Translations under genes and position numbers: made by a program
Notes under the pieces: generated by a model
What the model saw: only the letters and a program-made list of their open reading frames with translations
Database searches by the model: none
What the model was told of the DNA's origin: nothing
Assembly: GCA_963555995.3 (NCBI GenBank)
Contig: OY821641.1
Location: forward strand, 1,056,001 to 1,120,000
Source: Vicinamibacteria bacterium
GTDB lineage: Bacteria; Acidobacteriota; Vicinamibacteria; Marinacidobacterales; Marinacidobacteraceae
DNA: 64,000 nucleotides
Direction: 5' to 3'
In this document: positions 1 to 64,000 of the stretch, in pieces
Numbering within the stretch: the stretch's first letter is position 1
Layout: the number at the start of each line of letters is the position of its first letter

Positions 1-1
1 A

Positions 2-412
2 CTCCCCGAGGAGCGCTGGCGCTCCCCGCTGGACATCCCCAAGGAGTCCCTGATGGAGCGCTCGCGGATGAAGCTCCACGTGAAGATCGAGGACTGCATC
101 GGCTGCAAGCAGTGCGAGCGCGCCTGCCCGGTGGACTGCATCCACATCGAGAACGAGAAGCGGGCCCGGGACGCACCGCCGATCTTCGCGGCCGACGGGA
201 CCGCCATCAAGCAGACGGTGGTCCAGTTCGACATCGACATGTCGCTCTGCTGCTACTGCCAGCTCTGCGTCTTCCCGTGCCCGACCGACTGCATCCTGAT
301 GACGCCCAACTACGAGTTCGGCGGGAAGACGAAGGGCGACCTCCTCTACCGCTACGCCAAGGAGCCGCGGACGCCCCCCGAGCCGCCGCCGGCCGAGGCC
401 GCCGGAGCCTGA
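2..412 (+). CDS. nuoI: NADH-quinone oxidoreductase subunit I (5'-truncated by window edge)
   Basis: Two 4Fe-4S motifs (CIGCKQCERACP, CCYCQLCVFPCP); frame open upstream of ATG 53 to the window edge; followed by nuoJ/K. Confidence 0.88.
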   Translation, partial: LPEERWRSPLDIPKESLMERSRMKLHVKIEDCIGCKQCERACPVDCIHIENEKRARDAPPIFAADGTAIKQTVVQFDIDMSLCCYCQLCVFPCPTDCILMTPNYEFGGKTKGDLLYRYAKEPRTPPEPPPAEAAGA

Positions 413-422
413 CGGACGCACG

Positions 423-935
423 ATGGAATCCATGGCGTCGGCGGCGATCTTCTACGGGGTCGCCGCCCTGGTACTCGGGTCGGCGCTCTACGTGGTGGTC
501 GGCAAGAACCTCGTCCACTCGGCGTTCGCGCTGGTGGCGGCGTTCTTCGGGGTGGCGGTCTTCTACGTCTATCTCGGCGCCGACTTCCTCGCCGGCGCCC
601 AGGTGCTGATCTACGTGGGAGGCATCCTGACGCTGCTGCTCTTCGGCGTGATGCTCACCAACCGGATCTACAACCTGAACCTGCGCTCGGGGGCGATCCA
701 GGTCGTTCCGGGAGCGCTGTCCGCGGGTCTGGTCTTCGCGCTGCTCGTCTGGATCATCCAGTCGGTGGACTGGGGGGCCATGGACGCGGGTGACCCCGGA
801 CCGACCAGCGAGTCCATCGGACGGCTGCTGGTGGGCGACTACCTGCTGCCGTTCGAGATCGCCTCGGTCCTGCTGCTGATCGCGCTGATGGGCGCGGCCA
901 TGCTGGTCCGGCGAAGGGGAAGGAGCGGCCCGTGA
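423..935 (+). CDS. nuoJ: NADH-quinone oxidoreductase subunit J
   Basis: Hydrophobic; N-LVHSAF, QVLIYVGGI and YLLPFEIASVLLLIALMGA motifs typical of NuoJ. Confidence 0.95.
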   Translation: MESMASAAIFYGVAALVLGSALYVVVGKNLVHSAFALVAAFFGVAVFYVYLGADFLAGAQVLIYVGGILTLLLFGVMLTNRIYNLNLRSGAIQVVPGALSAGLVFALLVWIIQSVDWGAMDAGDPGPTSESIGRLLVGDYLLPFEIASVLLLIALMGAAMLVRRRGRSGP

Positions 936-1097
936 ACGGGGTCAGGCGGCGTTCGGCCAGCGATGCATCCCGGCTGGACCGCTTCGCTCTTCGTTCCGAT
1001 TCGGTCGGAATACGCCGGGTATTCCTCCCAAATCGCGCCTTGCCAGCCGGGCGCCTCACCGGCCTCGGCGCTCACCTGACCCCGTCCACGGACCGCT
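924..1097 (-). repeat. Structured palindromic element, copy 1 (MITE-like or ncRNA-like)
   Basis: 23-bp terminal inverted repeat (924-946 / 1075-1097, 21/23 match); core is the reverse-complement homolog of 3247-3385. Confidence 0.75.
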
Positions 1098-1099
1098 AG

Positions 1100-1405
1100 A
1101 TGATCCCCCTCGAGCACTACCTCTACATCTCGGCGGCGCTCTTCTCGCTGGGCGTCTTCGGGGTGCTCACCCGGCGGAACGCGGTGAACGTGCTGATGTC
1201 CATCGAGTTGATCTTCAACTCGGCGAACATCAACCTCGTCGCCTTCTCCCGGTTCGTGGAAGGCGCGCTCGGCGGCCAGGTGTTCGCGCTCCTCGTCATC
1301 GTGATCGCCGCCTGCGAGGCGGCGGTGGCGCTCGCCATCGTGATGTCGCTCTACCGCGTCGTGAAACACGTGAACCTCGACGACGCCGCGGAGCTCAAGG
1401 GATAG
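1100..1405 (+). CDS. nuoK: NADH-quinone oxidoreductase subunit K
   Basis: RRNAVNVLMSIELIFNSANIN and AACEAAVALAI motifs. Confidence 0.97.
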   Translation: MIPLEHYLYISAALFSLGVFGVLTRRNAVNVLMSIELIFNSANINLVAFSRFVEGALGGQVFALLVIVIAACEAAVALAIVMSLYRVVKHVNLDDAAELKG

Positions 1406-1408
1406 GCC

Positions 1409-2902
1409 ATGTCCGACGCGGTACAAAGCCTCTCCCGGTTCCTTCCCGAGCTGATCCTGATGGGGGCGCTCGCCGTCGTGATCGTCGCGGACCTGCTCAC
1501 CCAGCGGCGTCCGCTCCGGAACAGCACCGATCTCCTGAACGGGATCACGCTGGTGGGACTGTTCGGCGCTCTCGTGACCTCCTGGCAGGCGCTCGGGGCG
1601 GTCGAGGCCCAGTCGCTCTTCGCCTCGATGCTGGCGGACGACGGCCTGCTCGGGGTGTTCCGGCCGATCTTCTGCCTCACCTCCATCGTGGTGCTGCTCC
1701 TGGGCATGCGCTCGAAGGAGCTGGAGGGAGTCCGGCTGGGCGAGATGCTCGCGCTGCTGCTCACCGTCACCGCGGCGCTCATGTGGATGGCCGGCTCGGT
1801 CAACCTGGTGATGATCTATCTCTCGCTCGAGACGGTCTCGGTGGCCTCCTACCTCATGGTGGGCTACCTGAGTTCAGACCGGCTCTCGAACGAGGCGTCG
1901 CTCAAGTACATCCTCTTCGGGGCGGTCTCGACGGGCGCCATGCTCTTCGGGCTCTCGCTCCTTTACGGGATGACCGGCACCCTCGATCTCTACGGGGTGC
2001 GCGCCGCGCTCGCCGACGGCGCCTTTGGTCCGGGGCTGCTGTTCGTGCTGATCCTGATCGCCGCCGGGATCGGCTTCAAGATCGCCGCCGCGCCGTTCCA
2101 CTTCTGGTGCCCCGACGTGTACACCGGAGCCCCCACGCCGGTCACCGCGTTCCTGTCCGTCGGCCCGAAGGCCGCCGGGTTCGCGGTCCTGATCCGCTTC
2201 TTCTACCTGGGGCTGGCGGAACCGGCCGGCGGAGGAGCCATCGCTCCGGTGGGCGGCGCCGACTGGCAGATGCTCCTGATGATGCTGGCGGTCATCACCA
2301 TGACCCTCGGGAACGTGGCGGCGCTCCTCCAGACGAACGTGAAGCGGCTGCTCGCCTACTCGTCCATCGCCCACGCCGGCACCATGCTGATGGCGGCGTG
2401 CGTGCTCTCGGTCGAGGGCGTGCAGGCGATCGCCGCCTACCTGGCGATCTACCTCTTCATGAACCTGGGAGCCTTCGCGGTGGTGATCCTGGCCCACCGG
2501 GTCACGGGGAGCTTCGAGATCGCCAGCTACGCCGGGTTCTGGAAACGGTCCCCGCTGCTCACCGTCGCCATGGGGATCTTCCTCTTCTCCCTGATGGGGA
2601 TCCCGCCCTTCGCGGGGTTCCTGGCGAAGTGGTACGTGTTCGCGGCGGTCATCAACGCCGGGCTCGGCTGGCTCGCCGTCATCGGCGTACTGAACGCCGC
2701 GGTGGCCGCGTTCTATTACGTCAAGGTCCTGCGCGTGATGGTGATCGACGAGGAGACCGGGCCCACGCCGGCGCTCGCGTTCAGCCGGCTGGACCTCGGG
2801 CTTCTCGTCGTTCTGGTAGTCCCCAACGTTCTTGGACTACTATTCTGGGGTTCGCTGGATCGGGTCACCGAGTACTCGCAGACGCTTCTTGACCTTGGCT
2901 GA
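1409..2902 (+). CDS. nuoN: NADH-quinone oxidoreductase subunit N
   Basis: EASLKY, FKIAAAPFHFWCPDVYTGAPTP and KRLLAYSSIAHAG motifs. Confidence 0.95.
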   Translation: MSDAVQSLSRFLPELILMGALAVVIVADLLTQRRPLRNSTDLLNGITLVGLFGALVTSWQALGAVEAQSLFASMLADDGLLGVFRPIFCLTSIVVLLLGMRSKELEGVRLGEMLALLLTVTAALMWMAGSVNLVMIYLSLETVSVASYLMVGYLSSDRLSNEASLKYILFGAVSTGAMLFGLSLLYGMTGTLDLYGVRAALADGAFGPGLLFVLILIAAGIGFKIAAAPFHFWCPDVYTGAPTPVTAFLSVGPKAAGFAVLIRFFYLGLAEPAGGGAIAPVGGADWQMLLMMLAVITMTLGNVAALLQTNVKRLLAYSSIAHAGTMLMAACVLSVEGVQAIAAYLAIYLFMNLGAFAVVILAHRVTGSFEIASYAGFWKRSPLLTVAMGIFLFSLMGIPPFAGFLAKWYVFAAVINAGLGWLAVIGVLNAAVAAFYYVKVLRVMVIDEETGPTPALAFSRLDLGLLVVLVVPNVLGLLFWGSLDRVTEYSQTLLDLG

Positions 2903-2947
2903 TCCCGGAACCAGCCGCTTGACTGTCTGAGGAGGCAGCTACCCACG

Positions 2948-3205
2948 ATGTCTTACTGGATCGCCGAACCCTGCATTGGGACCAAAGATACTGCGTGCGT
3001 GGACGTTTGTCCGGTCGATTGCATCCACCCCACGAGTGACGAGGACGGGTTCGAGGAAGCCACCCAGCTCTACATCGATCCCGACACCTGCATTGACTGC
3101 GGCGCCTGCGAGCCGGCCTGTCCGGTCACGGCCATCTTCCCGGACGAAGAGTTGCCCGACGAGTGGGCCGAGTACCGGGACATCAACACCAACTACTACG
3201 CCTGA
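2948..3205 (+). CDS. Dicluster (7Fe/8Fe) ferredoxin
   Basis: CIGTKDTACVDVCPVDCIH and CIDCGACEPACP; acidic 85 aa. Confidence 0.95.
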   Translation: MSYWIAEPCIGTKDTACVDVCPVDCIHPTSDEDGFEEATQLYIDPDTCIDCGACEPACPVTAIFPDEELPDEWAEYRDINTNYYA

Positions 3206-3213
3206 CCGGGGGA

Positions 3214-3418
3214 GCGCCGGCCTCAACAGCCTGTGGCGAAACCCCCGTGAGCGCCGAGAGCGGTGAGGCGCCCCGCTGACAAGGCGCGTGAGGGAGGAAT
3301 ACCGGGTGTATTCCGACCGAAACGCAACGCCGAGCGCCGCGCAGCGGCGCGGTTCAGCGGGGATGCATCGCCGCTCGAACGCCGCGGGGGTTTCGCCACA
3401 GGCTGTTAAGGCCGGCGC
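3214..3418 (+). mobile_element. Structured palindromic element, copy 2 (MITE-like)
   Basis: 34-bp terminal inverted repeat 3214-3247 / 3385-3418 (33/34 match; ...ACAGCCTGTGGCGAAACCCC...GGGGTTTCGCCACAGGCTGT...); internal hairpins. Confidence 0.7.
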
Positions 3419-4760
3419 CGCTCCGCGAAGCGGAGCGAAACCACGGGTAGCTGGCTCCCCGTCCGCTTCCCGAACAACGGTCCTCGTCGCGGTTCTCGCT
3501 GCCGCGGGTTGCGCGACCACCTCGGGACCCCGCGCGATGGCGCCCGATGCGGCGGCCGTTCACGCCGCCGGGCGCGCCCGCACCGCGTTCGAGAATCACC
3601 GGCCGCTGGTTGAGGATCCGGATCTCACCGCGCGGATCACCGACATCGGGCGCGAGGCCCTCGCCGGGACTCCGGTGCTCGCCGGACGCGAGGGAGAAGC
3701 GGCGCCCCTACGGGAAGGCTGGCGGTTTGCGGTCCTCGACGATCCGGAGCCGGAAGCCTTCCTGTTCGCCGACCGGACGGTCTTCGTTTCCCGGGGAGCG
3801 CTGGCCGCCCTGCCGGGCGAACTGGCGCTCGCCGCCCTGTTCCGGTCCGCCACGACCACGTTTGCGAGCGGGGCGTTCCGGCCGGAGACCGCGGGGGAGC
3901 TGGTCGAGCAACCCCTCTCCCTGGTGCTGCCGGCGGAACCCGACGCCGGCGCGCCCGCGGCCGGCGCCCCGAGCCGGGACCGCTGGGTCGCGCTGCTCGA
4001 TGGCCTGCACTTCGGGCAGCCCGCCGAGTACGGGGTCGCCGACGGGCAAGAACTCCTGTTGCCCCGGGCTGATTTCCGGCTCTTGCTGCCGGATGGGAGC
4101 GCGTTCGAACCCGTGGACCGCGGCGTCTTCCGCGCGATCCGGAATGGAGAATCGGGCGGGCTGACCGTGCGCGAAATCCCCTCGGCGGCCGAGTCCGCCC
4201 CCGTGGGCGGGAACGGGGTGCCGGCGCACCGGGCCGAACTCGCCGACCTGGGGGCGCGCCTCCGGGAGGCCGCGGCCCGCGAGGCCGCGGAGGTGACGTT
4301 CCCGGAGGCGTTCCGGGTCCGCGGCTTCACCGGAGTGCGCGGCCGTCTGCATCCGGCGCGGGAAGGGGACTCGGGGGAAGGCCCGGGAGCGGTTCCCGGC
4401 CTGTTGGCGCTCGTCCCGGCGCGGGAGTCCCTCGTCGAGGTGAGCCTCGATTGCGGGCGGCGGCGCTTCGATGCCTGCGAGGCCTGGTTCCTGGAGGTGC
4501 TCGGGAGTGCTGACCGGCTGTGGGACACCCCGGCGCCGGGGCCGCTGCGGATCACCGCCGTGGCGGCCGGCGAGAGCGGCTCGGTCCGGGAGGCGCTCGG
4601 CCGCCTGGCTGCCGCGGGAAGACTGGACGCCGGGCTCGCCGAGGTCGAGTTCCTCAACCGGGGCTGGCTCGAGGAACCGCTCGGCCCGGGAGAGCGCGTC
4701 CTGACCCTGTCGCGCGACCCGGCGCGAACGGCGACCGGCGCCGGGGAGAGGCAGCGGTGA
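3363..4760 (+). CDS. M48 peptidase-like lipoprotein, apparently lacking the HExxH zinc motif; start uncertain
   Basis: Lipobox AAGC; W-RFAVLDDPEPEAF...VFVSRGALA and LDGLHFG...G segments resemble M48 lipoproteins; no HExxH. Confidence 0.55.
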   Translation: MHRRSNAAGVSPQAVKAGAAPRSGAKPRVAGSPSASRTTVLVAVLAAAGCATTSGPRAMAPDAAAVHAAGRARTAFENHRPLVEDPDLTARITDIGREALAGTPVLAGREGEAAPLREGWRFAVLDDPEPEAFLFADRTVFVSRGALAALPGELALAALFRSATTTFASGAFRPETAGELVEQPLSLVLPAEPDAGAPAAGAPSRDRWVALLDGLHFGQPAEYGVADGQELLLPRADFRLLLPDGSAFEPVDRGVFRAIRNGESGGLTVREIPSAAESAPVGGNGVPAHRAELADLGARLREAAAREAAEVTFPEAFRVRGFTGVRGRLHPAREGDSGEGPGAVPGLLALVPARESLVEVSLDCGRRRFDACEAWFLEVLGSADRLWDTPAPGPLRITAVAAGESGSVREALGRLAAAGRLDAGLAEVEFLNRGWLEEPLGPGERVLTLSRDPARTATGAGERQR

Positions 4761-5887
4761 CCGGCGGGCCGCGGCGGGGGATCCGCCAGCTCTGGCTGCC
4801 CTTCCCGATCCGGATCCACTACTCGTGGGTGCTGACCGTGAGCGTCGTATCGGCGCTCTTCGCGGTCCTCTACTTCCGGGGGCTCCCGGGCGTCTCGGCG
4901 GCCGGGGCCGCCGCGCTCGGAGTGGTGACCAGCGTGCTGCTCCTCGCGTCCGTCCTGGTCCACGAGCTGGCGCACGCGGCCGCCGCCGCCCGCTCGGGGC
5001 TCAAGGTCTCCGGGATCACCCTCCGGGTGTTCGGCGGGGCCACCGAACTGGAGGGCCATCCGCGCGGCGCGGCGACCGAACTGCGGATCGCGCTCGCGGG
5101 TCCGTTCGCGACGCTGGTCCTGTTCGTGTTGTTCCTTGCGGCCGGTCCGTTGCTCACGGCGGCGCCGGACCCGGTCGTGGCGGTGACCAACAACCTCGCC
5201 CTCATCAACGGCCTGCTGCTCGCGTTCAACCTGATTCCCGCGGTGCCGCTGGACGGGGGCCGGATTCTGCGGGCCGTGCTCTGGGCGGTCTGGGATCGGC
5301 CGCTGGCCGCCACCCGGGCCGTTGCCGCGACCGGCGGCGCGTTCGGACTCCTGATGGTCGCCTTCGGCATCCTGGCGCTCTTCGGCGGCAGCGGCGCGGC
5401 GGCCGGTGCGGTCCGCCTCGTGCTCGGCGCCTGGTTCGTCCTGATCGGACTCAATCTGCGGCGGACCGCCCGCGAGGTGACCCGCCAGGTCTGGCTGGCG
5501 CAGGCGCTCGAAGGGGTCACCGCTGCCCATCTGCTCGACTACCGGATCCTCTCGGTCCCGAGGAACGCCTCCGCGATGGAACTGCTGGCGCTCGAAACGC
5601 CGCATTCCGAGATCCCGGTCCTCGACGAGGCGGACCTCGTGGGCGCGGTCCGCCTCGAGGACCTGCGTCGGAGGTCGTCCGACGAGCTCGAGCGGCTCAC
5701 CGCCGGGGACCTCATGCGGACCGACATCCTGGCCGCCACCTTGGCGCCCGGGGACGCCGCCATCCGGGCGGTGAATCTCCTGGCGGGAGGCCGGCGGTCG
5801 CTGGCCGTTCTCGACGCCGGCCGGTTCGTCGGCGTCGTCACCATGGAGACGTTGCGGAGCCGACTGTCGCTGCGCAGCGATGCCTGA
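4757..5887 (+). CDS. Site-2 protease (M50) with C-terminal CBS domains
   Basis: HELAH, IALAGP and FNLIPAVPLDGGRIL motifs; GTG start overlaps the upstream TGA. Confidence 0.92.
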   Translation: MTGGPRRGIRQLWLPFPIRIHYSWVLTVSVVSALFAVLYFRGLPGVSAAGAAALGVVTSVLLLASVLVHELAHAAAAARSGLKVSGITLRVFGGATELEGHPRGAATELRIALAGPFATLVLFVLFLAAGPLLTAAPDPVVAVTNNLALINGLLLAFNLIPAVPLDGGRILRAVLWAVWDRPLAATRAVAATGGAFGLLMVAFGILALFGGSGAAAGAVRLVLGAWFVLIGLNLRRTAREVTRQVWLAQALEGVTAAHLLDYRILSVPRNASAMELLALETPHSEIPVLDEADLVGAVRLEDLRRRSSDELERLTAGDLMRTDILAATLAPGDAAIRAVNLLAGGRRSLAVLDAGRFVGVVTMETLRSRLSLRSDA

Positions 5888-5908
5888 CTTCCTGCAAGAA
5901 AGGAAACC

Positions 5909-6577
5909 ATGACTTCCCAGATCGCGAGGACGCCCCGCAGCCGGGTCCGGCGGCTGCCGCAACGGGGCTCGTACGACCGGGCGGTGATCAACCAGATCCT
6001 CGACGAGGGGATCGTGGCCCACGTCGGGTTCGTACACGAGGGCTCACCCTTCGTCATCCCTATGGGCTACGCGCGCGACGGGGATCGCCTGCTGCTGCAC
6101 GGATCGTCCGCGAGCCGGCTCATGCGTCTCCTGGCCGCGGGAACGGAGGCCGCCGTCACGGTGACCCTGCTGGACGCGCTCGTCCTCGCGCGGTCCTACT
6201 TCCACCACTCGATGAACTACCGCTCGGTGGTGGTGCTCGGACGCACCACGGCGGTAGCGGAGGCAAACCAAAAGCGGCAGGCGCTCGACGTGTTGCTGAG
6301 CCGGCTGGTACCCGGACGCCACGGGGATGCCCGCCCGACGAACGATCTCGAACTCAAGGCGACCTTGGTGGCACAGGTCCCGATCGAGGAGGCCACCGCC
6401 AAACTCCGGACCGGCCCTCCCGCCGATGACGACGAGGACCTCGCGCTTCCCTGTTGGGCCGGCCTGGTCCCCGTGAACACGACGTTCGGGCCGCCGCAGC
6501 CGGCGCCGGACCTCCGGGAGGGCATCGAGCCACCCGCCTACGCCACGAACTACCGACGCCGGTCCGGCCTCCCCTGA
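5909..6577 (+). CDS. Pyridoxamine 5'-phosphate oxidase-like flavin-binding protein (NimA-like)
   Basis: RGSYD...ILDEG, LHGSSASRLM and HHSMNYRSVVVLG motifs; GAAAGGAA RBS. Confidence 0.88.
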   Translation: MTSQIARTPRSRVRRLPQRGSYDRAVINQILDEGIVAHVGFVHEGSPFVIPMGYARDGDRLLLHGSSASRLMRLLAAGTEAAVTVTLLDALVLARSYFHHSMNYRSVVVLGRTTAVAEANQKRQALDVLLSRLVPGRHGDARPTNDLELKATLVAQVPIEEATAKLRTGPPADDDEDLALPCWAGLVPVNTTFGPPQPAPDLREGIEPPAYATNYRRRSGLP

Positions 6578-6597
6578 ACGCCGCCCCGGCGGCGTCG

Positions 6598-6775
6598 CCG
6601 GCCTGGAACGCCAGCCAGTTCTCCCGGTGGGGGCCTCCAGACCGGCACGCGCGGCGCTCCAGCCGGGTGACGCTTCCGGCTTGGAACGCCGGTCTCCAGA
6701 CCGGCACGCGCGGCGCTCCGCGCCGCGCACGTCGCAGCGTGAACCGCCCAGGTAGCACCTCCGGCTTGGAACGCC
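6598..6775. repeat. REP-like hairpin cluster
   Basis: CCGGCTTGGAACGCCGGTCTCCAGACCGGCACGCGCGGCGCTCC units, recurring at many intergenic sites. Confidence 0.8.
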
Positions 6776-6802
6776 TCCCGGACGGGTAGACTCCCGGCCT
6801 CC

Positions 6803-8089
6803 ATGTCCCGGCGTCCGGTTACCGATTCCTTTCGTCTCGGGCTGGCTCTTCTGGCCGCCGGGTTCGGCGCAGCCGTTTCCGGGGTACTGCTGCTTCGCCA
6901 CCACGGGCTCGACGCCGGCGCGCTGGCGGCGGCCGCCTGCGACCCCGCGAACTCCGGTTGCGAGGAGGTCGCCGCCAGCGCTTGGTCCACGCTGGCCGGG
7001 GTTCCCCTGGCCGCGATCGGACTCGCGTTCTTCGTATCGCTCGGATTCCTCCTGGCGCTGGCCCTGCTCGGCGGAGCGCCGCTGTCGAGCCGGCCGGGCC
7101 GGCTGGCGTTCGGTCTCGTCGCCCTGGCGCTCGTGGTGGACCTGTTTCTGCTGGGCGTGCAGGCGTTCGCCATCGGCAGCTTCTGCTCGCTCTGCATCTG
7201 GACGTACGGCGCGAACGGCGCGGCACTGGTGTTCCTGTTGCCGGCGCGGAGGGTGGTTTCCATGAGGCACGGTCCTGACTTCGCGGTCGAACGGCTCGCG
7301 GTGCGGGCGTTCTGGCTCGCCGCCGGCTTGGTGGCGGCGGCGGTGCTGGTGATCAACAGCGGCCTCGGCGACCGCGCCGGGGACTCGGTGGATCTGTCCA
7401 TTCTGGGTGTTCGTTCCGCGGCGTCGGACGGCCTGCCCGCCGATCTGCCGCTCCGGGGCGCCGGGTTCCTGCCGCAGTGGCGGAACCCCACGTTCCGGCA
7501 ACAGCGCGAGCAGGAGGTTTTGCTCGAGGGGCTGCCGGTGAAGGGCGATCCCCAGGCGCCGGTGAAGATCGTCACCTTCTCGGACTTCCTCTGCCCGTCC
7601 TGCCGCCGCTTCGCGCTGGCCTTCGACCAGTACGTGGAGGGCCCCACCGGCCCCCACATCGCGCTCCACTACCGGAGCTATCCGCTCGATTCGACCTGCG
7701 CCGCCCACCTCCCCCGCGTGATGCATCCGGGCGCCTGCGAGATGGCGCGCGGCGGCGTCTGCGCGCATCTCCTGGGCAGCTTCTGGGAGTACCACGACGC
7801 CGTTTACATCGCGCCCCCCAATGCGCCTGACGTCGACGATGTGGTCCGCATCGCGGTGGACGCCGGACTCGACGAAGCGGCCTTCCGGGCCTGCCTGGCC
7901 GAGCCCCGGGCCGAAGCGGCGCTCCAGTCCGACATCGAGGAGGCCGTACGGCTGGGCGTCACCGGCACCCCGACGATCTTCATCAACGGGCGGCGGGTGC
8001 CGACGCTCGACGAATTCGCCGACGCGGTCCTCTGGGAGCTCGAGAAGGCCGGAATCAGCGTCTCGGGCCCCGATTCCGAGCACGAATAG
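6803..8089 (+). CDS. VKOR-family / DsbA-thioredoxin fusion (disulfide bond formation)
   Basis: VKOR loop Cys pair (CDPANSGC) and CSLC; DsbA-like FSDFLCPSC and GVTGTPTIFING. Confidence 0.88.
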   Translation: MSRRPVTDSFRLGLALLAAGFGAAVSGVLLLRHHGLDAGALAAAACDPANSGCEEVAASAWSTLAGVPLAAIGLAFFVSLGFLLALALLGGAPLSSRPGRLAFGLVALALVVDLFLLGVQAFAIGSFCSLCIWTYGANGAALVFLLPARRVVSMRHGPDFAVERLAVRAFWLAAGLVAAAVLVINSGLGDRAGDSVDLSILGVRSAASDGLPADLPLRGAGFLPQWRNPTFRQQREQEVLLEGLPVKGDPQAPVKIVTFSDFLCPSCRRFALAFDQYVEGPTGPHIALHYRSYPLDSTCAAHLPRVMHPGACEMARGGVCAHLLGSFWEYHDAVYIAPPNAPDVDDVVRIAVDAGLDEAAFRACLAEPRAEAALQSDIEEAVRLGVTGTPTIFINGRRVPTLDEFADAVLWELEKAGISVSGPDSEHE

Positions 8090-8109
8090 AAGCGGAGGCA
8101 ACCCCTCAC

Positions 8110-8508
8110 ATGCCTGACCTCAACTACCTCGCCATCCTCGCTGCCGCCATCGTCCCCCTGATCGTGGGCGCCCTCTGGTACGGGCCCCTCTTCGGGAAGC
8201 GCTGGCTCGCGCTCATGGAGACCACCGAGGAAGCGATCGCCAAGGATTTCAATCCCCTGAAGACCTACGGCGGCTCCTTCCTGCTCGCCATCGCCTCGGC
8301 CTTCGGACTCGCGGTGCTGCTCGACGGGTTCAGCGGCCCGCTCCACGGCCTCCACGCCGCGCTGGTGGCGACCATCGCCTTCGTGATCCCGGTGACGCAC
8401 CAGTCGGTGGCGTTCGAGAAGCGCAAGTCCGGCCTCGCCGTGCTGAACGTCGCCTACAACCTCACGGCGCTCCTCGGCCAGGCGGTTCTGCTGTCCGTCT
8501 GGAAGTGA
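8110..8508 (+). CDS. DUF1761-family membrane protein
   Basis: NYLAILAAA...GALWYGPLFGKRW N-terminus; 4 TM segments. Confidence 0.8.
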   Translation: MPDLNYLAILAAAIVPLIVGALWYGPLFGKRWLALMETTEEAIAKDFNPLKTYGGSFLLAIASAFGLAVLLDGFSGPLHGLHAALVATIAFVIPVTHQSVAFEKRKSGLAVLNVAYNLTALLGQAVLLSVWK

Positions 8509-8552
8509 AGGGAGCGGTTTCCGTCGCCGGAACCACGGGGTAAACTCACCTC

Positions 8553-8750
8553 ATGGCGATCATGATGTCTGAGGTCTATGACGCGCTGGTTGATGCTGGC
8601 GCGAGCGAGACGAAGGCGCGCGCCGCCGCCGAACAGGTCGCCAGCCACAACAACCGGCTCCTTCGCCTCGAGGTCATGAGCGCGCTGACGCTGACGCTGG
8701 TGGTGGCCATCTTCGTGATGGTCATCAACCTGTCCGTCGGGCCGAACTGA
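8553..8750 (+). CDS. Small protein with C-terminal TM anchor (DUF1640/CCDC90-like)
   Basis: YDALVDAGASETKARAAAE followed by a hydrophobic tail; TAAACT -10-like box 6 nt upstream of ATG. Confidence 0.6.
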   Translation: MAIMMSEVYDALVDAGASETKARAAAEQVASHNNRLLRLEVMSALTLTLVVAIFVMVINLSVGPN

Positions 8751-8795
8751 CCCCCCGGCCCTGACGGACCGCAAATCCCCGCGGGAGCACGTTTC

Positions 8796-11081
8796 CTACC
8801 GGCCGCCCGCGCCGTCGCCCGCGAGCGAGACCGGCTCGACGCTGCTGACGAAGAGCACGTCGTTCGCCGCCCGGTAGCGGCGGAGTTCCGCCCCGGCGCC
8901 GGCTTCCCGTAACGTCCCCGCCGGGATTCCGGCGATCACCAGGTCGGCCCGCGAGGAGCGCTGCGAGACCTCGCGTTCGAGGTCCTCGTCGCTCTGGTAG
9001 CCGATCGTCGTCCGGTTCTGTTCCGAGATGGGTAGGCGCTCCTCGGACACCAGCCTCGCCAGGTCGTGGGTCTGGTGCTCGCTGGAGCCGAGATCACGGC
9101 ATTCGAAGACCTCGATTTCCGCCCGCTTCCATTCCGGATGTCCCACGATGATGTAGGCGAGCAGCAGCATCAGGGGCGCGCTGTCGAAGTTGTCTTCGGT
9201 CAGCCAGAGGTGGATGGACGAGCGATAGCCGAAGCGGTGCCGGGTGGAACGCAGGACCAGGGCGTTGAATCCGGCATCCACCGCCGTCCGGGCGCCCTCC
9301 GCGGTTTCGGGGATTTCGTCCTCGCGCGAGCTGGCGAACTCCAGCAGCAGGCAGTTGTTGGGGAGCCCCGAGATCCCCGGCATCTGGAGCGTCTGGGTGA
9401 GCGCCAGCGGGAACGACGGGCTGATGAGCGAGTCCACATAGACGCCGGCGCCGCTGATCTCCGTCTGCCCGATCAGGCTGCGCACCTCGGTCCGCGCCCG
9501 CCGCGCGGTCTCGCGCGAATAGTCCCCCTCGAAGTAGTGGACGAAATGGCCGAAGCCGTGGTGGTGGCTGATCCAGCGCAGGAGATCGAAGTGGCCGAGC
9601 CGTTCCCCGTGCCGGGTGACCGCGACCACGGACGGCCGCCAGCCCCCGGGGGAACGCTCCACGAGATTCTGCTGGAGAGTGATCTTCAGCCGGCGGGTGA
9701 GCTGGAACATGGTCCCCTGGAAGATCGCCGCCAGGTCCCGCTCGCCGCGCCGTGACCGGCTCAGCCCCACGTAGATGAGCCCCATCAGGAAGAACGAGAC
9801 GAGCGCATAGAAGACGTCCATCCGCAGCATCAGGACGGTGCACATGAGCGCCCCGAGGAGCGACACGTACCAGCGGGTGCGGAAGGTCGGGCGATAGGAC
9901 GGATTGCCGGCGAAGTACTCCAGGAAGGAAACCGTGCAGAGCGCGCCGTAGGTCACCAGGAAGAACATGGTGAGGATCTGGGCGATGAAGTCCACGTCGC
10001 CGATCACCACGAAGAAGATCGCGATCGCACCGGACACCGCGGCGGCCCAACGCGGTTCTCCGGCGGCGCCGAATCCTCTGGCGAGGAGGCGGTTCACGGC
10101 CGGGAAGGGCACGACGTCGTCCTGGGCGAGGGCCTGGAGGGTGCGGGGCGCGACCAGGATCGAGCCGAGCGCCGAGGAGAGCGTGGCGGCGGCCAGCCCG
10201 ATATAGACCGACGGGCCCCAGACCGCGATCCGCGCCATGATGAACTGATCGGCGTGGAGTTCCTCCGGGTTGACGCTGACCGCCAGCTTGATGGCGATCA
10301 GGATGTAGATCGCCATCCCGGCGAAGGTCGCGGCGATCGTCCCCAGCGGGATGCTCCGGCGCGGGTTCTTCAGGTCGCCCGAAAGGCCGAGCCCGGCGAT
10401 CATTCCGGTGAATGCCGGAAAGATGATGGCGAAGACCACCGCGAAGCTGTGGGGACTGGAGTTCGTTGCGGTCAGGCTGAACGCTTCCGGCCGGATCGCC
10501 TCCGGAGCCGATCCGAACAGCACGGAGGCGATGGAGCCGCCCAGGATCACGCAGACCACCCACAGCACCCGGACTCCGAGCGCCGCGCCCTTGGTCAGCA
10601 CGAGGACGAGCAGGGCCGCCGTGGCGGGGAGGCTCACGAACCGCGGGTCCACCGCGACGTTCCAGGCGCCTCCGATCCACGCGTAAACGGGGCCGAAGGC
10701 CTCGGCGAAGGCGACGGTGTAAAAGGCCACCGAGATGGCCTGGGACAGGTAGAGGGTGATCCCGATCACCCCCCCGATCCGGGTGCCGAAGGAACGGCTG
10801 ATGATGTAGTAGGCGCCCCCGCCGGCCACCCGGCGGTTCGTGGCGATCTCGGACACCGCGAGCACGGTGGGGATGGTGACGAGATGGGCGATGGCGATGA
10901 TCAGCAGGGTGCCCAGCAGCCCGACGTCCGAGACGGCGTAGCCGAACCGCAGGAAGAGGATCGCCCCGAGGATGGTGCTGATCGAGGCCAGGAAGACCGG
11001 AGCGGTGCCGAAACCGTGCCCGGTCGTCGTTCTGCCGGGGGGCGGGTTCTGGCGGTCGTTCACTGGATGGAATTCCAACAC
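8796..11081 (-). CDS. Cation-chloride cotransporter (CCC/SLC12-like, APC superfamily)
   Basis: ISTILGAILFLRFG, GGGAYYIISRSFG and FPAFTGMIAGLGLSGDLKNPRRSIPLGT motifs plus a soluble C-terminal domain. Confidence 0.88.
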   Translation of the reverse strand: MLEFHPVNDRQNPPPGRTTTGHGFGTAPVFLASISTILGAILFLRFGYAVSDVGLLGTLLIIAIAHLVTIPTVLAVSEIATNRRVAGGGAYYIISRSFGTRIGGVIGITLYLSQAISVAFYTVAFAEAFGPVYAWIGGAWNVAVDPRFVSLPATAALLVLVLTKGAALGVRVLWVVCVILGGSIASVLFGSAPEAIRPEAFSLTATNSSPHSFAVVFAIIFPAFTGMIAGLGLSGDLKNPRRSIPLGTIAATFAGMAIYILIAIKLAVSVNPEELHADQFIMARIAVWGPSVYIGLAAATLSSALGSILVAPRTLQALAQDDVVPFPAVNRLLARGFGAAGEPRWAAAVSGAIAIFFVVIGDVDFIAQILTMFFLVTYGALCTVSFLEYFAGNPSYRPTFRTRWYVSLLGALMCTVLMLRMDVFYALVSFFLMGLIYVGLSRSRRGERDLAAIFQGTMFQLTRRLKITLQQNLVERSPGGWRPSVVAVTRHGERLGHFDLLRWISHHHGFGHFVHYFEGDYSRETARRARTEVRSLIGQTEISGAGVYVDSLISPSFPLALTQTLQMPGISGLPNNCLLLEFASSREDEIPETAEGARTAVDAGFNALVLRSTRHRFGYRSSIHLWLTEDNFDSAPLMLLLAYIIVGHPEWKRAEIEVFECRDLGSSEHQTHDLARLVSEERLPISEQNRTTIGYQSDEDLEREVSQRSSRADLVIAGIPAGTLREAGAGAELRRYRAANDVLFVSSVEPVSLAGDGAGGR

Positions 11082-11150
11082 GTTCGCGGGGAGCGGTGAC
11101 GGATCCCGCCGGATCGAGCGCCCACCGCGCTCAGCGCCGAGCCGGAACGG

Positions 11151-12545
11151 CTACCTCCCTCCGTCCGATCCGCCGCCCTTCTCGGATGCGTAGTACTCGT
11201 TGGTCTTCTTCGCGACCACCCCGCCCAGGAACAGGAGCCCGATCAGGTTGGGGAAGGCCATGAACCCGTTGAGCAGGGTGCCCACGTTCCAGACCGTCTC
11301 CACGGTCACCAGACCGCCGATCAGGAGCAGGGCCACGTAGATGATCCGGTAGGGGAAGATGCCCTTCCGCCCGAACATGTACTCCCAGCAGGTCTCGCCG
11401 TAGTAGTACCAGCCGATGATCGTCGAGAAGCCGAACAGGAAGGACGAGATCGCGATCACCAGCGGGGCGACGCCGATCGAGGTGGAGAAGGCCGCCGCGG
11501 TGAGGTCGCCGCTCGCTGCCTGATACTCCGCCGCCTGCCACATTCCGGACGAGAGGACCGCGAACGCGGTCATGCTGCACACCACGATGGTGTCAATGAA
11601 CACCTCGAAGACGCCCACGAGGCCCTGATCGGCCGGGTGCTTCACCTGTGCGATCCCGTGGGCGATCGGGGCGCTTCCCAGACCGGCTTCGTTGGACAGC
11701 ACCCCGCGGCTGATGCCGGCCGCGATCGCCTGGCGGACCGTGACGCCGAGGAATCCGCCGGCCGCCGCGTGCGGCTGCAAGGCGTACTCGAAGATGGTCG
11801 CGAAGACGCCCGGCAGCGCCGTGATGTTCATCAGCAGATACGTGAGGGACATTCCCAGGTAGAGGACGAGCATCGTGGGAACGAGCTTTTCCGCCACCGA
11901 AGCGATCCGGTGGATGCCGCCGAGCAGGACGGCGCCCACCGCCACCGTAATGAGGAGCCCCGGAACCCAGGGAGAGACTTCCAACCCGAAGCCGGCGGCG
12001 GCTTCGACGAAGGTCCGGACGATCGTGTTCGACTGGGCCATGTTGCCCGTCCCGAGGAGCGCGGTGGCGGCCCCGAAGACGCAGAACATCATCGCGAGCA
12101 CCTTCGCGATCCGGGGCGACTTGACGCCCGCCATGATGTAGTACATCGGGCCGCTGGCGAACGCGCCCGACTCCTTCTTCACCCGGTAGGTGACGCCGAG
12201 CACCGCCTCCGCGTACTTGGTGGCCATCCCGAAGACGGCGGTGACCCACATCCAGAAGATGGCGCCCGGCCCTCCCACGAGGATCGCGGTCGCCACGCCG
12301 CCGATGTTCCCGTTCCCCACGGTGGAGGCGAGCGCGGTGGACAGCGCCTGGAAGGGGGTGATCTCGCCCTCGCCCTCCTGGTCGTGGGACATGCCGCGCA
12401 CCACCCGCTTGACCCCGCCGACGAAGCCGCGGACCTGGACGAAGCCGGTGCGGATGGTCAGGTAGAGCCCGCAGGTCACGAGCAGGAGGGGCAGGGCGTA
12501 CCACTGGTAGATGGCGTTCGACGCCCAGGCAATGAATTCGCTCAT
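11151..12545 (-). CDS. Alanine/glycine:cation symporter (AGCS family)
   Basis: ALASTVGNGNIGGVATAI...GGPGAIFWMW and SNEAGLGSAPIAH motifs. Confidence 0.95.
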   Translation of the reverse strand: MSEFIAWASNAIYQWYALPLLLVTCGLYLTIRTGFVQVRGFVGGVKRVVRGMSHDQEGEGEITPFQALSTALASTVGNGNIGGVATAILVGGPGAIFWMWVTAVFGMATKYAEAVLGVTYRVKKESGAFASGPMYYIMAGVKSPRIAKVLAMMFCVFGAATALLGTGNMAQSNTIVRTFVEAAAGFGLEVSPWVPGLLITVAVGAVLLGGIHRIASVAEKLVPTMLVLYLGMSLTYLLMNITALPGVFATIFEYALQPHAAAGGFLGVTVRQAIAAGISRGVLSNEAGLGSAPIAHGIAQVKHPADQGLVGVFEVFIDTIVVCSMTAFAVLSSGMWQAAEYQAASGDLTAAAFSTSIGVAPLVIAISSFLFGFSTIIGWYYYGETCWEYMFGRKGIFPYRIIYVALLLIGGLVTVETVWNVGTLLNGFMAFPNLIGLLFLGGVVAKKTNEYYASEKGGGSDGGR

Positions 12546-12572
12546 GGTGTTTCCTTCAAGAAGAGGACGCGA

Positions 12573-13925
<1,353 letters not shown>

Positions 13926-13948
13926 GTTCTATTCCTTTCCTGTTCAGG

Positions 13949-14785
13949 TCAGTTGCCCAGCGGCACGATCTCGCCGCTCCCGGACACCCGAAAGACAGTC
14001 CGTGCGTGGGCGTCAGCGACCAGGAGATCGCCGTCGGCAGTGACCGCAATGCCCTGGGGACTGACGAGTGGCTCGCCGCGGGCGTGCACCGAGACCCGCC
14101 CTTCCGGGCTGATCTTCCAGATGCAGCGGGCGTAGCCGTCGGTCACGAAGAATCCTCCGTCGGGGGCCCGCGCGAAGTCGTGGGGGAACTCGAACGGCGG
14201 TGACTGCACGAGTGGCTCCCCGTCGCCGCCGTCCATCCGCAGCACGTTGCGGTCGGTGAGCACGTGGAGGGCCCCGTCGCTCTCGGCCAGGATGGCCCGC
14301 GGTGCGCGGACCGTGGCGACCTCCTCGATGGAGTCCGGCCGCACCCGGCGCAGCCGCTGCGTTACCCGGTCCACCGCCAGGATGTCCCCCGAGGGAGCGA
14401 CGGCGATCCCCCAGGGGGTCACGAACCCGGCGTCGTCGGGGATGGCGGTGATCTCTCCCGACGCCGTGATCCGATAGAGCGCCATCGTCGCGGGATCGCT
14501 GGCCAGGACGGTTCCGTCCCCGGTGGGAGCGATGTGCCGGATGCCGAAGAGCGGCGTCCTGGGCAGCCCCTCGCCCCTCGCCACCACCTCGAACCCGCTG
14601 CCGCTCCAGCGCAGCAGCGCCGCCGCCTCGATGTCGGCGACGTAGATCTCTCCGCCGGGCCCGACCGCAACGTCCACCGGGTAGCGGAGGTCTTCGGCGG
14701 GGGCCGCGGTCCCGAGAAGAAGCCCGAATGCCAGCGGGGTCAGCAGGTTTCCGACCCTGATCCAGACACCTGGAAGGAGTTGCAA
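13949..14785 (-). CDS. Exported NHL/Vgb-like beta-propeller protein
   Basis: Repeated P-x-G/D-I/V-A...G-x-I/L-x-V-A-D blades; signal-like N-terminus; start uncertain. Confidence 0.75.
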
Positions 14786-15075
14786 GAGAAGATTCTGGCC
14801 GCGCGCCGGGGTGCGAGTCTAACAGCCTCGGGCAGGGCCGCTTTGGTAAAATTGCCGCCTTCCGGCAGCGCGCAAAAGCGGGTTCGGAGCGGGTTCTCCG
14901 GCCCCGCGGCGAGGAGTTCCCGCCTGTCCTTCCGCCGACAGGCGGCTGCGCCAGCCGGCCGCTCCGGCCGCAAGGCTCCGGAGCAGCGCCTACTCGCGGT
15001 GTCCGCCTGACGCCGGCCCCCGCGTACCCGGCCAGAAGCCGCGACCGGCCCTTTCCCCGACTGGAGATCCTGCCC

Positions 15076-17118
<2,043 letters not shown>

Positions 17119-17129
17119 GACCGCGCGAC

Positions 17130-17157
17130 GGCTGGGAACGCCGGCTTCAGCCGGCAC
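17130..17157. repeat. Single REP-like hairpin between convergent genes
   Basis: GGGAACGCCGGCTTCAGCCGGCAC. Confidence 0.7.
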
Positions 17158-17223
17158 CCGCTGCGCTCAGTGCAGCGGCAGGCCCCCTCATCCGCGTGGT
17201 CGCGGGCGACAGCTGTCGCCGCG

Positions 17224-18036
17224 CTACGCCGCGCGCCGCGCTTCCCGGATCGTCTGGTAGGCCTTCTGGATCTCCTGGGTGCGACGGGTGGCCTCGTCCT
17301 TCATCTCCTCGGGCAACCCCTGCGCCGCCAGCCGGTCGGGGTGGTGCTGCCGCATGAGCCGGCGGTAGCTGGAGCGGATCTCGTCGTCGCTGGCGGACCG
17401 TTCCGCGCCGAGCACCCCGTAGGCCTCCTTGAGCTTCTCCTCCGGGGAGGGGCCCCGGGGCCGCATTCCCGCGGAGGCCACCCGCTCCATCTGGGCCATC
17501 TCGGCGCGCGAGAAGCCGAGGAACGCTCCGATGTGGTCGAGGATCCGGCGTTCCTCCGGATGGATGGCGCCGTCCGCCCAGGCCGCCTTGAACTGGATCT
17601 CCATGAACGCCCGGAGCAGGTTCCGGCGCCGCCCGGCCACCTGGACGAGCTGCGAGAGCGCGTCGTCGAGATTGAACCGCGGTGACTTGCCCTCGTTGAA
17701 GATGCGCGCCGCGAGGTTACGGTCCCGGGCGTCGAGCCCGAGCCCCGCCATCACCTCCCGCGCGAGCTGGGCTTCCTCCTCGCTGACGTGGCCGTCGGCC
17801 TTGGCGATGTGGCCCATGACCCCGAAAGTGGCTACGAAGAACGCCACCCGGCGCTGCTCGTGGTTGTTCCCGGCCGGCGGCGGGGGAGGGGGCGCACCCG
17901 GTCCCTGGCCCGGAACCGAATGCATCCGGGCCGAGCCCGACATGCTCGACCCGATGGCGGCGCCCAGCATCGCGCCGAGCGGACCACCCAAGGTCCATCC
18001 GAGCGTCCCGCCGATCAGCGTGCCCCAAAAACCCAT
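17224..18036 (-). CDS. djlA: Co-chaperone DjlA (TM + TerB-like + J domain)
   Basis: N-terminal Gly-rich TM, MGHIAKADGHVSEEE, C-terminal J domain with HPD. Confidence 0.92.
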   Translation of the reverse strand: MGFWGTLIGGTLGWTLGGPLGAMLGAAIGSSMSGSARMHSVPGQGPGAPPPPPPAGNNHEQRRVAFFVATFGVMGHIAKADGHVSEEEAQLAREVMAGLGLDARDRNLAARIFNEGKSPRFNLDDALSQLVQVAGRRRNLLRAFMEIQFKAAWADGAIHPEERRILDHIGAFLGFSRAEMAQMERVASAGMRPRGPSPEEKLKEAYGVLGAERSASDDEIRSSYRRLMRQHHPDRLAAQGLPEEMKDEATRRTQEIQKAYQTIREARRAA

Positions 18037-18339
18037 CTTGTTGGTCGATTCGCCGGAAGCCTGAGCGTGTCTGCGTGGTCCATCGGCGGGAATCCTAGAA
18101 CGATCCGGCCCTCACACCGGTATTCTTCCGCGCCGCCGCGCATGCCGCGCGGCCAGGAACCAGATGTCTACCTCGGGTCGCACGGCGCCAACCACGAATG
18201 GAAGGACCGACGGGGTGCGTCTTGCGGGCGCGGTGGCGAGCCCCTGATGCAGTCCCGGCGGCGCCAATCCACGCCTTGACCGGTCGGCAACTTCTACGCG
18301 ACACCCCAGGACACCTCGGAAAGAGATCGCAGGGCGGAC

Positions 18340-18879
18340 ATGACCATCAAGACGGGCAAGGAGACGCCCACCTCCCGAGAGTCGGCGGTTCTTCGCAAGG
18401 TCCGGATCATGCTGCTCGGGATCGTCGCCCTTGGCATCACCGGCACGAGCGTGGAGTTGACGCTGCTCGGACATTTCGAAGAGCCGGCCCAGAGCGTTCC
18501 CTTGATCGTGTTGTCGGGCTGCCTCGCTGTCATCATCTGGCACTTCCTGTCGCCGACCGCCACCAGCGTCCGGATGACGCGGGTGATGATGATGCTCTTG
18601 ATCGTGACCGCGATTGCCGGCATTGGCTACCACTTCCTGGGAAACCTGGAGTTCAAGCGGGAGTTGTACCCGGAGCTCGCAGGCATGGATCTCTTCGTGG
18701 AATCCGTGACGGGAGTGACGCCCGTGTTCGCCCCCGGTTCCATGCTGCTGCTGGGCTTCATCGGCTTGACGCATACGTTCCGGGACCCGTGCCTCACCCG
18801 GGATCGAGCACGAACGGAGGAGTCAGGCGTCCAGCAGCCGGCGGATGCCCGGTTCCCCCACGCTGGCGCCGGTAAGTAG
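18340..18879 (+). CDS. Hypothetical membrane protein (about 4 TM)
   Basis: Four hydrophobic segments, ELTLLGH motif; overlaps the 3' end of the convergent gene by 57 bp. Confidence 0.7.
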   Translation: MTIKTGKETPTSRESAVLRKVRIMLLGIVALGITGTSVELTLLGHFEEPAQSVPLIVLSGCLAVIIWHFLSPTATSVRMTRVMMMLLIVTAIAGIGYHFLGNLEFKRELYPELAGMDLFVESVTGVTPVFAPGSMLLLGFIGLTHTFRDPCLTRDRARTEESGVQQPADARFPHAGAGK

Positions 18880-19797
18880 GGCCACGCTGAGGCCGCGCTC
18901 TTCCCCCGGCACCATCCGGGCGGCGGCGGCCGCCAGCGCCCCCGACGGCTCGGTGACGATCTTCTGGCCCAGCAGCAGGTCCCGCGAGGTCGCGAGGGTG
19001 TCCTCGTCCGGGACCAGCACCGTCCGGTCCACGAGACCCGCGAGCGCCGGGTAGAGCTCCTCGGTCAGGTACGGCACGGCGGCCCCGTCACAGACCGTCT
19101 CGCACGGGGCCGACACCGCGCGTCCGGCCTCCAGGCTGTGGTGGAGCGCCGCACACCCGGCCGGCTCCACCGCGAAGATGCGGATGTCCGGACGCCGGTC
19201 CTTCAGCGCCCCGGCCACCCCGGTCAGCAGGCCGCCGCCGCCCACCGGGATGAAAACCGATGCGACATCCGGCGCCGCTTCCAGCAACTCGACGGCGAGG
19301 CTGGCGTGCCCCCGGTGGACCATGGGGCAGGTCCAGGGATGGACGAACAGGTAGGGCTCGTCCTCCCAGAGGTGTTCCTTCAGGAACCGGAACAGTTCGG
19401 GAACCGGGACGAGGCGCGGCGTCCCGCCGGCCGCCCGGAACCCCTCGATCTTCGCCGGCGGCGCGGTCTCCGGCAGCAGCGAGAACGCCGGGACCCCGCG
19501 CCGCCGGGCCGCCCAGGCGAGCGCCAGCGCCGTGTTCCCGGCGCTGACCGTGGAGAGGCCGGACGCCACGCGCTTGTCGCTCAGTTGGGAGACCGCGTCC
19601 CAGATGCCCCGCACCTTGAAGGAACCCGTCGGGAGCAGCGTGTCCGCCTTCAGGAGCAGGTCGTCCGCGAGTTCCGGCCCGGCGCGAAGGAGCGGACTCG
19701 GCGGGAACACCTGCCGGAGCCGGGCCGCCGCCGCCTCGGCGTCCGTCCAACCCGGAGCCGCGATCGTCTCTACCCCGCCGGCGGAGGCGTCACCCAT
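18823..19797 (-). CDS. PLP-dependent threonine/serine dehydratase-family enzyme
   Basis: TGSFKVRG, SAGN, PVGGGGL and EPSGA motifs; real gene is the C-terminal part of the listed 1532-aa ORF; alternative start 19836. Confidence 0.88.
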   Translation of the reverse strand: MGDASAGGVETIAAPGWTDAEAAAARLRQVFPPSPLLRAGPELADDLLLKADTLLPTGSFKVRGIWDAVSQLSDKRVASGLSTVSAGNTALALAWAARRRGVPAFSLLPETAPPAKIEGFRAAGGTPRLVPVPELFRFLKEHLWEDEPYLFVHPWTCPMVHRGHASLAVELLEAAPDVASVFIPVGGGGLLTGVAGALKDRRPDIRIFAVEPAGCAALHHSLEAGRAVSAPCETVCDGAAVPYLTEELYPALAGLVDRTVLVPDEDTLATSRDLLLGQKIVTEPSGALAAAAARMVPGEERGLSVALLTGASVGEPGIRRLLDA

Positions 19798-19899
19798 CCC
19801 GTTTCCGGACGGAAGTGACTCGCAGGGCCCGGTCATGAGCGCCGTTATTATGCGATCCGGCCGCTCGTCCCCGAGAGCGCTGCCCCCGGAGGAGACCCC

Positions 19900-22800
19900 A
19901 TGAGGAATCCGCTGACGAATCCGCTGACGAATCCGTTCATTCCGCCCGCCCCGGCGCGTTTGCCACGCCGCCTCGTTCCGATCGCTGCCTTGCTGCTGTT
20001 CGCCACCACCGCCGCCGCCCAGCAGGGCGGCCGCACCGACGATTCGGGCTGGGACACCACCCTCGCCCGGGGCGACGCCTACGACCTCGTGTTCGAGACC
20101 ACCGAGGGCACCTTCATGTCCCTCGACGTCTCGCCGGATGGCGCTTCCATCGTCTTCGACCTGCTCGGCCACGTCTACCGGGTGCCGATCACCGGCGGGC
20201 GGGCGGAATGCCTGACCCAGAACAGCGGGGTGGCGGTGAACTACCACCCGCGCTGGTCGCCCGACGGCGGGACCATCGCCTTTGTTTCGGACCGGGGCGG
20301 GCAGTCGAACCTCTGGCTCATGGACGCCGACGGCGGCAACCCGCGGGCGGTCCACCAGGACCCCGAGTCGCGGGTCGCCACCCCCGCCTGGCTCCCGAAC
20401 GGGCAGGGGATCGTGGCCCGCTGGAACACCCTCGGCCGGCCGCGCCGGTCGGGCCTCTACCTCTTCCACCCCGATGGCGGGAGCGGGGTGGAACTGGTGG
20501 ACGGCGCCGAGTACGGGCGGGCGAGCTGGCCGGCCCCGTCGGGCCACGGGACCCTCTATTTCCACTTCGCGCCCTCCTCCGAGCGCGACCTGGTCCGGGG
20601 CGCCATGCAGATCCGGGAACTCGACCTCGAGACCGGCAAGGTCTATGACGTGACCGAGGGGCAGTCGCAGCAGCAGTACCAGGGGTCGAGCGGCGGCGCG
20701 ATCGCGCCGGAGCCCTCCCCCGACGGACGCTGGCTTGCCTTCGCGCGCCGGATTCCCGGCGGCACGATCTCGTTCAAGGGCCACCGGTTCGGACCCCGCA
20801 CCGCGCTCTTCCTGCGCGACCTCCACACCGGCGCCGAGCGCCTGCTCGCCGACCCCATCGAGACCGACCTCGCCGAGGGGATGAAGACCGAGCGCGTCCT
20901 CCCCGGCTATTCCTGGAGCCCGGACAGCTCCGCCATCTACGTGCTGCGCGGGGGACGGATCGTCCGGGTGGACGCCGCCAGCGGCGCCACCGAGGAAGTC
21001 CCGTTCGTCGCCGAGGTGCGCCGCCGGGTCTCCGAGCAGGCTCGGGCGGAGTTCGACATCTCGGGGGACACCTTCCGGGCCCGGATGATTCGCTGGCCGG
21101 CGGTTTCGCCGGACGGTTCGGTGGCGGTCTTCCACGCCGCCGGGCGGCTCTACCGGATGACGCTGCCGGACGGCGCTCCCGAGCGGCTGATCGAGGGCGA
21201 CGATCCCGCCTACGAGCTGTCGCCCGCCTTTTCGCCGGACGGCGTCACCGTCGCCTACACCTCCTGGGACGACACGGACGGGCACCTCCTGACGGTGCCG
21301 GCCGGTGGCGGTGTCCCCACCCGCCTCACCGAGACCTCCTCGGAGTACATCCACCCGGTGTGGACGCCCGACGGGAGCGCCATCGTGGTGGCGCAGGGCA
21401 CCGGCGCCCCGGCGCGCGGCCGCTCCTGGTCGCAGAACCTCCGCTACGACCTGGTCAGCGTTCCCGCCGCCGGCGGCGAGGCGACCGTCATCACCAGGAC
21501 GCTCCGCCCCTTCAACGCGGGCCGGCCGCTGATGCCGCGCCGGCAGATCGTGGCGCCCTCCTTTGGGCCCGACGGCCGCCTCTTCTTCCCCGAGCAGGAC
21601 AGTTGGGAGCGCGGCGGCCAGCGCGAGGACGTGACCCGGCTGGTCTCGGTACAGCCCGACGGCTCGGACCGGCGGGTCCACCTGACCTTCCCCTTCGCCG
21701 ACGAGGCGGCTCCCTCCCCGGACGGGCGCTGGGTGGCGTTCTCCGAAGGCGACAACGTCTACGTCACCGCGCTCCCCTGGCCGGGGGCCGGCAAGGAGGC
21801 CCCCCACATCGAGCGCCGGAGGGCTTCGCTGCCGATCCGCACCGTCACCCAGGACGGCGGGATGTTCCCCCGCTGGACGCCGGACGGCCTGCTCTACCTC
21901 GGCAGCGGTCCGCGCATCACCACCTACGACCCCGACAGCGAGGAGACGACCCGCCACGAGATCACCCTCGACCTCCCCCGCCAGCGGGGGAAGGGCTCGG
22001 CGGTCCTGACCGGAGCCCGCATCGTGACCCTCGGCGACCAGGGGACCCTCGAGGAAGGCGTCGTCCGGATCGTGGACGGCCGGATCGCCTGCGTCGGGGA
22101 CTGCGCGGCGGCCGACGGGGACCGCGAGATCAATGTCTCCGGGAAGACGATCGTCCCGGGTTTCATCGACATGCACGCCCACCACCACCGGGACCACACC
22201 GGGGTGTTCCCGCGCCGCAACTGGGAGGCGGGTGTCTATCTCGCCTACGGGATGACCACCACCCTCGACAACTCGCAGTGGTCCCAGAACGTCTTCGCCG
22301 CCGCCGAACTGGTCGAGGCTGGCGAGATGGTCGGACCGCGCATGTACAGCACCGGCGATCCCATGTACAACGGCGACGGCTCGCGGCAGAACGACATCCG
22401 CAGCTACCAGGACGCCGAGAACAACATCGAACGGCTGACGTCGTGGGGCGCCACCGCGATCAAGTCCTACATGCAGCCCCGCCGCGACCAGCGGCAGTGG
22501 ATCGCCGACATCTCGCGCGAGCGGAAGCTGATGCTCACCGGCGAGGGCGGCAGCCTGGTCTACAACGTGGGGCTGATCCTCGACGGCCAGACCGCCTGGG
22601 AGCACCCGCTCACCTACATCCCGCTCTACGCGGACGCCGCCAAGTTCTTCGGGCGCACGAAGACCGTCTATTCGATCACCTTCGTGGTCGGCGGCCCTTC
22701 CGTCTGGAACGAGGAGTACTTCTGGCAGGAGACCGCGAACTGGGAGGACCCCAAGCAGCAGCGCTGGCTGCCGTGGCGGATGCTGATCCCGCATACGAGG

Positions 22801-23265
22801 CGGCGTCCGCTGCGCCCCGAGACCGACTACAGCTTCCCGCTGCTCGCCCAGGGTCTCCAGGACATCGTGGACGAGGGCGGTTCGGGGGCCATCGGCGCCC
22901 ACGGCCAGCACCACGGCATCGGTTCGCACTGGGAGATCTGGATGGCCGAGCCGGCGATGGGCGCCGAGGGGGCGCTGGACTTGGCGAGCCGGCAGGGCGC
23001 CGCGTTCCTCGGGCTGGAGCACGAGCTCGGGACCGTCGAGGACGGCAAGCTCGCCGATCTCGTGGTGCTGGACCGGAACCCGCTGGACGACATCCGGGCC
23101 ACCGCCGACATCCACCTGGTGGTCAAGGACGGCCGCATCTACGACGGGGACACCCTCGACGAGATCTGGCCCGATGAGCGGTCCTACGGCGGCTATCCGT
23201 GGCTCCAGGAGGAGATGTTCCGCAGCGACGACCGGCCGATCCGTCCGAACGGAGAAGATCGTTGA
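19900..23265 (+). CDS. Exported TolB/PD40 beta-propeller + amidohydrolase fusion
   Basis: Signal peptide; many P.WSPDG repeats; PGFIDMHAH and GTVEDGKLADLVVL motifs. Confidence 0.92.
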   Translation: MRNPLTNPLTNPFIPPAPARLPRRLVPIAALLLFATTAAAQQGGRTDDSGWDTTLARGDAYDLVFETTEGTFMSLDVSPDGASIVFDLLGHVYRVPITGGRAECLTQNSGVAVNYHPRWSPDGGTIAFVSDRGGQSNLWLMDADGGNPRAVHQDPESRVATPAWLPNGQGIVARWNTLGRPRRSGLYLFHPDGGSGVELVDGAEYGRASWPAPSGHGTLYFHFAPSSERDLVRGAMQIRELDLETGKVYDVTEGQSQQQYQGSSGGAIAPEPSPDGRWLAFARRIPGGTISFKGHRFGPRTALFLRDLHTGAERLLADPIETDLAEGMKTERVLPGYSWSPDSSAIYVLRGGRIVRVDAASGATEEVPFVAEVRRRVSEQARAEFDISGDTFRARMIRWPAVSPDGSVAVFHAAGRLYRMTLPDGAPERLIEGDDPAYELSPAFSPDGVTVAYTSWDDTDGHLLTVPAGGGVPTRLTETSSEYIHPVWTPDGSAIVVAQGTGAPARGRSWSQNLRYDLVSVPAAGGEATVITRTLRPFNAGRPLMPRRQIVAPSFGPDGRLFFPEQDSWERGGQREDVTRLVSVQPDGSDRRVHLTFPFADEAAPSPDGRWVAFSEGDNVYVTALPWPGAGKEAPHIERRRASLPIRTVTQDGGMFPRWTPDGLLYLGSGPRITTYDPDSEETTRHEITLDLPRQRGKGSAVLTGARIVTLGDQGTLEEGVVRIVDGRIACVGDCAAADGDREINVSGKTIVPGFIDMHAHHHRDHTGVFPRRNWEAGVYLAYGMTTTLDNSQWSQNVFAAAELVEAGEMVGPRMYSTGDPMYNGDGSRQNDIRSYQDAENNIERLTSWGATAIKSYMQPRRDQRQWIADISRERKLMLTGEGGSLVYNVGLILDGQTAWEHPLTYIPLYADAAKFFGRTKTVYSITFVVGGPSVWNEEYFWQETANWEDPKQQRWLPWRMLIPHTRRRPLRPETDYSFPLLAQGLQDIVDEGGSGAIGAHGQHHGIGSHWEIWMAEPAMGAEGALDLASRQGAAFLGLEHELGTVEDGKLADLVVLDRNPLDDIRATADIHLVVKDGRIYDGDTLDEIWPDERSYGGYPWLQEEMFRSDDRPIRPNGEDR

Positions 23266-23423
23266 GCGGGTTCCCCGCGGCCGCGTGGGCCCTGCTCGTG
23301 GTGGCCATCGTGCCCGGCATGGCGCTCGCCATCTGGAACGCCGCCCGCGGCCGCCGGGGGCTGAGAACCCCCACCGGGAGAAACCGTCATGTGCGGTCCT
23401 CCTGCACACCCCGCCGGGCATGA
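23262..23423 (+). CDS. Possible small membrane protein
   Basis: TTG start overlaps the upstream TGA; one TM (AAAWALLVVAIVPGMALAIW); 3' end runs into the repeat element. Confidence 0.4.
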   Translation: MSGFPAAAWALLVVAIVPGMALAIWNAARGRRGLRTPTGRNRHVRSSCTPRRA

Positions 23424-23980
23424 AAATGGCGGAGACGGCTGGGAGCGCCGCAGGGAGCGCCGGTGGGAGCGCCGGTCTTCAGACCGGCACAGCGGGCCGA
23501 AGGCCCGCGGACGTCGTACCGCTGTTTGCGGTGATGGACCAGGAGTCGAACGCCATGGTGCGGGGCGGCGTGGCGCCGTGCGCTGCGCGGTCGCGCAGCG
23601 CGTGCCGGTCTGAAGACCGGCGCTCCCACGGCCCAGGGGGCCGAAGGCCCGCGGACGTCGTGTCGCTGTTTGCGGTGATGGACCGGGAGTCGAAGGCCAT
23701 GGTGCCGGGCGGCGTGGCGCCGTGCGCTGCGCGGTCGCGCAGCGCGTGCCGGTCTGAAGACCGGCGCTCCCACGGCCCAGGGGGCCGAAGGCCCGCGGAC
23801 GTCGTGTCGCTGTTTGCGGTGATGGACCAGGAGTCGAACGCCATGGTGCGGGGCGGCGTGGCGCCGTGCGCTGCGCGGTCGCGCAGCGCGTGCCGGTCTG
23901 AAGACCGGCGCTCCCGCGGCCCAGGGGGCCGAAGGCGCGCGGACGTCGGCGCTCACGTGGGTTTCACCACAGGCTGTTAA
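23371..23980. repeat. REPIN-like element expanded to three 144-bp tandem units
   Basis: CCGAAGGC anchor at 23497, 23641, 23785 and 23929; inverted REP hairpins; ends with GGGTTTCACCACAGGCTGTTAA. Confidence 0.88.
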
Positions 23981-23986
23981 GCGGAC

Positions 23987-25516
23987 ATGCCCGAAAACTG
24001 GCCGCTGTGGGCGGTTCTTGTTTCGTACCTCTCCATCCTCTTCGGGCTCGCCATCTGGAGTTCCCGCAGCACCCGCGACCTCGCCGGCTACTACCTGGCG
24101 GGGCGGAAGCTCCCGGCAGCCGTCGTCGGCTTCTCCGCGGCGAGCACCGGCGAGAGCGCCTGGCTGCTCCTCGGGCTTACCGGGATGGGCTACCTGCTGG
24201 GGGTGAACGCGCTCTGGATCGTCTTCGGCGAGGTGCTGGCCACCGCGGTGGCGTGGACCTTCATCGGACCCCGCTTCAAGGCGCTTGCCGACCGTTACCG
24301 CGCCATCACGGTGGCCGACTGGATGGAGGAACGGTTCGGGGACCGGCGGCAGATCCTCCGCATCCTCGGATCGGTGGTGATCCTCGTGATGGCGGGGACC
24401 TACATGGCCGCCCAGCTCACCGGATCGGGCAAGACCTTCGAGTCGTTCCTCGGGGTCCCCTACGAGGCCGGCGTCGTGCTCGGGGCGGTCGTCATCCTCT
24501 TCTACACGAGCTTCGGCGGCCTCAAGGCGGTCGCCTGGAGCGACCTGATCCAGGCGACGCTGATGGCGGCGGCGCTGGTGGCGCTGCCGCTGGTCGCGAT
24601 CCACGAGATCGGCGGGCTCTCCGTGCTGGCGGAGCGGCTGGCGAGCGCGGACCCCGGCCTGCTGCGCCCGCTCGGGTCCTCGGGCGCGAGCGCCCAGGGG
24701 TTCGCCGACGTCATCAGCCACATGGGGATCGGCCTCGCCTTCCTCGGCGCGCCGCAGCTCCTCGTCCGGTTCATGGCCTCGAAGGACCGGCGCACGCTGT
24801 CCGACGGCGGGTTCATGGCCGCGTTCGTGATCGTGCTGTTCGATCTCGGGGCGGTGCTCACCGGGATGGCCGGCCGGGTGCTCTACCCGGTGATGGACGA
24901 CCCGGAGGGGATCCTGCCGCTGCTGGCCTCGGACCTCATGCCGCCGGTGGTCACCGGCCTCTTCCTGACCGCGGTGCTGGCGGCGATCATGTCCACGGCG
25001 GACTCGGTGCTGCTGCTGGCCTCGTCGGCGGTGGTGCGGGACTTCTTCGAGAAGCTGCTCGGGACGCGCCACCGGGACCCGGCGGCGCCGGGACTCTCCG
25101 GGTTCGTGGCCCGGGTGACCGGCGACGAAGCCCGGCTGGCCCGCTTCGGCAAGGCGGTCACGCTGGCGCTCGGGGTGGTCGGGATCGGCGTCGCCCTCCC
25201 GGAGGTGCGGGTCATCTTCTTCTTCGTCCTGTTCTCGTGGTCGGGGCTCGGCTGCGCCTTCGCGCCGGTCGCCATCCTGGGGATCTTCTGGAAGCGCATG
25301 ACCCTGCCCGGGGCGGTCGCCGGGATGGTGACCGGCTTCCTGACCTCAGTGGGCTGGTTCCTGTGGGGGAAGCCCGCGTACTTCCAGCTCTACGAGATGG
25401 TCGTGGGGTTCGCCGCCGGGTTCGCCGCCGCCATCGTGGTCAGCCTCCTGACCCGGCCCGATCCGGAGGGCGCGAAGCAGGTGGAGGAGGCGGCGCGCTG
25501 GGCGAGGCAGCGGTGA
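23987..25516 (+). CDS. putP: Sodium/proline symporter (SSS family)
   Basis: YYLAGRKL, SAASTGESAWLLLGLTG, GGLKAVAWSD and LAAIMSTADS motifs. Confidence 0.85.
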   Translation: MPENWPLWAVLVSYLSILFGLAIWSSRSTRDLAGYYLAGRKLPAAVVGFSAASTGESAWLLLGLTGMGYLLGVNALWIVFGEVLATAVAWTFIGPRFKALADRYRAITVADWMEERFGDRRQILRILGSVVILVMAGTYMAAQLTGSGKTFESFLGVPYEAGVVLGAVVILFYTSFGGLKAVAWSDLIQATLMAAALVALPLVAIHEIGGLSVLAERLASADPGLLRPLGSSGASAQGFADVISHMGIGLAFLGAPQLLVRFMASKDRRTLSDGGFMAAFVIVLFDLGAVLTGMAGRVLYPVMDDPEGILPLLASDLMPPVVTGLFLTAVLAAIMSTADSVLLLASSAVVRDFFEKLLGTRHRDPAAPGLSGFVARVTGDEARLARFGKAVTLALGVVGIGVALPEVRVIFFFVLFSWSGLGCAFAPVAILGIFWKRMTLPGAVAGMVTGFLTSVGWFLWGKPAYFQLYEMVVGFAAGFAAAIVVSLLTRPDPEGAKQVEEAARWARQR

Positions 25517-26349
25517 GGCGGACGACCGCCGGCTGGGTCGTCGCGGCGCTCGCTCCATTCGCCCTCCCGGCCTGCGAAGAGGGCGGGGAAGGTCCCACCA
25601 GCCCGGGACCCGGCGCCCCGTCGAACGCGCTGGTGGACCGCGTGGAGATCGTCTCGGAGCCGGCCGCGAACGGGACCTATCTCGACGGCGAGGACCTCGT
25701 CTTCGCCGTCCTGCTCACGAGCGGAGAAGCGGTGGAGGCGACCGGCGAGGTCTTCCTGATCTTCGACCTCGGGCTCGCGAGCCAGCCGGCCGCCCTCGCG
25801 TCCTCGGAAGCCGGACGGCTGGAGTTCCGCTACCAGGTCCGGCGCGGGGACTACGACGGCGACGGCATCAGCGTGCCGGAGGGGGAGCTGATGTTCTCGC
25901 CCGGCGCCACGCTGCGGATCGGCGGCGCCGATCTCGACGCGGGCGTCCCGGGACTCCCGGCGGACGGGGAACACCGGGTCTTCGCGCGCTTCTCGCGCGG
26001 CGAGTCGGTCGTCTTTGACACCACCCTCGACCGTTTCCCGGTGGACTCGCTGGGTCTCACCGGCGCGGTGGGGTGCGCCGCGACCGAGGACATCGTCCCT
26101 CTCGTGGAGGCGGTCCTCGAGGGGAACCTGCCCGGCGCAGCGAGCCTCTTCCAGGTGGCCCGGCAACTCGGGCGCTGCGCAACGCTCAACGAGGGAGCGC
26201 CCGCCATCTTCCTCGCGGCGGCGGTACGGGAGCACCGGGGCGAAGTCTACGACCTGGTGCTCGCCTACGGCCCCGGCAGCGCCCTCGGCGGTCAGGAGAC
26301 CGCCGCCAACTGGTGGACCCTCGCCGACTTCCTTGCGGAACCGCCGTAA
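25513..26349 (+). CDS. Hypothetical lipoprotein with one Ig-like adhesin-type domain
   Basis: Lipobox ALPAC; GTY..GE...LEFRYQVRRGDYDGDGISV segment; GTG overlaps the putP stop. Confidence 0.65.
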   Translation: MRRTTAGWVVAALAPFALPACEEGGEGPTSPGPGAPSNALVDRVEIVSEPAANGTYLDGEDLVFAVLLTSGEAVEATGEVFLIFDLGLASQPAALASSEAGRLEFRYQVRRGDYDGDGISVPEGELMFSPGATLRIGGADLDAGVPGLPADGEHRVFARFSRGESVVFDTTLDRFPVDSLGLTGAVGCAATEDIVPLVEAVLEGNLPGAASLFQVARQLGRCATLNEGAPAIFLAAAVREHRGEVYDLVLAYGPGSALGGQETAANWWTLADFLAEPP

Positions 26350-26381
26350 GCGCAGGGGTCGCCGTTCTCCAGGATGACGCG

Positions 26382-26833
26382 CCGGCTTGGAACGCCGATC
26401 TCCAGATCGGCACGCGCGGCGCTCCGCGCCGCGCCCGTCGCAACGCCATTCGGCCTGAAGGCACCCCCGGCTTGGAACGCCGATCTCCAGATCGGCACGC
26501 GCGATGCTCCGCGCCGCGCCCGTCGTAACGCCATTCGGCCGGAAGGCACCCCCGGCTTGAAACGCCGGTCCCCGACCGGCACGCGCGGCGCTCCGCACCG
26601 CGCCCGTCGCAACGCCATCGGGTCTGATGACACCCCCGGCTTGGAACGCCGATCTCCAGATCGGCACGCGCGGCGCTCCGCGCCGCGCCCGTCGTAACGC
26701 CATTCGGCCGGAAGGCACCCCCGACTTGAAACGCCGGTCTCCGACAGGCACGCGCGGTGCTCTGCACCGCGCCCGTCACAACGCCACCGGGTCTGATGGC
26801 ATCCCCGGCTTGGAACGCCGACCTCCGGCCGGC
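26382..26833. repeat. Tandem array of six REP-containing 84-85 bp units
   Basis: CCG(G/A)CTTG(G/A)AACGCCG anchors at 26382, 26467, 26552, 26636, 26721 and 26805. Confidence 0.9.
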
Positions 26834-26902
26834 ATCGCCCGTCGGAGGCGGGCGAAACGCGATCCCGGTTCATCCGGCTACCGCCGTCGCTACCCTCATC
26901 TC

Positions 26903-27265
26903 ATGAGCCGCACCGCCTGCCGCAAGTTCTCCCCCGCCAACTGCGCCACCCAACTCCCCGACGACCGCTACTTCGTCGCGCTGAACCGCGGCACTCTCGA
27001 AGTCGGCCTCTACGCCCCGGAAGGCGTGGACCCCCAACAGCCCCACGATCAGGACGAGTGCTACGTGATCCTCGAAGGCGATGGCCGGTTCGAGATGGGC
27101 GACGAGACGGTTCCTTTCCAGCCGGGCGATTTCTTCTTCGTCCCCGCCGGTGTACCCCATCGCTTCCTCGAGTTCGACGACTCGTTCAAGGCGTGGGTGA
27201 TCTTCTACGGCCCGGAAGGTGGAGAGGATCCGATGGGGGCGTCCCCCGGACATTCCTCCTCGTAG
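26903..27265 (+). CDS. Cupin domain protein
   Basis: DPQQPHDQDECYVILEG and FFVPAGVPHRF motifs. Confidence 0.88.
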   Translation: MSRTACRKFSPANCATQLPDDRYFVALNRGTLEVGLYAPEGVDPQQPHDQDECYVILEGDGRFEMGDETVPFQPGDFFFVPAGVPHRFLEFDDSFKAWVIFYGPEGGEDPMGASPGHSSS

Positions 27266-27597
27266 CTCCGTCCCTCCGGTTGCGCCTACGAATCCGCCCG
27301 TCCAGCAGACCTCCCGACGGCGACGGACTTGCCGGGGTCTCTCGACGGATTCGGCGATCTTCCGGCGCAAGGCTGCGCGGAGCATTGTGGCGGCTCCGTC
27401 GGCCAATCACTTCTGTCCTTTTCCGGAGGACAATCGAACGGCAATCCGTCCTTTTGAAAGGGATGGATCTGGTGCGGATGTCGCCCAGGATGGCGGGAGT
27501 CACCCTTTGATTTGCATGGATGGAAGAAAATCCATTGTGACTGTTGTGAAATCGAGTGAATCATGCATATCCAAAATCTGGATTATGATTTGCATGA

Positions 27598-28767
27598 ATG
27601 ATCCCCCGTAAGGCCGAAGAGGAGATCCGCGCCGGCCTCCGCCGACAGGCGGTCGTCGCCCTCCTCGGTCCCCGCCAGGCCGGGAAGACCACGCTGGCCC
27701 GCGCCATTGCGGAGCGAACCGATGCGGTCGTCCTCGATCTTGAGAGCACGGCGGACCGGGATCAGCTCGCGGACGTTCCTCTGTTCGTTCGCGCCAACGA
27801 GGACCGCCTGGTCGTCCTCGACGAGATCCACAAGATGCCGGAGATCTTTGACGAACTCCGCGTTCTGGTGGACGAAGGACGACGGCGGGGTAAGGGCGTG
27901 GGTCGTTTCCTGGTCCTCGGATCGGCTTCGATCCCGTTCCTCAGGCAGTCGGAGAGCCTCGCGGGCCGGATCGAGTACGTGGACCTCGGCCCCCTCAACG
28001 TCCTCGAAACGGAACCCACGTTCGAGGCCGCGACCCGGCTGTGGGTTCGCGGCGGCCTACCGCTCAGCTTCCTCGCGAAGAGCGACGAAGACAGCCTGAT
28101 CTATCGCCGGAACCTGATCCGCACCTATCTGGAGCGTGACGCGCCGGAGTTCTACCCGCGTGTCCCGCCCCTCACCCTCGAACGGCTCTGGACGATGCTC
28201 GCCCATGGCCAGGGCGGGTTGCTGAATGCCGCGCGACTGGCCGCCGGGTTGGGGATCAGCGCGCCCACGGTCGTCAACTATGTGGACCTGCTGGCCGGAA
28301 TACTCCTCGTCCGCCGTCTGCCTCCTCGCCACGCGAACGTGAAGAAACGGCTCGTGAAATCCCCTCGGGTCTATGTGCGGGACAGCGGCCTCGTCCACGC
28401 CCTGCTCCGGATAGGCGACCTGAACTCGCTGCTCGGCCACCCGGTGGTCGGCCCGAGCTGGGAGGGCTTCGTCATCGAGACCATCCTGGGCGCCGCGCCC
28501 TGGGGCGTGCTGCCCTCGTTCTACCGGACCGCGAACGGCGCCGAGGCCGATCTGGTCCTCGACCTGCCCGGGCAACTGCGTCCCTGGGTCATCGAGATCA
28601 AACGATCATCCAGTCCGCGCCTGTCCCCGGGCTTCACGATCGCCCGCCGTGACCTGAATGCGGAACGAGCCTTCGTGGTTTACGGGGGTGAGGAACGATT
28701 CCCGATCCGGCGCGGCGTCGAAGCGATCAGCCTCCGGGAGATGGCGGCTCTGGTCCGCGACCTCTGA
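27598..28767 (+). CDS. ATP-binding protein, AAA_14 + DUF4143
   Basis: GPRQAGKTT, VVLDEIH, LGSAS, ESLAGR, KSPRVYVRDSG and EADLV...IEIK motifs. Confidence 0.92.
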   Translation: MIPRKAEEEIRAGLRRQAVVALLGPRQAGKTTLARAIAERTDAVVLDLESTADRDQLADVPLFVRANEDRLVVLDEIHKMPEIFDELRVLVDEGRRRGKGVGRFLVLGSASIPFLRQSESLAGRIEYVDLGPLNVLETEPTFEAATRLWVRGGLPLSFLAKSDEDSLIYRRNLIRTYLERDAPEFYPRVPPLTLERLWTMLAHGQGGLLNAARLAAGLGISAPTVVNYVDLLAGILLVRRLPPRHANVKKRLVKSPRVYVRDSGLVHALLRIGDLNSLLGHPVVGPSWEGFVIETILGAAPWGVLPSFYRTANGAEADLVLDLPGQLRPWVIEIKRSSSPRLSPGFTIARRDLNAERAFVVYGGEERFPIRRGVEAISLREMAALVRDL

Positions 28768-28786
28768 GCCGGTCCGGCCCCGCCGT

Positions 28787-30127
28787 TCAGAGAGCCCGGA
28801 GACCTTCGGACGGAATGAGTTCGGGATCGTCCGTGTCGTTCGCCAGGCGTTCCAGCGACCCGATCACCCGGTCCAGCCCGACCTGCCGCCGCGCCCAATG
28901 CATCGGCCCGCCGCGCTCCCGGGGGAATCCGTAGCCGAGCGCCCAGACCACGTCCACGTCGCCCTCCCGCTCGGCGATCCCTTCGGTGAGGATCCGCGCT
29001 CCCTCGTTCACCAGCGCGAAGAGACAGCGCTCGAGAATCTCGAGGTTTCCCACCGTGCGGCGTTCGATTCCCTGCGCCGTGGATTCACCAACGGCGATCT
29101 CGGCGACCTCCGGGTCGGGGTGTGGCGTCCGGTCCCCGCGCTCGTAGCGGTAGAACCCGGCGCCCGTCTTCTGGCCGAGCCGTCCCCGTTCGCAGAGCTG
29201 GTCCGCCACGTTCGGCGGTGGGGGCGGCGCGCCTCGAGACTCTGCTTCCCTGGCGAGCCGTTGCCGCACCGCCCGGCCGATGTCCAGCCCCGCCAGGTCC
29301 GCCACCGCGAAGGGACCCATCCGGAACCCGAAATCCTGGAGCGCCCCGTCAATCTGCTCGGGGAGCGCGCCCTCCAGCAGCAGCCGGTCCGCCTGCCGGC
29401 GGTAGGCGTAGAGCATCCGGTTGCCCACGAAGCCGTCGCAGACCCCGACCGGTACCGGCGCCTTGCCGAGCCGGACGCCGAGGGACATCGCGGTGGCGAG
29501 CGTTTCCGGCGCGGTGGCGTCGCCCACCACCACTTCCAGCAGGCGCATCACGTGGGCCGGGCTGAAGAAGTGCGTTCCGACGACGGCTTCCGGCCGGCCG
29601 GTGGCGGCGGCGATGGCGTCCACATCGAGGGAGGAGGTATTCGTCGCGAGGACCGCGCCCGGTTGCGCCACCCGATCGAGGCGGGCGAAGACGTCCTGCT
29701 TGACGGCCATCTCCTCGAAGACCGCCTCCACGAGGAAGTCCGCGCCGCCGAAGTCTTCGAACCCTTCGGCGCGGCGGATCCTCCGCAGCCGCGCTTCCGC
29801 CTCCGCGGCGGCGATCTTTCCCCGGCCCACGGCGCGGGAAAGGCTCCCGGCGACCGCCGCTTCGCCCTGGACCCAGGCGTCGTCCGATTCCTCGTGGACC
29901 ACCACCGGGATTCCTGCCGCGGCGAAGGACATCGCGATCCCGCGCCCCATGGTCCCGAAGCCCACGACCGCGGCGCTCTCGACTTCGGACCCGGTCACCC
30001 CTTCCGGAATCCGCCGCGACCGCGCCGCTGCGCTTTCCGCCTGCCGGAGGTGTTCAGCGGCGGCCCGCTGCTCTTCCGGGGTAGGGGTCCGGTCCAGGGG
30101 TTCCGAAGGCGGGGCCGAAGAGTCCAT
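28787..30127 (-). CDS. 3-hydroxyacyl-CoA dehydrogenase
   Basis: VGFGTMGRGIA, EAVFE, LATNTSSL, HFFSPA and GFVGNR motifs; duplicated C-terminal domain. Confidence 0.92.
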   Translation of the reverse strand: MDSSAPPSEPLDRTPTPEEQRAAAEHLRQAESAAARSRRIPEGVTGSEVESAAVVGFGTMGRGIAMSFAAAGIPVVVHEESDDAWVQGEAAVAGSLSRAVGRGKIAAAEAEARLRRIRRAEGFEDFGGADFLVEAVFEEMAVKQDVFARLDRVAQPGAVLATNTSSLDVDAIAAATGRPEAVVGTHFFSPAHVMRLLEVVVGDATAPETLATAMSLGVRLGKAPVPVGVCDGFVGNRMLYAYRRQADRLLLEGALPEQIDGALQDFGFRMGPFAVADLAGLDIGRAVRQRLAREAESRGAPPPPPNVADQLCERGRLGQKTGAGFYRYERGDRTPHPDPEVAEIAVGESTAQGIERRTVGNLEILERCLFALVNEGARILTEGIAEREGDVDVVWALGYGFPRERGGPMHWARRQVGLDRVIGSLERLANDTDDPELIPSEGLRAL

Positions 30128-30191
30128 TGCGGAAACAGGATAGCGACGGTCCCGCCCGGTGCTACCGTCCCCTGCGTCCGGGAGGCCCGAC

Positions 30192-30680
30192 ATGCGCACC
30201 ATCCTGAAGATCACGGCACTCGTGGCGCTGCTTGCCCTCGCCTGGGGCGCTGGCTGGCTGGCTTCGGGGATCGGAGTCGGACGGGTCGCCCCGGAGGCGA
30301 GCCTCGAAGCGCGCGAGCGCGCCTTCTCCGAGAGCATGCGCGACGTCGTGCTCGACGGCAGCTTCACGGTGGCCTGGCCGGAACCCCGCGACGGGGTCTA
30401 TAGCGACCGCTACGAGATCGCCGGGGTCACCAAGCTGGACGGCGACCGCTGGCGTTTCGACGCCCGGATCACCTACGGAAACACCGACGTGACGCTGCCG
30501 GTGGTGGTGCCGATCCGCTGGGCGGGGGACGTGCCCATGATCCGGATGGTGGACGTCGAGATTCCGGGCCTCGGCAACGAGTTCGGCGCGACGATCGTGT
30601 TCGACGGCGACCGCTACGGCGGCACCTGGGACCACGGCGAGGTCGGCGGCTTCATGTTCGGGCGGGTGGTCCGGGACTAG
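30192..30680 (+). CDS. Hypothetical exported or membrane-anchored protein
   Basis: GGAGG RBS, N-terminal hydrophobic segment, host-like codon usage. Confidence 0.7.
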   Translation: MRTILKITALVALLALAWGAGWLASGIGVGRVAPEASLEARERAFSESMRDVVLDGSFTVAWPEPRDGVYSDRYEIAGVTKLDGDRWRFDARITYGNTDVTLPVVVPIRWAGDVPMIRMVDVEIPGLGNEFGATIVFDGDRYGGTWDHGEVGGFMFGRVVRD

Positions 30681-30716
30681 GGCAACTCCCGCGCCGGACC
30701 GCGCTCCGAGGGAGAC

Positions 30717-31277
30717 ATGACCGCGCCCAGCGCGTCCGAGGCGACCTGGCTCGCGCTGCTGCGTGGCATCAACGTCGGCGGCAGGAACGTGATCCGGATG
30801 GCGGACCTCCGGAGCTGTTTCGAGGCGGCAGGCTTCCGCGACGTCGTCACCTACATCCAGAGCGGGAATGTGATCTTCCGCGCCCCGGACTCGACGCCCG
30901 GCGCCCTGACGATGCGGATTGAGGAGATGCTGGCCTCGGCGTTCGGCTACCAGGCGAAAGTCGCGTTGCGTTCCCGCGAGCAGATGGAAGCGGTGGTCGG
31001 CGGAGCGCCCGCAGGGTTCGGCTCGCAACCGGAGCGGCACCGCTACGACACCCTCTTCCTGAGGCCCCCGCTGACCGCGACCGCCGCCATGAACGAGGTG
31101 CTCGTCCGGCCTGGCGTGGACGAGGCGTGGGCGGGCGACGGGGTTCTCTATTTCTCGCGCCTGATCAGCCAGGCCTCCCGGAGCTACCTCAGCCGGCTCG
31201 TCTCGATGCCGGTGTACCAGGAGATGACCATCCGCAACTGGAACACGACGACCAGACTGCTGCAACTCATGTCCTGA
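30717..31277 (+). CDS. DUF1697 family protein
   Basis: ALLRGINVGG, VVTYIQSGNV and TIRNWNT motifs. Confidence 0.9.
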   Translation: MTAPSASEATWLALLRGINVGGRNVIRMADLRSCFEAAGFRDVVTYIQSGNVIFRAPDSTPGALTMRIEEMLASAFGYQAKVALRSREQMEAVVGGAPAGFGSQPERHRYDTLFLRPPLTATAAMNEVLVRPGVDEAWAGDGVLYFSRLISQASRSYLSRLVSMPVYQEMTIRNWNTTTRLLQLMS

Positions 31278-31350
31278 GTTGACGCCGGACAACGACTGGA
31301 TCGCCGAGCGCCGGGGATCCGAGATCCTTCAGTCGCGACCTCGGATGTTC

Positions 31351-31379
31351 TTGACACCATATGTCAAAGAAGACATAAT
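31351..31379 (+). promoter_or_regulatory. Sigma70-type promoter with overlapping palindromic operators for the TA operon
   Basis: TTGACA-N17-CATAAT; inverted repeats TTGACA-N5-TGTCAA and TATGTC-N6-GACATA. Confidence 0.75.
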
Positions 31380-31386
31380 TGTCTGA

Positions 31387-31752
31387 TTGAGTTGGGCAGT
31401 CGAGATCGCCGACGACTTCGCGTCGGAATTCGACAGCCTGCATGTCGATGTGCAAACGGAGATTTTGGCCTTGTCGCGCGTCCTTCAGCGGTTCGGACCG
31501 CAGCTCGGACGGCCCCGGGTGGACACGCTGAACGGCTCCCGGCACGCGAACATGAAGGAAATGCGGTTCCGCGCGGCCCATGGCGAATGGCGGGTGGCGT
31601 TCTGCTTCGACCCCGCGCGGAAGGCTGTCTTGCTCGTTGCCGGCGACAAGTCGGGAACCAGTTCACGGCGCTTCTATCGTGCACTGATTCGCAAGGCGGA
31701 CGAGCGGTTTGACAATCACCTGAGGCGGCTCAAACGAGAGGAGCCATCATGA
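31387..31752 (+). CDS. Type II TA toxin, RelE/HigB (Gp49-like)
   Basis: GPQLGRPRVDTLNGSRHANMKEMR and LLVAGDKSG motifs; toxin-first gene order. Confidence 0.9.
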   Translation: MSWAVEIADDFASEFDSLHVDVQTEILALSRVLQRFGPQLGRPRVDTLNGSRHANMKEMRFRAAHGEWRVAFCFDPARKAVLLVAGDKSGTSSRRFYRALIRKADERFDNHLRRLKREEPS

Positions 31753-32075
31753 CAATCAACGTGGAAGAGAAGATCGCGACGCTCGATCCCGTACAGCGGC
31801 GGAAGGTCGAGGAACGAGCGGCAGAACTCATCGCGGAAGAGATGACCCTGCGCGAGTTGCGCAAGGCCCGGCAGCTCACCCAGGCGCGGGTGGCAACGCA
31901 ACTCGGAATCAGTCAGGACGGCGTCTCAAGGCTGGAGCACCGGAGCGATCTGTTGCTTTCCACCTTGCGCAAGACCGTGGAGGCCATGGGCGGAAGCCTC
32001 ACTCTGGTTGCCAGGTTCCCGGATCGCCCACCAGTCGAACTCTCGGGAATCGCCACGGGTGATCCCGGCGACTGA
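31749..32075 (+). CDS. XRE-family HTH antitoxin (HigA-like)
   Basis: LRELRKARQLTQ..VA..LGISQ..VSRLE..SDLLLSTLR; ATGA overlap with the toxin. Confidence 0.9.
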   Translation: MTINVEEKIATLDPVQRRKVEERAAELIAEEMTLRELRKARQLTQARVATQLGISQDGVSRLEHRSDLLLSTLRKTVEAMGGSLTLVARFPDRPPVELSGIATGDPGD

Positions 32076-32188
32076 CCGAGTCACTCCTCCAACCGGCGTC
32101 GCAGGTCCGCCGGATCCCCGGGCACCCGCTGGCGTGTGGTCGCAAAGGCCGTTGGCCGGGACGGCGCCGCTCACGGGGGAGCGACGGG

Positions 32189-32625
32189 TCAGGCCGCGGT
32201 GCTCTCGATCAGGTCGCCCTTGCGCTGCAGCACGGTCACGCCCTGCTCCAGGGCTGCGTGCTTGAGTTCGTCGTGAACGTGGAAGGCCGCCAGGACGAGG
32301 CGCGCCTCGCGGTCCGCGTACTCGGGAAACAGGCGCCGGAAGTTGGCGGCCTTGTCGTCGAGCAGCCGCCGCAGGTCGTTCTCGTGCGCCTTGTACTCGA
32401 CCTCCACGACGAATACCTGCCGTCCGTTGATCAGCAGCAGGTCGAAGTAGTCCTCCAGCCCGGCGCCGCTGCGCGTGAAGCCCTTGGCGACGATGTCGAA
32501 CCGCACTCCGCCGAGAACCCGATTGGCCTTGAGGCAGTTGTAGAAGAAGTCCGCGGCCACCGCGCGCTGGCTCTTTCCCCCGCCGCCGTCATCTCGGCCA
32601 GCCGGTTCAGTTCTTCGTCGGTCAT
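32189..32625 (-). pseudogene. Frameshifted or internally deleted PD-(D/E)XK-like (DUF3782-like) gene
   Basis: MTDEELNRL N-terminus (ATG 32625) is out of frame with the C-terminal domain (ADFFYNCL...FDLLLING...VVEVEYK); the span is 437 bp. Confidence 0.55.
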
Positions 32626-32847
32626 GGCAAACGATCCCGTCACCGCGAGTCAGTGTAGCCGGGGCAAGGCTCGCGGCTACCGAGCGGGGGCGAGCCCGCC
32701 GATGCGTCCGCCGAGGTAGAACCGCCGCCCGTAGTCCGACTGGCTGAACGACCCGAACCAGGTCAGCAGCGCTGAGTGGAGGAGGATGTCGCCATCGCGC
32801 AACCGCACGGTCGGAAGCACTTGGTCGCCATCCGTTACGTCGGTTGT

Positions 32848-32869
32848 CACAAATTGCCGGCAATTTGTG
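32848..32869. promoter_or_regulatory. Perfect 22-bp palindrome, candidate operator
   Basis: CACAAATTGCCGGCAATTTGTG; AT-rich relative to its surroundings; intergenic. Confidence 0.45.
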
Positions 32870-33004
32870 CCATTTCGCGTCGAACTTTCCGACCATGACG
32901 ACGGCGCGCGGGTTCGCGGTGCTTCTCGGCGCCGGTCTCCGAGGGCGACCGAGCCCGGTCGAGTGTTGGATCGGCGAGCCTCGGGTGCGGCGGATCGCCG
33001 CCGG

Positions 33005-33745
33005 TCACCTGGAGCCGCGCGTGACCCGGCGACGAAGCAGCGGCAGGAGGTGTCCGTTGCCGCTGATGCGGGCGGTTGCGGATAGATGCTCGGGGAGAGT
33101 CGGGTCGGCGCCGTGGTTCATCAGCGCCTCGACCAGACGGGCTTCGCCGCTCAGGAGCGCCAGCCGCAGCGGGTAGCCGAAGTCGTCCGTTGACAGATTC
33201 GGGTCGGCGCCACCGGCGAGGAGGCGTTCGACGATCCGGGCTCGGTGTTCCCGGTCCGGGTCGGAGCCATATTCGACGCCCGGCGCCTGCGGCGGGGGGA
33301 CCATTTCGATGTCCGCACCGCCGGCCTGTGCCTTCCCGGCGGCGACGAACAGCAGGGGGATGAAGACGGTCTGCAAAGGACGCAGGTCCCCGCAGACGAG
33401 GTTCGGGTCGGCGTTCCCGTCGAGCAGCACCCGGACGGCTTCGGGGTTACCCGCCATCGCTGCGGTCGCGAGCGGCGACACGCCGCCAGCATCGCAGCCG
33501 TTGATCCGCGCGGGTTCGGCGGCTCGCAACTCCGGAATCCCGTCGTTCCCGGTCTGCCACGCGGCGCGCACCAGGCTGTTGTCCGAGTCGGCGGGATTCG
33601 CGAATTCTCCTCCGCGTCCCGGAGTCATGTCCACGAAACACCGCTGGCCGCTGACGAGCGGCACTGCGAGACAGCAGGCCAGAACCAGTCCGCCGCGTGA
33701 TGGGGGATGCCCGCAACGTGGGGCGAACCGGTTTTTGCCGACCAT
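33005..33745 (-). CDS. Ankyrin-repeat protein, probably exported
   Basis: GVSPLATAAMAGNPEAVRVLLDGNADPN, IVERLLAGGADPN and LVEALMNHGADP repeats. Confidence 0.8.
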   Translation of the reverse strand: MVGKNRFAPRCGHPPSRGGLVLACCLAVPLVSGQRCFVDMTPGRGGEFANPADSDNSLVRAAWQTGNDGIPELRAAEPARINGCDAGGVSPLATAAMAGNPEAVRVLLDGNADPNLVCGDLRPLQTVFIPLLFVAAGKAQAGGADIEMVPPPQAPGVEYGSDPDREHRARIVERLLAGGADPNLSTDDFGYPLRLALLSGEARLVEALMNHGADPTLPEHLSATARISGNGHLLPLLRRRVTRGSR

Positions 33746-33791
33746 GCGCTCAGGTTACCGGAGAGCTCCGGTTTCGCGCCGCCGCGCGGCT

Positions 33792-34110
33792 CCCACCGGG
33801 ATAGAGCCCCATGATCGGGTCCTCCGGCACGCGCCGCCTGTCACGAAAACGGCGGAAACGGCTTGGAACGCCGGCTTCAGCCGGCACAGCGGGCCGAAGG
33901 CCCGCGGATGTCGTGCCACTGTTCGCGGTGATGCGTCGCGAGCCGAGCGCCATCGCGCGGCTCGGCATCGTGCCGTGCGCTGCGCTCCGCGCAGCGCGTG
34001 CCGGCTGAAGCCGGCGTTCCAAGCCGTTCCTGCGGCCAGGCGGAGCGAGGCGGTGCGGTTTCGCGGCCCTCTCGGGCCGCGATGCCGGCCGGAGGCCGGC
34101 GCTCCGAGGC
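33792..34110. repeat. REPIN-like element (single-unit homolog of 23371-23630)
   Basis: Inverted TGGAACGCCGGCTTCAGCCGGCAC pair and shared GGGCCGAAGGCCCGCGGA...GCGGTGATG core. Confidence 0.82.
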
Positions 34111-34143
34111 CACTGTCCCGTCCCTTAGAATCGCGCGCTTCCG

Positions 34144-35613
34144 ATGGCTGATTTCGACACCGTGGTTCGGGGCGGGACGGTGGTGACCGCCGATGGCGTG
34201 CGGTCGGCGGATGTCGGGATCTCGGGCGGGGTGGTCCGGGCCGTCGAGCCGGGGCTGGGACGCGGCGAGGAGGAACTCTCCGCGAAGGGCCGGCTGGTCA
34301 TTCCGGGGGGGGTGGACGCGCATACCCACATCGAGCAGAAGTCCTCGATGGGGCTGATGTGCGCCGACGACTACCACTCGGGGACCGTTTCGGCGGTCTG
34401 CGGGGGGACGACGACCGTCCTCTCGTTCGCCGTCCAGGGGAAGGGCGCGTCGCCGCGGGAGGTGGTGGCCGCCTACCACGCGGCGGCGGGGCCGAAGGCG
34501 GTCTCCGACTACGGGTTCCACCTCATCGTCGCCGATCCGACGCCGCGGGCCCTCGAAGAGGAGATCCCGGAGCTTGTCGCCCAGGGGGTCGTCTCCTTCA
34601 AGATCTACATGACCTACGACCTGGTGCGTCTCGACGACCGCCAGTTCCTCGACGTGCTGGCGGCGGCGCGGCGCATGGGCGCCCTCACCATGGTCCACGC
34701 CGAGAACCACGACATGATCGGCTGGCTCTCGGGGCGTCTCGTGGGGGAGGGACACAAGGCCCCCAAGTTCCACGCCGCCGGCCATCCCAAGCTCGCCGAG
34801 AGCGAGGCGACCGGCCGCGCGATTGATCTCGCCGAACTCGTGGACGCGCCGCTCTACATCGTCCACGTCTCCTCGAAGGAGGCCGCGGAGGAGATCGGGG
34901 CCGCGCGCCGGCGCGGGCTCAAGGTGTTCGCCGAGACCTGCCCGCAGTACCTGCTGCTGACCGCCGAGGACCTCGACAAGCCCGGGATGGAAGGGGCGAA
35001 GTTCTGCTGCAGCCCCGCGCCCCGCGACGAGGAGTGCCAGGAGGCGCTCTGGGACGGGATCGTTGACGGCACCTTCGACGTGGTGAGTTCGGACCACGCC
35101 CCCTACAGCTTCGACGACAAGGGGAAGCTGGCGTGGGGGCCCGAGCCGCCGTTCCCCAAGATCTGCAACGGGGTCCCGGGCGTCGAGCTGCGGATGCCGC
35201 TGCTCTTCTCCGAAGGGGTCGGGAAGGCGCGGATCAGCCTCCAGCGCTTCGTCGCGGTCTGCTGCGAGACGCCGGCGCGGCTCTTCGGCTGCTATCCCCG
35301 GAAGGGCACGATCGCTCCCGGAAGCGACGCCGACCTCGCGATCTGGAACCCGGACCAGGTGGTGGACATCCGCTGGGCGGACCTCCACGACCAGGTCGGT
35401 TATTCGCCCTACGAGGGTCGCCAGATCAAGGGATTCCCGGAGACGGTGCTGCGGCGCGGCGAAGTGGTGGTCCGGGACGGCCAGCCGCGCGCCCAGCCGG
35501 GCAGCGGCCGGTTCATCGTCCGGGACCGGCCGAACTCCGCCGAACCGCTCTATCGTCCTTCCTGGTCGGTCGCCCTGGCCCGGAAGTTCGGAGCGGTGGA
35601 CTTCCTGAAGTAG
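34144..35613 (+). CDS. hydA: Dihydropyrimidinase / D-hydantoinase
   Basis: PGGVDAHTH, SFKIYMTY, MVHAEN, VHVS, ETCPQYL and SSDHAPY motifs. Confidence 0.93.
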   Translation: MADFDTVVRGGTVVTADGVRSADVGISGGVVRAVEPGLGRGEEELSAKGRLVIPGGVDAHTHIEQKSSMGLMCADDYHSGTVSAVCGGTTTVLSFAVQGKGASPREVVAAYHAAAGPKAVSDYGFHLIVADPTPRALEEEIPELVAQGVVSFKIYMTYDLVRLDDRQFLDVLAAARRMGALTMVHAENHDMIGWLSGRLVGEGHKAPKFHAAGHPKLAESEATGRAIDLAELVDAPLYIVHVSSKEAAEEIGAARRRGLKVFAETCPQYLLLTAEDLDKPGMEGAKFCCSPAPRDEECQEALWDGIVDGTFDVVSSDHAPYSFDDKGKLAWGPEPPFPKICNGVPGVELRMPLLFSEGVGKARISLQRFVAVCCETPARLFGCYPRKGTIAPGSDADLAIWNPDQVVDIRWADLHDQVGYSPYEGRQIKGFPETVLRRGEVVVRDGQPRAQPGSGRFIVRDRPNSAEPLYRPSWSVALARKFGAVDFLK

Positions 35614-35629
35614 GCGACTTCCGCGTCGC

Positions 35630-37288
35630 TCAGCGCAGCGGCACGGGCGGGCCGAACGCCCGGTCCTCTTCCACCACGATCACCCCGTTCTCCTCCACGT
35701 AGGCGTCCCACGCCGCGAGAAGGTCCGCGAGCACATCGGGCCGCTCCGCGGCGAGGTCGGTCAACTCGCCCGGGTCCTCGTCGAGGTTGTAGAGGGCCCA
35801 GTCGCCCTTCCCGAGGGGCGGCGCCAGCCAGGCGATCTTCCAGGGGCCCCGGCGCATGGCGCGGCGTCCGAAGATCTCCCATCCGGCGGTCGGTTCTTCG
35901 TGGACGGTCACCGTGTCCCCGCGCAGGAGACCGGCGATGGACGTTCCGACGGGCGGGATCCTGTCCTCCGCCGCCGGCATCTCCGCCCCGGCGAGTTCGA
36001 GGAAGGTCGGGAACAGGTCCGTGACGTGGACGAACGCGCCGGTGACGGCCCCCGGGAGGTGGGCGGCTAGCGCCGGCGGAATGACCGCGAAACCCGGGAC
36101 CCGGATCCCTCCCTCGTGGACGAACTGCTTGAAGTAGCGGTAAGGGCCGCTCGCGGCGTCCGCCCATTCCGGGCCGTAGAAGACGAACGAGTCGAGGCGC
36201 CCCATGTTCTCGTAGGAGAGGTCGAACCGCTGGGGAAGGAAGGTCTCGTTGTCGGCGAGCCGGCTGACGTCCTCGCCCGCGGCCCCGTTGTCCGAGAAGA
36301 AGAGGATCAGGGTGTTGTCGAACGCGCCGAGTTCGCGCAGCCCCGCGACGAGCCTGCCGATGTGGTGGTCGAGGCGTTCCACCATCGCGGCGTAAAGCTC
36401 CATCTTGCGGGCTTCGCCCCGGCGCTCCTCTTCGCTCAGGTCGTTCCAGCGCCGGGCGAAGTTGGGCAGCGGAGGAACCTCGGCGTCTTCCGGAATCACC
36501 CCCACGCGCTTCGCGCCCGCGATGCGCCGCTCGGCCAGCGCCTCCCAGCCGTCGTCGTAGTCGCCCGCGTAGAGGTCGAGGAACTCGTCCGGCACCTGGA
36601 GCGGCCAGTGCGGCGCGGTGTAGGTGCCGAGGGCGAAGAACGGCTTTCCGGCCCCGTTCGCTTCCCGGATGTAGGCGATGAGTTCATCCGTGTAGGCCCG
36701 GCTCGAGTAGAAGCCCTCGGGGAGCGGAACGACGTCGCCGTCGCGCCGGTAGCGGATCTCGTCGAGAGTGTCCACGGGCGCGGCGTCCTCGAAGTGGCTC
36801 GCCGCCCCCGGAAGGAGCACGAAGGAGCGGTCGAAACCCCGGTGGGGAGGGCTCTGCTCCGCGGCCTGCCCGAGGTGCCACTTGCCGGCGATCGAGGTGT
36901 GGTAGCCGGCGTCCCGCAGGACGGCGGGAAGGTGGAAGACGTGCTCGTTGAGGTACCCCTCGTAGCCGATCCGGCCCTCGAGGTCGTCGCCCATCAGGCT
37001 CGCCATGCCGCCGAGCCCGGCCCGGTGGTGGTCCACCCCGGAAAGCAGCATCGCCCGGGTCGGCGAGCAGGTGGCGGCGGTGTAGAAGCTCGTGAACCGG
37101 AGCCCGGAGGCGGCCAGGGTGTCCAGGTTCGGGGTGCGGATCTCGCCGCCGAAGGCGCCGATGTCGGTGTAGCCGAGATCGTCGGCGATCAGCACCAGGA
37201 TGTTGGGCGGGGGCGGCGGCGGTTCGGGGTCGCGGCAGGCGGTCAGGAACCCTCCCAGCAGGACGAGCGCGGTGAACAGGGGACGCAT
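35630..37288 (-). CDS. Arylsulfatase (AtsA-like, Cys-type) lipoprotein
   Basis: Lipobox LTAC; ADDLGY, CSPTRAMLLSG, GKWHLG and FSDNG motifs. Confidence 0.93.
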   Translation of the reverse strand: MRPLFTALVLLGGFLTACRDPEPPPPPPNILVLIADDLGYTDIGAFGGEIRTPNLDTLAASGLRFTSFYTAATCSPTRAMLLSGVDHHRAGLGGMASLMGDDLEGRIGYEGYLNEHVFHLPAVLRDAGYHTSIAGKWHLGQAAEQSPPHRGFDRSFVLLPGAASHFEDAAPVDTLDEIRYRRDGDVVPLPEGFYSSRAYTDELIAYIREANGAGKPFFALGTYTAPHWPLQVPDEFLDLYAGDYDDGWEALAERRIAGAKRVGVIPEDAEVPPLPNFARRWNDLSEEERRGEARKMELYAAMVERLDHHIGRLVAGLRELGAFDNTLILFFSDNGAAGEDVSRLADNETFLPQRFDLSYENMGRLDSFVFYGPEWADAASGPYRYFKQFVHEGGIRVPGFAVIPPALAAHLPGAVTGAFVHVTDLFPTFLELAGAEMPAAEDRIPPVGTSIAGLLRGDTVTVHEEPTAGWEIFGRRAMRRGPWKIAWLAPPLGKGDWALYNLDEDPGELTDLAAERPDVLADLLAAWDAYVEENGVIVVEEDRAFGPPVPLR

Positions 37289-37394
37289 CGCGCGATTATG
37301 GAACGCCAGCCGCGCGGGACGACGGGACTGGCGCGCCGGCCCGTGCGCAACGATGACCGGGGCCGCTGCGGGACGAGACGTGTCTGACGGCCGA

Positions 37395-37433
37395 GGTAAG
37401 AATCTTGCCGGTAAGAATTGTCCGAGTCATACT
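37395..37433 (+). promoter_or_regulatory. Putative vapBC promoter/operator
   Basis: GGTAAGAAT twice, imperfect palindrome GGTAAG-AAT-CTTGCC, and a CATACT -10-like box 7 nt before ATG 37441. Confidence 0.5.
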
Positions 37434-37440
37434 ATGGAGC

Positions 37441-37676
37441 ATGAAGATCACCACGAAAGGACAGGTCACCATTCCACAGCACCTGAGGCGCAAGCTGGGG
37501 CTTTTTCCGGGGACGGATTCCCGGTCCGCTTCGAGGAGGGTGACGGGGTCGCCGTGATCCGCTCGACGATGACCAAGCAGGAACTCATCGAGGAGAGGAT
37601 TCGGAGGGTCACCGGAACCGCGGACCAGGGCCTTTCGACGGACGAGATCATGCGCCTCACGCGCGGCGAGGACTGA
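37441..37676 (+). pseudogene. AbrB/MazE-type antitoxin (VapB) with a frameshift near 37516-37523
   Basis: MKITTKGQVTIPQHLRRKLGLFPGT stops at 37557; the continuation VRFEEGDG...LSTDEIMRLTRGED is in another frame. Confidence 0.8.
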
Positions 37677-38084
37677 TTGTTTCTCGCCGATTCGAACGTA
37701 CTGCTCGACATCCTGACCGACGACCCCCTCTGGGGATCCTGGTCCAAGGAGGCCGTTCGGGATGCGATCCTCCTGGGAGCGGTGGGAATCAACCCGATCA
37801 TCTATGCGGAGATTTCTTCGGGGTACGGGGATTCGGCTGCCCTCGATGCCTGCCTCGAAGAGCTGGACCTGGCTCGCTGGTCCCTCCCGTACGAGGCAGC
37901 TTTCCTTGCGGGCCACGCGTTCGTTCGGTACCGCCGAAGGGGGGGCGCCCGTTCCTCCCCGCTTGCCGATTTCTTCATCGGAGCGCATGCCCAGACGGCG
38001 GATCTCACCGTGCTGACGCGCGACGTGTCCCGGTTGCGCAGCTACTTTCCCTCCGTCCGGCTGATCTCACCGACCGAGCACTGA
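37677..38084 (+). CDS. vapC: VapC PIN-domain toxin
   Basis: LADSNVLLD, IIYAEIS, LADFFIGAHA and LTRD motifs. Confidence 0.9.
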   Translation: MFLADSNVLLDILTDDPLWGSWSKEAVRDAILLGAVGINPIIYAEISSGYGDSAALDACLEELDLARWSLPYEAAFLAGHAFVRYRRRGGARSSPLADFFIGAHAQTADLTVLTRDVSRLRSYFPSVRLISPTEH

Positions 38085-38114
38085 GCACGCCCGGGCCGCT
38101 CCTACAATTCGCGG

Positions 38115-39044
38115 ATGCGCAACCTCCGGGTCGCCGCCGCCCAGGTCGGCGGCATCCAGCCGGACGAGACGAGAACCGAAGTCGTCGGGCGCCTGCTCGA
38201 CCTCATGGAGCGGGCGGCAAGCGCCGGCTGCCGGCTGGTGGTATTCCCCGAGCTCACCCTCACCACCTTCTTCCCCCGCTACTTCCTCGAGGACACGTCG
38301 TCCGCGGACGCGTACTTCGAGACCGCGATGCCCGGGCCGGAAACCCGGCCTCTTTTCGACGCCTCCCGGCGGCTCGGGGTCGGCTTTCACCTCGGATACG
38401 CGGAACGGGTCCGGGAAGGGGACCGCGACCGCCACTTCAACACCGCGGTCCTGGTGGACGCGGGCGAGATCATCGGGAAGTACCGGAAGGTCCACCTCCC
38501 CGGACACGCCGACCACCTTCCCGAAGCGCCGTTCCAGCATCTCGAAAAGCGCTACTTCGAGGTGGGTGACCTCGGATTCCCGGTCTGGCGCGCCTTCGGC
38601 GGGGTGTTCGGGATGTGCATCTGCAACGACCGCCGCTGGCCGGAGACCTACCGGGTGCTCGGGCTCCAGGGCGTCGAGATGATCCTGCTCGGCTACAACA
38701 CCCCGGAGGTGAACATCCACCACCGGGAGCCGGCGCATCTGCGGATGTTCCACCACCGGCTCTCGCTCCAGGCGGGCGCCTACCAGAACGCCACCTGGGT
38801 GGTGGCGGCTGCGAAGTGCGGCGTCGAGGACGGCAGCCGCCTCATCGCCGGCTCGGCGATCGTCTCGCCGAACGGGGAGATCGTGGCCGAATCAGCGGGC
38901 GAGGGGGACGAACTGATCGTCGCCGACTGCGATCTCGACGTGGGGGCCGACCTGAAGCGCCACGTCTTCGATTTCGCCCGCCACCGGCGGACCGAGCACT
39001 ACGGGCTGATTACCGAACGGACCGCGCCGGTCCTGCCGGACTGA
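38115..39044 (+). CDS. N-carbamoyl-D-amino-acid hydrolase (nitrilase superfamily)
   Basis: FPELTLTTFFPR, KYRKVHLPGH, HLEKRYF, ICNDRRWPE and GYNTP motifs. Confidence 0.93.
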   Translation: MRNLRVAAAQVGGIQPDETRTEVVGRLLDLMERAASAGCRLVVFPELTLTTFFPRYFLEDTSSADAYFETAMPGPETRPLFDASRRLGVGFHLGYAERVREGDRDRHFNTAVLVDAGEIIGKYRKVHLPGHADHLPEAPFQHLEKRYFEVGDLGFPVWRAFGGVFGMCICNDRRWPETYRVLGLQGVEMILLGYNTPEVNIHHREPAHLRMFHHRLSLQAGAYQNATWVVAAAKCGVEDGSRLIAGSAIVSPNGEIVAESAGEGDELIVADCDLDVGADLKRHVFDFARHRRTEHYGLITERTAPVLPD

Positions 39045-39201
39045 CGCGCCGGCGTCCCGTCACCCGAATGGCGCCAGGCCGCTGGCGAACTCCACGCGCC
39101 GGACGCCTCCCCTGCGTCCGAGCCCGAATCTCTGTTCGATCTCCTCTGTGCTCACGGTCGACTAGCCTTGCCTGGAAGTCTCCGGACGGTATAACCCTTG
39201 A

Positions 39202-41136
39202 CTATTCGGCTGGCAGAATCATCCGACCAGATTCCATCAATTGAATGACGGATTTCAACATGATGACGGCCATCGGTTTCTGGACACCGTCTCGATGCAG
39301 AAGATGTGTCGTACCTGGGTACTTTCTTCCATCGACATTCTCCTCCCTGAGAACCTCCAACTCATAGCGCTCGAATGTCGAATCAACTGAGGACCAACAC
39401 ACACATATGTCCACCTTGTCGAACTGCTTAGGGCTCTCACCATCCAAGTCCGCAATCAACCCATCCAGATTGTTCTTGAACTCCACCGTAAGATAGTGGG
39501 TCCCAAAAGTTGACGTGTCGCCCAGTACAAAAGGCGAGAGACCCAGAGGACTCTTCTCCGGGTCATAGGACAGTCCTGGCAGGTCCGTGGCACAGTCGAA
39601 GTCCATCAAGCAGTCATATGTCTTGCTCTGACTCGTGGCATAGACTCTCGCCCCTGGAAACACGCCAATTGCACACATTTGATGAAACAGGCCGACAACG
39701 TCCTGTTCCGTTAGTGGCGTGCTCCGGTACCGTATCGGCGGAATATCGAGTGGATTACTCTCGCTATGGTTCCGCACATTGTGCTTCCAGTCTTCATGAT
39801 CCCGTTCCACTTGCCTCAACTTTGGAACATCTTCCTCACCCGGCGGACGCAGGAAGCTGCGTTGCCTAGCAAGGTACTGCACCATCCTGTCCCCAATCCT
39901 CTGGGCAAGCTGCGTCGACTCCGTGTCGATCGTCTTACGTCCATGATCTGGTTTCGCACCGTGGTAGTGAACTATCGCCAAGACATTCTTGGAGAACGTG
40001 ACGAAGCGGGATGGGTCGATGTCGAAGACATCGGCTAACCTCTGACGATTCACGGCGATCAGTAGGCCTGAGTCTAGATGAGTCCGATTCTTGTGCTGTG
40101 TCGCGACTCTGTTCAACTCACCCCATACGCTAGCCTGATAGGGAATAAAGCCATATGAGGTGGGCTTGTACTGTTCCAGCTGTGTCTTATAAGTCGTCCT
40201 CTGATCTTCGGTTAGTTCGCGCACGATGCGATCTTTATCCCAGTGCAAGAAGACGCCATCTTGTCTCTGGAATTGGGAAGGCGGAGCCGATTGCTCGGGA
40301 TGCCTCGCATAGTAGTCGTCTAGGTCAAGAAAACGGAAGGGAGGAAGCCTGACGACTTCATGCGGATACAGAAACGAGGGAGAAATTCTGTGGGTATCTT
40401 CTTGACCGCCGATACGGAGAGTGAGATCAACCTCGATTTCATCGACATCTTCAGAGGACGTGAGCAAGATCTGTCCGACAGCAGTGCGCGTGCGAAGAAT
40501 CACATCCCATACATCGATCGATGCGGCGAGGTGACGTAGACTCTTTGGCCTAGTACGCTGGGAAAATTGTACGCGCACATATGTGCCCTGACTAAGGGAA
40601 TCAAGTGGAGAGGAGTCGCTATCCTCGACCAGAAGAGCCGGCTCATTTCGATTGCCGATGGCCCATGAGTTCCCGTACCGCATTCTCGCTTTCGTGACGA
40701 TTCCTCCTTTCTTGCTGTGAAGGCGAATGTCGTCCGTACTGTACGCAAGAAACGTCATTCCTATTCCCTTATAGCCACGATGTAAGTGTTGCCTCTTGAC
40801 TGGTTTGCCACCGACTGTGGAGGCCGTCTTGAAGGACACATGTGGTGCAAAAGCACAGGCGACTTGATCGGAGTCCATCCCGACACCGGAGTCGAGGAAA
40901 CTGATCCAGTTATCGTCGAGGTCAACAACTACGTGGATCATGTGTGGCCCCTTCAATCCGAGCAGACCTGCATCCTCAACTGCATCGACCGCATTCTGTA
41001 GAGCTTCTGAAGGCACGTCATAGTTGCTGTGATAGCTCTCTAGAACGCCCATAACTGCGCGACGTCTAGCGGCATCGGCGAAGATCGTGTCGGACGCTTG
41101 GAGGGGGTCGAGCGGGAATTTCGTGGGGGAGGGCAT
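39202..41136 (-). CDS. GHKL (Hsp90/MORC-like) ATPase fused to a probable PD-(D/E)XK nuclease; low GC; candidate defence gene
   Basis: EALQNAVDA, DSGVGM, GYKGIG and GT boxes; C-terminal TEQDVVGLF...YDCL...VEFK. Confidence 0.75.
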   Translation of the reverse strand: MPSPTKFPLDPLQASDTIFADAARRRAVMGVLESYHSNYDVPSEALQNAVDAVEDAGLLGLKGPHMIHVVVDLDDNWISFLDSGVGMDSDQVACAFAPHVSFKTASTVGGKPVKRQHLHRGYKGIGMTFLAYSTDDIRLHSKKGGIVTKARMRYGNSWAIGNRNEPALLVEDSDSSPLDSLSQGTYVRVQFSQRTRPKSLRHLAASIDVWDVILRTRTAVGQILLTSSEDVDEIEVDLTLRIGGQEDTHRISPSFLYPHEVVRLPPFRFLDLDDYYARHPEQSAPPSQFQRQDGVFLHWDKDRIVRELTEDQRTTYKTQLEQYKPTSYGFIPYQASVWGELNRVATQHKNRTHLDSGLLIAVNRQRLADVFDIDPSRFVTFSKNVLAIVHYHGAKPDHGRKTIDTESTQLAQRIGDRMVQYLARQRSFLRPPGEEDVPKLRQVERDHEDWKHNVRNHSESNPLDIPPIRYRSTPLTEQDVVGLFHQMCAIGVFPGARVYATSQSKTYDCLMDFDCATDLPGLSYDPEKSPLGLSPFVLGDTSTFGTHYLTVEFKNNLDGLIADLDGESPKQFDKVDICVCWSSVDSTFERYELEVLREENVDGRKYPGTTHLLHRDGVQKPMAVIMLKSVIQLMESGRMILPAE

Positions 41137-41288
41137 CAGGCGGCGACTATAGAACAGTGCTGGGCACTAGAGACAGTTTTCGCTGAGAAGGGCGGAGTTG
41201 CGTGGCGGCCCATTGGACAGATGGTGTTCTTGGGATCTCTGGCCGTGTCGCGCTCAGGTGAAGGTTCCGCGGAGAAGCCGGTCTCTCT

Positions 41289-41960
41289 CTAGGCCGGCAG
41301 CACCGCCCGGCCGCCCAGCCGCCGGATCAGCCGCACCAGCGGCCAGAGGAGCGCCAGGTAGAGCAGCGCGGCGAGGATCAGCGGCGACGGGTTGAAGTGG
41401 ACGCCCTGCGCCACCCGCGCCATCCGCAGCAGGTCCGGGAGCGCCACCACGCTCGCCAGCGAGGTCAGCTTCACGGCCTCCAGCGTGTTCCCCGCGAGGT
41501 CGGGCAGGACGTTCCTTACCCCCTGCGGCAGGATCACGTGGCGGAGGGTCGCGGCGGTCCCGAGCCCGGTGGAGCGCGCCGCCTCCCACTGGGTCGGCTC
41601 GATGCTCAGGATGCCCGCGCGCAGAATCTCGCCGTAGTAGGTCGAGGTGTTGATGGTGAGCGCGATCCCGACCCCGAGGAGCGGCGGCGGTTCGATGCCG
41701 AGGAACGGCAGGCCGTGGACGATAAGGACAAGCAGCACCAGCGGCGGAAACGCCCGCACCACGTCCACCCCCCACGAGAGCACGCGGGCGCGCCAGCCCG
41801 GCGCCAGGGTCTGCGTTAGCGCCAACCCCGCACCGAAGAACAGCCCGCCGGGGATCACGATCAGGCACGCCTGGACCGTGACCCACAGTCCCCGCAGCAG
41901 CAACCCGGAGCTCTCCGCCATCACCCCGGGGTTCAGGAAGGTCTGGAAGAACTCGGACAC
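41289..41960 (-). CDS. Polar amino-acid ABC transporter permease
   Basis: EILRAGILSI..TQWEAARSTGL EAA loop; KLTSLASVV. Confidence 0.93.
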   Translation of the reverse strand: MSEFFQTFLNPGVMAESSGLLLRGLWVTVQACLIVIPGGLFFGAGLALTQTLAPGWRARVLSWGVDVVRAFPPLVLLVLIVHGLPFLGIEPPPLLGVGIALTINTSTYYGEILRAGILSIEPTQWEAARSTGLGTAATLRHVILPQGVRNVLPDLAGNTLEAVKLTSLASVVALPDLLRMARVAQGVHFNPSPLILAALLYLALLWPLVRLIRRLGGRAVLPA

Positions 41961-41966
41961 GACGGG

Positions 41967-42635
41967 TCAGCGGATGTGGAAGCGGGTCTCCAGCCAGCGG
42001 CCGATGCGGACGAGGGGCAGGAAGAGCGCCACGTACACGCCGGCGGCGAGCAGCAGCGGCGCCGGGCTCGCGGTCTGGGCCTGGATGCTCGCGGCCTGGT
42101 TGAGCACCTCGGGGACCGCGACCACCGAGGCGAGGGCGGTGTTCTTGCCGGTGGCGATGGCCCGGTTGGTCAGCGGAGGGATCGTCAGGCGGACCGCCTG
42201 CGGCAGCACCACCCGGCGGAAGGCCTCGCCGCGGCTCAGCCCGGTGGAGAGCGCCGCTTCCCACTGGCCCCGGTTCACCGAGGTGATGCCGGCCCAGAAG
42301 ATCTCCTCGGCGGAAGCGCCGAGCACCAGCCCCAGCGCCACGAAGGCCGCCATGAAGCCGCTCAGCTCGATGCCGGCGAAGGGAGCCGCGAAGTAGAGGA
42401 CCACCAGCAGCACGAGCGGCGGCAGGGCGCGGAAGACATCGGCGTAGGCGGCGATCAGGCCGCCCACCGGGCGGAGCGGCGCCCCCCGGAGGAGCGCCCG
42501 GACGGTGGCCAGCACCAGTCCCAGCGCAACGCCGGCGGCGATCGAGGACAGCGCGAGCCCGAGGGTCACGCCGATCCCCGACCGGATGCCCGGCCAGGCG
42601 GCGGCGAGGACCTCCGGGTCGAAGAAGATGCGCAC
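41967..42635 (-). CDS. Polar amino-acid ABC transporter permease
   Basis: GQWEAALSTGL, VVLPQA and KNTALASVV motifs. Confidence 0.93.
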   Translation of the reverse strand: MRIFFDPEVLAAAWPGIRSGIGVTLGLALSSIAAGVALGLVLATVRALLRGAPLRPVGGLIAAYADVFRALPPLVLLVVLYFAAPFAGIELSGFMAAFVALGLVLGASAEEIFWAGITSVNRGQWEAALSTGLSRGEAFRRVVLPQAVRLTIPPLTNRAIATGKNTALASVVAVPEVLNQAASIQAQTASPAPLLLAAGVYVALFLPLVRIGRWLETRFHIR

Positions 42636-42648
42636 GCGGCGAACGCCG

Positions 42649-43377
42649 TCAGAGGCGGCTGAGGAAGCTCCGCAGCCGGTCGCTCCGGGGCCGGTCGAGG
42701 ATCTCCGCCGGCGGGCCGCACTCGAGGATCTCGCCGTCCGCGAGGAAGGCGATCCGGTCGGCGGCTTCGCGGGCGAAGGCGATCTCGTGGGTCGCGATCA
42801 GCATCGCGACTCCGTCCTCCTTCAGGGAGCGGATGACCCGGAGCACGCTGCCGACCAGTTCCGGGTCGAGGGCGCTGGTCGGCTCGTCGAGGAGCAGGAT
42901 GCGGGGTTTGAGCGCCAGCGCCCGGGCGATGGCCACCCGCTGTTGCTGGCCGCCCGAGAGTTCGTCGGGCATCGCGGTGGTCCGGTCGCCGAGCCCCACC
43001 CGTTCGAGCGCCTCGCGGGCGGCGGTCTCGGCCTCGCCCTGGCGCAGCCCCGCCGCGCGGCGGGGCGCGAGGGCGGCGTTGTCGAGCGCGTTCAGGTGCG
43101 GGTAGAGGTTGAACGCCTGGAAGACCATGCCCATCCGGCGCCGCACGGACGCGAGTTCGGCGCCGCCCGCCGGGACCGGATTGCCTTCGAAAAGGACGTC
43201 TCCGGCGTCGGGCTCGGTGAGGCGGTTGCAGCAGCGGAGCAGCGTGCTCTTCCCGGAGCCGGAGGGTCCGATGAGCGCGACCAGTTCGGAAGTCCCCACC
43301 GCGAGGTGGATGTCCCGGAGGGCAGGGACCCCGGCGAAGGTCTTGCCGACCCCGCGGAGTTCCAGGACCGCGCTCAC
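42649..43377 (-). CDS. Polar amino-acid ABC transporter ATP-binding protein
   Basis: GPSGSGKST, LSGGQQQRVAIARAL and LLDEPTSALDPE motifs; GTG start overlaps the SBP stop. Confidence 0.95.
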   Translation of the reverse strand: MSAVLELRGVGKTFAGVPALRDIHLAVGTSELVALIGPSGSGKSTLLRCCNRLTEPDAGDVLFEGNPVPAGGAELASVRRRMGMVFQAFNLYPHLNALDNAALAPRRAAGLRQGEAETAAREALERVGLGDRTTAMPDELSGGQQQRVAIARALALKPRILLLDEPTSALDPELVGSVLRVIRSLKEDGVAMLIATHEIAFAREAADRIAFLADGEILECGPPAEILDRPRSDRLRSFLSRL

Positions 43378-44240
43378 CCGCAGGGCTCGCGTCCCGGCGT
43401 CTCCTGGAATCCGGAAAGCCCGGGCGGCCCGAACCCCGGATACGCGGTGACGGCGGCGGAGCCGGGGGCCGGGGCCACCCCGAGCCACTGCTCGTGGATG
43501 CGGGCGATGGCGCCGTCCACCTTCATGCACTCCAGGATCGTCTCGACCCGGTTGCGCGTCTCCACGTCGTCGTTCCGGAAGGCGACGGCGAAGGCGGTCT
43601 CCGCCCGGATGCGGAAGTCGGCGCGCACCCCGGCGTTCCGGCGGACCGCCCACATCGCGACCGACTCGCCGACCAGGTTGGCGAACGCCCGGCCGGAGAG
43701 GACGGCCTGCACCGCGTCGGCGTTCTTCCCGTAGCGGAGTACCTCGAACCCGAGTTCCTCGTGGTTGTCGGTGGCCCAGAGGTCGTAGGCCGAGCCGTTG
43801 TTCACCGCGACCTGTTGCCCCCGGAGCTGCTCGAGATCGGTCAGCTCGGGTTCGTCGGCGCGGCGGAGGAAGACCGGGTCGGTATCCAGATACCCCTCGG
43901 TCAGCAGGACGCGTTCGGCGCGGCCCTCGGTGATCGTGGTGGGGGCGATCACGAACTCGAACTTCCTCGCGTAGAGCCCCGAGAAAATGGAGGACCACTC
44001 CGAGTCCACGATCTCGAACCCCGGCCGGCCCAGCCGCGCCGCGATCTCGCGGGCGAGGTCCACGTTGAAGCCCTCGATCTCGCCGTTCGCGGCCATCATC
44101 GCGTGCGGCGCGAACCCCACGTCGGCGGCGACCACCAGGGGGCCCTCGCCTTCGACCTCGGGAGATCCTCCGCAACCGGAGAGGACCAGGAGCGCGGCCG
44201 GAAGGACGCCGACGCGCCCGCCTCGGAACATCCGGCTCAT
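43374..44240 (-). CDS. ABC transporter substrate-binding lipoprotein (family 3)
   Basis: Lipobox LSGC; FAPH...EGFNVDL and TITEGR motifs. Confidence 0.92.
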   Translation of the reverse strand: MSRMFRGGRVGVLPAALLVLSGCGGSPEVEGEGPLVVAADVGFAPHAMMAANGEIEGFNVDLAREIAARLGRPGFEIVDSEWSSIFSGLYARKFEFVIAPTTITEGRAERVLLTEGYLDTDPVFLRRADEPELTDLEQLRGQQVAVNNGSAYDLWATDNHEELGFEVLRYGKNADAVQAVLSGRAFANLVGESVAMWAVRRNAGVRADFRIRAETAFAVAFRNDDVETRNRVETILECMKVDGAIARIHEQWLGVAPAPGSAAVTAYPGFGPPGLSGFQETPGREPCG

Positions 44241-45817
44241 GGTACCCGGCGGCGGAACACTCCCGCGGCGACCCCCGAGAAGAAGCTCATCAGGGCGCTC
44301 CCCGCGATCAGGCCGCCCGCGAGGATGTACCGCGGCGAGTCATACCGGTCGCCGGTGCGCCAGCTCACGATCCGCCGGACGAGGAGCGCCGCGAGCGCGG
44401 TCCAGCCGGCGGCCGGGTTGACGACCAGGAGGCCGGTGGCGAAGAGGACCCCCATCTGCCGGCTGGCTCCGCCGAGGAACTGGAGGACGGCCCCCGGGAC
44501 CGCCCAGACCGCGAGCTGACGCGCCAAGTCGGGATTCTGACCCGCGGCGATGGTCGCCACCGCCACCCGGTCGTAGGGCGGGAAGAGGTCCGCCTCGAAG
44601 TAGGAGGCGTAGGTGAGGAGCACCAGTCCCGCGGCCACCAGCAGCCCGAAGACCTCGGCGCTCCGCTGCGCGAGCCGCCCCTGGCGCTCGTAGTCCGGGT
44701 CCTCGCCGTGGCCCCGGAGGATCCAGCCCGCCTTCAGGTCGTAACCCATGTCGGCGAAGGCGGGCCCGGTGGCCGACGCGAAGCCGGTCAGGAGGACCAG
44801 CGCGAGCGGCGGGAACCCGAGCAGCATTCCCAGGAGCAGGAAGATGAGCGAGGTCGCGAAGGCCGGGAACCAGCCGGAGTGCATCGCCGCGACCCCGCAG
44901 AGGAGTTCCGAAATGAGCGCGGCGGCCGCCGCGAAGAGGGCGAAGGCGACCACGCCGGGAATCCCCATCCCCGTCAGCAACCCGCCGAGAACCGCGACGA
45001 GGGCCGCCGCCGCCGCAAAGCCGGAATACCCCTTCGCGAACGTCGAGAGTCCGGGCGGGGGTCCGGCGGCGGGCGGGGCGGCCCGCGGTCCCTGCCGGCC
45101 GCGGATCGCCCGGCCCATCTGCCAGAGCGCCACCGCCCCCGCGCCGAGCATGATCCCGTGCGGGGCATGGATGGCGGCGAGGTCCAGTCCGAGCACCGGC
45201 GGGGCGTAGCCGCGGGCGAGGAGCCCCAGCCCGAACATCAGCAGGGCCACCTGGTTCCCGATCCAGCAGACGCCCACGATGTCGGTGGGGATGCCCGCCA
45301 GCCGCCCGAGGGCTCCCGCGACCCCGCCGGCGACCAGCAGGGTCGCCCGCCGGCCCCCTTCGTCGCCGGCGCGCAGGCATTCGGCGGTGGCGATCCCGGA
45401 GGGCCAGAGCCCCTCCGCCGGGAACACCCGGCTCCCGAAGAGCCGATAGAGCAGCGCGATGTCGAGCAGCGCCCCGAGCACCGCGCCCAGGATCATCACC
45501 GGGACGAGGTCGGGCCGGCCGAAGAGCCACACCATCCCGGCGGGAAGGAGGACCGCGTTCGCGCCCCCGAAGGTCGCCGCCGAGATGACCGTCTGGAGCA
45601 GGTTCTGCCGCGCGGTGCTCCGGAAACGCCGGGTGAGGGCGAGCGGGAGGCGCCCCACCGCGATGGCGATGACGGCGGCGATGATGGAGCTGTTCGGACT
45701 GATCCCGACGCGGGTCAACAGCTCCATCCCGATGATGGCCCCGAGCAGCGCCAGCCCCGCCCCGAACAACAGCGTCCCCGGCTCGAACAGGCTCGGGTGC
45801 CGCCGCGGCTCAGCCAT
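44237..45817 (-). CDS. OPT/YSL-family transporter
   Basis: RQNLLQTVISAATFG, AMHSGWFPAFA and TGPAFADMGYDLKAGW motifs; many TM segments. Confidence 0.85.
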   Translation of the reverse strand: MAEPRRHPSLFEPGTLLFGAGLALLGAIIGMELLTRVGISPNSSIIAAVIAIAVGRLPLALTRRFRSTARQNLLQTVISAATFGGANAVLLPAGMVWLFGRPDLVPVMILGAVLGALLDIALLYRLFGSRVFPAEGLWPSGIATAECLRAGDEGGRRATLLVAGGVAGALGRLAGIPTDIVGVCWIGNQVALLMFGLGLLARGYAPPVLGLDLAAIHAPHGIMLGAGAVALWQMGRAIRGRQGPRAAPPAAGPPPGLSTFAKGYSGFAAAAALVAVLGGLLTGMGIPGVVAFALFAAAAALISELLCGVAAMHSGWFPAFATSLIFLLLGMLLGFPPLALVLLTGFASATGPAFADMGYDLKAGWILRGHGEDPDYERQGRLAQRSAEVFGLLVAAGLVLLTYASYFEADLFPPYDRVAVATIAAGQNPDLARQLAVWAVPGAVLQFLGGASRQMGVLFATGLLVVNPAAGWTALAALLVRRIVSWRTGDRYDSPRYILAGGLIAGSALMSFFSGVAAGVFRRRVP

Positions 45818-45885
45818 GCGCGCCGAAGTATGCGGGAGGTGGCCCCCCGGTTTGGGAGCCGACCTCTGGCCGGGTCGACGGCGTG

Positions 45886-46000
45886 CCGGCTTGGAACGCC
45901 GGTCTCCAGACCGGCACGCGCGGCGCTCCGCGCCGCGCACGGCGTAACGCCAGCGGCGACGGAGGGCGTCTCCGGCTTGGAACGCCGGCTTCAGCCGGCA
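45886..46000. repeat. REP-like hairpin pair
   Basis: CCGGCTTGGAACGCCGGTCTCCAGACCGGC and CCGGCTTGGAACGCCGGCTTCAGCCGGC. Confidence 0.8.
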
Positions 46001-46069
46001 TCGTCCGCCGTGAGGCGCACGGACCTCCGGTCCGGGTGAGCGTGAAGAGCGTGCTCCGTCCGATGTCCC

Positions 46070-46441
46070 GAATGACAGGAGCTCCGGGGTCACCCATAGC
46101 GCTAGTGACAGGAGCTCGGCCGGGGAGACTCCCGTAGTGACAGTAGCTCGGGGTCCGCAGACCCGATTAGTGACAGGAGCTGGTCCGTCGAGACTCCCGT
46201 AGTGACAGGAGCTCGGGGTCCGCAGACCCGATTAGTGACAGGAGCTGGTCCGTCGAGACTCCCGTAGTGACAGGAGCTCGGGGTCCGCAGGTCCGATTAG
46301 TGACAGGAGCTCGGTCGTCGAGACTCCCGTAGTGACAGGAGCTCGGGGCCCGCAGACCCGATTAGTGACAGGAGCTCGGTCGTCGAGACTCCCGTAGTGA
46401 CAGGAGCTCGGGGCCCGCAGACCCGATTAGTGACAGGAGCT
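46070..46441. repeat. Array of 14-bp TAGTGACAGGAGCT repeats with two alternating spacers (32/33-bp period, 65-bp super-unit)
   Basis: Repeat starts at 46103, 46135, 46168, 46200, 46233, 46265, 46298, 46330, 46363, 46395 and 46428, plus a degenerate copy near 46070. Confidence 0.95.
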
Positions 46442-46512
46442 TCGCCGCGGGCCTCGTTGTTCTGCTGGACGGAAAAACGCGGCGCGTTACACGGTGAGAG
46501 GCGGCGGAACCG

Positions 46513-48495
46513 TCACTCCGCGCTCGGCCCCTCCTCCCAGATATGCCGCGCGAACCACTCCCAGTTGTGCACCATCGCCGCCAGTCGCTCCCGCGGCTTC
46601 GTGATCCCGTGGCCGAACCCCTTGTAGATGATGAGCTGCGTCTCGACCCCGACATCCTGCAGCCCCTGGTACAGCTCGTAGGCGTTCGGCGTCGGCACCC
46701 GGGCGTCGAACTCGCCGTGCTGGATCAGCGTCGGCGTGCTCGCCTGGTTGATGGTTGTCATGGGGGAGGTCTTCGCGTAGATCTCCGGATCGTCCCAGGG
46801 CGTGGCCTTCAGGTACTCGCGCGTGAACCCGTGGATGTCGGTGTTCACGTAGTAGGTCATCCAGTTCGAGATGCCGGCGCCCACCGAGATCGCCCGGAAG
46901 CGGTCGCTGTTCGTGGTGAGGAAGGCGGAGATGTAGCCGCCCTGGCTCCACCCCATCGCCGCCACGCGGTCCGGGTCGGCGACCCCCCGCTCCACGAGCG
47001 CCTCGACCCCGGACAGCACGTCCCACGCGTCGCCGACGCCGAGGTTCCGTACGTTGAGCGCGCGGAACTCCTCGCCGTAGCCCGCCGAGCCGCGGTAGTT
47101 GGGCATCATCACGACGGCGCCCTTCTTCAGCCATTCCAGAGCCGGATAGACGTAGCCACCGACAAGCTGCGGCCGGGAGGTGCCGGTCGGCCCACCGTGG
47201 ATGATCACCATGAGCGGGTACGTGCGCGCCGGGTCGTAACCGGGAGGCTTCATCACCACCCCCTCGATCTCCGCGCCGTCCTCGCTGTTCCAGGTGATGA
47301 CTTCGCGGCTGCCCAGGTCGCCCCACGCGGCCACCTGGGCGGTCATGTCGGTGACCCGCTCGGGCGCGCCCGCGCCCCGCGCCCAGCGGAAGATCTCCCC
47401 GACCGTGGTGCGGTCCTCGCCCTGGAGCGCGAAGGTGGAGCCGTCGCGGGAAACGTCCGCCGCCGCGATCATCTCGGGGGTGTCGAGAGCCAGCGCGACC
47501 TCACCCGATTCGGGATCCATCACGAACAGTTGGCGCGCCGTGCGCTGGGAGGCGATGAAGAAGACACCCTCGTCGTTCCACGCCAGCGCGGACGGGTTCT
47601 CGTCGAAACCGGCGGTCAGGATGCGCGACGCGCCGCCCGCCGCGGGGACGACCGCGAGTTCGGAGTTCCCGTAGTATGGACTCGCGTCCGCGGAGGTGGA
47701 GAAGAGCACGCGCCCGCCGTCCGGGGACCACAGCGGCCCCCGCTGGCGTCCAGGATCGGTGACGAGTGGCCGGACCGTGGCGTTCGCGACCTCGACGACC
47801 GAGACGTCGGTCTCCCGGAATGAGTTGACCTGGGGCGTGGGAGCGTGGTCGAAGGCGATCTCGCTGCCGTCCGGCGACCACGCGAACGTCCCGACGTGGA
47901 AGTCGCCCTCGGTCAGCCGGCGGGACTCCGCTCCGGCCCGCGTTTCGGTCACCCAGAGGTGGGCCATGCGGAAGTCGGTGTCTTCGACGGCGTAGTCGCC
48001 GTAGGTCTCCTCCCGCTCCTCGAACTCGTCAGGAGCCGGGTCGGTGGCCACGAACGCGATCCGGGAGCCGTCCGGCGAGAACCGGAAGGAGTTGATCCCG
48101 CCCTCGTGGGAGGTGAGCCGCACGGCCTCGCCGCCCGCCGGCCGGATGAGATGGATCTGCCGGCCGTCGCCGCGGTCCGCGATGAACCCGAGGCGAAACC
48201 CGTCCGGCGACCACCGTTGGCCGGTGCTGCTCCCGTCTTCGGTGTGGGTGAGCTGGAAGGGCTCGCCTTCGGCGGGAGCCAGCCAGATCTCCCGGTCGAA
48301 GCGGTTGTTCTCCCAGTCGGTCGAGCTGACCGTGTAAGCGATCATCGTCCCGTCGGGCGAGATGCGCGGCCCGCTCGCCGACTTCAGCGAGATCTGGGCC
48401 TTGAACGCCTCCACGACGGGCGATGGTTCCTCGGCAACGGCGACCCCGGCGAGGATGGCGGCGGCAAACAGGACGATGAGCGGGCTACGGCGCAT
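46513..48495 (-). CDS. S9 family peptidase (acylaminoacyl/dipeptidyl peptidase-like), exported
   Basis: Signal peptide, WSPDG repeats, IHGGP, GWSQGG, D and H catalytic residues (HGEFDARV, GFGH). Confidence 0.93.
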   Translation of the reverse strand: MRRSPLIVLFAAAILAGVAVAEEPSPVVEAFKAQISLKSASGPRISPDGTMIAYTVSSTDWENNRFDREIWLAPAEGEPFQLTHTEDGSSTGQRWSPDGFRLGFIADRGDGRQIHLIRPAGGEAVRLTSHEGGINSFRFSPDGSRIAFVATDPAPDEFEEREETYGDYAVEDTDFRMAHLWVTETRAGAESRRLTEGDFHVGTFAWSPDGSEIAFDHAPTPQVNSFRETDVSVVEVANATVRPLVTDPGRQRGPLWSPDGGRVLFSTSADASPYYGNSELAVVPAAGGASRILTAGFDENPSALAWNDEGVFFIASQRTARQLFVMDPESGEVALALDTPEMIAAADVSRDGSTFALQGEDRTTVGEIFRWARGAGAPERVTDMTAQVAAWGDLGSREVITWNSEDGAEIEGVVMKPPGYDPARTYPLMVIIHGGPTGTSRPQLVGGYVYPALEWLKKGAVVMMPNYRGSAGYGEEFRALNVRNLGVGDAWDVLSGVEALVERGVADPDRVAAMGWSQGGYISAFLTTNSDRFRAISVGAGISNWMTYYVNTDIHGFTREYLKATPWDDPEIYAKTSPMTTINQASTPTLIQHGEFDARVPTPNAYELYQGLQDVGVETQLIIYKGFGHGITKPRERLAAMVHNWEWFARHIWEEGPSAE

Positions 48496-48563
48496 GACTT
48501 CCTCCCCTCGCGAACAGCGGGCTGGTGGTGCGTCTTCCGATGGTACCCGTGCCGACGGCACTA

Positions 48564-48714
48564 CCGGCTTGGAACGCCGGTCTCCAGACCGGCACGCGCG
48601 GCGCTCCGCGCCGCGCACGGCGCAAGGGCAACTCGCCCTGAAGGCAACCACGGCTCGGAGCGCCGGCCTCCGGCCGGCATCGGCCGCCGCGAGGCGGTCG
48701 AAACTGCGAGACGC
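48564..48714. repeat. 151-bp REP-containing direct repeat, left copy
   Basis: Near-identical to 50175-50325 (about 8 mismatches by eye). Confidence 0.88.
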
Positions 48715-48725
48715 CTCTCGCCAAG

Positions 48726-49742
48726 CTACCGGACGGTCCCCTGTTCCCCCTGGAAGCACCCGATGAACATGTTCTCCCCGGTGGCCGCCGCGTGGTAGTG
48801 ATACCCGCGGACCTCGTCGCGATGTCCGCGGCAGCCGTCGAGGTCGGCCGGTTCGGTCCCGTCCGCGTTCAGCCTTCCCAGGATCGCGTACCCGTCCATG
48901 GCGTAACCGATCATGGCGGCGTGCCCATCGTCCGGAGGAACGCTCTCGGCGCAGCCGGTGGCGGCGTGGTAGTGGTAGCCCTCGACGGGGTTCACGTGCC
49001 CGCCGCAATCGTCGAACGGCGCGATCGTGTAGGCCCCCAGGATGGCGTTGACCGGCGCGGGAGGCCCGAGGACCACGCCGTTGAGCGCGACGCCGACGTC
49101 GCGGCGGATGGGAACAGGAGACGCCAGCGGGACCGGTTCGGCTGGAATCAGCAGCGTCTGCGACACGCCGCCGCCGTAGTAGTCAATCGAGCACTCGACG
49201 CAATGGTTCCGGTATCGCGGGTCCACGTTCGGGCGCGCCGCCGACTCGCAGGCGAACTGGGTATCCGTGACGTTCACCTCGCCTGACTCGGGGTCGTAGA
49301 GGAGCCAGTTGTCGTCCCCGTACAGGTCGGCGAGGTTGACGATGAAGTTCCCGTCCATCTCGTACACCTGACCGCTGCCGTCGAACCAGATGCCGCCCTC
49401 CTCGGCCGTCGCATGGATCGTCGCCGGGCAGAACGGACCGATGCGGTGGTTGGCCGGCGCCCCCGCGATCTCGATCCGATAGCACGAGGCCTGGGTTCCA
49501 CCGGAGAGCACGCACGACTCCGTATCGACCGCGGAGACCAGCGCCCCGCCGACGAACAGCTCCGGGTTCAGCCCGGGAGTTTCGGTGTCGGTGTTCGGGG
49601 TGCTGACGGCGGCGCCAGGTGCGGTGGGGGTGCCGGTCGGCTCGGTTGCGGCGTCGCCATCGCAGCCGCCCGCGGCGACCAGTGCGGCCACGGCGGCGGC
49701 AGCCACCACGGTTTTGCTGACGAGAACTGCGGACGCGTGCAT
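48726..49742 (-). CDS. YHYH-domain lipoprotein
   Basis: Lipobox AGGC; GVALNGV, DDCGGH, GYHYH twice, IGYAMDGY. Confidence 0.88.
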   Translation of the reverse strand: MHASAVLVSKTVVAAAAVAALVAAGGCDGDAATEPTGTPTAPGAAVSTPNTDTETPGLNPELFVGGALVSAVDTESCVLSGGTQASCYRIEIAGAPANHRIGPFCPATIHATAEEGGIWFDGSGQVYEMDGNFIVNLADLYGDDNWLLYDPESGEVNVTDTQFACESAARPNVDPRYRNHCVECSIDYYGGGVSQTLLIPAEPVPLASPVPIRRDVGVALNGVVLGPPAPVNAILGAYTIAPFDDCGGHVNPVEGYHYHAATGCAESVPPDDGHAAMIGYAMDGYAILGRLNADGTEPADLDGCRGHRDEVRGYHYHAAATGENMFIGCFQGEQGTVR

Positions 49743-49857
49743 GTGAGACTGCTCCTTCGGATCGTCCGGGACAGGGAAAGACCTGCCGGCGTTGGAGCGC
49801 GTTCCGCATTCCGTATGCCAGCCCGCAGCGCCGCGGCCTCCGACCGCATGAACGCAT

Positions 49858-50139
49858 ATGCTCGAAACTATCCCGACAAACGACGAGCGCCGTAGCGGCA
49901 AGTCGCGCTGGAATCTTGTCGTGGCGGCCGAGACCGACCGCAGCGTTCGACGCTATCTGGCGCGTACCGGAGGCAGGAAGGGCGATCTGTCCCGCTTCGT
50001 TGAACGCGCTGTCCAACAGGCCATCTTCTGGGAGACCCTGGGTTCGATCTGGGAACGCAACCAGCACCTGACGGCCGTCGAGGTTCAGGATCTCGCCGAC
50101 CGCGCGGTGGCGGAAGGGATGCGCCGCCCGCAGTCGTAG
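49858..50139 (+). CDS. Ribbon-helix-helix DNA-binding protein
   Basis: RWNLVV beta strand, TDRSVRRYLA helix, GDLSRFVERAV helix. Confidence 0.75.
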   Translation: MLETIPTNDERRSGKSRWNLVVAAETDRSVRRYLARTGGRKGDLSRFVERAVQQAIFWETLGSIWERNQHLTAVEVQDLADRAVAEGMRRPQS

Positions 50140-50174
50140 CCGCGGAGGACCGAATCGCACCGAACGTGGCGCCG

Positions 50175-50325
50175 CCGGCCTGGAACGCCGGTCTCCAGAC
50201 CGGCACACGCGGCGCTCCGCGCCGCGCACGTCGCAAGGGCAACTCGCCCTGAAGGCAACCACGGCTCGGAGCGCCGGCCTCCGGCCGGCATCGCCCGCCG
50301 ACAGGCGGTCGAAACCGCGAAACGC
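50175..50325. repeat. 151-bp REP-containing direct repeat, right copy
   Basis: Near-identical to 48564-48714. Confidence 0.88.
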
Positions 50326-50390
50326 TCAAGAGGAAGCGCGAACCCTCGACCGCTTCCTTCGATGCGCGGTTCGACAACCGTGGGACAAGA

Positions 50391-50474
50391 TCGGCAGACT
50401 GAAAACCTGTTGTTCGGCCAAATGAAAATCCGACATTCGGCCAATCGAAAACAAAACATCCGGCCAATCGAAAG
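50391..50474. repeat. Four degenerate 23-bp-period repeats (YCGGCMRAYYGAAAR-like)
   Basis: Units at 50391, 50414, 50437 and 50460; AT-rich island. Confidence 0.75.
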
Positions 50475-50511
50475 ACAGGACGACTCCCGCGGCGTGCGGC
50501 AGCGGAACTCT

Positions 50512-50707
50512 CACCGGGAGAAACCCTGGGTGGCAGGGACGGTTTGGAACGCCGGCTTCAGCCGGCACAGCCCGCCGAAGGCGGGCGGCGAGACGAACCT
50601 CATTCGCCGGGACGGCTCGGCTGCGCTCGCCAACGCACCCGGGGTAACGACGAACCGCCTGCGGCCCTGCGGGCCGCGGTGCCGGCTGAAGCCGGCGTTC
50701 CAAGCCG
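50512..50707. repeat. REPIN-like inverted REP pair
   Basis: CACCGGGAGAAACC leader, TGGAACGCCGGCTTCAGCCGGCAC and its reverse complement. Confidence 0.8.
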
Positions 50708-50935
50708 GCGGCACCATCACGGCTGTCGGCCAACCCCGCGAAACGGCACTTTCACAGCAAGCCCGCGCTGATCGCGTTGTCCTCTTCGGCCGCGATCTGG
50801 CCAATTCTCCTGGTGGGGCCGTGCACATCGCCATGGCTGCGCAGCAGCACAGCGAACGTCGGAACCGGTGCTTTGCAGAATCGCGCCACGAGTTTCCAAT
50901 CGACCGAATGCGCCCGCCTGGTGGCGCCGACGGGT

Positions 50936-51652
50936 TCAGCCGCGCTCCGCCTCGACCAACCTCCCCACGGCCTCCGCCAGCGCCCGCCGCGCGAGGACCA
51001 CGGGCTTTCCGGTAGCCCTCGCCACGGCTGACTCCAGGGGACCGTCGTAACCCAGGCAGTTCAGCCCGACGACGTCCACCTCGCGGAACTCCTCCGCCAG
51101 CCGTTCTTCCACTCCGCCGTCGGAATAGGGGGAAGCCACCCCGATGACGCACGGGCTCCCCTCGGGCACCCGCCGCCGCGCGTCCGCCTCCTGCCGGGGC
51201 TCCGGAATCAGCATCCCGACGGTGGCCCCGGTAGGCGTGGCCACCCGCAACGCGGCGTCAAAGACCGGCCCCGCCTTCACGAGTCCCCGCCGCGCCGCGA
51301 TTCCGCGGAACGGGCCCGTGCAGAGGATGGCCGTCACCTCGTCCGCCGGGACCGCCGCCACGAGCGCTGCCATCCGCTCCTCGACGAACTCCTCCCCGAC
51401 GACGACCTCCTCACCGCTCCGCAGCCGGGACACCAGCGGCATTTCGCCGTCGCCGGGCGCGCCCGCCTGCACCTGCTCCCGTGAGAGGCCGTCGAGCGCA
51501 CCCGCCTCCACGACCGCAATCCCATCCGCCGCGCCGCCCAGCATCCCCAGGATCTCCGGCACCACGTCCGGCCGCGGCGACTGGCCGATGGTCAGAAAGT
51601 GAACGGTCCGCACGGAGCCGCTACGAGGTGTTTCCGGAGTGAGCCGGCTCAC
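50936..51652 (-). CDS. AroM family protein
   Basis: TIGQSPRPDVVPE, GALDGL, LVSRLRSG, ILCTG, ASPY and LNCLGY motifs; start may lie further downstream. Confidence 0.88.
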   Translation of the reverse strand: MSRLTPETPRSGSVRTVHFLTIGQSPRPDVVPEILGMLGGAADGIAVVEAGALDGLSREQVQAGAPGDGEMPLVSRLRSGEEVVVGEEFVEERMAALVAAVPADEVTAILCTGPFRGIAARRGLVKAGPVFDAALRVATPTGATVGMLIPEPRQEADARRRVPEGSPCVIGVASPYSDGGVEERLAEEFREVDVVGLNCLGYDGPLESAVARATGKPVVLARRALAEAVGRLVEAERG

Positions 51653-51864
51653 GCCAGCATCAGGCGCTCGCCCTTCGGTTCCGGCACCGGATCACCGAAT
51701 TCCGTGGCGGTATCAATCCAGAGCGCGATCGCTTCCTTGACGTTCCGGATGGCGGCCTCCTGCGAGTCGCCGTGAGCCATGCAGCCGGGCAACTCGGGCA
51801 CCTCGGCCACGAACACGTCGTCTGCGCTGCTCCAGTAGAGGATGATTTCGTATCGGTAGTTCAC
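51649..51864 (-). CDS. hicB: HicB-family antitoxin (short form)
   Basis: YWSSADDVFVAEVPELPGCMAHGDSQEAA...PVPEPKG. Confidence 0.92.
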   Translation of the reverse strand: MNYRYEIILYWSSADDVFVAEVPELPGCMAHGDSQEAAIRNVKEAIALWIDTATEFGDPVPEPKGERLMLA

Positions 51865-52115
51865 GGGCGTGACCCCAAATCGTACTTCAGGAGCAGTTGA
51901 CGGACCTGGCGGACCTGATAGGGCTTCGCCATTCCGTTGTCGCGTTGCAGGGTGACTCGTTCGGCGATCCCTTCCTTACGGAAAATGTAGTGGCTTCCGC
52001 GGACTCGCTCGGTAAATCCCAGATTCCGCAGCAGAGTAAGCAACTCGGCAAAGCGGATGTTGGCGTCAGAGCGGCCCTCCAGAATCCGGAGGACCAGTGC
52101 CCGTCGCGCGGTCAT
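51861..52115 (-). CDS. hicA: HicA-family toxin
   Basis: NIRFAEL..LL..LGF...RGSHYIF...AKPYQVRQV. Confidence 0.9.
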   Translation of the reverse strand: MTARRALVLRILEGRSDANIRFAELLTLLRNLGFTERVRGSHYIFRKEGIAERVTLQRDNGMAKPYQVRQVRQLLLKYDLGSRP

Positions 52116-52126
52116 GGCAGTTCAGT

Positions 52127-54652
52127 TCAATCCGCCAGCAGCGTGTTGAGGCGCTGCTCCCATTCGCCCTCGTCCACGACCTCGTAGCGCACCACGCGGC
52201 CCCGCATCGCGGGGACGAACGCCGCCCAGTCCGTCTTCCGGGCGTGCTCGGAGCAGAGATCGAAGACGGACCGCTTGTAGGCGGTGTCGGCGGCGTCCCG
52301 GAGGTGGAGGCCCTTCGTCTCCAGCACGAAGACCTGGTGGTAGGCGTCGTCGGGATACGGCTCGTCGGCACGGAGCGTGACGACGAAGTCCGCGAAGATC
52401 CGGTGGGGTCGCCATCCCTGCACGAAGTAGTCGTGGCGCGCCCGGTTCCGGTACCAGAAGAACAGCCGTTCCTGCTGGTCGAGGTAGGTGGCGACCTTGA
52501 TCTCCAGATCGTTCAGGGCGCTCTCGCCCATCGGGTCGAAGAGGCTCCGCTGGAAGGGAGCGCCGTCGCTGCGGTTGGCCTGGCGTTCGTCGGCCGCCCG
52601 CTGGATCGTGAGGGGGAGGCGGCTCCCCCGGAGTTCGTCGGTGACCACGAGGAAACGCATCGCGCCGGAGTCGAGGAGTCCCCGGAACACCTGCTCCGCG
52701 AGCCGGTCCCGTTCCTCCGCCACCCGCTTCCGGAGTTCCTCCAGGATGTGGACGTAGTTCCCGGCGACCCGCGCGTGACCGTGCTTCGCCGTCAACTCCC
52801 CGAAGACGCGGCGCGCGAAATCGTGGCCGCGCCACGGATTGGGCACCGCGTCGAGCAGATGGCGGGCCGCAAAGAAGGTGTTGATGGCGCCGTCCCCGTC
52901 CGCGCCGCCCGCTTCCGCGGGAGAGACCGATTCCCCCTCGAGGTTCGCGTGGATCGCCACGTCGCCGCCGGACGGGGCGCCGAGCGTCATCCCCAACAGC
53001 GGGTCGAGGTCCACTTCGTCCCACGGGACCCGCGAGAGCACGTCCGCCTCGTAGTGCACGAGCCGCCAGCCGTCGCCGTCCCGGATCATGAACGCCGGCA
53101 GCACCAGGTCGCCGGCGGCCTTGCGGTAGCGCGCCCGCTGCCGGACCGCGACCGTTCCCGCCGCCCGCTCCGCGTCCTCGGAGTCCAGCCGGAGCCGGCT
53201 TTCGAGGTCCTGGAGCCCCTCCGCGCCGAAGCCCTTGCGGACTTCGCGGAGAAGTTCGTCGCCTCGGCGGCGGAAGGCGAAGACGTAGCTTTCGTCCAGC
53301 GCGGCGACGCCGGTCTTCCGGGCGTAGGGCTGGCGCAGGATCCGGCCCACGAGCTGCGTCAGCGCGCTCTTCGAGGACGGATTCGTCAGGATCGCCAGCA
53401 CGTAGGCGAACGCGCAGTCCCAGCCCTCCTGGAGCGCCTGCTTCGTGATGATGAACCGGACCGGACAGTCCCGCGCCAGGAGCCCGCCCGCGTCGTCCAC
53501 CTCCTTCAACTCGTCGCGCTGGCTCGTCTTGACGGCGACGTGTTCCGGGCGGATGCCGGAGTGGGTGAGCAGGTAGTCCCGCGCGTCCTCCGCGTGGATG
53601 AACCCCGCGCCGCGCTGTTCCCGCCCGGTGCGCTCCACCTGGATCAGGCAGATCGGCCGGATGTGGGTGCCGGTGGCCGCTTCGTGGTTGCGGGCCTCGG
53701 CTTCGAGCGCCTCGCGGCGGTGGATCGCCTTGAGCAGCGTGTCCTTCCAGTCGAGGCTCGCGCTGTTCGTGATGTGGAGGTCGAGCTTGATCATCTCCTC
53801 CGCGTGCAGCTCGCGCCCGCGGATGTCCACGAGCACGTTCGCGCCCTTCGGCGGGGTGGCGGAGAGCTCGACGATCAGGCAGGGATTGAAGCCCGCAAGC
53901 GTTTCGCGCGCGCGTCGGCTGTACGCCTTGTGGCCCTCGTCGAGGACGATCAGCGGGCGCTGGAGGCGCAGCACGTTGCCGAGCGAGGTCTTCGCGTGCC
54001 GCGTCGCGCCGAACACGCCCGGAGGGAAGGTGTCGAGGTTCGTCGTCTCCCGCAGGAGGTCCGCGTGCCCGGCGTCATCGTCGTCGGCGGGGAAGAACGC
54101 CTCGAAGCCTCCCCGGTCCCGGAACATGCGGAGTTGCTCCTTCGTCTCGCGGTTCGCCGAGGGCAGCATCAGCAGGAGCACGCACAGCCGTTCGGCGACG
54201 TCGCGGGGGCCGAACCGGCTCGCCTTTTCGAGGATCAGGGTGCGGCCGGCGGAGGCGAGGTCGAGTTGCTGGCGGTAGGGATGGTCGCGGTCCTGAAGCG
54301 CCCGGAGGGTCTGCGAATAGATCTGGGTCGTCGGGACGATCCAGAGGACGAGCCCCGCCTGCCGCTTGCGGAAGTGCAGGTTGACGAGGTCCACCACCTT
54401 CGTCGCCAGCAGGGTCTTGCCGCCGCCGGTCGGGATCTTGAGACAGAACGAGGGCAGCGGCTCGCCGAGGCCGTTCCGGCGTTCCTTCCATGGAGACCCG
54501 GGAACGACCTTCTTCCAGGCCTGGCCCGCCCAGTCGATGTCCAAGCCCAGGTCCGGGTCTATCTGCGCGGCCCTTTCACGGAAGTCCGCGAGCCGCTCCA
54601 GGTACTTCCGGACGGCGTCGAGGGCGCGCCGCTGGTAGTCCTTGAGGATCAC
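52127..54652 (-). CDS. res: Type III restriction enzyme Res subunit
   Basis: PTGGGKT, DEGH, ALQEGWD and QLVGRILR helicase motifs; ADFV...LETKG nuclease motif. Confidence 0.9.
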   Translation of the reverse strand: MILKDYQRRALDAVRKYLERLADFRERAAQIDPDLGLDIDWAGQAWKKVVPGSPWKERRNGLGEPLPSFCLKIPTGGGKTLLATKVVDLVNLHFRKRQAGLVLWIVPTTQIYSQTLRALQDRDHPYRQQLDLASAGRTLILEKASRFGPRDVAERLCVLLLMLPSANRETKEQLRMFRDRGGFEAFFPADDDDAGHADLLRETTNLDTFPPGVFGATRHAKTSLGNVLRLQRPLIVLDEGHKAYSRRARETLAGFNPCLIVELSATPPKGANVLVDIRGRELHAEEMIKLDLHITNSASLDWKDTLLKAIHRREALEAEARNHEAATGTHIRPICLIQVERTGREQRGAGFIHAEDARDYLLTHSGIRPEHVAVKTSQRDELKEVDDAGGLLARDCPVRFIITKQALQEGWDCAFAYVLAILTNPSSKSALTQLVGRILRQPYARKTGVAALDESYVFAFRRRGDELLREVRKGFGAEGLQDLESRLRLDSEDAERAAGTVAVRQRARYRKAAGDLVLPAFMIRDGDGWRLVHYEADVLSRVPWDEVDLDPLLGMTLGAPSGGDVAIHANLEGESVSPAEAGGADGDGAINTFFAARHLLDAVPNPWRGHDFARRVFGELTAKHGHARVAGNYVHILEELRKRVAEERDRLAEQVFRGLLDSGAMRFLVVTDELRGSRLPLTIQRAADERQANRSDGAPFQRSLFDPMGESALNDLEIKVATYLDQQERLFFWYRNRARHDYFVQGWRPHRIFADFVVTLRADEPYPDDAYHQVFVLETKGLHLRDAADTAYKRSVFDLCSEHARKTDWAAFVPAMRGRVVRYEVVDEGEWEQRLNTLLAD

Positions 54653-54659
54653 GGGAGGA

Positions 54660-56279
54660 TCACGGCGTCAGCCGGTCCACCGCCTGGTAGATCTGGAAGG
54701 GGAGCTGCTGGAAGACGATCCGGTAGCGATGGAGGAACTCCCGGTCCAGGTACTTGCAGGGCGCGAAGACGAGCCGCGGCCGGTCCGATGCCGGCAGCGT
54801 GCGCGCCACCTCCAGTGTGAGCGCCATTTCCTTGAGCGCGGCGATGTCGGGCTCGTAGATGAGGAACACGTCGTAGCGCTCACTGCGGCCGACGAACCAG
54901 TCGTCCTTCCGCACCGCGGCCGGGTCGTGTTCCGCCCCGGTGGCGGTGAAGAAGAGGTATCCGGCGAGGGTCTCGTAGTCGGGGAGTTTCGAGCCGTCGA
55001 GCAGGGACTCCTGGCGCATGGGCGGGCCGAGTTCGAAGTAGCTGAAGGCGCCGCCGAGGCCGTTCTTCAGGTTCTCGTCCTTCGCTTTCGGGACGCCGCG
55101 GATGACGCGGCGGACGCGCTCGGCGGTCACGTCGTTCACGTAGTCCTCGCACTCGATGAGGATGAAGCGGCGGTTGCCGCCGTCCTCCCTGTTCTGCGCC
55201 AGGACGGCGTGTGCGGTGGTTCCCGAACCCGCGAACGAGTCGAGGACGATGGAGTCCGTGTCCTGAGCGACGAGCCGGAGCATTCTTTGGACCAACGTGA
55301 CGGGTTTCGGCGTGTCGAACGTCAGTGAACCGAAGATTTGCTTGATCGTTTTTCCGGCATCGTCCGTTGTGCCGGTGTCCCGATAATTCCACAAATCGAT
55401 TGGAACGAGCCCCTCCTCGTTCTGATAGATCTTCAACCTCGGATATTTGGCTTCACCCTTCTCACCCCACCAGAGTCGGTTGGCCTGGACATGGCTTGCG
55501 TGCGTCTCTCTTGAGTATTTCCATGCGTGGGTGGGATGCTCGATGAGGTCACGAGTAAACGGGTTGCGGATCTTGTAAACCAGGTTCGGCCTTTTTTCTC
55601 TCGTAGCTGGGTTGACGTATGACGAAGTAATCCAGGGGCCCCTTGGGTCGTTGTCCGAGTTCTTGTATCCGCGGTCGCTTTTTTCCGTTCGTGGTTCTCG
55701 TAGGAGATGAAGCGTGTCACTTCTTCGGTAGGCGAGAATCGTGTCCTTGAGTGAATAGAACAGTTTGGCGTTATTGCTTCGCGTATACCGTTTTTCCCAT
55801 GCAAGGTCGGCAAGGAAATTCTCTTCGCCGAACACTTCGTCCATGAGAACCCTTAGGTGTCCCGATTCGTTGAAGTCACATGAAACGAAGATCGCGCCGT
55901 CTTCGCGCAGCAACTCGCGCAGCAGCTTCAGCCGCGGCAGCATCATGCAGCACCACTTGTCGTGACGCGTGAGGTCTTCCCGATCCACCACCTTGCCCAG
56001 CCAGTCCTGCATCATGGGCGAGTTCACGTTGTCGTTGTACGCCCAACCCTCGTTCCCGGTGTTGTAGGGAGGGTCGATGTAGATGCACTTCACCTTCCCC
56101 TGATGCGTGGGCAGGAGCGCCTTCAGCGCCGCCAGGTTGTCGCCCTCGATGACGAGGTTGTCGTGGAGGCTCGCGGTCTCGCTCAGCCCCCGCGACCGGA
56201 CCGGCCGCAGTTCGTGGAACGGGACTGCCAGATCGTGGTTCTCCACGAACACCCGGCCCTTGAACTGGAGGGTCGGCAC
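54660..56279 (-). CDS. mod: Type III R-M adenine methyltransferase Mod subunit
   Basis: IEGDNL, IYIDPPYNTG, TPKP and LDSFAGSGTT motifs (beta-class order). Confidence 0.92.
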   Translation of the reverse strand: MPTLQFKGRVFVENHDLAVPFHELRPVRSRGLSETASLHDNLVIEGDNLAALKALLPTHQGKVKCIYIDPPYNTGNEGWAYNDNVNSPMMQDWLGKVVDREDLTRHDKWCCMMLPRLKLLRELLREDGAIFVSCDFNESGHLRVLMDEVFGEENFLADLAWEKRYTRSNNAKLFYSLKDTILAYRRSDTLHLLREPRTEKSDRGYKNSDNDPRGPWITSSYVNPATREKRPNLVYKIRNPFTRDLIEHPTHAWKYSRETHASHVQANRLWWGEKGEAKYPRLKIYQNEEGLVPIDLWNYRDTGTTDDAGKTIKQIFGSLTFDTPKPVTLVQRMLRLVAQDTDSIVLDSFAGSGTTAHAVLAQNREDGGNRRFILIECEDYVNDVTAERVRRVIRGVPKAKDENLKNGLGGAFSYFELGPPMRQESLLDGSKLPDYETLAGYLFFTATGAEHDPAAVRKDDWFVGRSERYDVFLIYEPDIAALKEMALTLEVARTLPASDRPRLVFAPCKYLDREFLHRYRIVFQQLPFQIYQAVDRLTP

Positions 56280-56479
56280 CTCAGCGGCTCCGCGCGAACG
56301 GAAGGCGGCGGGCGCGGTCCGCAGCGGCCATCGAGCCGGAGCCTACCACCGGGAGGGGGCTCGGGGAGGCCCAATGAGAGGGTTTTTCAGGGTCCGTGTT
56401 CGGCCCCGCCGCCGCCGTCCGTGCCGGACGTTGGAACGCGATTGTGCCCGGGTCCAACGGGAGTCGGTAAGTGCGGATC

Positions 56480-56735
56480 GCCGCGCTGCGCGCGGCGGTG
56501 CCGGTCTGGAGACCGGCGTTCCAAGCCGTCGCGCCATCCGGCCGACCAAAGGTCCGCGGTCCGAGCCTTTACGCCATGCGGGTGAGCAGCCATACGCGAC
56601 TCCGCCCGCCTGCGGCGCGCGTGCCGGTCAGAGACCGGCGTTCCAGGCCGGGGGTGCCATCCGGAGGAGGAGCGTTGCGCGGTTCCGCGGCCCTGCGGGC
56701 CGCTGTGCCGGCTGAAGCCGGCGTTCCCAACCGGC
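56480..56735. repeat. REP-like cluster (reverse orientation)
   Basis: Three GTGCCGG...CCGGCGTTCC units. Confidence 0.8.
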
Positions 56736-56812
56736 GGTGCCACGGCACTGAAGGCCGACGTCCGAAAGCGGTCCGAACCGAACCGATTCGATCCGCTAGC
56801 ATCGCCCGCCGC

Positions 56813-57898
56813 ATGATCCCCGGCGCCCGCGAGCTCACGCCCGCCGAGATCGAGGACCTCGCCGCGGGCGCGTGGATCCTCGGGGCGGGGGGCGGCGGGA
56901 ATCCCTACCACTCGCTGCTGAATCTGCGGGCGGAGGCCGCGCGGGGGTTCCGGCCGGTGGTGGTTCCCGCCGGGTCGCTCGGCGACGATGACGTGGTGGC
57001 GGTGGTCTCGACCATGGGGGCGCCGCTGGTGGGTGAGGAGCGGCTCCCCGACCCGGACGTTGCCGCCCGTCCCGTCGAGGTGCTCGCCGAGCGTCTCGGC
57101 CGGCCGTTCGCGGCGGTCATGTCGCTCGAGATCGGCGGGTCGAACGCGCTCCAGAGCTTCCAGGTGGCGGCCCGCACCGGCCTGCCGGTGGTGGACGCCG
57201 ACTGCATGGGCCGGGCGTTCCCGGAGGCGCAGATGACCACCTTCGCCATCGCCGGGCTCCGGAACTACCCCTTCTGCCTCGCCGACATCCGGGACAACGT
57301 GGTGGTCGTGGAGCGCGCCGCGAGCTGGCAGTGGCAGGAGCGGCTCGGCCGGGTGGCGGTGACCGAGGTGGGCTCCATCGCCGCCACCGCGAAGGCTCCG
57401 CGGACGGGCCGGGAGATCAAGGACCATGCGATCCTGGGGTCGGTCACCCGCGCCATCCGGATCGGCGCCGCCGTCCGCGGGGCGCGGGAACGGGGCGGCG
57501 ATCCGGTGGACGCCGTTCTGGCCTCGGAGGGGGGCCTGCTGCTGTTCACCGGGAAGGTGTCCGACATGGAGCGGCGCACCACCCGCGGCTTCCTGCGGGG
57601 GGTGGCCACCATCGCGGGGCTGGGGACGGATCGCGGGTCCACGATGAAGCTCCACTTCCAGAACGAGTTCGCGGTCGCCTTCCGGGACGGCGAGCCCGCC
57701 GGCATGACGCCCGACATCCTGACCGTGGTGGACTCCGCGACCGGGGAGGCGCTCGGCACCGAGGTGATCGCCTACGGCCAGCGCGTCCGGGTGATCGCGC
57801 TGGACGCTCCGGGGGCGCTCAAGACCGCCGCCGCGCTCGAACTCGTCGGACCGCGCGCCTTCGGCTTCGATCTCGACTTCAGGCCGCTGTTCCCGTGA
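56813..57898 (+). CDS. DUF917 family protein (S-methyl thiohydantoin desulfurase-like)
   Basis: LGAGGGGNP, MGAP, EIGGSN, VDADCMGRAFPE, FQNE and PDIL motifs. Confidence 0.9.
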   Translation: MIPGARELTPAEIEDLAAGAWILGAGGGGNPYHSLLNLRAEAARGFRPVVVPAGSLGDDDVVAVVSTMGAPLVGEERLPDPDVAARPVEVLAERLGRPFAAVMSLEIGGSNALQSFQVAARTGLPVVDADCMGRAFPEAQMTTFAIAGLRNYPFCLADIRDNVVVVERAASWQWQERLGRVAVTEVGSIAATAKAPRTGREIKDHAILGSVTRAIRIGAAVRGARERGGDPVDAVLASEGGLLLFTGKVSDMERRTTRGFLRGVATIAGLGTDRGSTMKLHFQNEFAVAFRDGEPAGMTPDILTVVDSATGEALGTEVIAYGQRVRVIALDAPGALKTAAALELVGPRAFGFDLDFRPLFP

Positions 57899-59157
57899 GC
57901 GGCCCGGCCGGGACCCCGGCGCCCACCGGCGCCGCATCCGGCGGCGCCGTGGGGCCGGCCCTCCGGGTCGGCGAGTTCGTCCCGCTCGCCGCCCTGCTGA
58001 TGTCGCTCGTGGCGCTCGCGATCGACACCATGCTGCCGGCGCTGCCCGCGATCGGCGAGGACCTCGGGGTGGCGCGCCGGAACGACGTCCAGTTCGTCAT
58101 CACCGCGCTGTTCGTCGGGCTCGGCATCGGCCAGCTCGTCTTCGGCCCGCTCTCCGACCGGGTCGGCCGCCGGCCGGCGATCCACGCCGGCCTCCTCCTG
58201 TTCATGGCCGGGTGCCTGATGAGCATCTTCGCCCCCACGTTCGAGGTGATGATCGCGGGCCGCGTCCTGCAGGGCGCGGGAGCGGCGGGGCCGCGCGTCG
58301 TGACGCTGGCCCTCGTGCGCGACCAGTACGAGGGGCGCCGCATGGCCCGTCTCATGTCGTTCGTACTGGCCGTGTTCATCTTCATCCCCACGATCGCTCC
58401 GGCCCTCGGTCAGGCGATCCTCTGGGTGGCGGGCTGGCGCGCGATCTTCACGATGTTCCTCGCCATCGCCGCGGTCGCCTTCGGGTGGTTCGCGCTGCGC
58501 CAGCCGGAGACCCTTCCCGCCGCGCGCCGGCGCTCCCTCGCTCCCCGCGCCATCGCGAGGGACGTCCTCGAAGTCCTCCGGATTCGTTCGGCGCTCGGGT
58601 TCACGCTCGCCAGCGGCTCCGTGTTCGCGCCGTTCATCGCCTACCTGAGTTCCGCCCAGCAGATCTTCCAGGAGGCCTACACGACCGGGGCGCTCTTCCC
58701 GGTCTATTTCGGAGGCCTGGTGCTGGCGGTGGGAGGCGCCTCGCTCGCGAACGGCCGCCTGGTGATGAAGCACGGGATGCGCCGGCTCTCGATCGGGGCG
58801 GCCGTTTCCACGGTGCTGGTCTCGATCCCGATGTGGATGCTCACGTTCGTGTTCGGGGGACTCCCGCCGCTCTGGTTGTTCAGCGTTTACCTGCTTGTCA
58901 TCTTCTTCGCCTTCGGACTCCTCTTCGCCAATCTCAACGCGCTGGCCATGGAGCCGCTCGGCCACCTCGCGGGCGTGGGGTCGTCGGTCGTGTCGTCGCT
59001 CTCGGTCTTCATCGCGGTACCGCTCGGCACCGTGGTCGGCCTCAGCTTCGACGGGACCATGTTCACCCAGATCGCCGCCTTCGCGGTGTTCGGGGCCGGG
59101 GGTCTCCTGGCGATGCGCTGGGCCGGGGGAGGCGGCGCGGAACCGGGTCCTCGCTAG
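57895..59157 (+). CDS. Bcr/CflA-family MFS efflux transporter
   Basis: ALAIDTMLPALP and GQLVFGPLSDRVGRRP motifs; GTG overlaps the DUF917 stop. Confidence 0.92.
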   Translation: MSGPAGTPAPTGAASGGAVGPALRVGEFVPLAALLMSLVALAIDTMLPALPAIGEDLGVARRNDVQFVITALFVGLGIGQLVFGPLSDRVGRRPAIHAGLLLFMAGCLMSIFAPTFEVMIAGRVLQGAGAAGPRVVTLALVRDQYEGRRMARLMSFVLAVFIFIPTIAPALGQAILWVAGWRAIFTMFLAIAAVAFGWFALRQPETLPAARRRSLAPRAIARDVLEVLRIRSALGFTLASGSVFAPFIAYLSSAQQIFQEAYTTGALFPVYFGGLVLAVGGASLANGRLVMKHGMRRLSIGAAVSTVLVSIPMWMLTFVFGGLPPLWLFSVYLLVIFFAFGLLFANLNALAMEPLGHLAGVGSSVVSSLSVFIAVPLGTVVGLSFDGTMFTQIAAFAVFGAGGLLAMRWAGGGGAEPGPR

Positions 59158-60723
59158 TCAGTCGCCCTCGGGATCGGACGCCAGCTCGTCCGCCGCTTCC
59201 CGGCCGAACCGCGCGATGGCCTCCAGCGTCTCCCGGACGTCGTCCCAGGTCGTCGTGTGATTCAGGATGCACAGCCGCAGCGTGAAGACTCCCCGAACGA
59301 GCGTCGAAGCGAGGAGCGCGGGCTCTTCCCAGAAGACGCGCGCGAGCACCTTCCGGTTCACCCGCTCCAGCGCCGGCTCGTCGAGCGTTTCGGAAGGGTT
59401 GGCCCGGAAACACAGGATGCCGAGCTGCGCGGGGCTGACGATATCGAGGTCGGGACTCGCCTCGACGAAGTCCTGGGCCCGCGCGGCCAGATCCATCCCC
59501 TGCTGCACGGCCTTGCGGAAGGCGGCCATGCCGAACGTCTGCACCGACATCCAGACCTTCAGGGCGCGGAAACTGCGGCTTGTCTGCAGGTTCCGGTCCA
59601 CGAGGTTCGGGTGGTTGGCGCCCCAGATGGTGTCCTGCAGGATGTCGGGCCGGACCGCGAAGGCGTTTTCGAGGGCGCCGATGTCCTTGACGAGGAGGCA
59701 GCCCGCCTCGTAGCCCTGGAAGAACCACTTGTGGGGGTCCAGTTCGACCGAGTCCGCCCGTTCGATGCCTCGTAGCAGGCGCCGCCCCTCCTCGGTCAGC
59801 ACCGCGAATCCGCCGTAGGCGGCGTCCACGTGGAGCCAGAGACCTTCGGCGGCGCCGTAGTCGGCCAACTCGTCCAGCGGGTCCACGGCCCCGGTGCTCC
59901 CCGATCCCGCGTTCGCGGAGACCAGCAGCGGGTCCAGCCCGGCGGCGCGGTCCTCCCGCACCGCCGCCCGAAGCGCTTCCACATCCAGACCCTGGAGTCC
60001 GCGGCTCGGGAGCGTACGGATGCGCTCGGGGCGGACGCCGATGACGCGCGCCGCGCGGGCGATCGAACCGTGGGTCTGATCGCTCAGGTAGATGACCGGG
60101 CGGTCGGGGTTCCCGGCGGCCTCGCGCCCCGCGACGAAGGCGTTCACCGCGGCGGAGGATGCACCGCTGGTGAAGATGCCGCCGGCGCCCTCCGGGTACC
60201 CGAGCCAGCGCCGGAACCACTCCACGACAACCAGTTCCAGTTGGCTCGGGCCGCTCGCCACCAGCCAGTTGACGGCGTTGATGTTGTATCCGGCGGCGAG
60301 AAAGTCCGCGAGCACCCCGGGCCAGGTCGGAGACGAGGGGACGAAGGCGAAACAGCGGGGATGATCGAGGCGGGTCGCGAACCGGAGCACTTCGCGTTGG
60401 GCGCGCTCGAGGACGTCACCCGCCGGGTGCCCCCGCTCGGGAGGATCCTCCAGCAGCGACGCCTCGAGGGACTGGCGAAAGTCGCCTTCCCAGGCGTCCT
60501 CGGCGCGCAGTTCCCGGTTCCGTTCGACAAGGATCTCGGCGGCCTGGCGGGCGAGTTCCAGCATGAACTCGGGTGCCATCTCCAGACCGTTGCGGCCCTC
60601 GCGGGCGATCGCCGGTCGAGAAGCGTCCGGCTCGTCGGTTCGACTCCGAGACGGTCGGGGGTCGTCGGGCTGCTTGTCCACTGCGCGCCTCCTCTCGTCC
60701 ATGCTGCGGTGCGCGCCACGCAT
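59158..60723 (-). CDS. Group II PLP-dependent decarboxylase (aromatic-L-amino-acid decarboxylase-like); start uncertain
   Basis: HPRCFAFVP, QTHGSI, WLHVDAAYGG, DPHKWF and RALKVW motifs. Confidence 0.9.
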   Translation of the reverse strand: MRGAHRSMDERRRAVDKQPDDPRPSRSRTDEPDASRPAIAREGRNGLEMAPEFMLELARQAAEILVERNRELRAEDAWEGDFRQSLEASLLEDPPERGHPAGDVLERAQREVLRFATRLDHPRCFAFVPSSPTWPGVLADFLAAGYNINAVNWLVASGPSQLELVVVEWFRRWLGYPEGAGGIFTSGASSAAVNAFVAGREAAGNPDRPVIYLSDQTHGSIARAARVIGVRPERIRTLPSRGLQGLDVEALRAAVREDRAAGLDPLLVSANAGSGSTGAVDPLDELADYGAAEGLWLHVDAAYGGFAVLTEEGRRLLRGIERADSVELDPHKWFFQGYEAGCLLVKDIGALENAFAVRPDILQDTIWGANHPNLVDRNLQTSRSFRALKVWMSVQTFGMAAFRKAVQQGMDLAARAQDFVEASPDLDIVSPAQLGILCFRANPSETLDEPALERVNRKVLARVFWEEPALLASTLVRGVFTLRLCILNHTTTWDDVRETLEAIARFGREAADELASDPEGD

Positions 60724-60890
60724 CCTAATCGGATTGCCCCCGTGTCGGACCCGTTCTCAGGCGAAGTCCCGGACGCATAGGCTTCGCCGGGGCTGGCCGA
60801 CGATGTTTCTCTCACCTTCCGCGGGCGATCCGGCGGGGCGGCCCGCGGTCGGACGGCGAAACTCCGCGAAGCCGTACCGGAGGGGGTGAG

Positions 60891-62429
60891 TTGAGGGACT
60901 CCCAGCGCGTCGGCGTGGACGTCGGCGGCACCCACACCGACGCGGTGCGGATGCGCGGCGGGGAGGTGCTCGCCGAGGTCAAGGCGCGGACCACGGAGGA
61001 CGTGACCTCGGGGGTGGCGGCGGCGCTTGAGGCGGTGCTGGGCGGGCGCGAAGCGGCCGCCGGCGTCTCCCGGGTGGTCATCGGGACGACGCACTTCACG
61101 AACGCGGTGCTCACCGGGGAGGGACTCGCCCGGGTGGCGGCGCTCCGCGTGGGGCTGCCGGCCAGCGCGTCGCTCCCGCCGTTCTGCGACTGGCCCGAGC
61201 GGCTCGCCGGCATCGTGCGCGGGCCGGTCTTCATGGTCGCGGGGGGCCACGAGTGCGACGGGCGTCCCATCGTGCCGCTCGACGAGAAGGCGGTCGCCGC
61301 CGCGGGGAGGGAGATCCGGAAGGCGGGGTTCGATCAGGTCGCCCTCAGCGCCGTGTTCGCGCCGCTCGACGGCAGCGCGGAGGCGCGCGCCGCGGCGATC
61401 CTTCAGGACGTCCATCCGGAGGCTTCGATCACCGAGTCCCGCCGGCTGGGACGGATCGGGCTCCTCGGGCGCGAGAGCGCGGGACTGCTGAACGCGGCGC
61501 TGCGGCCGCTCGCCGCCCGGGTGACGCAGGCGTTCGCCGACGCCGCGTCCGCCAGCGGGACGGAGGCGCCGCTCTTCATCGCCCGGAACGACGGCACCAT
61601 CGCGAGCGCCGCCGCGGCGGCCGAGTTCCCGGTGCTGAGCCTCTCCTCCGGTCCCACGAACAGCATGACCGGGGCGGCGTTCCTCTCCGGCGCTTCGGAA
61701 GGCGTGGTGGTGGACGTCGGGGGGACGACGACCGACGTGGGTTATCTCCGCGCCGGGTTCCCGCGGGAGGCGCCGCGCGAAGTGGAGGTGGGCGGGGTGC
61801 GCACGCTGTTCCGGATGCCGGACCTGCTCTCCATCGCGCTCGGGGGAGGGAGCCTGGTGTCCGGGGACGGCGGCGCGGTGGGGCCGCAGAGCGTCGGGTT
61901 CCGGCTCGCGGACGAGGGGCTCGTCTTCGGCGGGAGCGTCCCGACGGCGACCGATTTCGGGGTCGCCGCCGGCTGGGCCGCGATCGGGGATTCTTCGCGG
62001 GCCGCGGGGCTCTCCCGCGAGAGCGTGGACCGCTTCACCGGCGTGGTGTCGGACCGGATCGCCGAGGCGGTGGACCGGATGAAGCCGGACGCGCGCGCGT
62101 GTCCGCTGCTCGCCGTCGGAGGCGGCGCGTTCCTGGTTCCGTCCGGGCTGGAGGGGATCTCCGAAACCGTGAACGTGCCCCACGCGGGGGTCGCGAACGC
62201 GGTGGGCGCCGCCATCGCCCGGATCGGCGGCGAGGTGGACAAGGTCTTCCACGACGTGGGGCGGGACGAGGCGTTCCGGCTGGCCGCCGAGGAGGCCGAG
62301 GCGCGGGCGGTGGCGGCAGGGGCGGACCCGTCCGGGCTCGAGATCGTGGAGCGGGAGGACCTGCCGCTCGCCTATCTGCCGGGGGACGCGCGACGGGTGC
62401 GGGTGCGGGTGGTGGGGGAGGCCGGGTAG
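60891..62429 (+). CDS. Hydantoinase/oxoprolinase A-like ATP-dependent protein
   Basis: GVDVGGTHTD, IGTTHFTNA, SGPTNSMTGA, VDVGGTTTD and VANAVGAA motifs. Confidence 0.92.
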   Translation: MRDSQRVGVDVGGTHTDAVRMRGGEVLAEVKARTTEDVTSGVAAALEAVLGGREAAAGVSRVVIGTTHFTNAVLTGEGLARVAALRVGLPASASLPPFCDWPERLAGIVRGPVFMVAGGHECDGRPIVPLDEKAVAAAGREIRKAGFDQVALSAVFAPLDGSAEARAAAILQDVHPEASITESRRLGRIGLLGRESAGLLNAALRPLAARVTQAFADAASASGTEAPLFIARNDGTIASAAAAAEFPVLSLSSGPTNSMTGAAFLSGASEGVVVDVGGTTTDVGYLRAGFPREAPREVEVGGVRTLFRMPDLLSIALGGGSLVSGDGGAVGPQSVGFRLADEGLVFGGSVPTATDFGVAAGWAAIGDSSRAAGLSRESVDRFTGVVSDRIAEAVDRMKPDARACPLLAVGGGAFLVPSGLEGISETVNVPHAGVANAVGAAIARIGGEVDKVFHDVGRDEAFRLAAEEAEARAVAAGADPSGLEIVEREDLPLAYLPGDARRVRVRVVGEAG

Positions 62430-62489
62430 GGGAGCGCGCTTCGCGGCGCGTTGCGCAGCCGAAGCCGGCCGGAGGCGGGCGCTCCGAGC

Positions 62490-63791
62490 CTAACCCGCGT
62501 TGCGGAGGAGGTAGTCCACCAGCAGGTTGGACATCACCCGCATGCCGATCGCCACCGAGGCGTTGTCGGCGCGGAAGAACGGGGAATGGTGCGGCCCGGT
62601 CCTGGTCCCCTCGCGGTGGATGCCCAGCCGGTAGAAGAAGCCGGGCACTTCGTTCGCGAAGTAGGAGAAGTCCTCGCCGCCCATCGTCGGGTCGAGTTCG
62701 CGGGTGTTCTCCGCGCCGACGATCTCCCGTACCGTGCCGACCATCTCGGCGGTGAGTTCGCGGTCGTTGATCGTCGCCGGAAAACCCCGGTCGTAGGTGA
62801 GCGCGTACGAGCCGCCCCCGGAGGCGGTGATGCCGGCGAGCACCTCGTTCATGCGCGCCTCCACGAGGTCCCGGACCTCGGGGTCGTAGCTTCGTACCGT
62901 GCCCTCGATGTCCACCGACTCCGGAATGATGTTGAACCGCTGGCCGCCGTGGACCATGCCGACCGTCACCACCACCGGCTGGAGGGGATGCACGTTCCGG
63001 GAGGCGATGGTCTGGAGCGAGAGGATGGCCTGGGAGGCCATGACGACGGGGTCCACGCCCGCCTGCGGCTGCGCCCCGTGCGTCTGGACGCCGGTGATGG
63101 TGGCCCGGAAGTGGTCCACCGCGGCGAGCGCCGGACCCGGGGTGTATCCGATCACGCCGAGGGGCAACCCGGACAGGGTGTGGAGGCCGAAGATGGCCTG
63201 TGGCCGGGGATCGTCGAAGGCGCCCTCTTCGAGCATGAGTTTGGCGCCGCCCTCTTCGCCCGGCGGCGGTCCCTCCTCGGCGGGCTGGAAGATGAACAGG
63301 ACCGTGCCCGGGATGTCGTCCCGCATTGCGGCAAGCACCGAGGCCACGCCGTACTGGACCGCGGTGTGGACGTCGTGGCCGCAGGCGTGCATCACCCCGA
63401 CCTCCTGGTCGTTGTAGGTGGTGCGCACCCTGGACGCGAACGGTAGATCGGTGTCTTCGGTCACCGGGAGGGCGTCCATGTCGGCGCGCACCGCCACCAC
63501 CGCTCCGGGCTTCCCGCCCTTCAGGACGCCGACGACGCCGGTGTGCGCGACGTTTTCGCGCACGTCATCGAAGCCGAGTTCGCGGAGGTGTTCGGCCACC
63601 ATCCGCGCGGTCTCGAACTCGCGGTTCCCGAGTTCGGGGAACTCGTGGACGTGCTCCCGGAACGCGACGGTTTCCTCTTCGAAGCGGGACACCGCCTCCT
63701 GGATGCGGTCGTCCCAGGCGCCGAGTTCCTGGGCGGCGGCCGGCGCCGCGAGCGCGGTGAGCAGAGCGAAACCAGGAAGGCGGTGGAGCAT
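62490..63791 (-). CDS. M20D amidohydrolase, exported
   Basis: Signal peptide; HEFPELGN, RADMDALP, MHACGHD, FQPAEE and GEDFS motifs. Confidence 0.93.
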   Translation of the reverse strand: MLHRLPGFALLTALAAPAAAQELGAWDDRIQEAVSRFEEETVAFREHVHEFPELGNREFETARMVAEHLRELGFDDVRENVAHTGVVGVLKGGKPGAVVAVRADMDALPVTEDTDLPFASRVRTTYNDQEVGVMHACGHDVHTAVQYGVASVLAAMRDDIPGTVLFIFQPAEEGPPPGEEGGAKLMLEEGAFDDPRPQAIFGLHTLSGLPLGVIGYTPGPALAAVDHFRATITGVQTHGAQPQAGVDPVVMASQAILSLQTIASRNVHPLQPVVVTVGMVHGGQRFNIIPESVDIEGTVRSYDPEVRDLVEARMNEVLAGITASGGGSYALTYDRGFPATINDRELTAEMVGTVREIVGAENTRELDPTMGGEDFSYFANEVPGFFYRLGIHREGTRTGPHHSPFFRADNASVAIGMRVMSNLLVDYLLRNAG

Positions 63792-63846
63792 GGAGACCTC
63801 CGTCAGTGGGGCGGCGAGTGTACCGGGACGGGCTCCGGGTTCGCCG

Positions 63847-63999
63847 TCACGCGAAGGCGTTCGGCACGCCCCCGAATTCCAGGATGAACGCCCACTCCTC
63901 GGGTGTCACCCGCTGGACCGAGAGGCGCTGTCCCCGCTTCAGCAGCGACATGCCGGCGAGTTCGGGCAGGGTGCGGAGGATGGGGAGCCCGATCTCCTC
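63847..63999 (-). CDS. EVE domain protein, C-terminal fragment (cut by window edge)
   Basis: Manual translation EEIGLPILRTLPELAGMSLLKRGQRLSVQRVTPEEWAFILEF...*; RLSVQ.VT..EW resembles the EVE C-terminus. Confidence 0.75.
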   Translation of the reverse strand, partial: EEIGLPILRTLPELAGMSLLKRGQRLSVQRVTPEEWAFILEFGGVPNAFA

Positions 64000-64000
64000 G

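Follow-up and report, generated by a model that had tools for sequence, protein, structure and literature searches.

The stretch of DNA analysed here, below called the window, is 64,000 nucleotides long and carries on its minus strand a 644-aa open reading frame (ORF) flanked by a CN_hydrolase (carbamoylase-like) gene at 38115-39044 on the plus strand and an ABC permease gene at 41289-41960 on the minus strand. The features of the locus are given below with the evidence for each in brackets.

39202..41136, minus strand: 644-aa ORF encoding a GHKL ATPase, an S5 transducer and a predicted PD-(D/E)XK nuclease (ORF call, motifs, model)
40375..41085, minus strand: GHKL (Bergerat-fold) ATPase domain, residues ~18-254 (domain match, structure match, conservation)
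39835..40374, minus strand: S5/transducer domain, residues ~255-434, with D397-x-G399-R400-K401 (whole-module structure matches, conservation)
39217..39729, minus strand: predicted PD-(D/E)XK nuclease domain, residues ~470-640, with E477, D508, E552 and K554 (conservation, helix/strand order)
41146..41151, minus strand: TATAGT, a possible but statistically weak -10 box 9 nt before the ATG (sequence, sigma-70 scan, family-start count)
39045..41288, no strand: variable slot, measuring 0 bp to 4.3 kb in congeners, that separates the converging carbamoylase-like and ABC permease genes (congener comparison, read-run contigs)
39045..39150, minus strand: decayed 3' remnant of an 87-aa ORF, the place of whose remainder is occupied by the new gene (congener comparison)

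A sequence-only reading of this DNA had described the ORF between the carbamoylase and ABC genes as low in GC and deviant in codon usage, and this was confirmed. Its GC content is 0.53 compared to 0.70 for the genome, an equally low value being found in only one of the 1,898 2-kb tiles of the contig, and its GC3 is 0.59 compared to 0.79-0.97 in seven neighbouring genes. The GHKL boxes and C-terminal motifs named in that reading are all present and conserved across the family (E44xxxN48xxDA, D82xGxGM, G121xxGxG, G184T, P474..E477QDV..LF, Y507D508, V-E552-F-K554 and DICVCW). The ATG at 41136 is supported as the start by the alignment of homologues from about residue 6, and the database's own gene call (P0002, 579 aa) covers only 90% of the ORF. 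No Shine-Dalgarno sequence was found at this start. The TATAGT hexamer reported earlier does lie there, but a sigma-70 scan does not report it and finds one site elsewhere against 0.9 expected; moreover, 10 of 48 family starts have TAnnnT between -18 and -10 compared to 6.4 +/- 2.2 in shuffles, a count reached by 64 of 1000 shuffles and hence not significant. In the RNA run X13, diverged flanks only were covered and the gene itself was not. The region from 38960 to ~41390 is spanned with 0 differences by contigs of three public runs of one study, which argues against a misassembled locus, these runs possibly including the source sample and not being independent.

Comparison with congeners revealed that the gene occupies a variable slot. 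In 14 of 15 congeners the two flanking regions were located on a single stretch. They abut directly (0 bp) in four of these and are 16 bp apart in one; four have 356-370 bp between them, including an 87-aa ORF, and five have 858-4,339 bp, in which the small ORF recurs or an IS4 transposase or TSP3-repeat protein is encoded. None of this other cargo is known defence cargo, which we count against a defence role. About 110 bp of the small ORF's decayed 3' end are kept in the window beside the gene, indicating that the latter came by replacing or interrupting the 87-aa ORF. The insert measures 2,244 bp, of which 1,935 bp are the ORF, and as only ~155 bp are left on each side there is no room for a partner protein gene. 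No full-length homologue was detected in any of 40 relatives including all 15 congeners, five genomes giving weak ATPase-box matches only. Furthermore, a joint skipping 39041-41288 was found in runs X1, X3 and X13, which we read as a co-occurring relative with an empty site. The low GC content and the absence of full-length copies from the 40 relatives support the earlier suggestion of a horizontal acquisition, and a recent one.

The 87-aa ORF, which ends in EIEREFGL, fills the slot in several congeners (L045-L048, with the 356-370 bp slot, as well as L040 and L043) and has a 32%-identical paralogue elsewhere in the genome that carries the window (C1, ~1.2655 Mb). It showed a weak Pfam match to DUF6285 and nothing stronger, and presumably resembles a small antitoxin. 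A PIN-domain gene (Pfam) with a short upstream ORF is located at window positions 37200-38084, just before the carbamoylase-like gene, and a second toxin-antitoxin-like pair, RelE-like plus HTH as judged by eye, at 31387-32075. At position 37518, inside the ORF upstream of the PIN gene, 5 bases are missing in contigs of three runs, reflecting either a strain difference or an assembly error of the window.

The protein was modelled by AlphaFold2 from a 97-sequence alignment with a mean pLDDT of 88.3. Residues 18-434 matched GRP94, ParE, SMCHD1, MutL and MORC3 (Z 15.7-19.9, rmsd 4.1-5.0, ~290-325 residues), the alignment spanning both domains of ParE, MutL, MORC3 and SMCHD1. The N-terminal domain is a Bergerat fold with the N, G1, G2 and G3 boxes that define GHL ATPases, and E44, N48, D82, G84 and G121 are present in all 97 close sequences. 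Since the structural matches cover the whole module, the long middle region noticed previously, the presence of which was confirmed, is the S5 transducer half of the ATPase rather than a sensor. As is typical of GHL proteins, it carries a conserved basic residue: R400 was found in all 87 aligned sequences and K401 in all but one of them, and by analogy with the GHL families K401 is likely the transducer lysine, with a putative catalytic role. Nearly the only invariant residues among 87 sequences with a mean column identity of 22% are the ATPase boxes, D397-x-G-R, E477, D508, E552 and K554.

The last four of these residues belong to the C-terminal domain and are kept in all 87 aligned sequences, down to ~22% identity. 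In the model, helix 477-489 begins at E477, D508 lies before strand 509-516, and E552-F-K554 is placed on strand 549-556, which is followed by helix 557-565 and strand 577-582. The PD-(D/E)XK core has the order helix-strand-strand-strand-helix-strand. The E...D...(D/E)xK residues are placed on this core order, good but indirect evidence for a predicted PD-(D/E)XK nuclease. The resemblance to such nucleases proposed earlier is therefore upheld by residues and core order, while Pfam and PDB contain no sequence match to the domain and its fold is assigned from motif and predicted secondary structure. A single-sequence model of the domain reached a pLDDT of 34, and the matches listed for the full-length structure search fell on the ATPase module (residues 18-434). 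Foldseek searches against PDB and viral models and a wide VIA search yielded only GHKL-module matches among the matches listed, by which no C-terminal fold is ruled out. An Atlas search with residues 462-644 retrieved unnamed clusters only (best 0.90), a fused form of the domain was absent from 7,356 longer candidates, which is weak evidence, and a short motif typical of a different small nuclease-like family had no match in viral contigs. The solo copies are not decaying, since none of the 97 close sequences has lost either active-site set and the nuclease-type residues are intact in all 87 aligned ones.

A word-based search identified 210 relatives among 7,996 scored candidates, the 120 listed (the gene itself aside) being 50-64% identical. 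With a profile, 1,022 representatives were retrieved at E<=0.001, of which 238 reached E<=1e-30, fragments and ATPase-only matches included, and the Atlas cluster of the family has 1,946 members. The family is nevertheless rare per genome: beyond the centre genomes, carriers amounted to 1/400, 0/250, 0/300 and 1/300 sampled. It occurs in Acidobacteriota, Chloroflexota, Planctomycetota and Armatimonadota, with distant members also in Pseudomonadota, Actinomycetota and archaea. Matches numbered 0 in 50,697 phage records (two queries) and 0 in 5,426 E. coli genomes (three DNA queries), and four of 72,556 plasmids matched, three near full length. The gene has a lower GC content than its flanks in 27/27 close and 13/13 distant loci. 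The query and 74 members gave no family-level match in our copies of PADLOC 2.0, NCBIfam and Pfam; the PADLOC result agrees with the previous statement that the gene could not be assigned to a named system. A literature search by words tied no paper to the family, with subscription journals mostly outside its scope and words being a poor finder of sequence families.

According to the accessible parts of the reports cited here, proteins of similar design have been described. A study of 2008 introduced paraMORC3, in which a GHKL-S5 module is joined to an E-D-ExK nuclease and whose gene is often standalone (PMC2292703). VcSduA, which is linked to paraMORC3 and carries DUF4263, was reported in 2025 to protect against Drexlerviridae at all tested MOIs, requiring its ATPase Glu and nuclease Lys and preserving host viability (PMC12137116). 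Like VcSduA, type I-D GHKL-Shedu and paraMORC3, the protein studied here is the sporadically occurring product of a single gene and combines an N-terminal GHKL domain, a middle domain and a C-terminal PD-(D/E)XK-type nuclease (PMC12137116; PMC2292703; bioRxiv 10.1101/2023.08.10.552793). However, the family is not a Shedu because the DUF4263 domain of Shedu is missing: DUF4263/SduA_C was detected in 0/74 full-length and 0/32 C-terminal members and had 0 matches in the own genome, and profile-profile comparison with 13 Shedu domains gave a probability of 0.4%. The motif set P..EQDV..LF / YD / EFK / CW / G.TH, in which ~35 inserted residues separate D508 from E552, differs from that of Shedu as well.

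GHKL-fused type II enzymes such as R.HgiDII also exist (PMC2441816). The family resembles R.HgiDII, the BbrUII family NF050001 and R.VeiORF1182P in the fusion of GHKL to a C-terminal effector and in that a minority of its distant relatives adjoin C5 methyltransferases, but the close relatives of the query are methyltransferase-free and the C-terminal motifs of the VeiORF1182P family are by eye Shedu-like, unlike those found here (PMC2441816). Membership in the BbrUII/HgiDII group was rejected, as the query scored 13.8 bits against the NF050001 cut-off of 550 and in the ATPase region only, with matches in 7/74 members (best E 3.9e-6). Tiamat (TmtA), with a DUF3684 core and a DUF3883 nuclease, is likewise a standalone GHL ATPase with a C-terminal PD-(D/E)xK nuclease, is itself anti-phage and needs its ATPase Glu (bioRxiv 10.64898/2026.09.30.754977). 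DUF3684 and DUF3883 are both absent from the family and the query gave no TmtA match; the weak matches of 27/74 members to one TmtA model (best E 6.9e-10) we read as the common ATPase boxes. The GHKL plus S5 module is shared with MORC, paraMORC1/2/4/5 and MzaB, and some members occur with C5 methyltransferase, Vsr and HNH genes (PMC2292703). MORC sensu stricto was dismissed, its S5 motif GhXhhpXXRhl being found in 0/87 sequences, and so was paraMORC2, since the ExxxH of its C-terminal S5 is not among the conserved columns; a GHKL gene with an ExxxH stretch at locus L056 had no family-profile match among the matches listed. ParaMORC1 has its own conserved C-terminal extension and is found with MORC, methylase or HNH genes (PMC2292703), and the family may belong to it, given the HNH, C5 methyltransferase and Vsr genes at L018. 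The accessible text of PMC13092281 does not mention GHKL. Of the sequence-only proposal of a new single-gene defence system, the novelty thus concerns the family and its nuclease domain, as judged from descriptions of paraMORC3 and from Shedu domain profiles, and not the design, which is known from paraMORC3 (2008) and VcSduA (2025); this is not a new class of system.

The genomic neighbourhood of close relatives (39% identity or more) was analysed at 69 loci, of which 27 (25 distinct) had >=1.5 kb on both sides and 42 were set aside as too short. Methyltransferases were searched by tblastn with seven methyltransferase queries and a motif scan, which divergent enzymes could escape. An obligate partner methyltransferase had been named beforehand as a finding that would contradict a self-contained system; a methyltransferase is adjacent at just one of these 27 loci (L009) and present anywhere in the flank at three (L004, L009, L090), with C5 enzymes at none. 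Apart from duplicates, a dipeptidase and IS pieces, no partner was shared between loci in an all-against-all comparison of the 1.5-kb flanks. Together with the tight insert in the window, this bears out the claims that the gene has no adjacent methyltransferase or partner and is self-contained, its close relatives being solo. Most close homologues are located among housekeeping genes and not in defence islands, which counts against a defence role. L004, L007, L016 and L090 are near defence genes, in a chosen subset of loci, and the 95 neighbour proteins checked for defence identity came from loci picked partly as defence-like.

A different picture emerged for distant relatives (23-30%), among which, together with viral relatives, a defence-type context was found, while the close ones mostly lack it. 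Some of them adjoin Mza or Hma genes, type III, type IIG and GmrSD-like genes also being found next to relatives, and a C5 methyltransferase is adjacent in 5/13 distant loci, which counts against a methyltransferase-free reading. Of these five, L018, L019 and L056 form one branch with a support of 100, the C5 methyltransferases of L018 and L019 being 40% identical, and L055 and L163 are closest to the phage-borne group. One might therefore take the protein for a sequence-specific type II-like restriction enzyme, or for a subunit assisting a C5-methylation system, with the methyltransferase adjacent or unlinked depending on lineage; at least seven methyltransferase-like loci, including a C5 one, lie unlinked in the host genome, and R.HgiDII provides a precedent for the fusion (PMC2441816). 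Yet the methyltransferase could be owned by other systems in four of the five loci, namely by an HNH gene (L018), an NTPase plus DUF2357 pair (L055), a second GHKL gene (L056) or MzaCDE (L163), and at L056 the family gene is split beside an intact methyltransferase ORF. The adjacent enzyme of L009 is an N6/N4 methyltransferase that is missing at its tree neighbours L008, L011 and L012. Moreover, self-protection cannot rest on a cognate methyltransferase if a solo nuclease landing in many phyla must spare any host chromosome. We therefore consider the type II-like explanation quite improbable; in its classical form, restriction-modification by an adjacent cognate methyltransferase, it was rejected, such an enzyme being absent from the locus and adjacent in 1/27 close loci, though in 5/13 distant ones.

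Seven full-length relatives (25-30%) were found in viral contigs; eight more loci there were excluded, their similarity being confined to the ATPase boxes. L058 and L062 carry the gene antisense, with a GC content of 0.35-0.36, between the P2-type tail gene S and the baseplate spike gene V, the flanks of L062 being 90% identical. In L059 the gene follows the cI repressor and faces Menshen NsnABC, in L063 it lies antisense between antiterminator Q and holin/lysozyme genes, and in L061 it adjoins a holin gene. Within 4 kb of the gene, no methyltransferase was found in the viral carriers. They form a sister group, with none in the close clade of the query, which we count against the defence reading for the query. 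Abortive-infection effectors are commonly housed as single-gene inserts in prophage-like contigs. The protein could act as such an effector, with a phage product activating the ATPase and the nuclease destroying host DNA or RNA; the family members inserted singly in prophage-like contigs agree with this, as do the broken copies L016, L056 and L112, which would be expected of a costly gene. A separate sensor domain is, however, absent and VcSduA, the nearest tested analogue, kept its host viable (PMC12137116), which weakens the earlier suggestion of an abortive mechanism and makes it rather unlikely.

The defence role itself may also be questioned. The gene might be a selfish passenger or might code for a mobile repair nickase resembling MutL; alternatively, the C-terminal domain might be no nuclease. 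This explanation draws on Vsr genes within ~2 kb in L018, L019 and L163, on the lack of defence neighbours in most close homologues and on a nuclease fold predicted from motif and secondary structure only. Rarity, constant low GC content, antisense insertion in phage late regions and unrelated defence neighbours fit defence far better, and we regard a non-defence function as the least probable of the explanations considered here.

We favour, with a probability of roughly 0.55, the interpretation that the gene encodes a one-protein defence system in which a GHKL clamp and a predicted nuclease cut invading phage or plasmid DNA without a methyltransferase of their own. By analogy with MutL, gyrase B, Hsp90 and MORC, binding of ATP would close the dimer around duplex DNA, and K401 would help hydrolysis, upon which the clamp would reopen as in GHL ATPases. 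As suggested for VcSduA, the ATPase cycle may gate the C-terminal nuclease (E477/D508/E552/K554), keeping it silent on the chromosome, and cutting may be licensed once the clamp captures a DNA feature typical of an invader, for example free ends or replication intermediates. Of all steps of this model, the trigger is the least secure. Gating of the nuclease by the ATPase is still a hypothesis even for VcSduA (PMC12137116), and DNA-end sensing was demonstrated for a different Shedu (bioRxiv 10.1101/2023.08.10.552762).

Type IV enzymes are typically solo, without a methyltransferase. The solo occurrence of the family would thus also fit a modification-dependent, type IV-like enzyme that spares host DNA and cuts phage-modified DNA, the ATPase driving loading or site pairing, and one close and one distant relative are located near GmrSD/DUF262-type genes. 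However, the GHKL and S5 domains together with a short linker and the C-terminal domain make up the entire model, and a modified-base reader (SRA, EVE, PUA or winged-helix) was absent from 74 members at Pfam E<=0.05. Modification dependence, one of the mechanisms proposed earlier, is thereby weakened; 5mC as the target is additionally argued against by the C5 methyltransferases adjacent in 5/13 distant loci. We hold a type IV-like mechanism to be unlikely. For the favoured clamp-plus-nuclease defence, the absence of a reader domain makes gating by DNA structure the best guess.

Few GHL ATPases have a demonstrated anti-phage role (bioRxiv 10.64898/2026.09.30.754977). The family represents a compact, single-gene and well-modelled second case of a clamp combined with a nuclease, and as its nuclease domain is unrelated to that of VcSduA, this design appears to have been assembled more than once. 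Because PADLOC 2.0, Pfam and NCBIfam lack a family-level model, such genes are missed in defence inventories, e.g. of Acidobacteriota and Chloroflexota. One can tentatively speculate that the gene is the founding member of a single-gene defence family not described before, whose GHL clamp discriminates between self and non-self DNA on its own and controls an unclassified PD-(D/E)XK nuclease, with methyltransferase-linked and methyltransferase-free branches. If so, these branches would form a natural pair on how a restriction enzyme loses methylation-based self-protection, the order of methyltransferase gain and loss not being readable from the FastTree tree, which is unrooted and has no outgroup.

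Further observations concern the loci of relatives. An unusual defence island lies beside the close homologue in L004 (240-7184), with an E1-E2-like gene, small ubiquitin-pathway-like ORFs, a CapP-like peptidase, an adenylosuccinate-synthetase/kinase fusion and DUF7002, and with GmrSD-like, UvrD and type III Mod genes on the opposite side. A likely intein, marked by a LAGLIDADG domain, lies inside the pyruvate phosphate dikinase encoded at L010 (3670-7770). On a plasmid, L055 (437-5462) carries a McrBC-like operon of C5 methyltransferase, NTPase, DUF2357 protein and Vsr genes divergent from the family gene. The P2/186-like viral contig L059 (5304-13393) has a post-cI cargo slot with the family gene, a complete Menshen system (NsnABC) and a C5 methyltransferase. 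Low-GC uncharacterised ORFs are located beside family members in L151 (1691-3814) and L152 (1639-2894), at the lysis end of viral contigs; they had no PADLOC match at E<=1e-10 and are candidates for further phage-borne defence genes.
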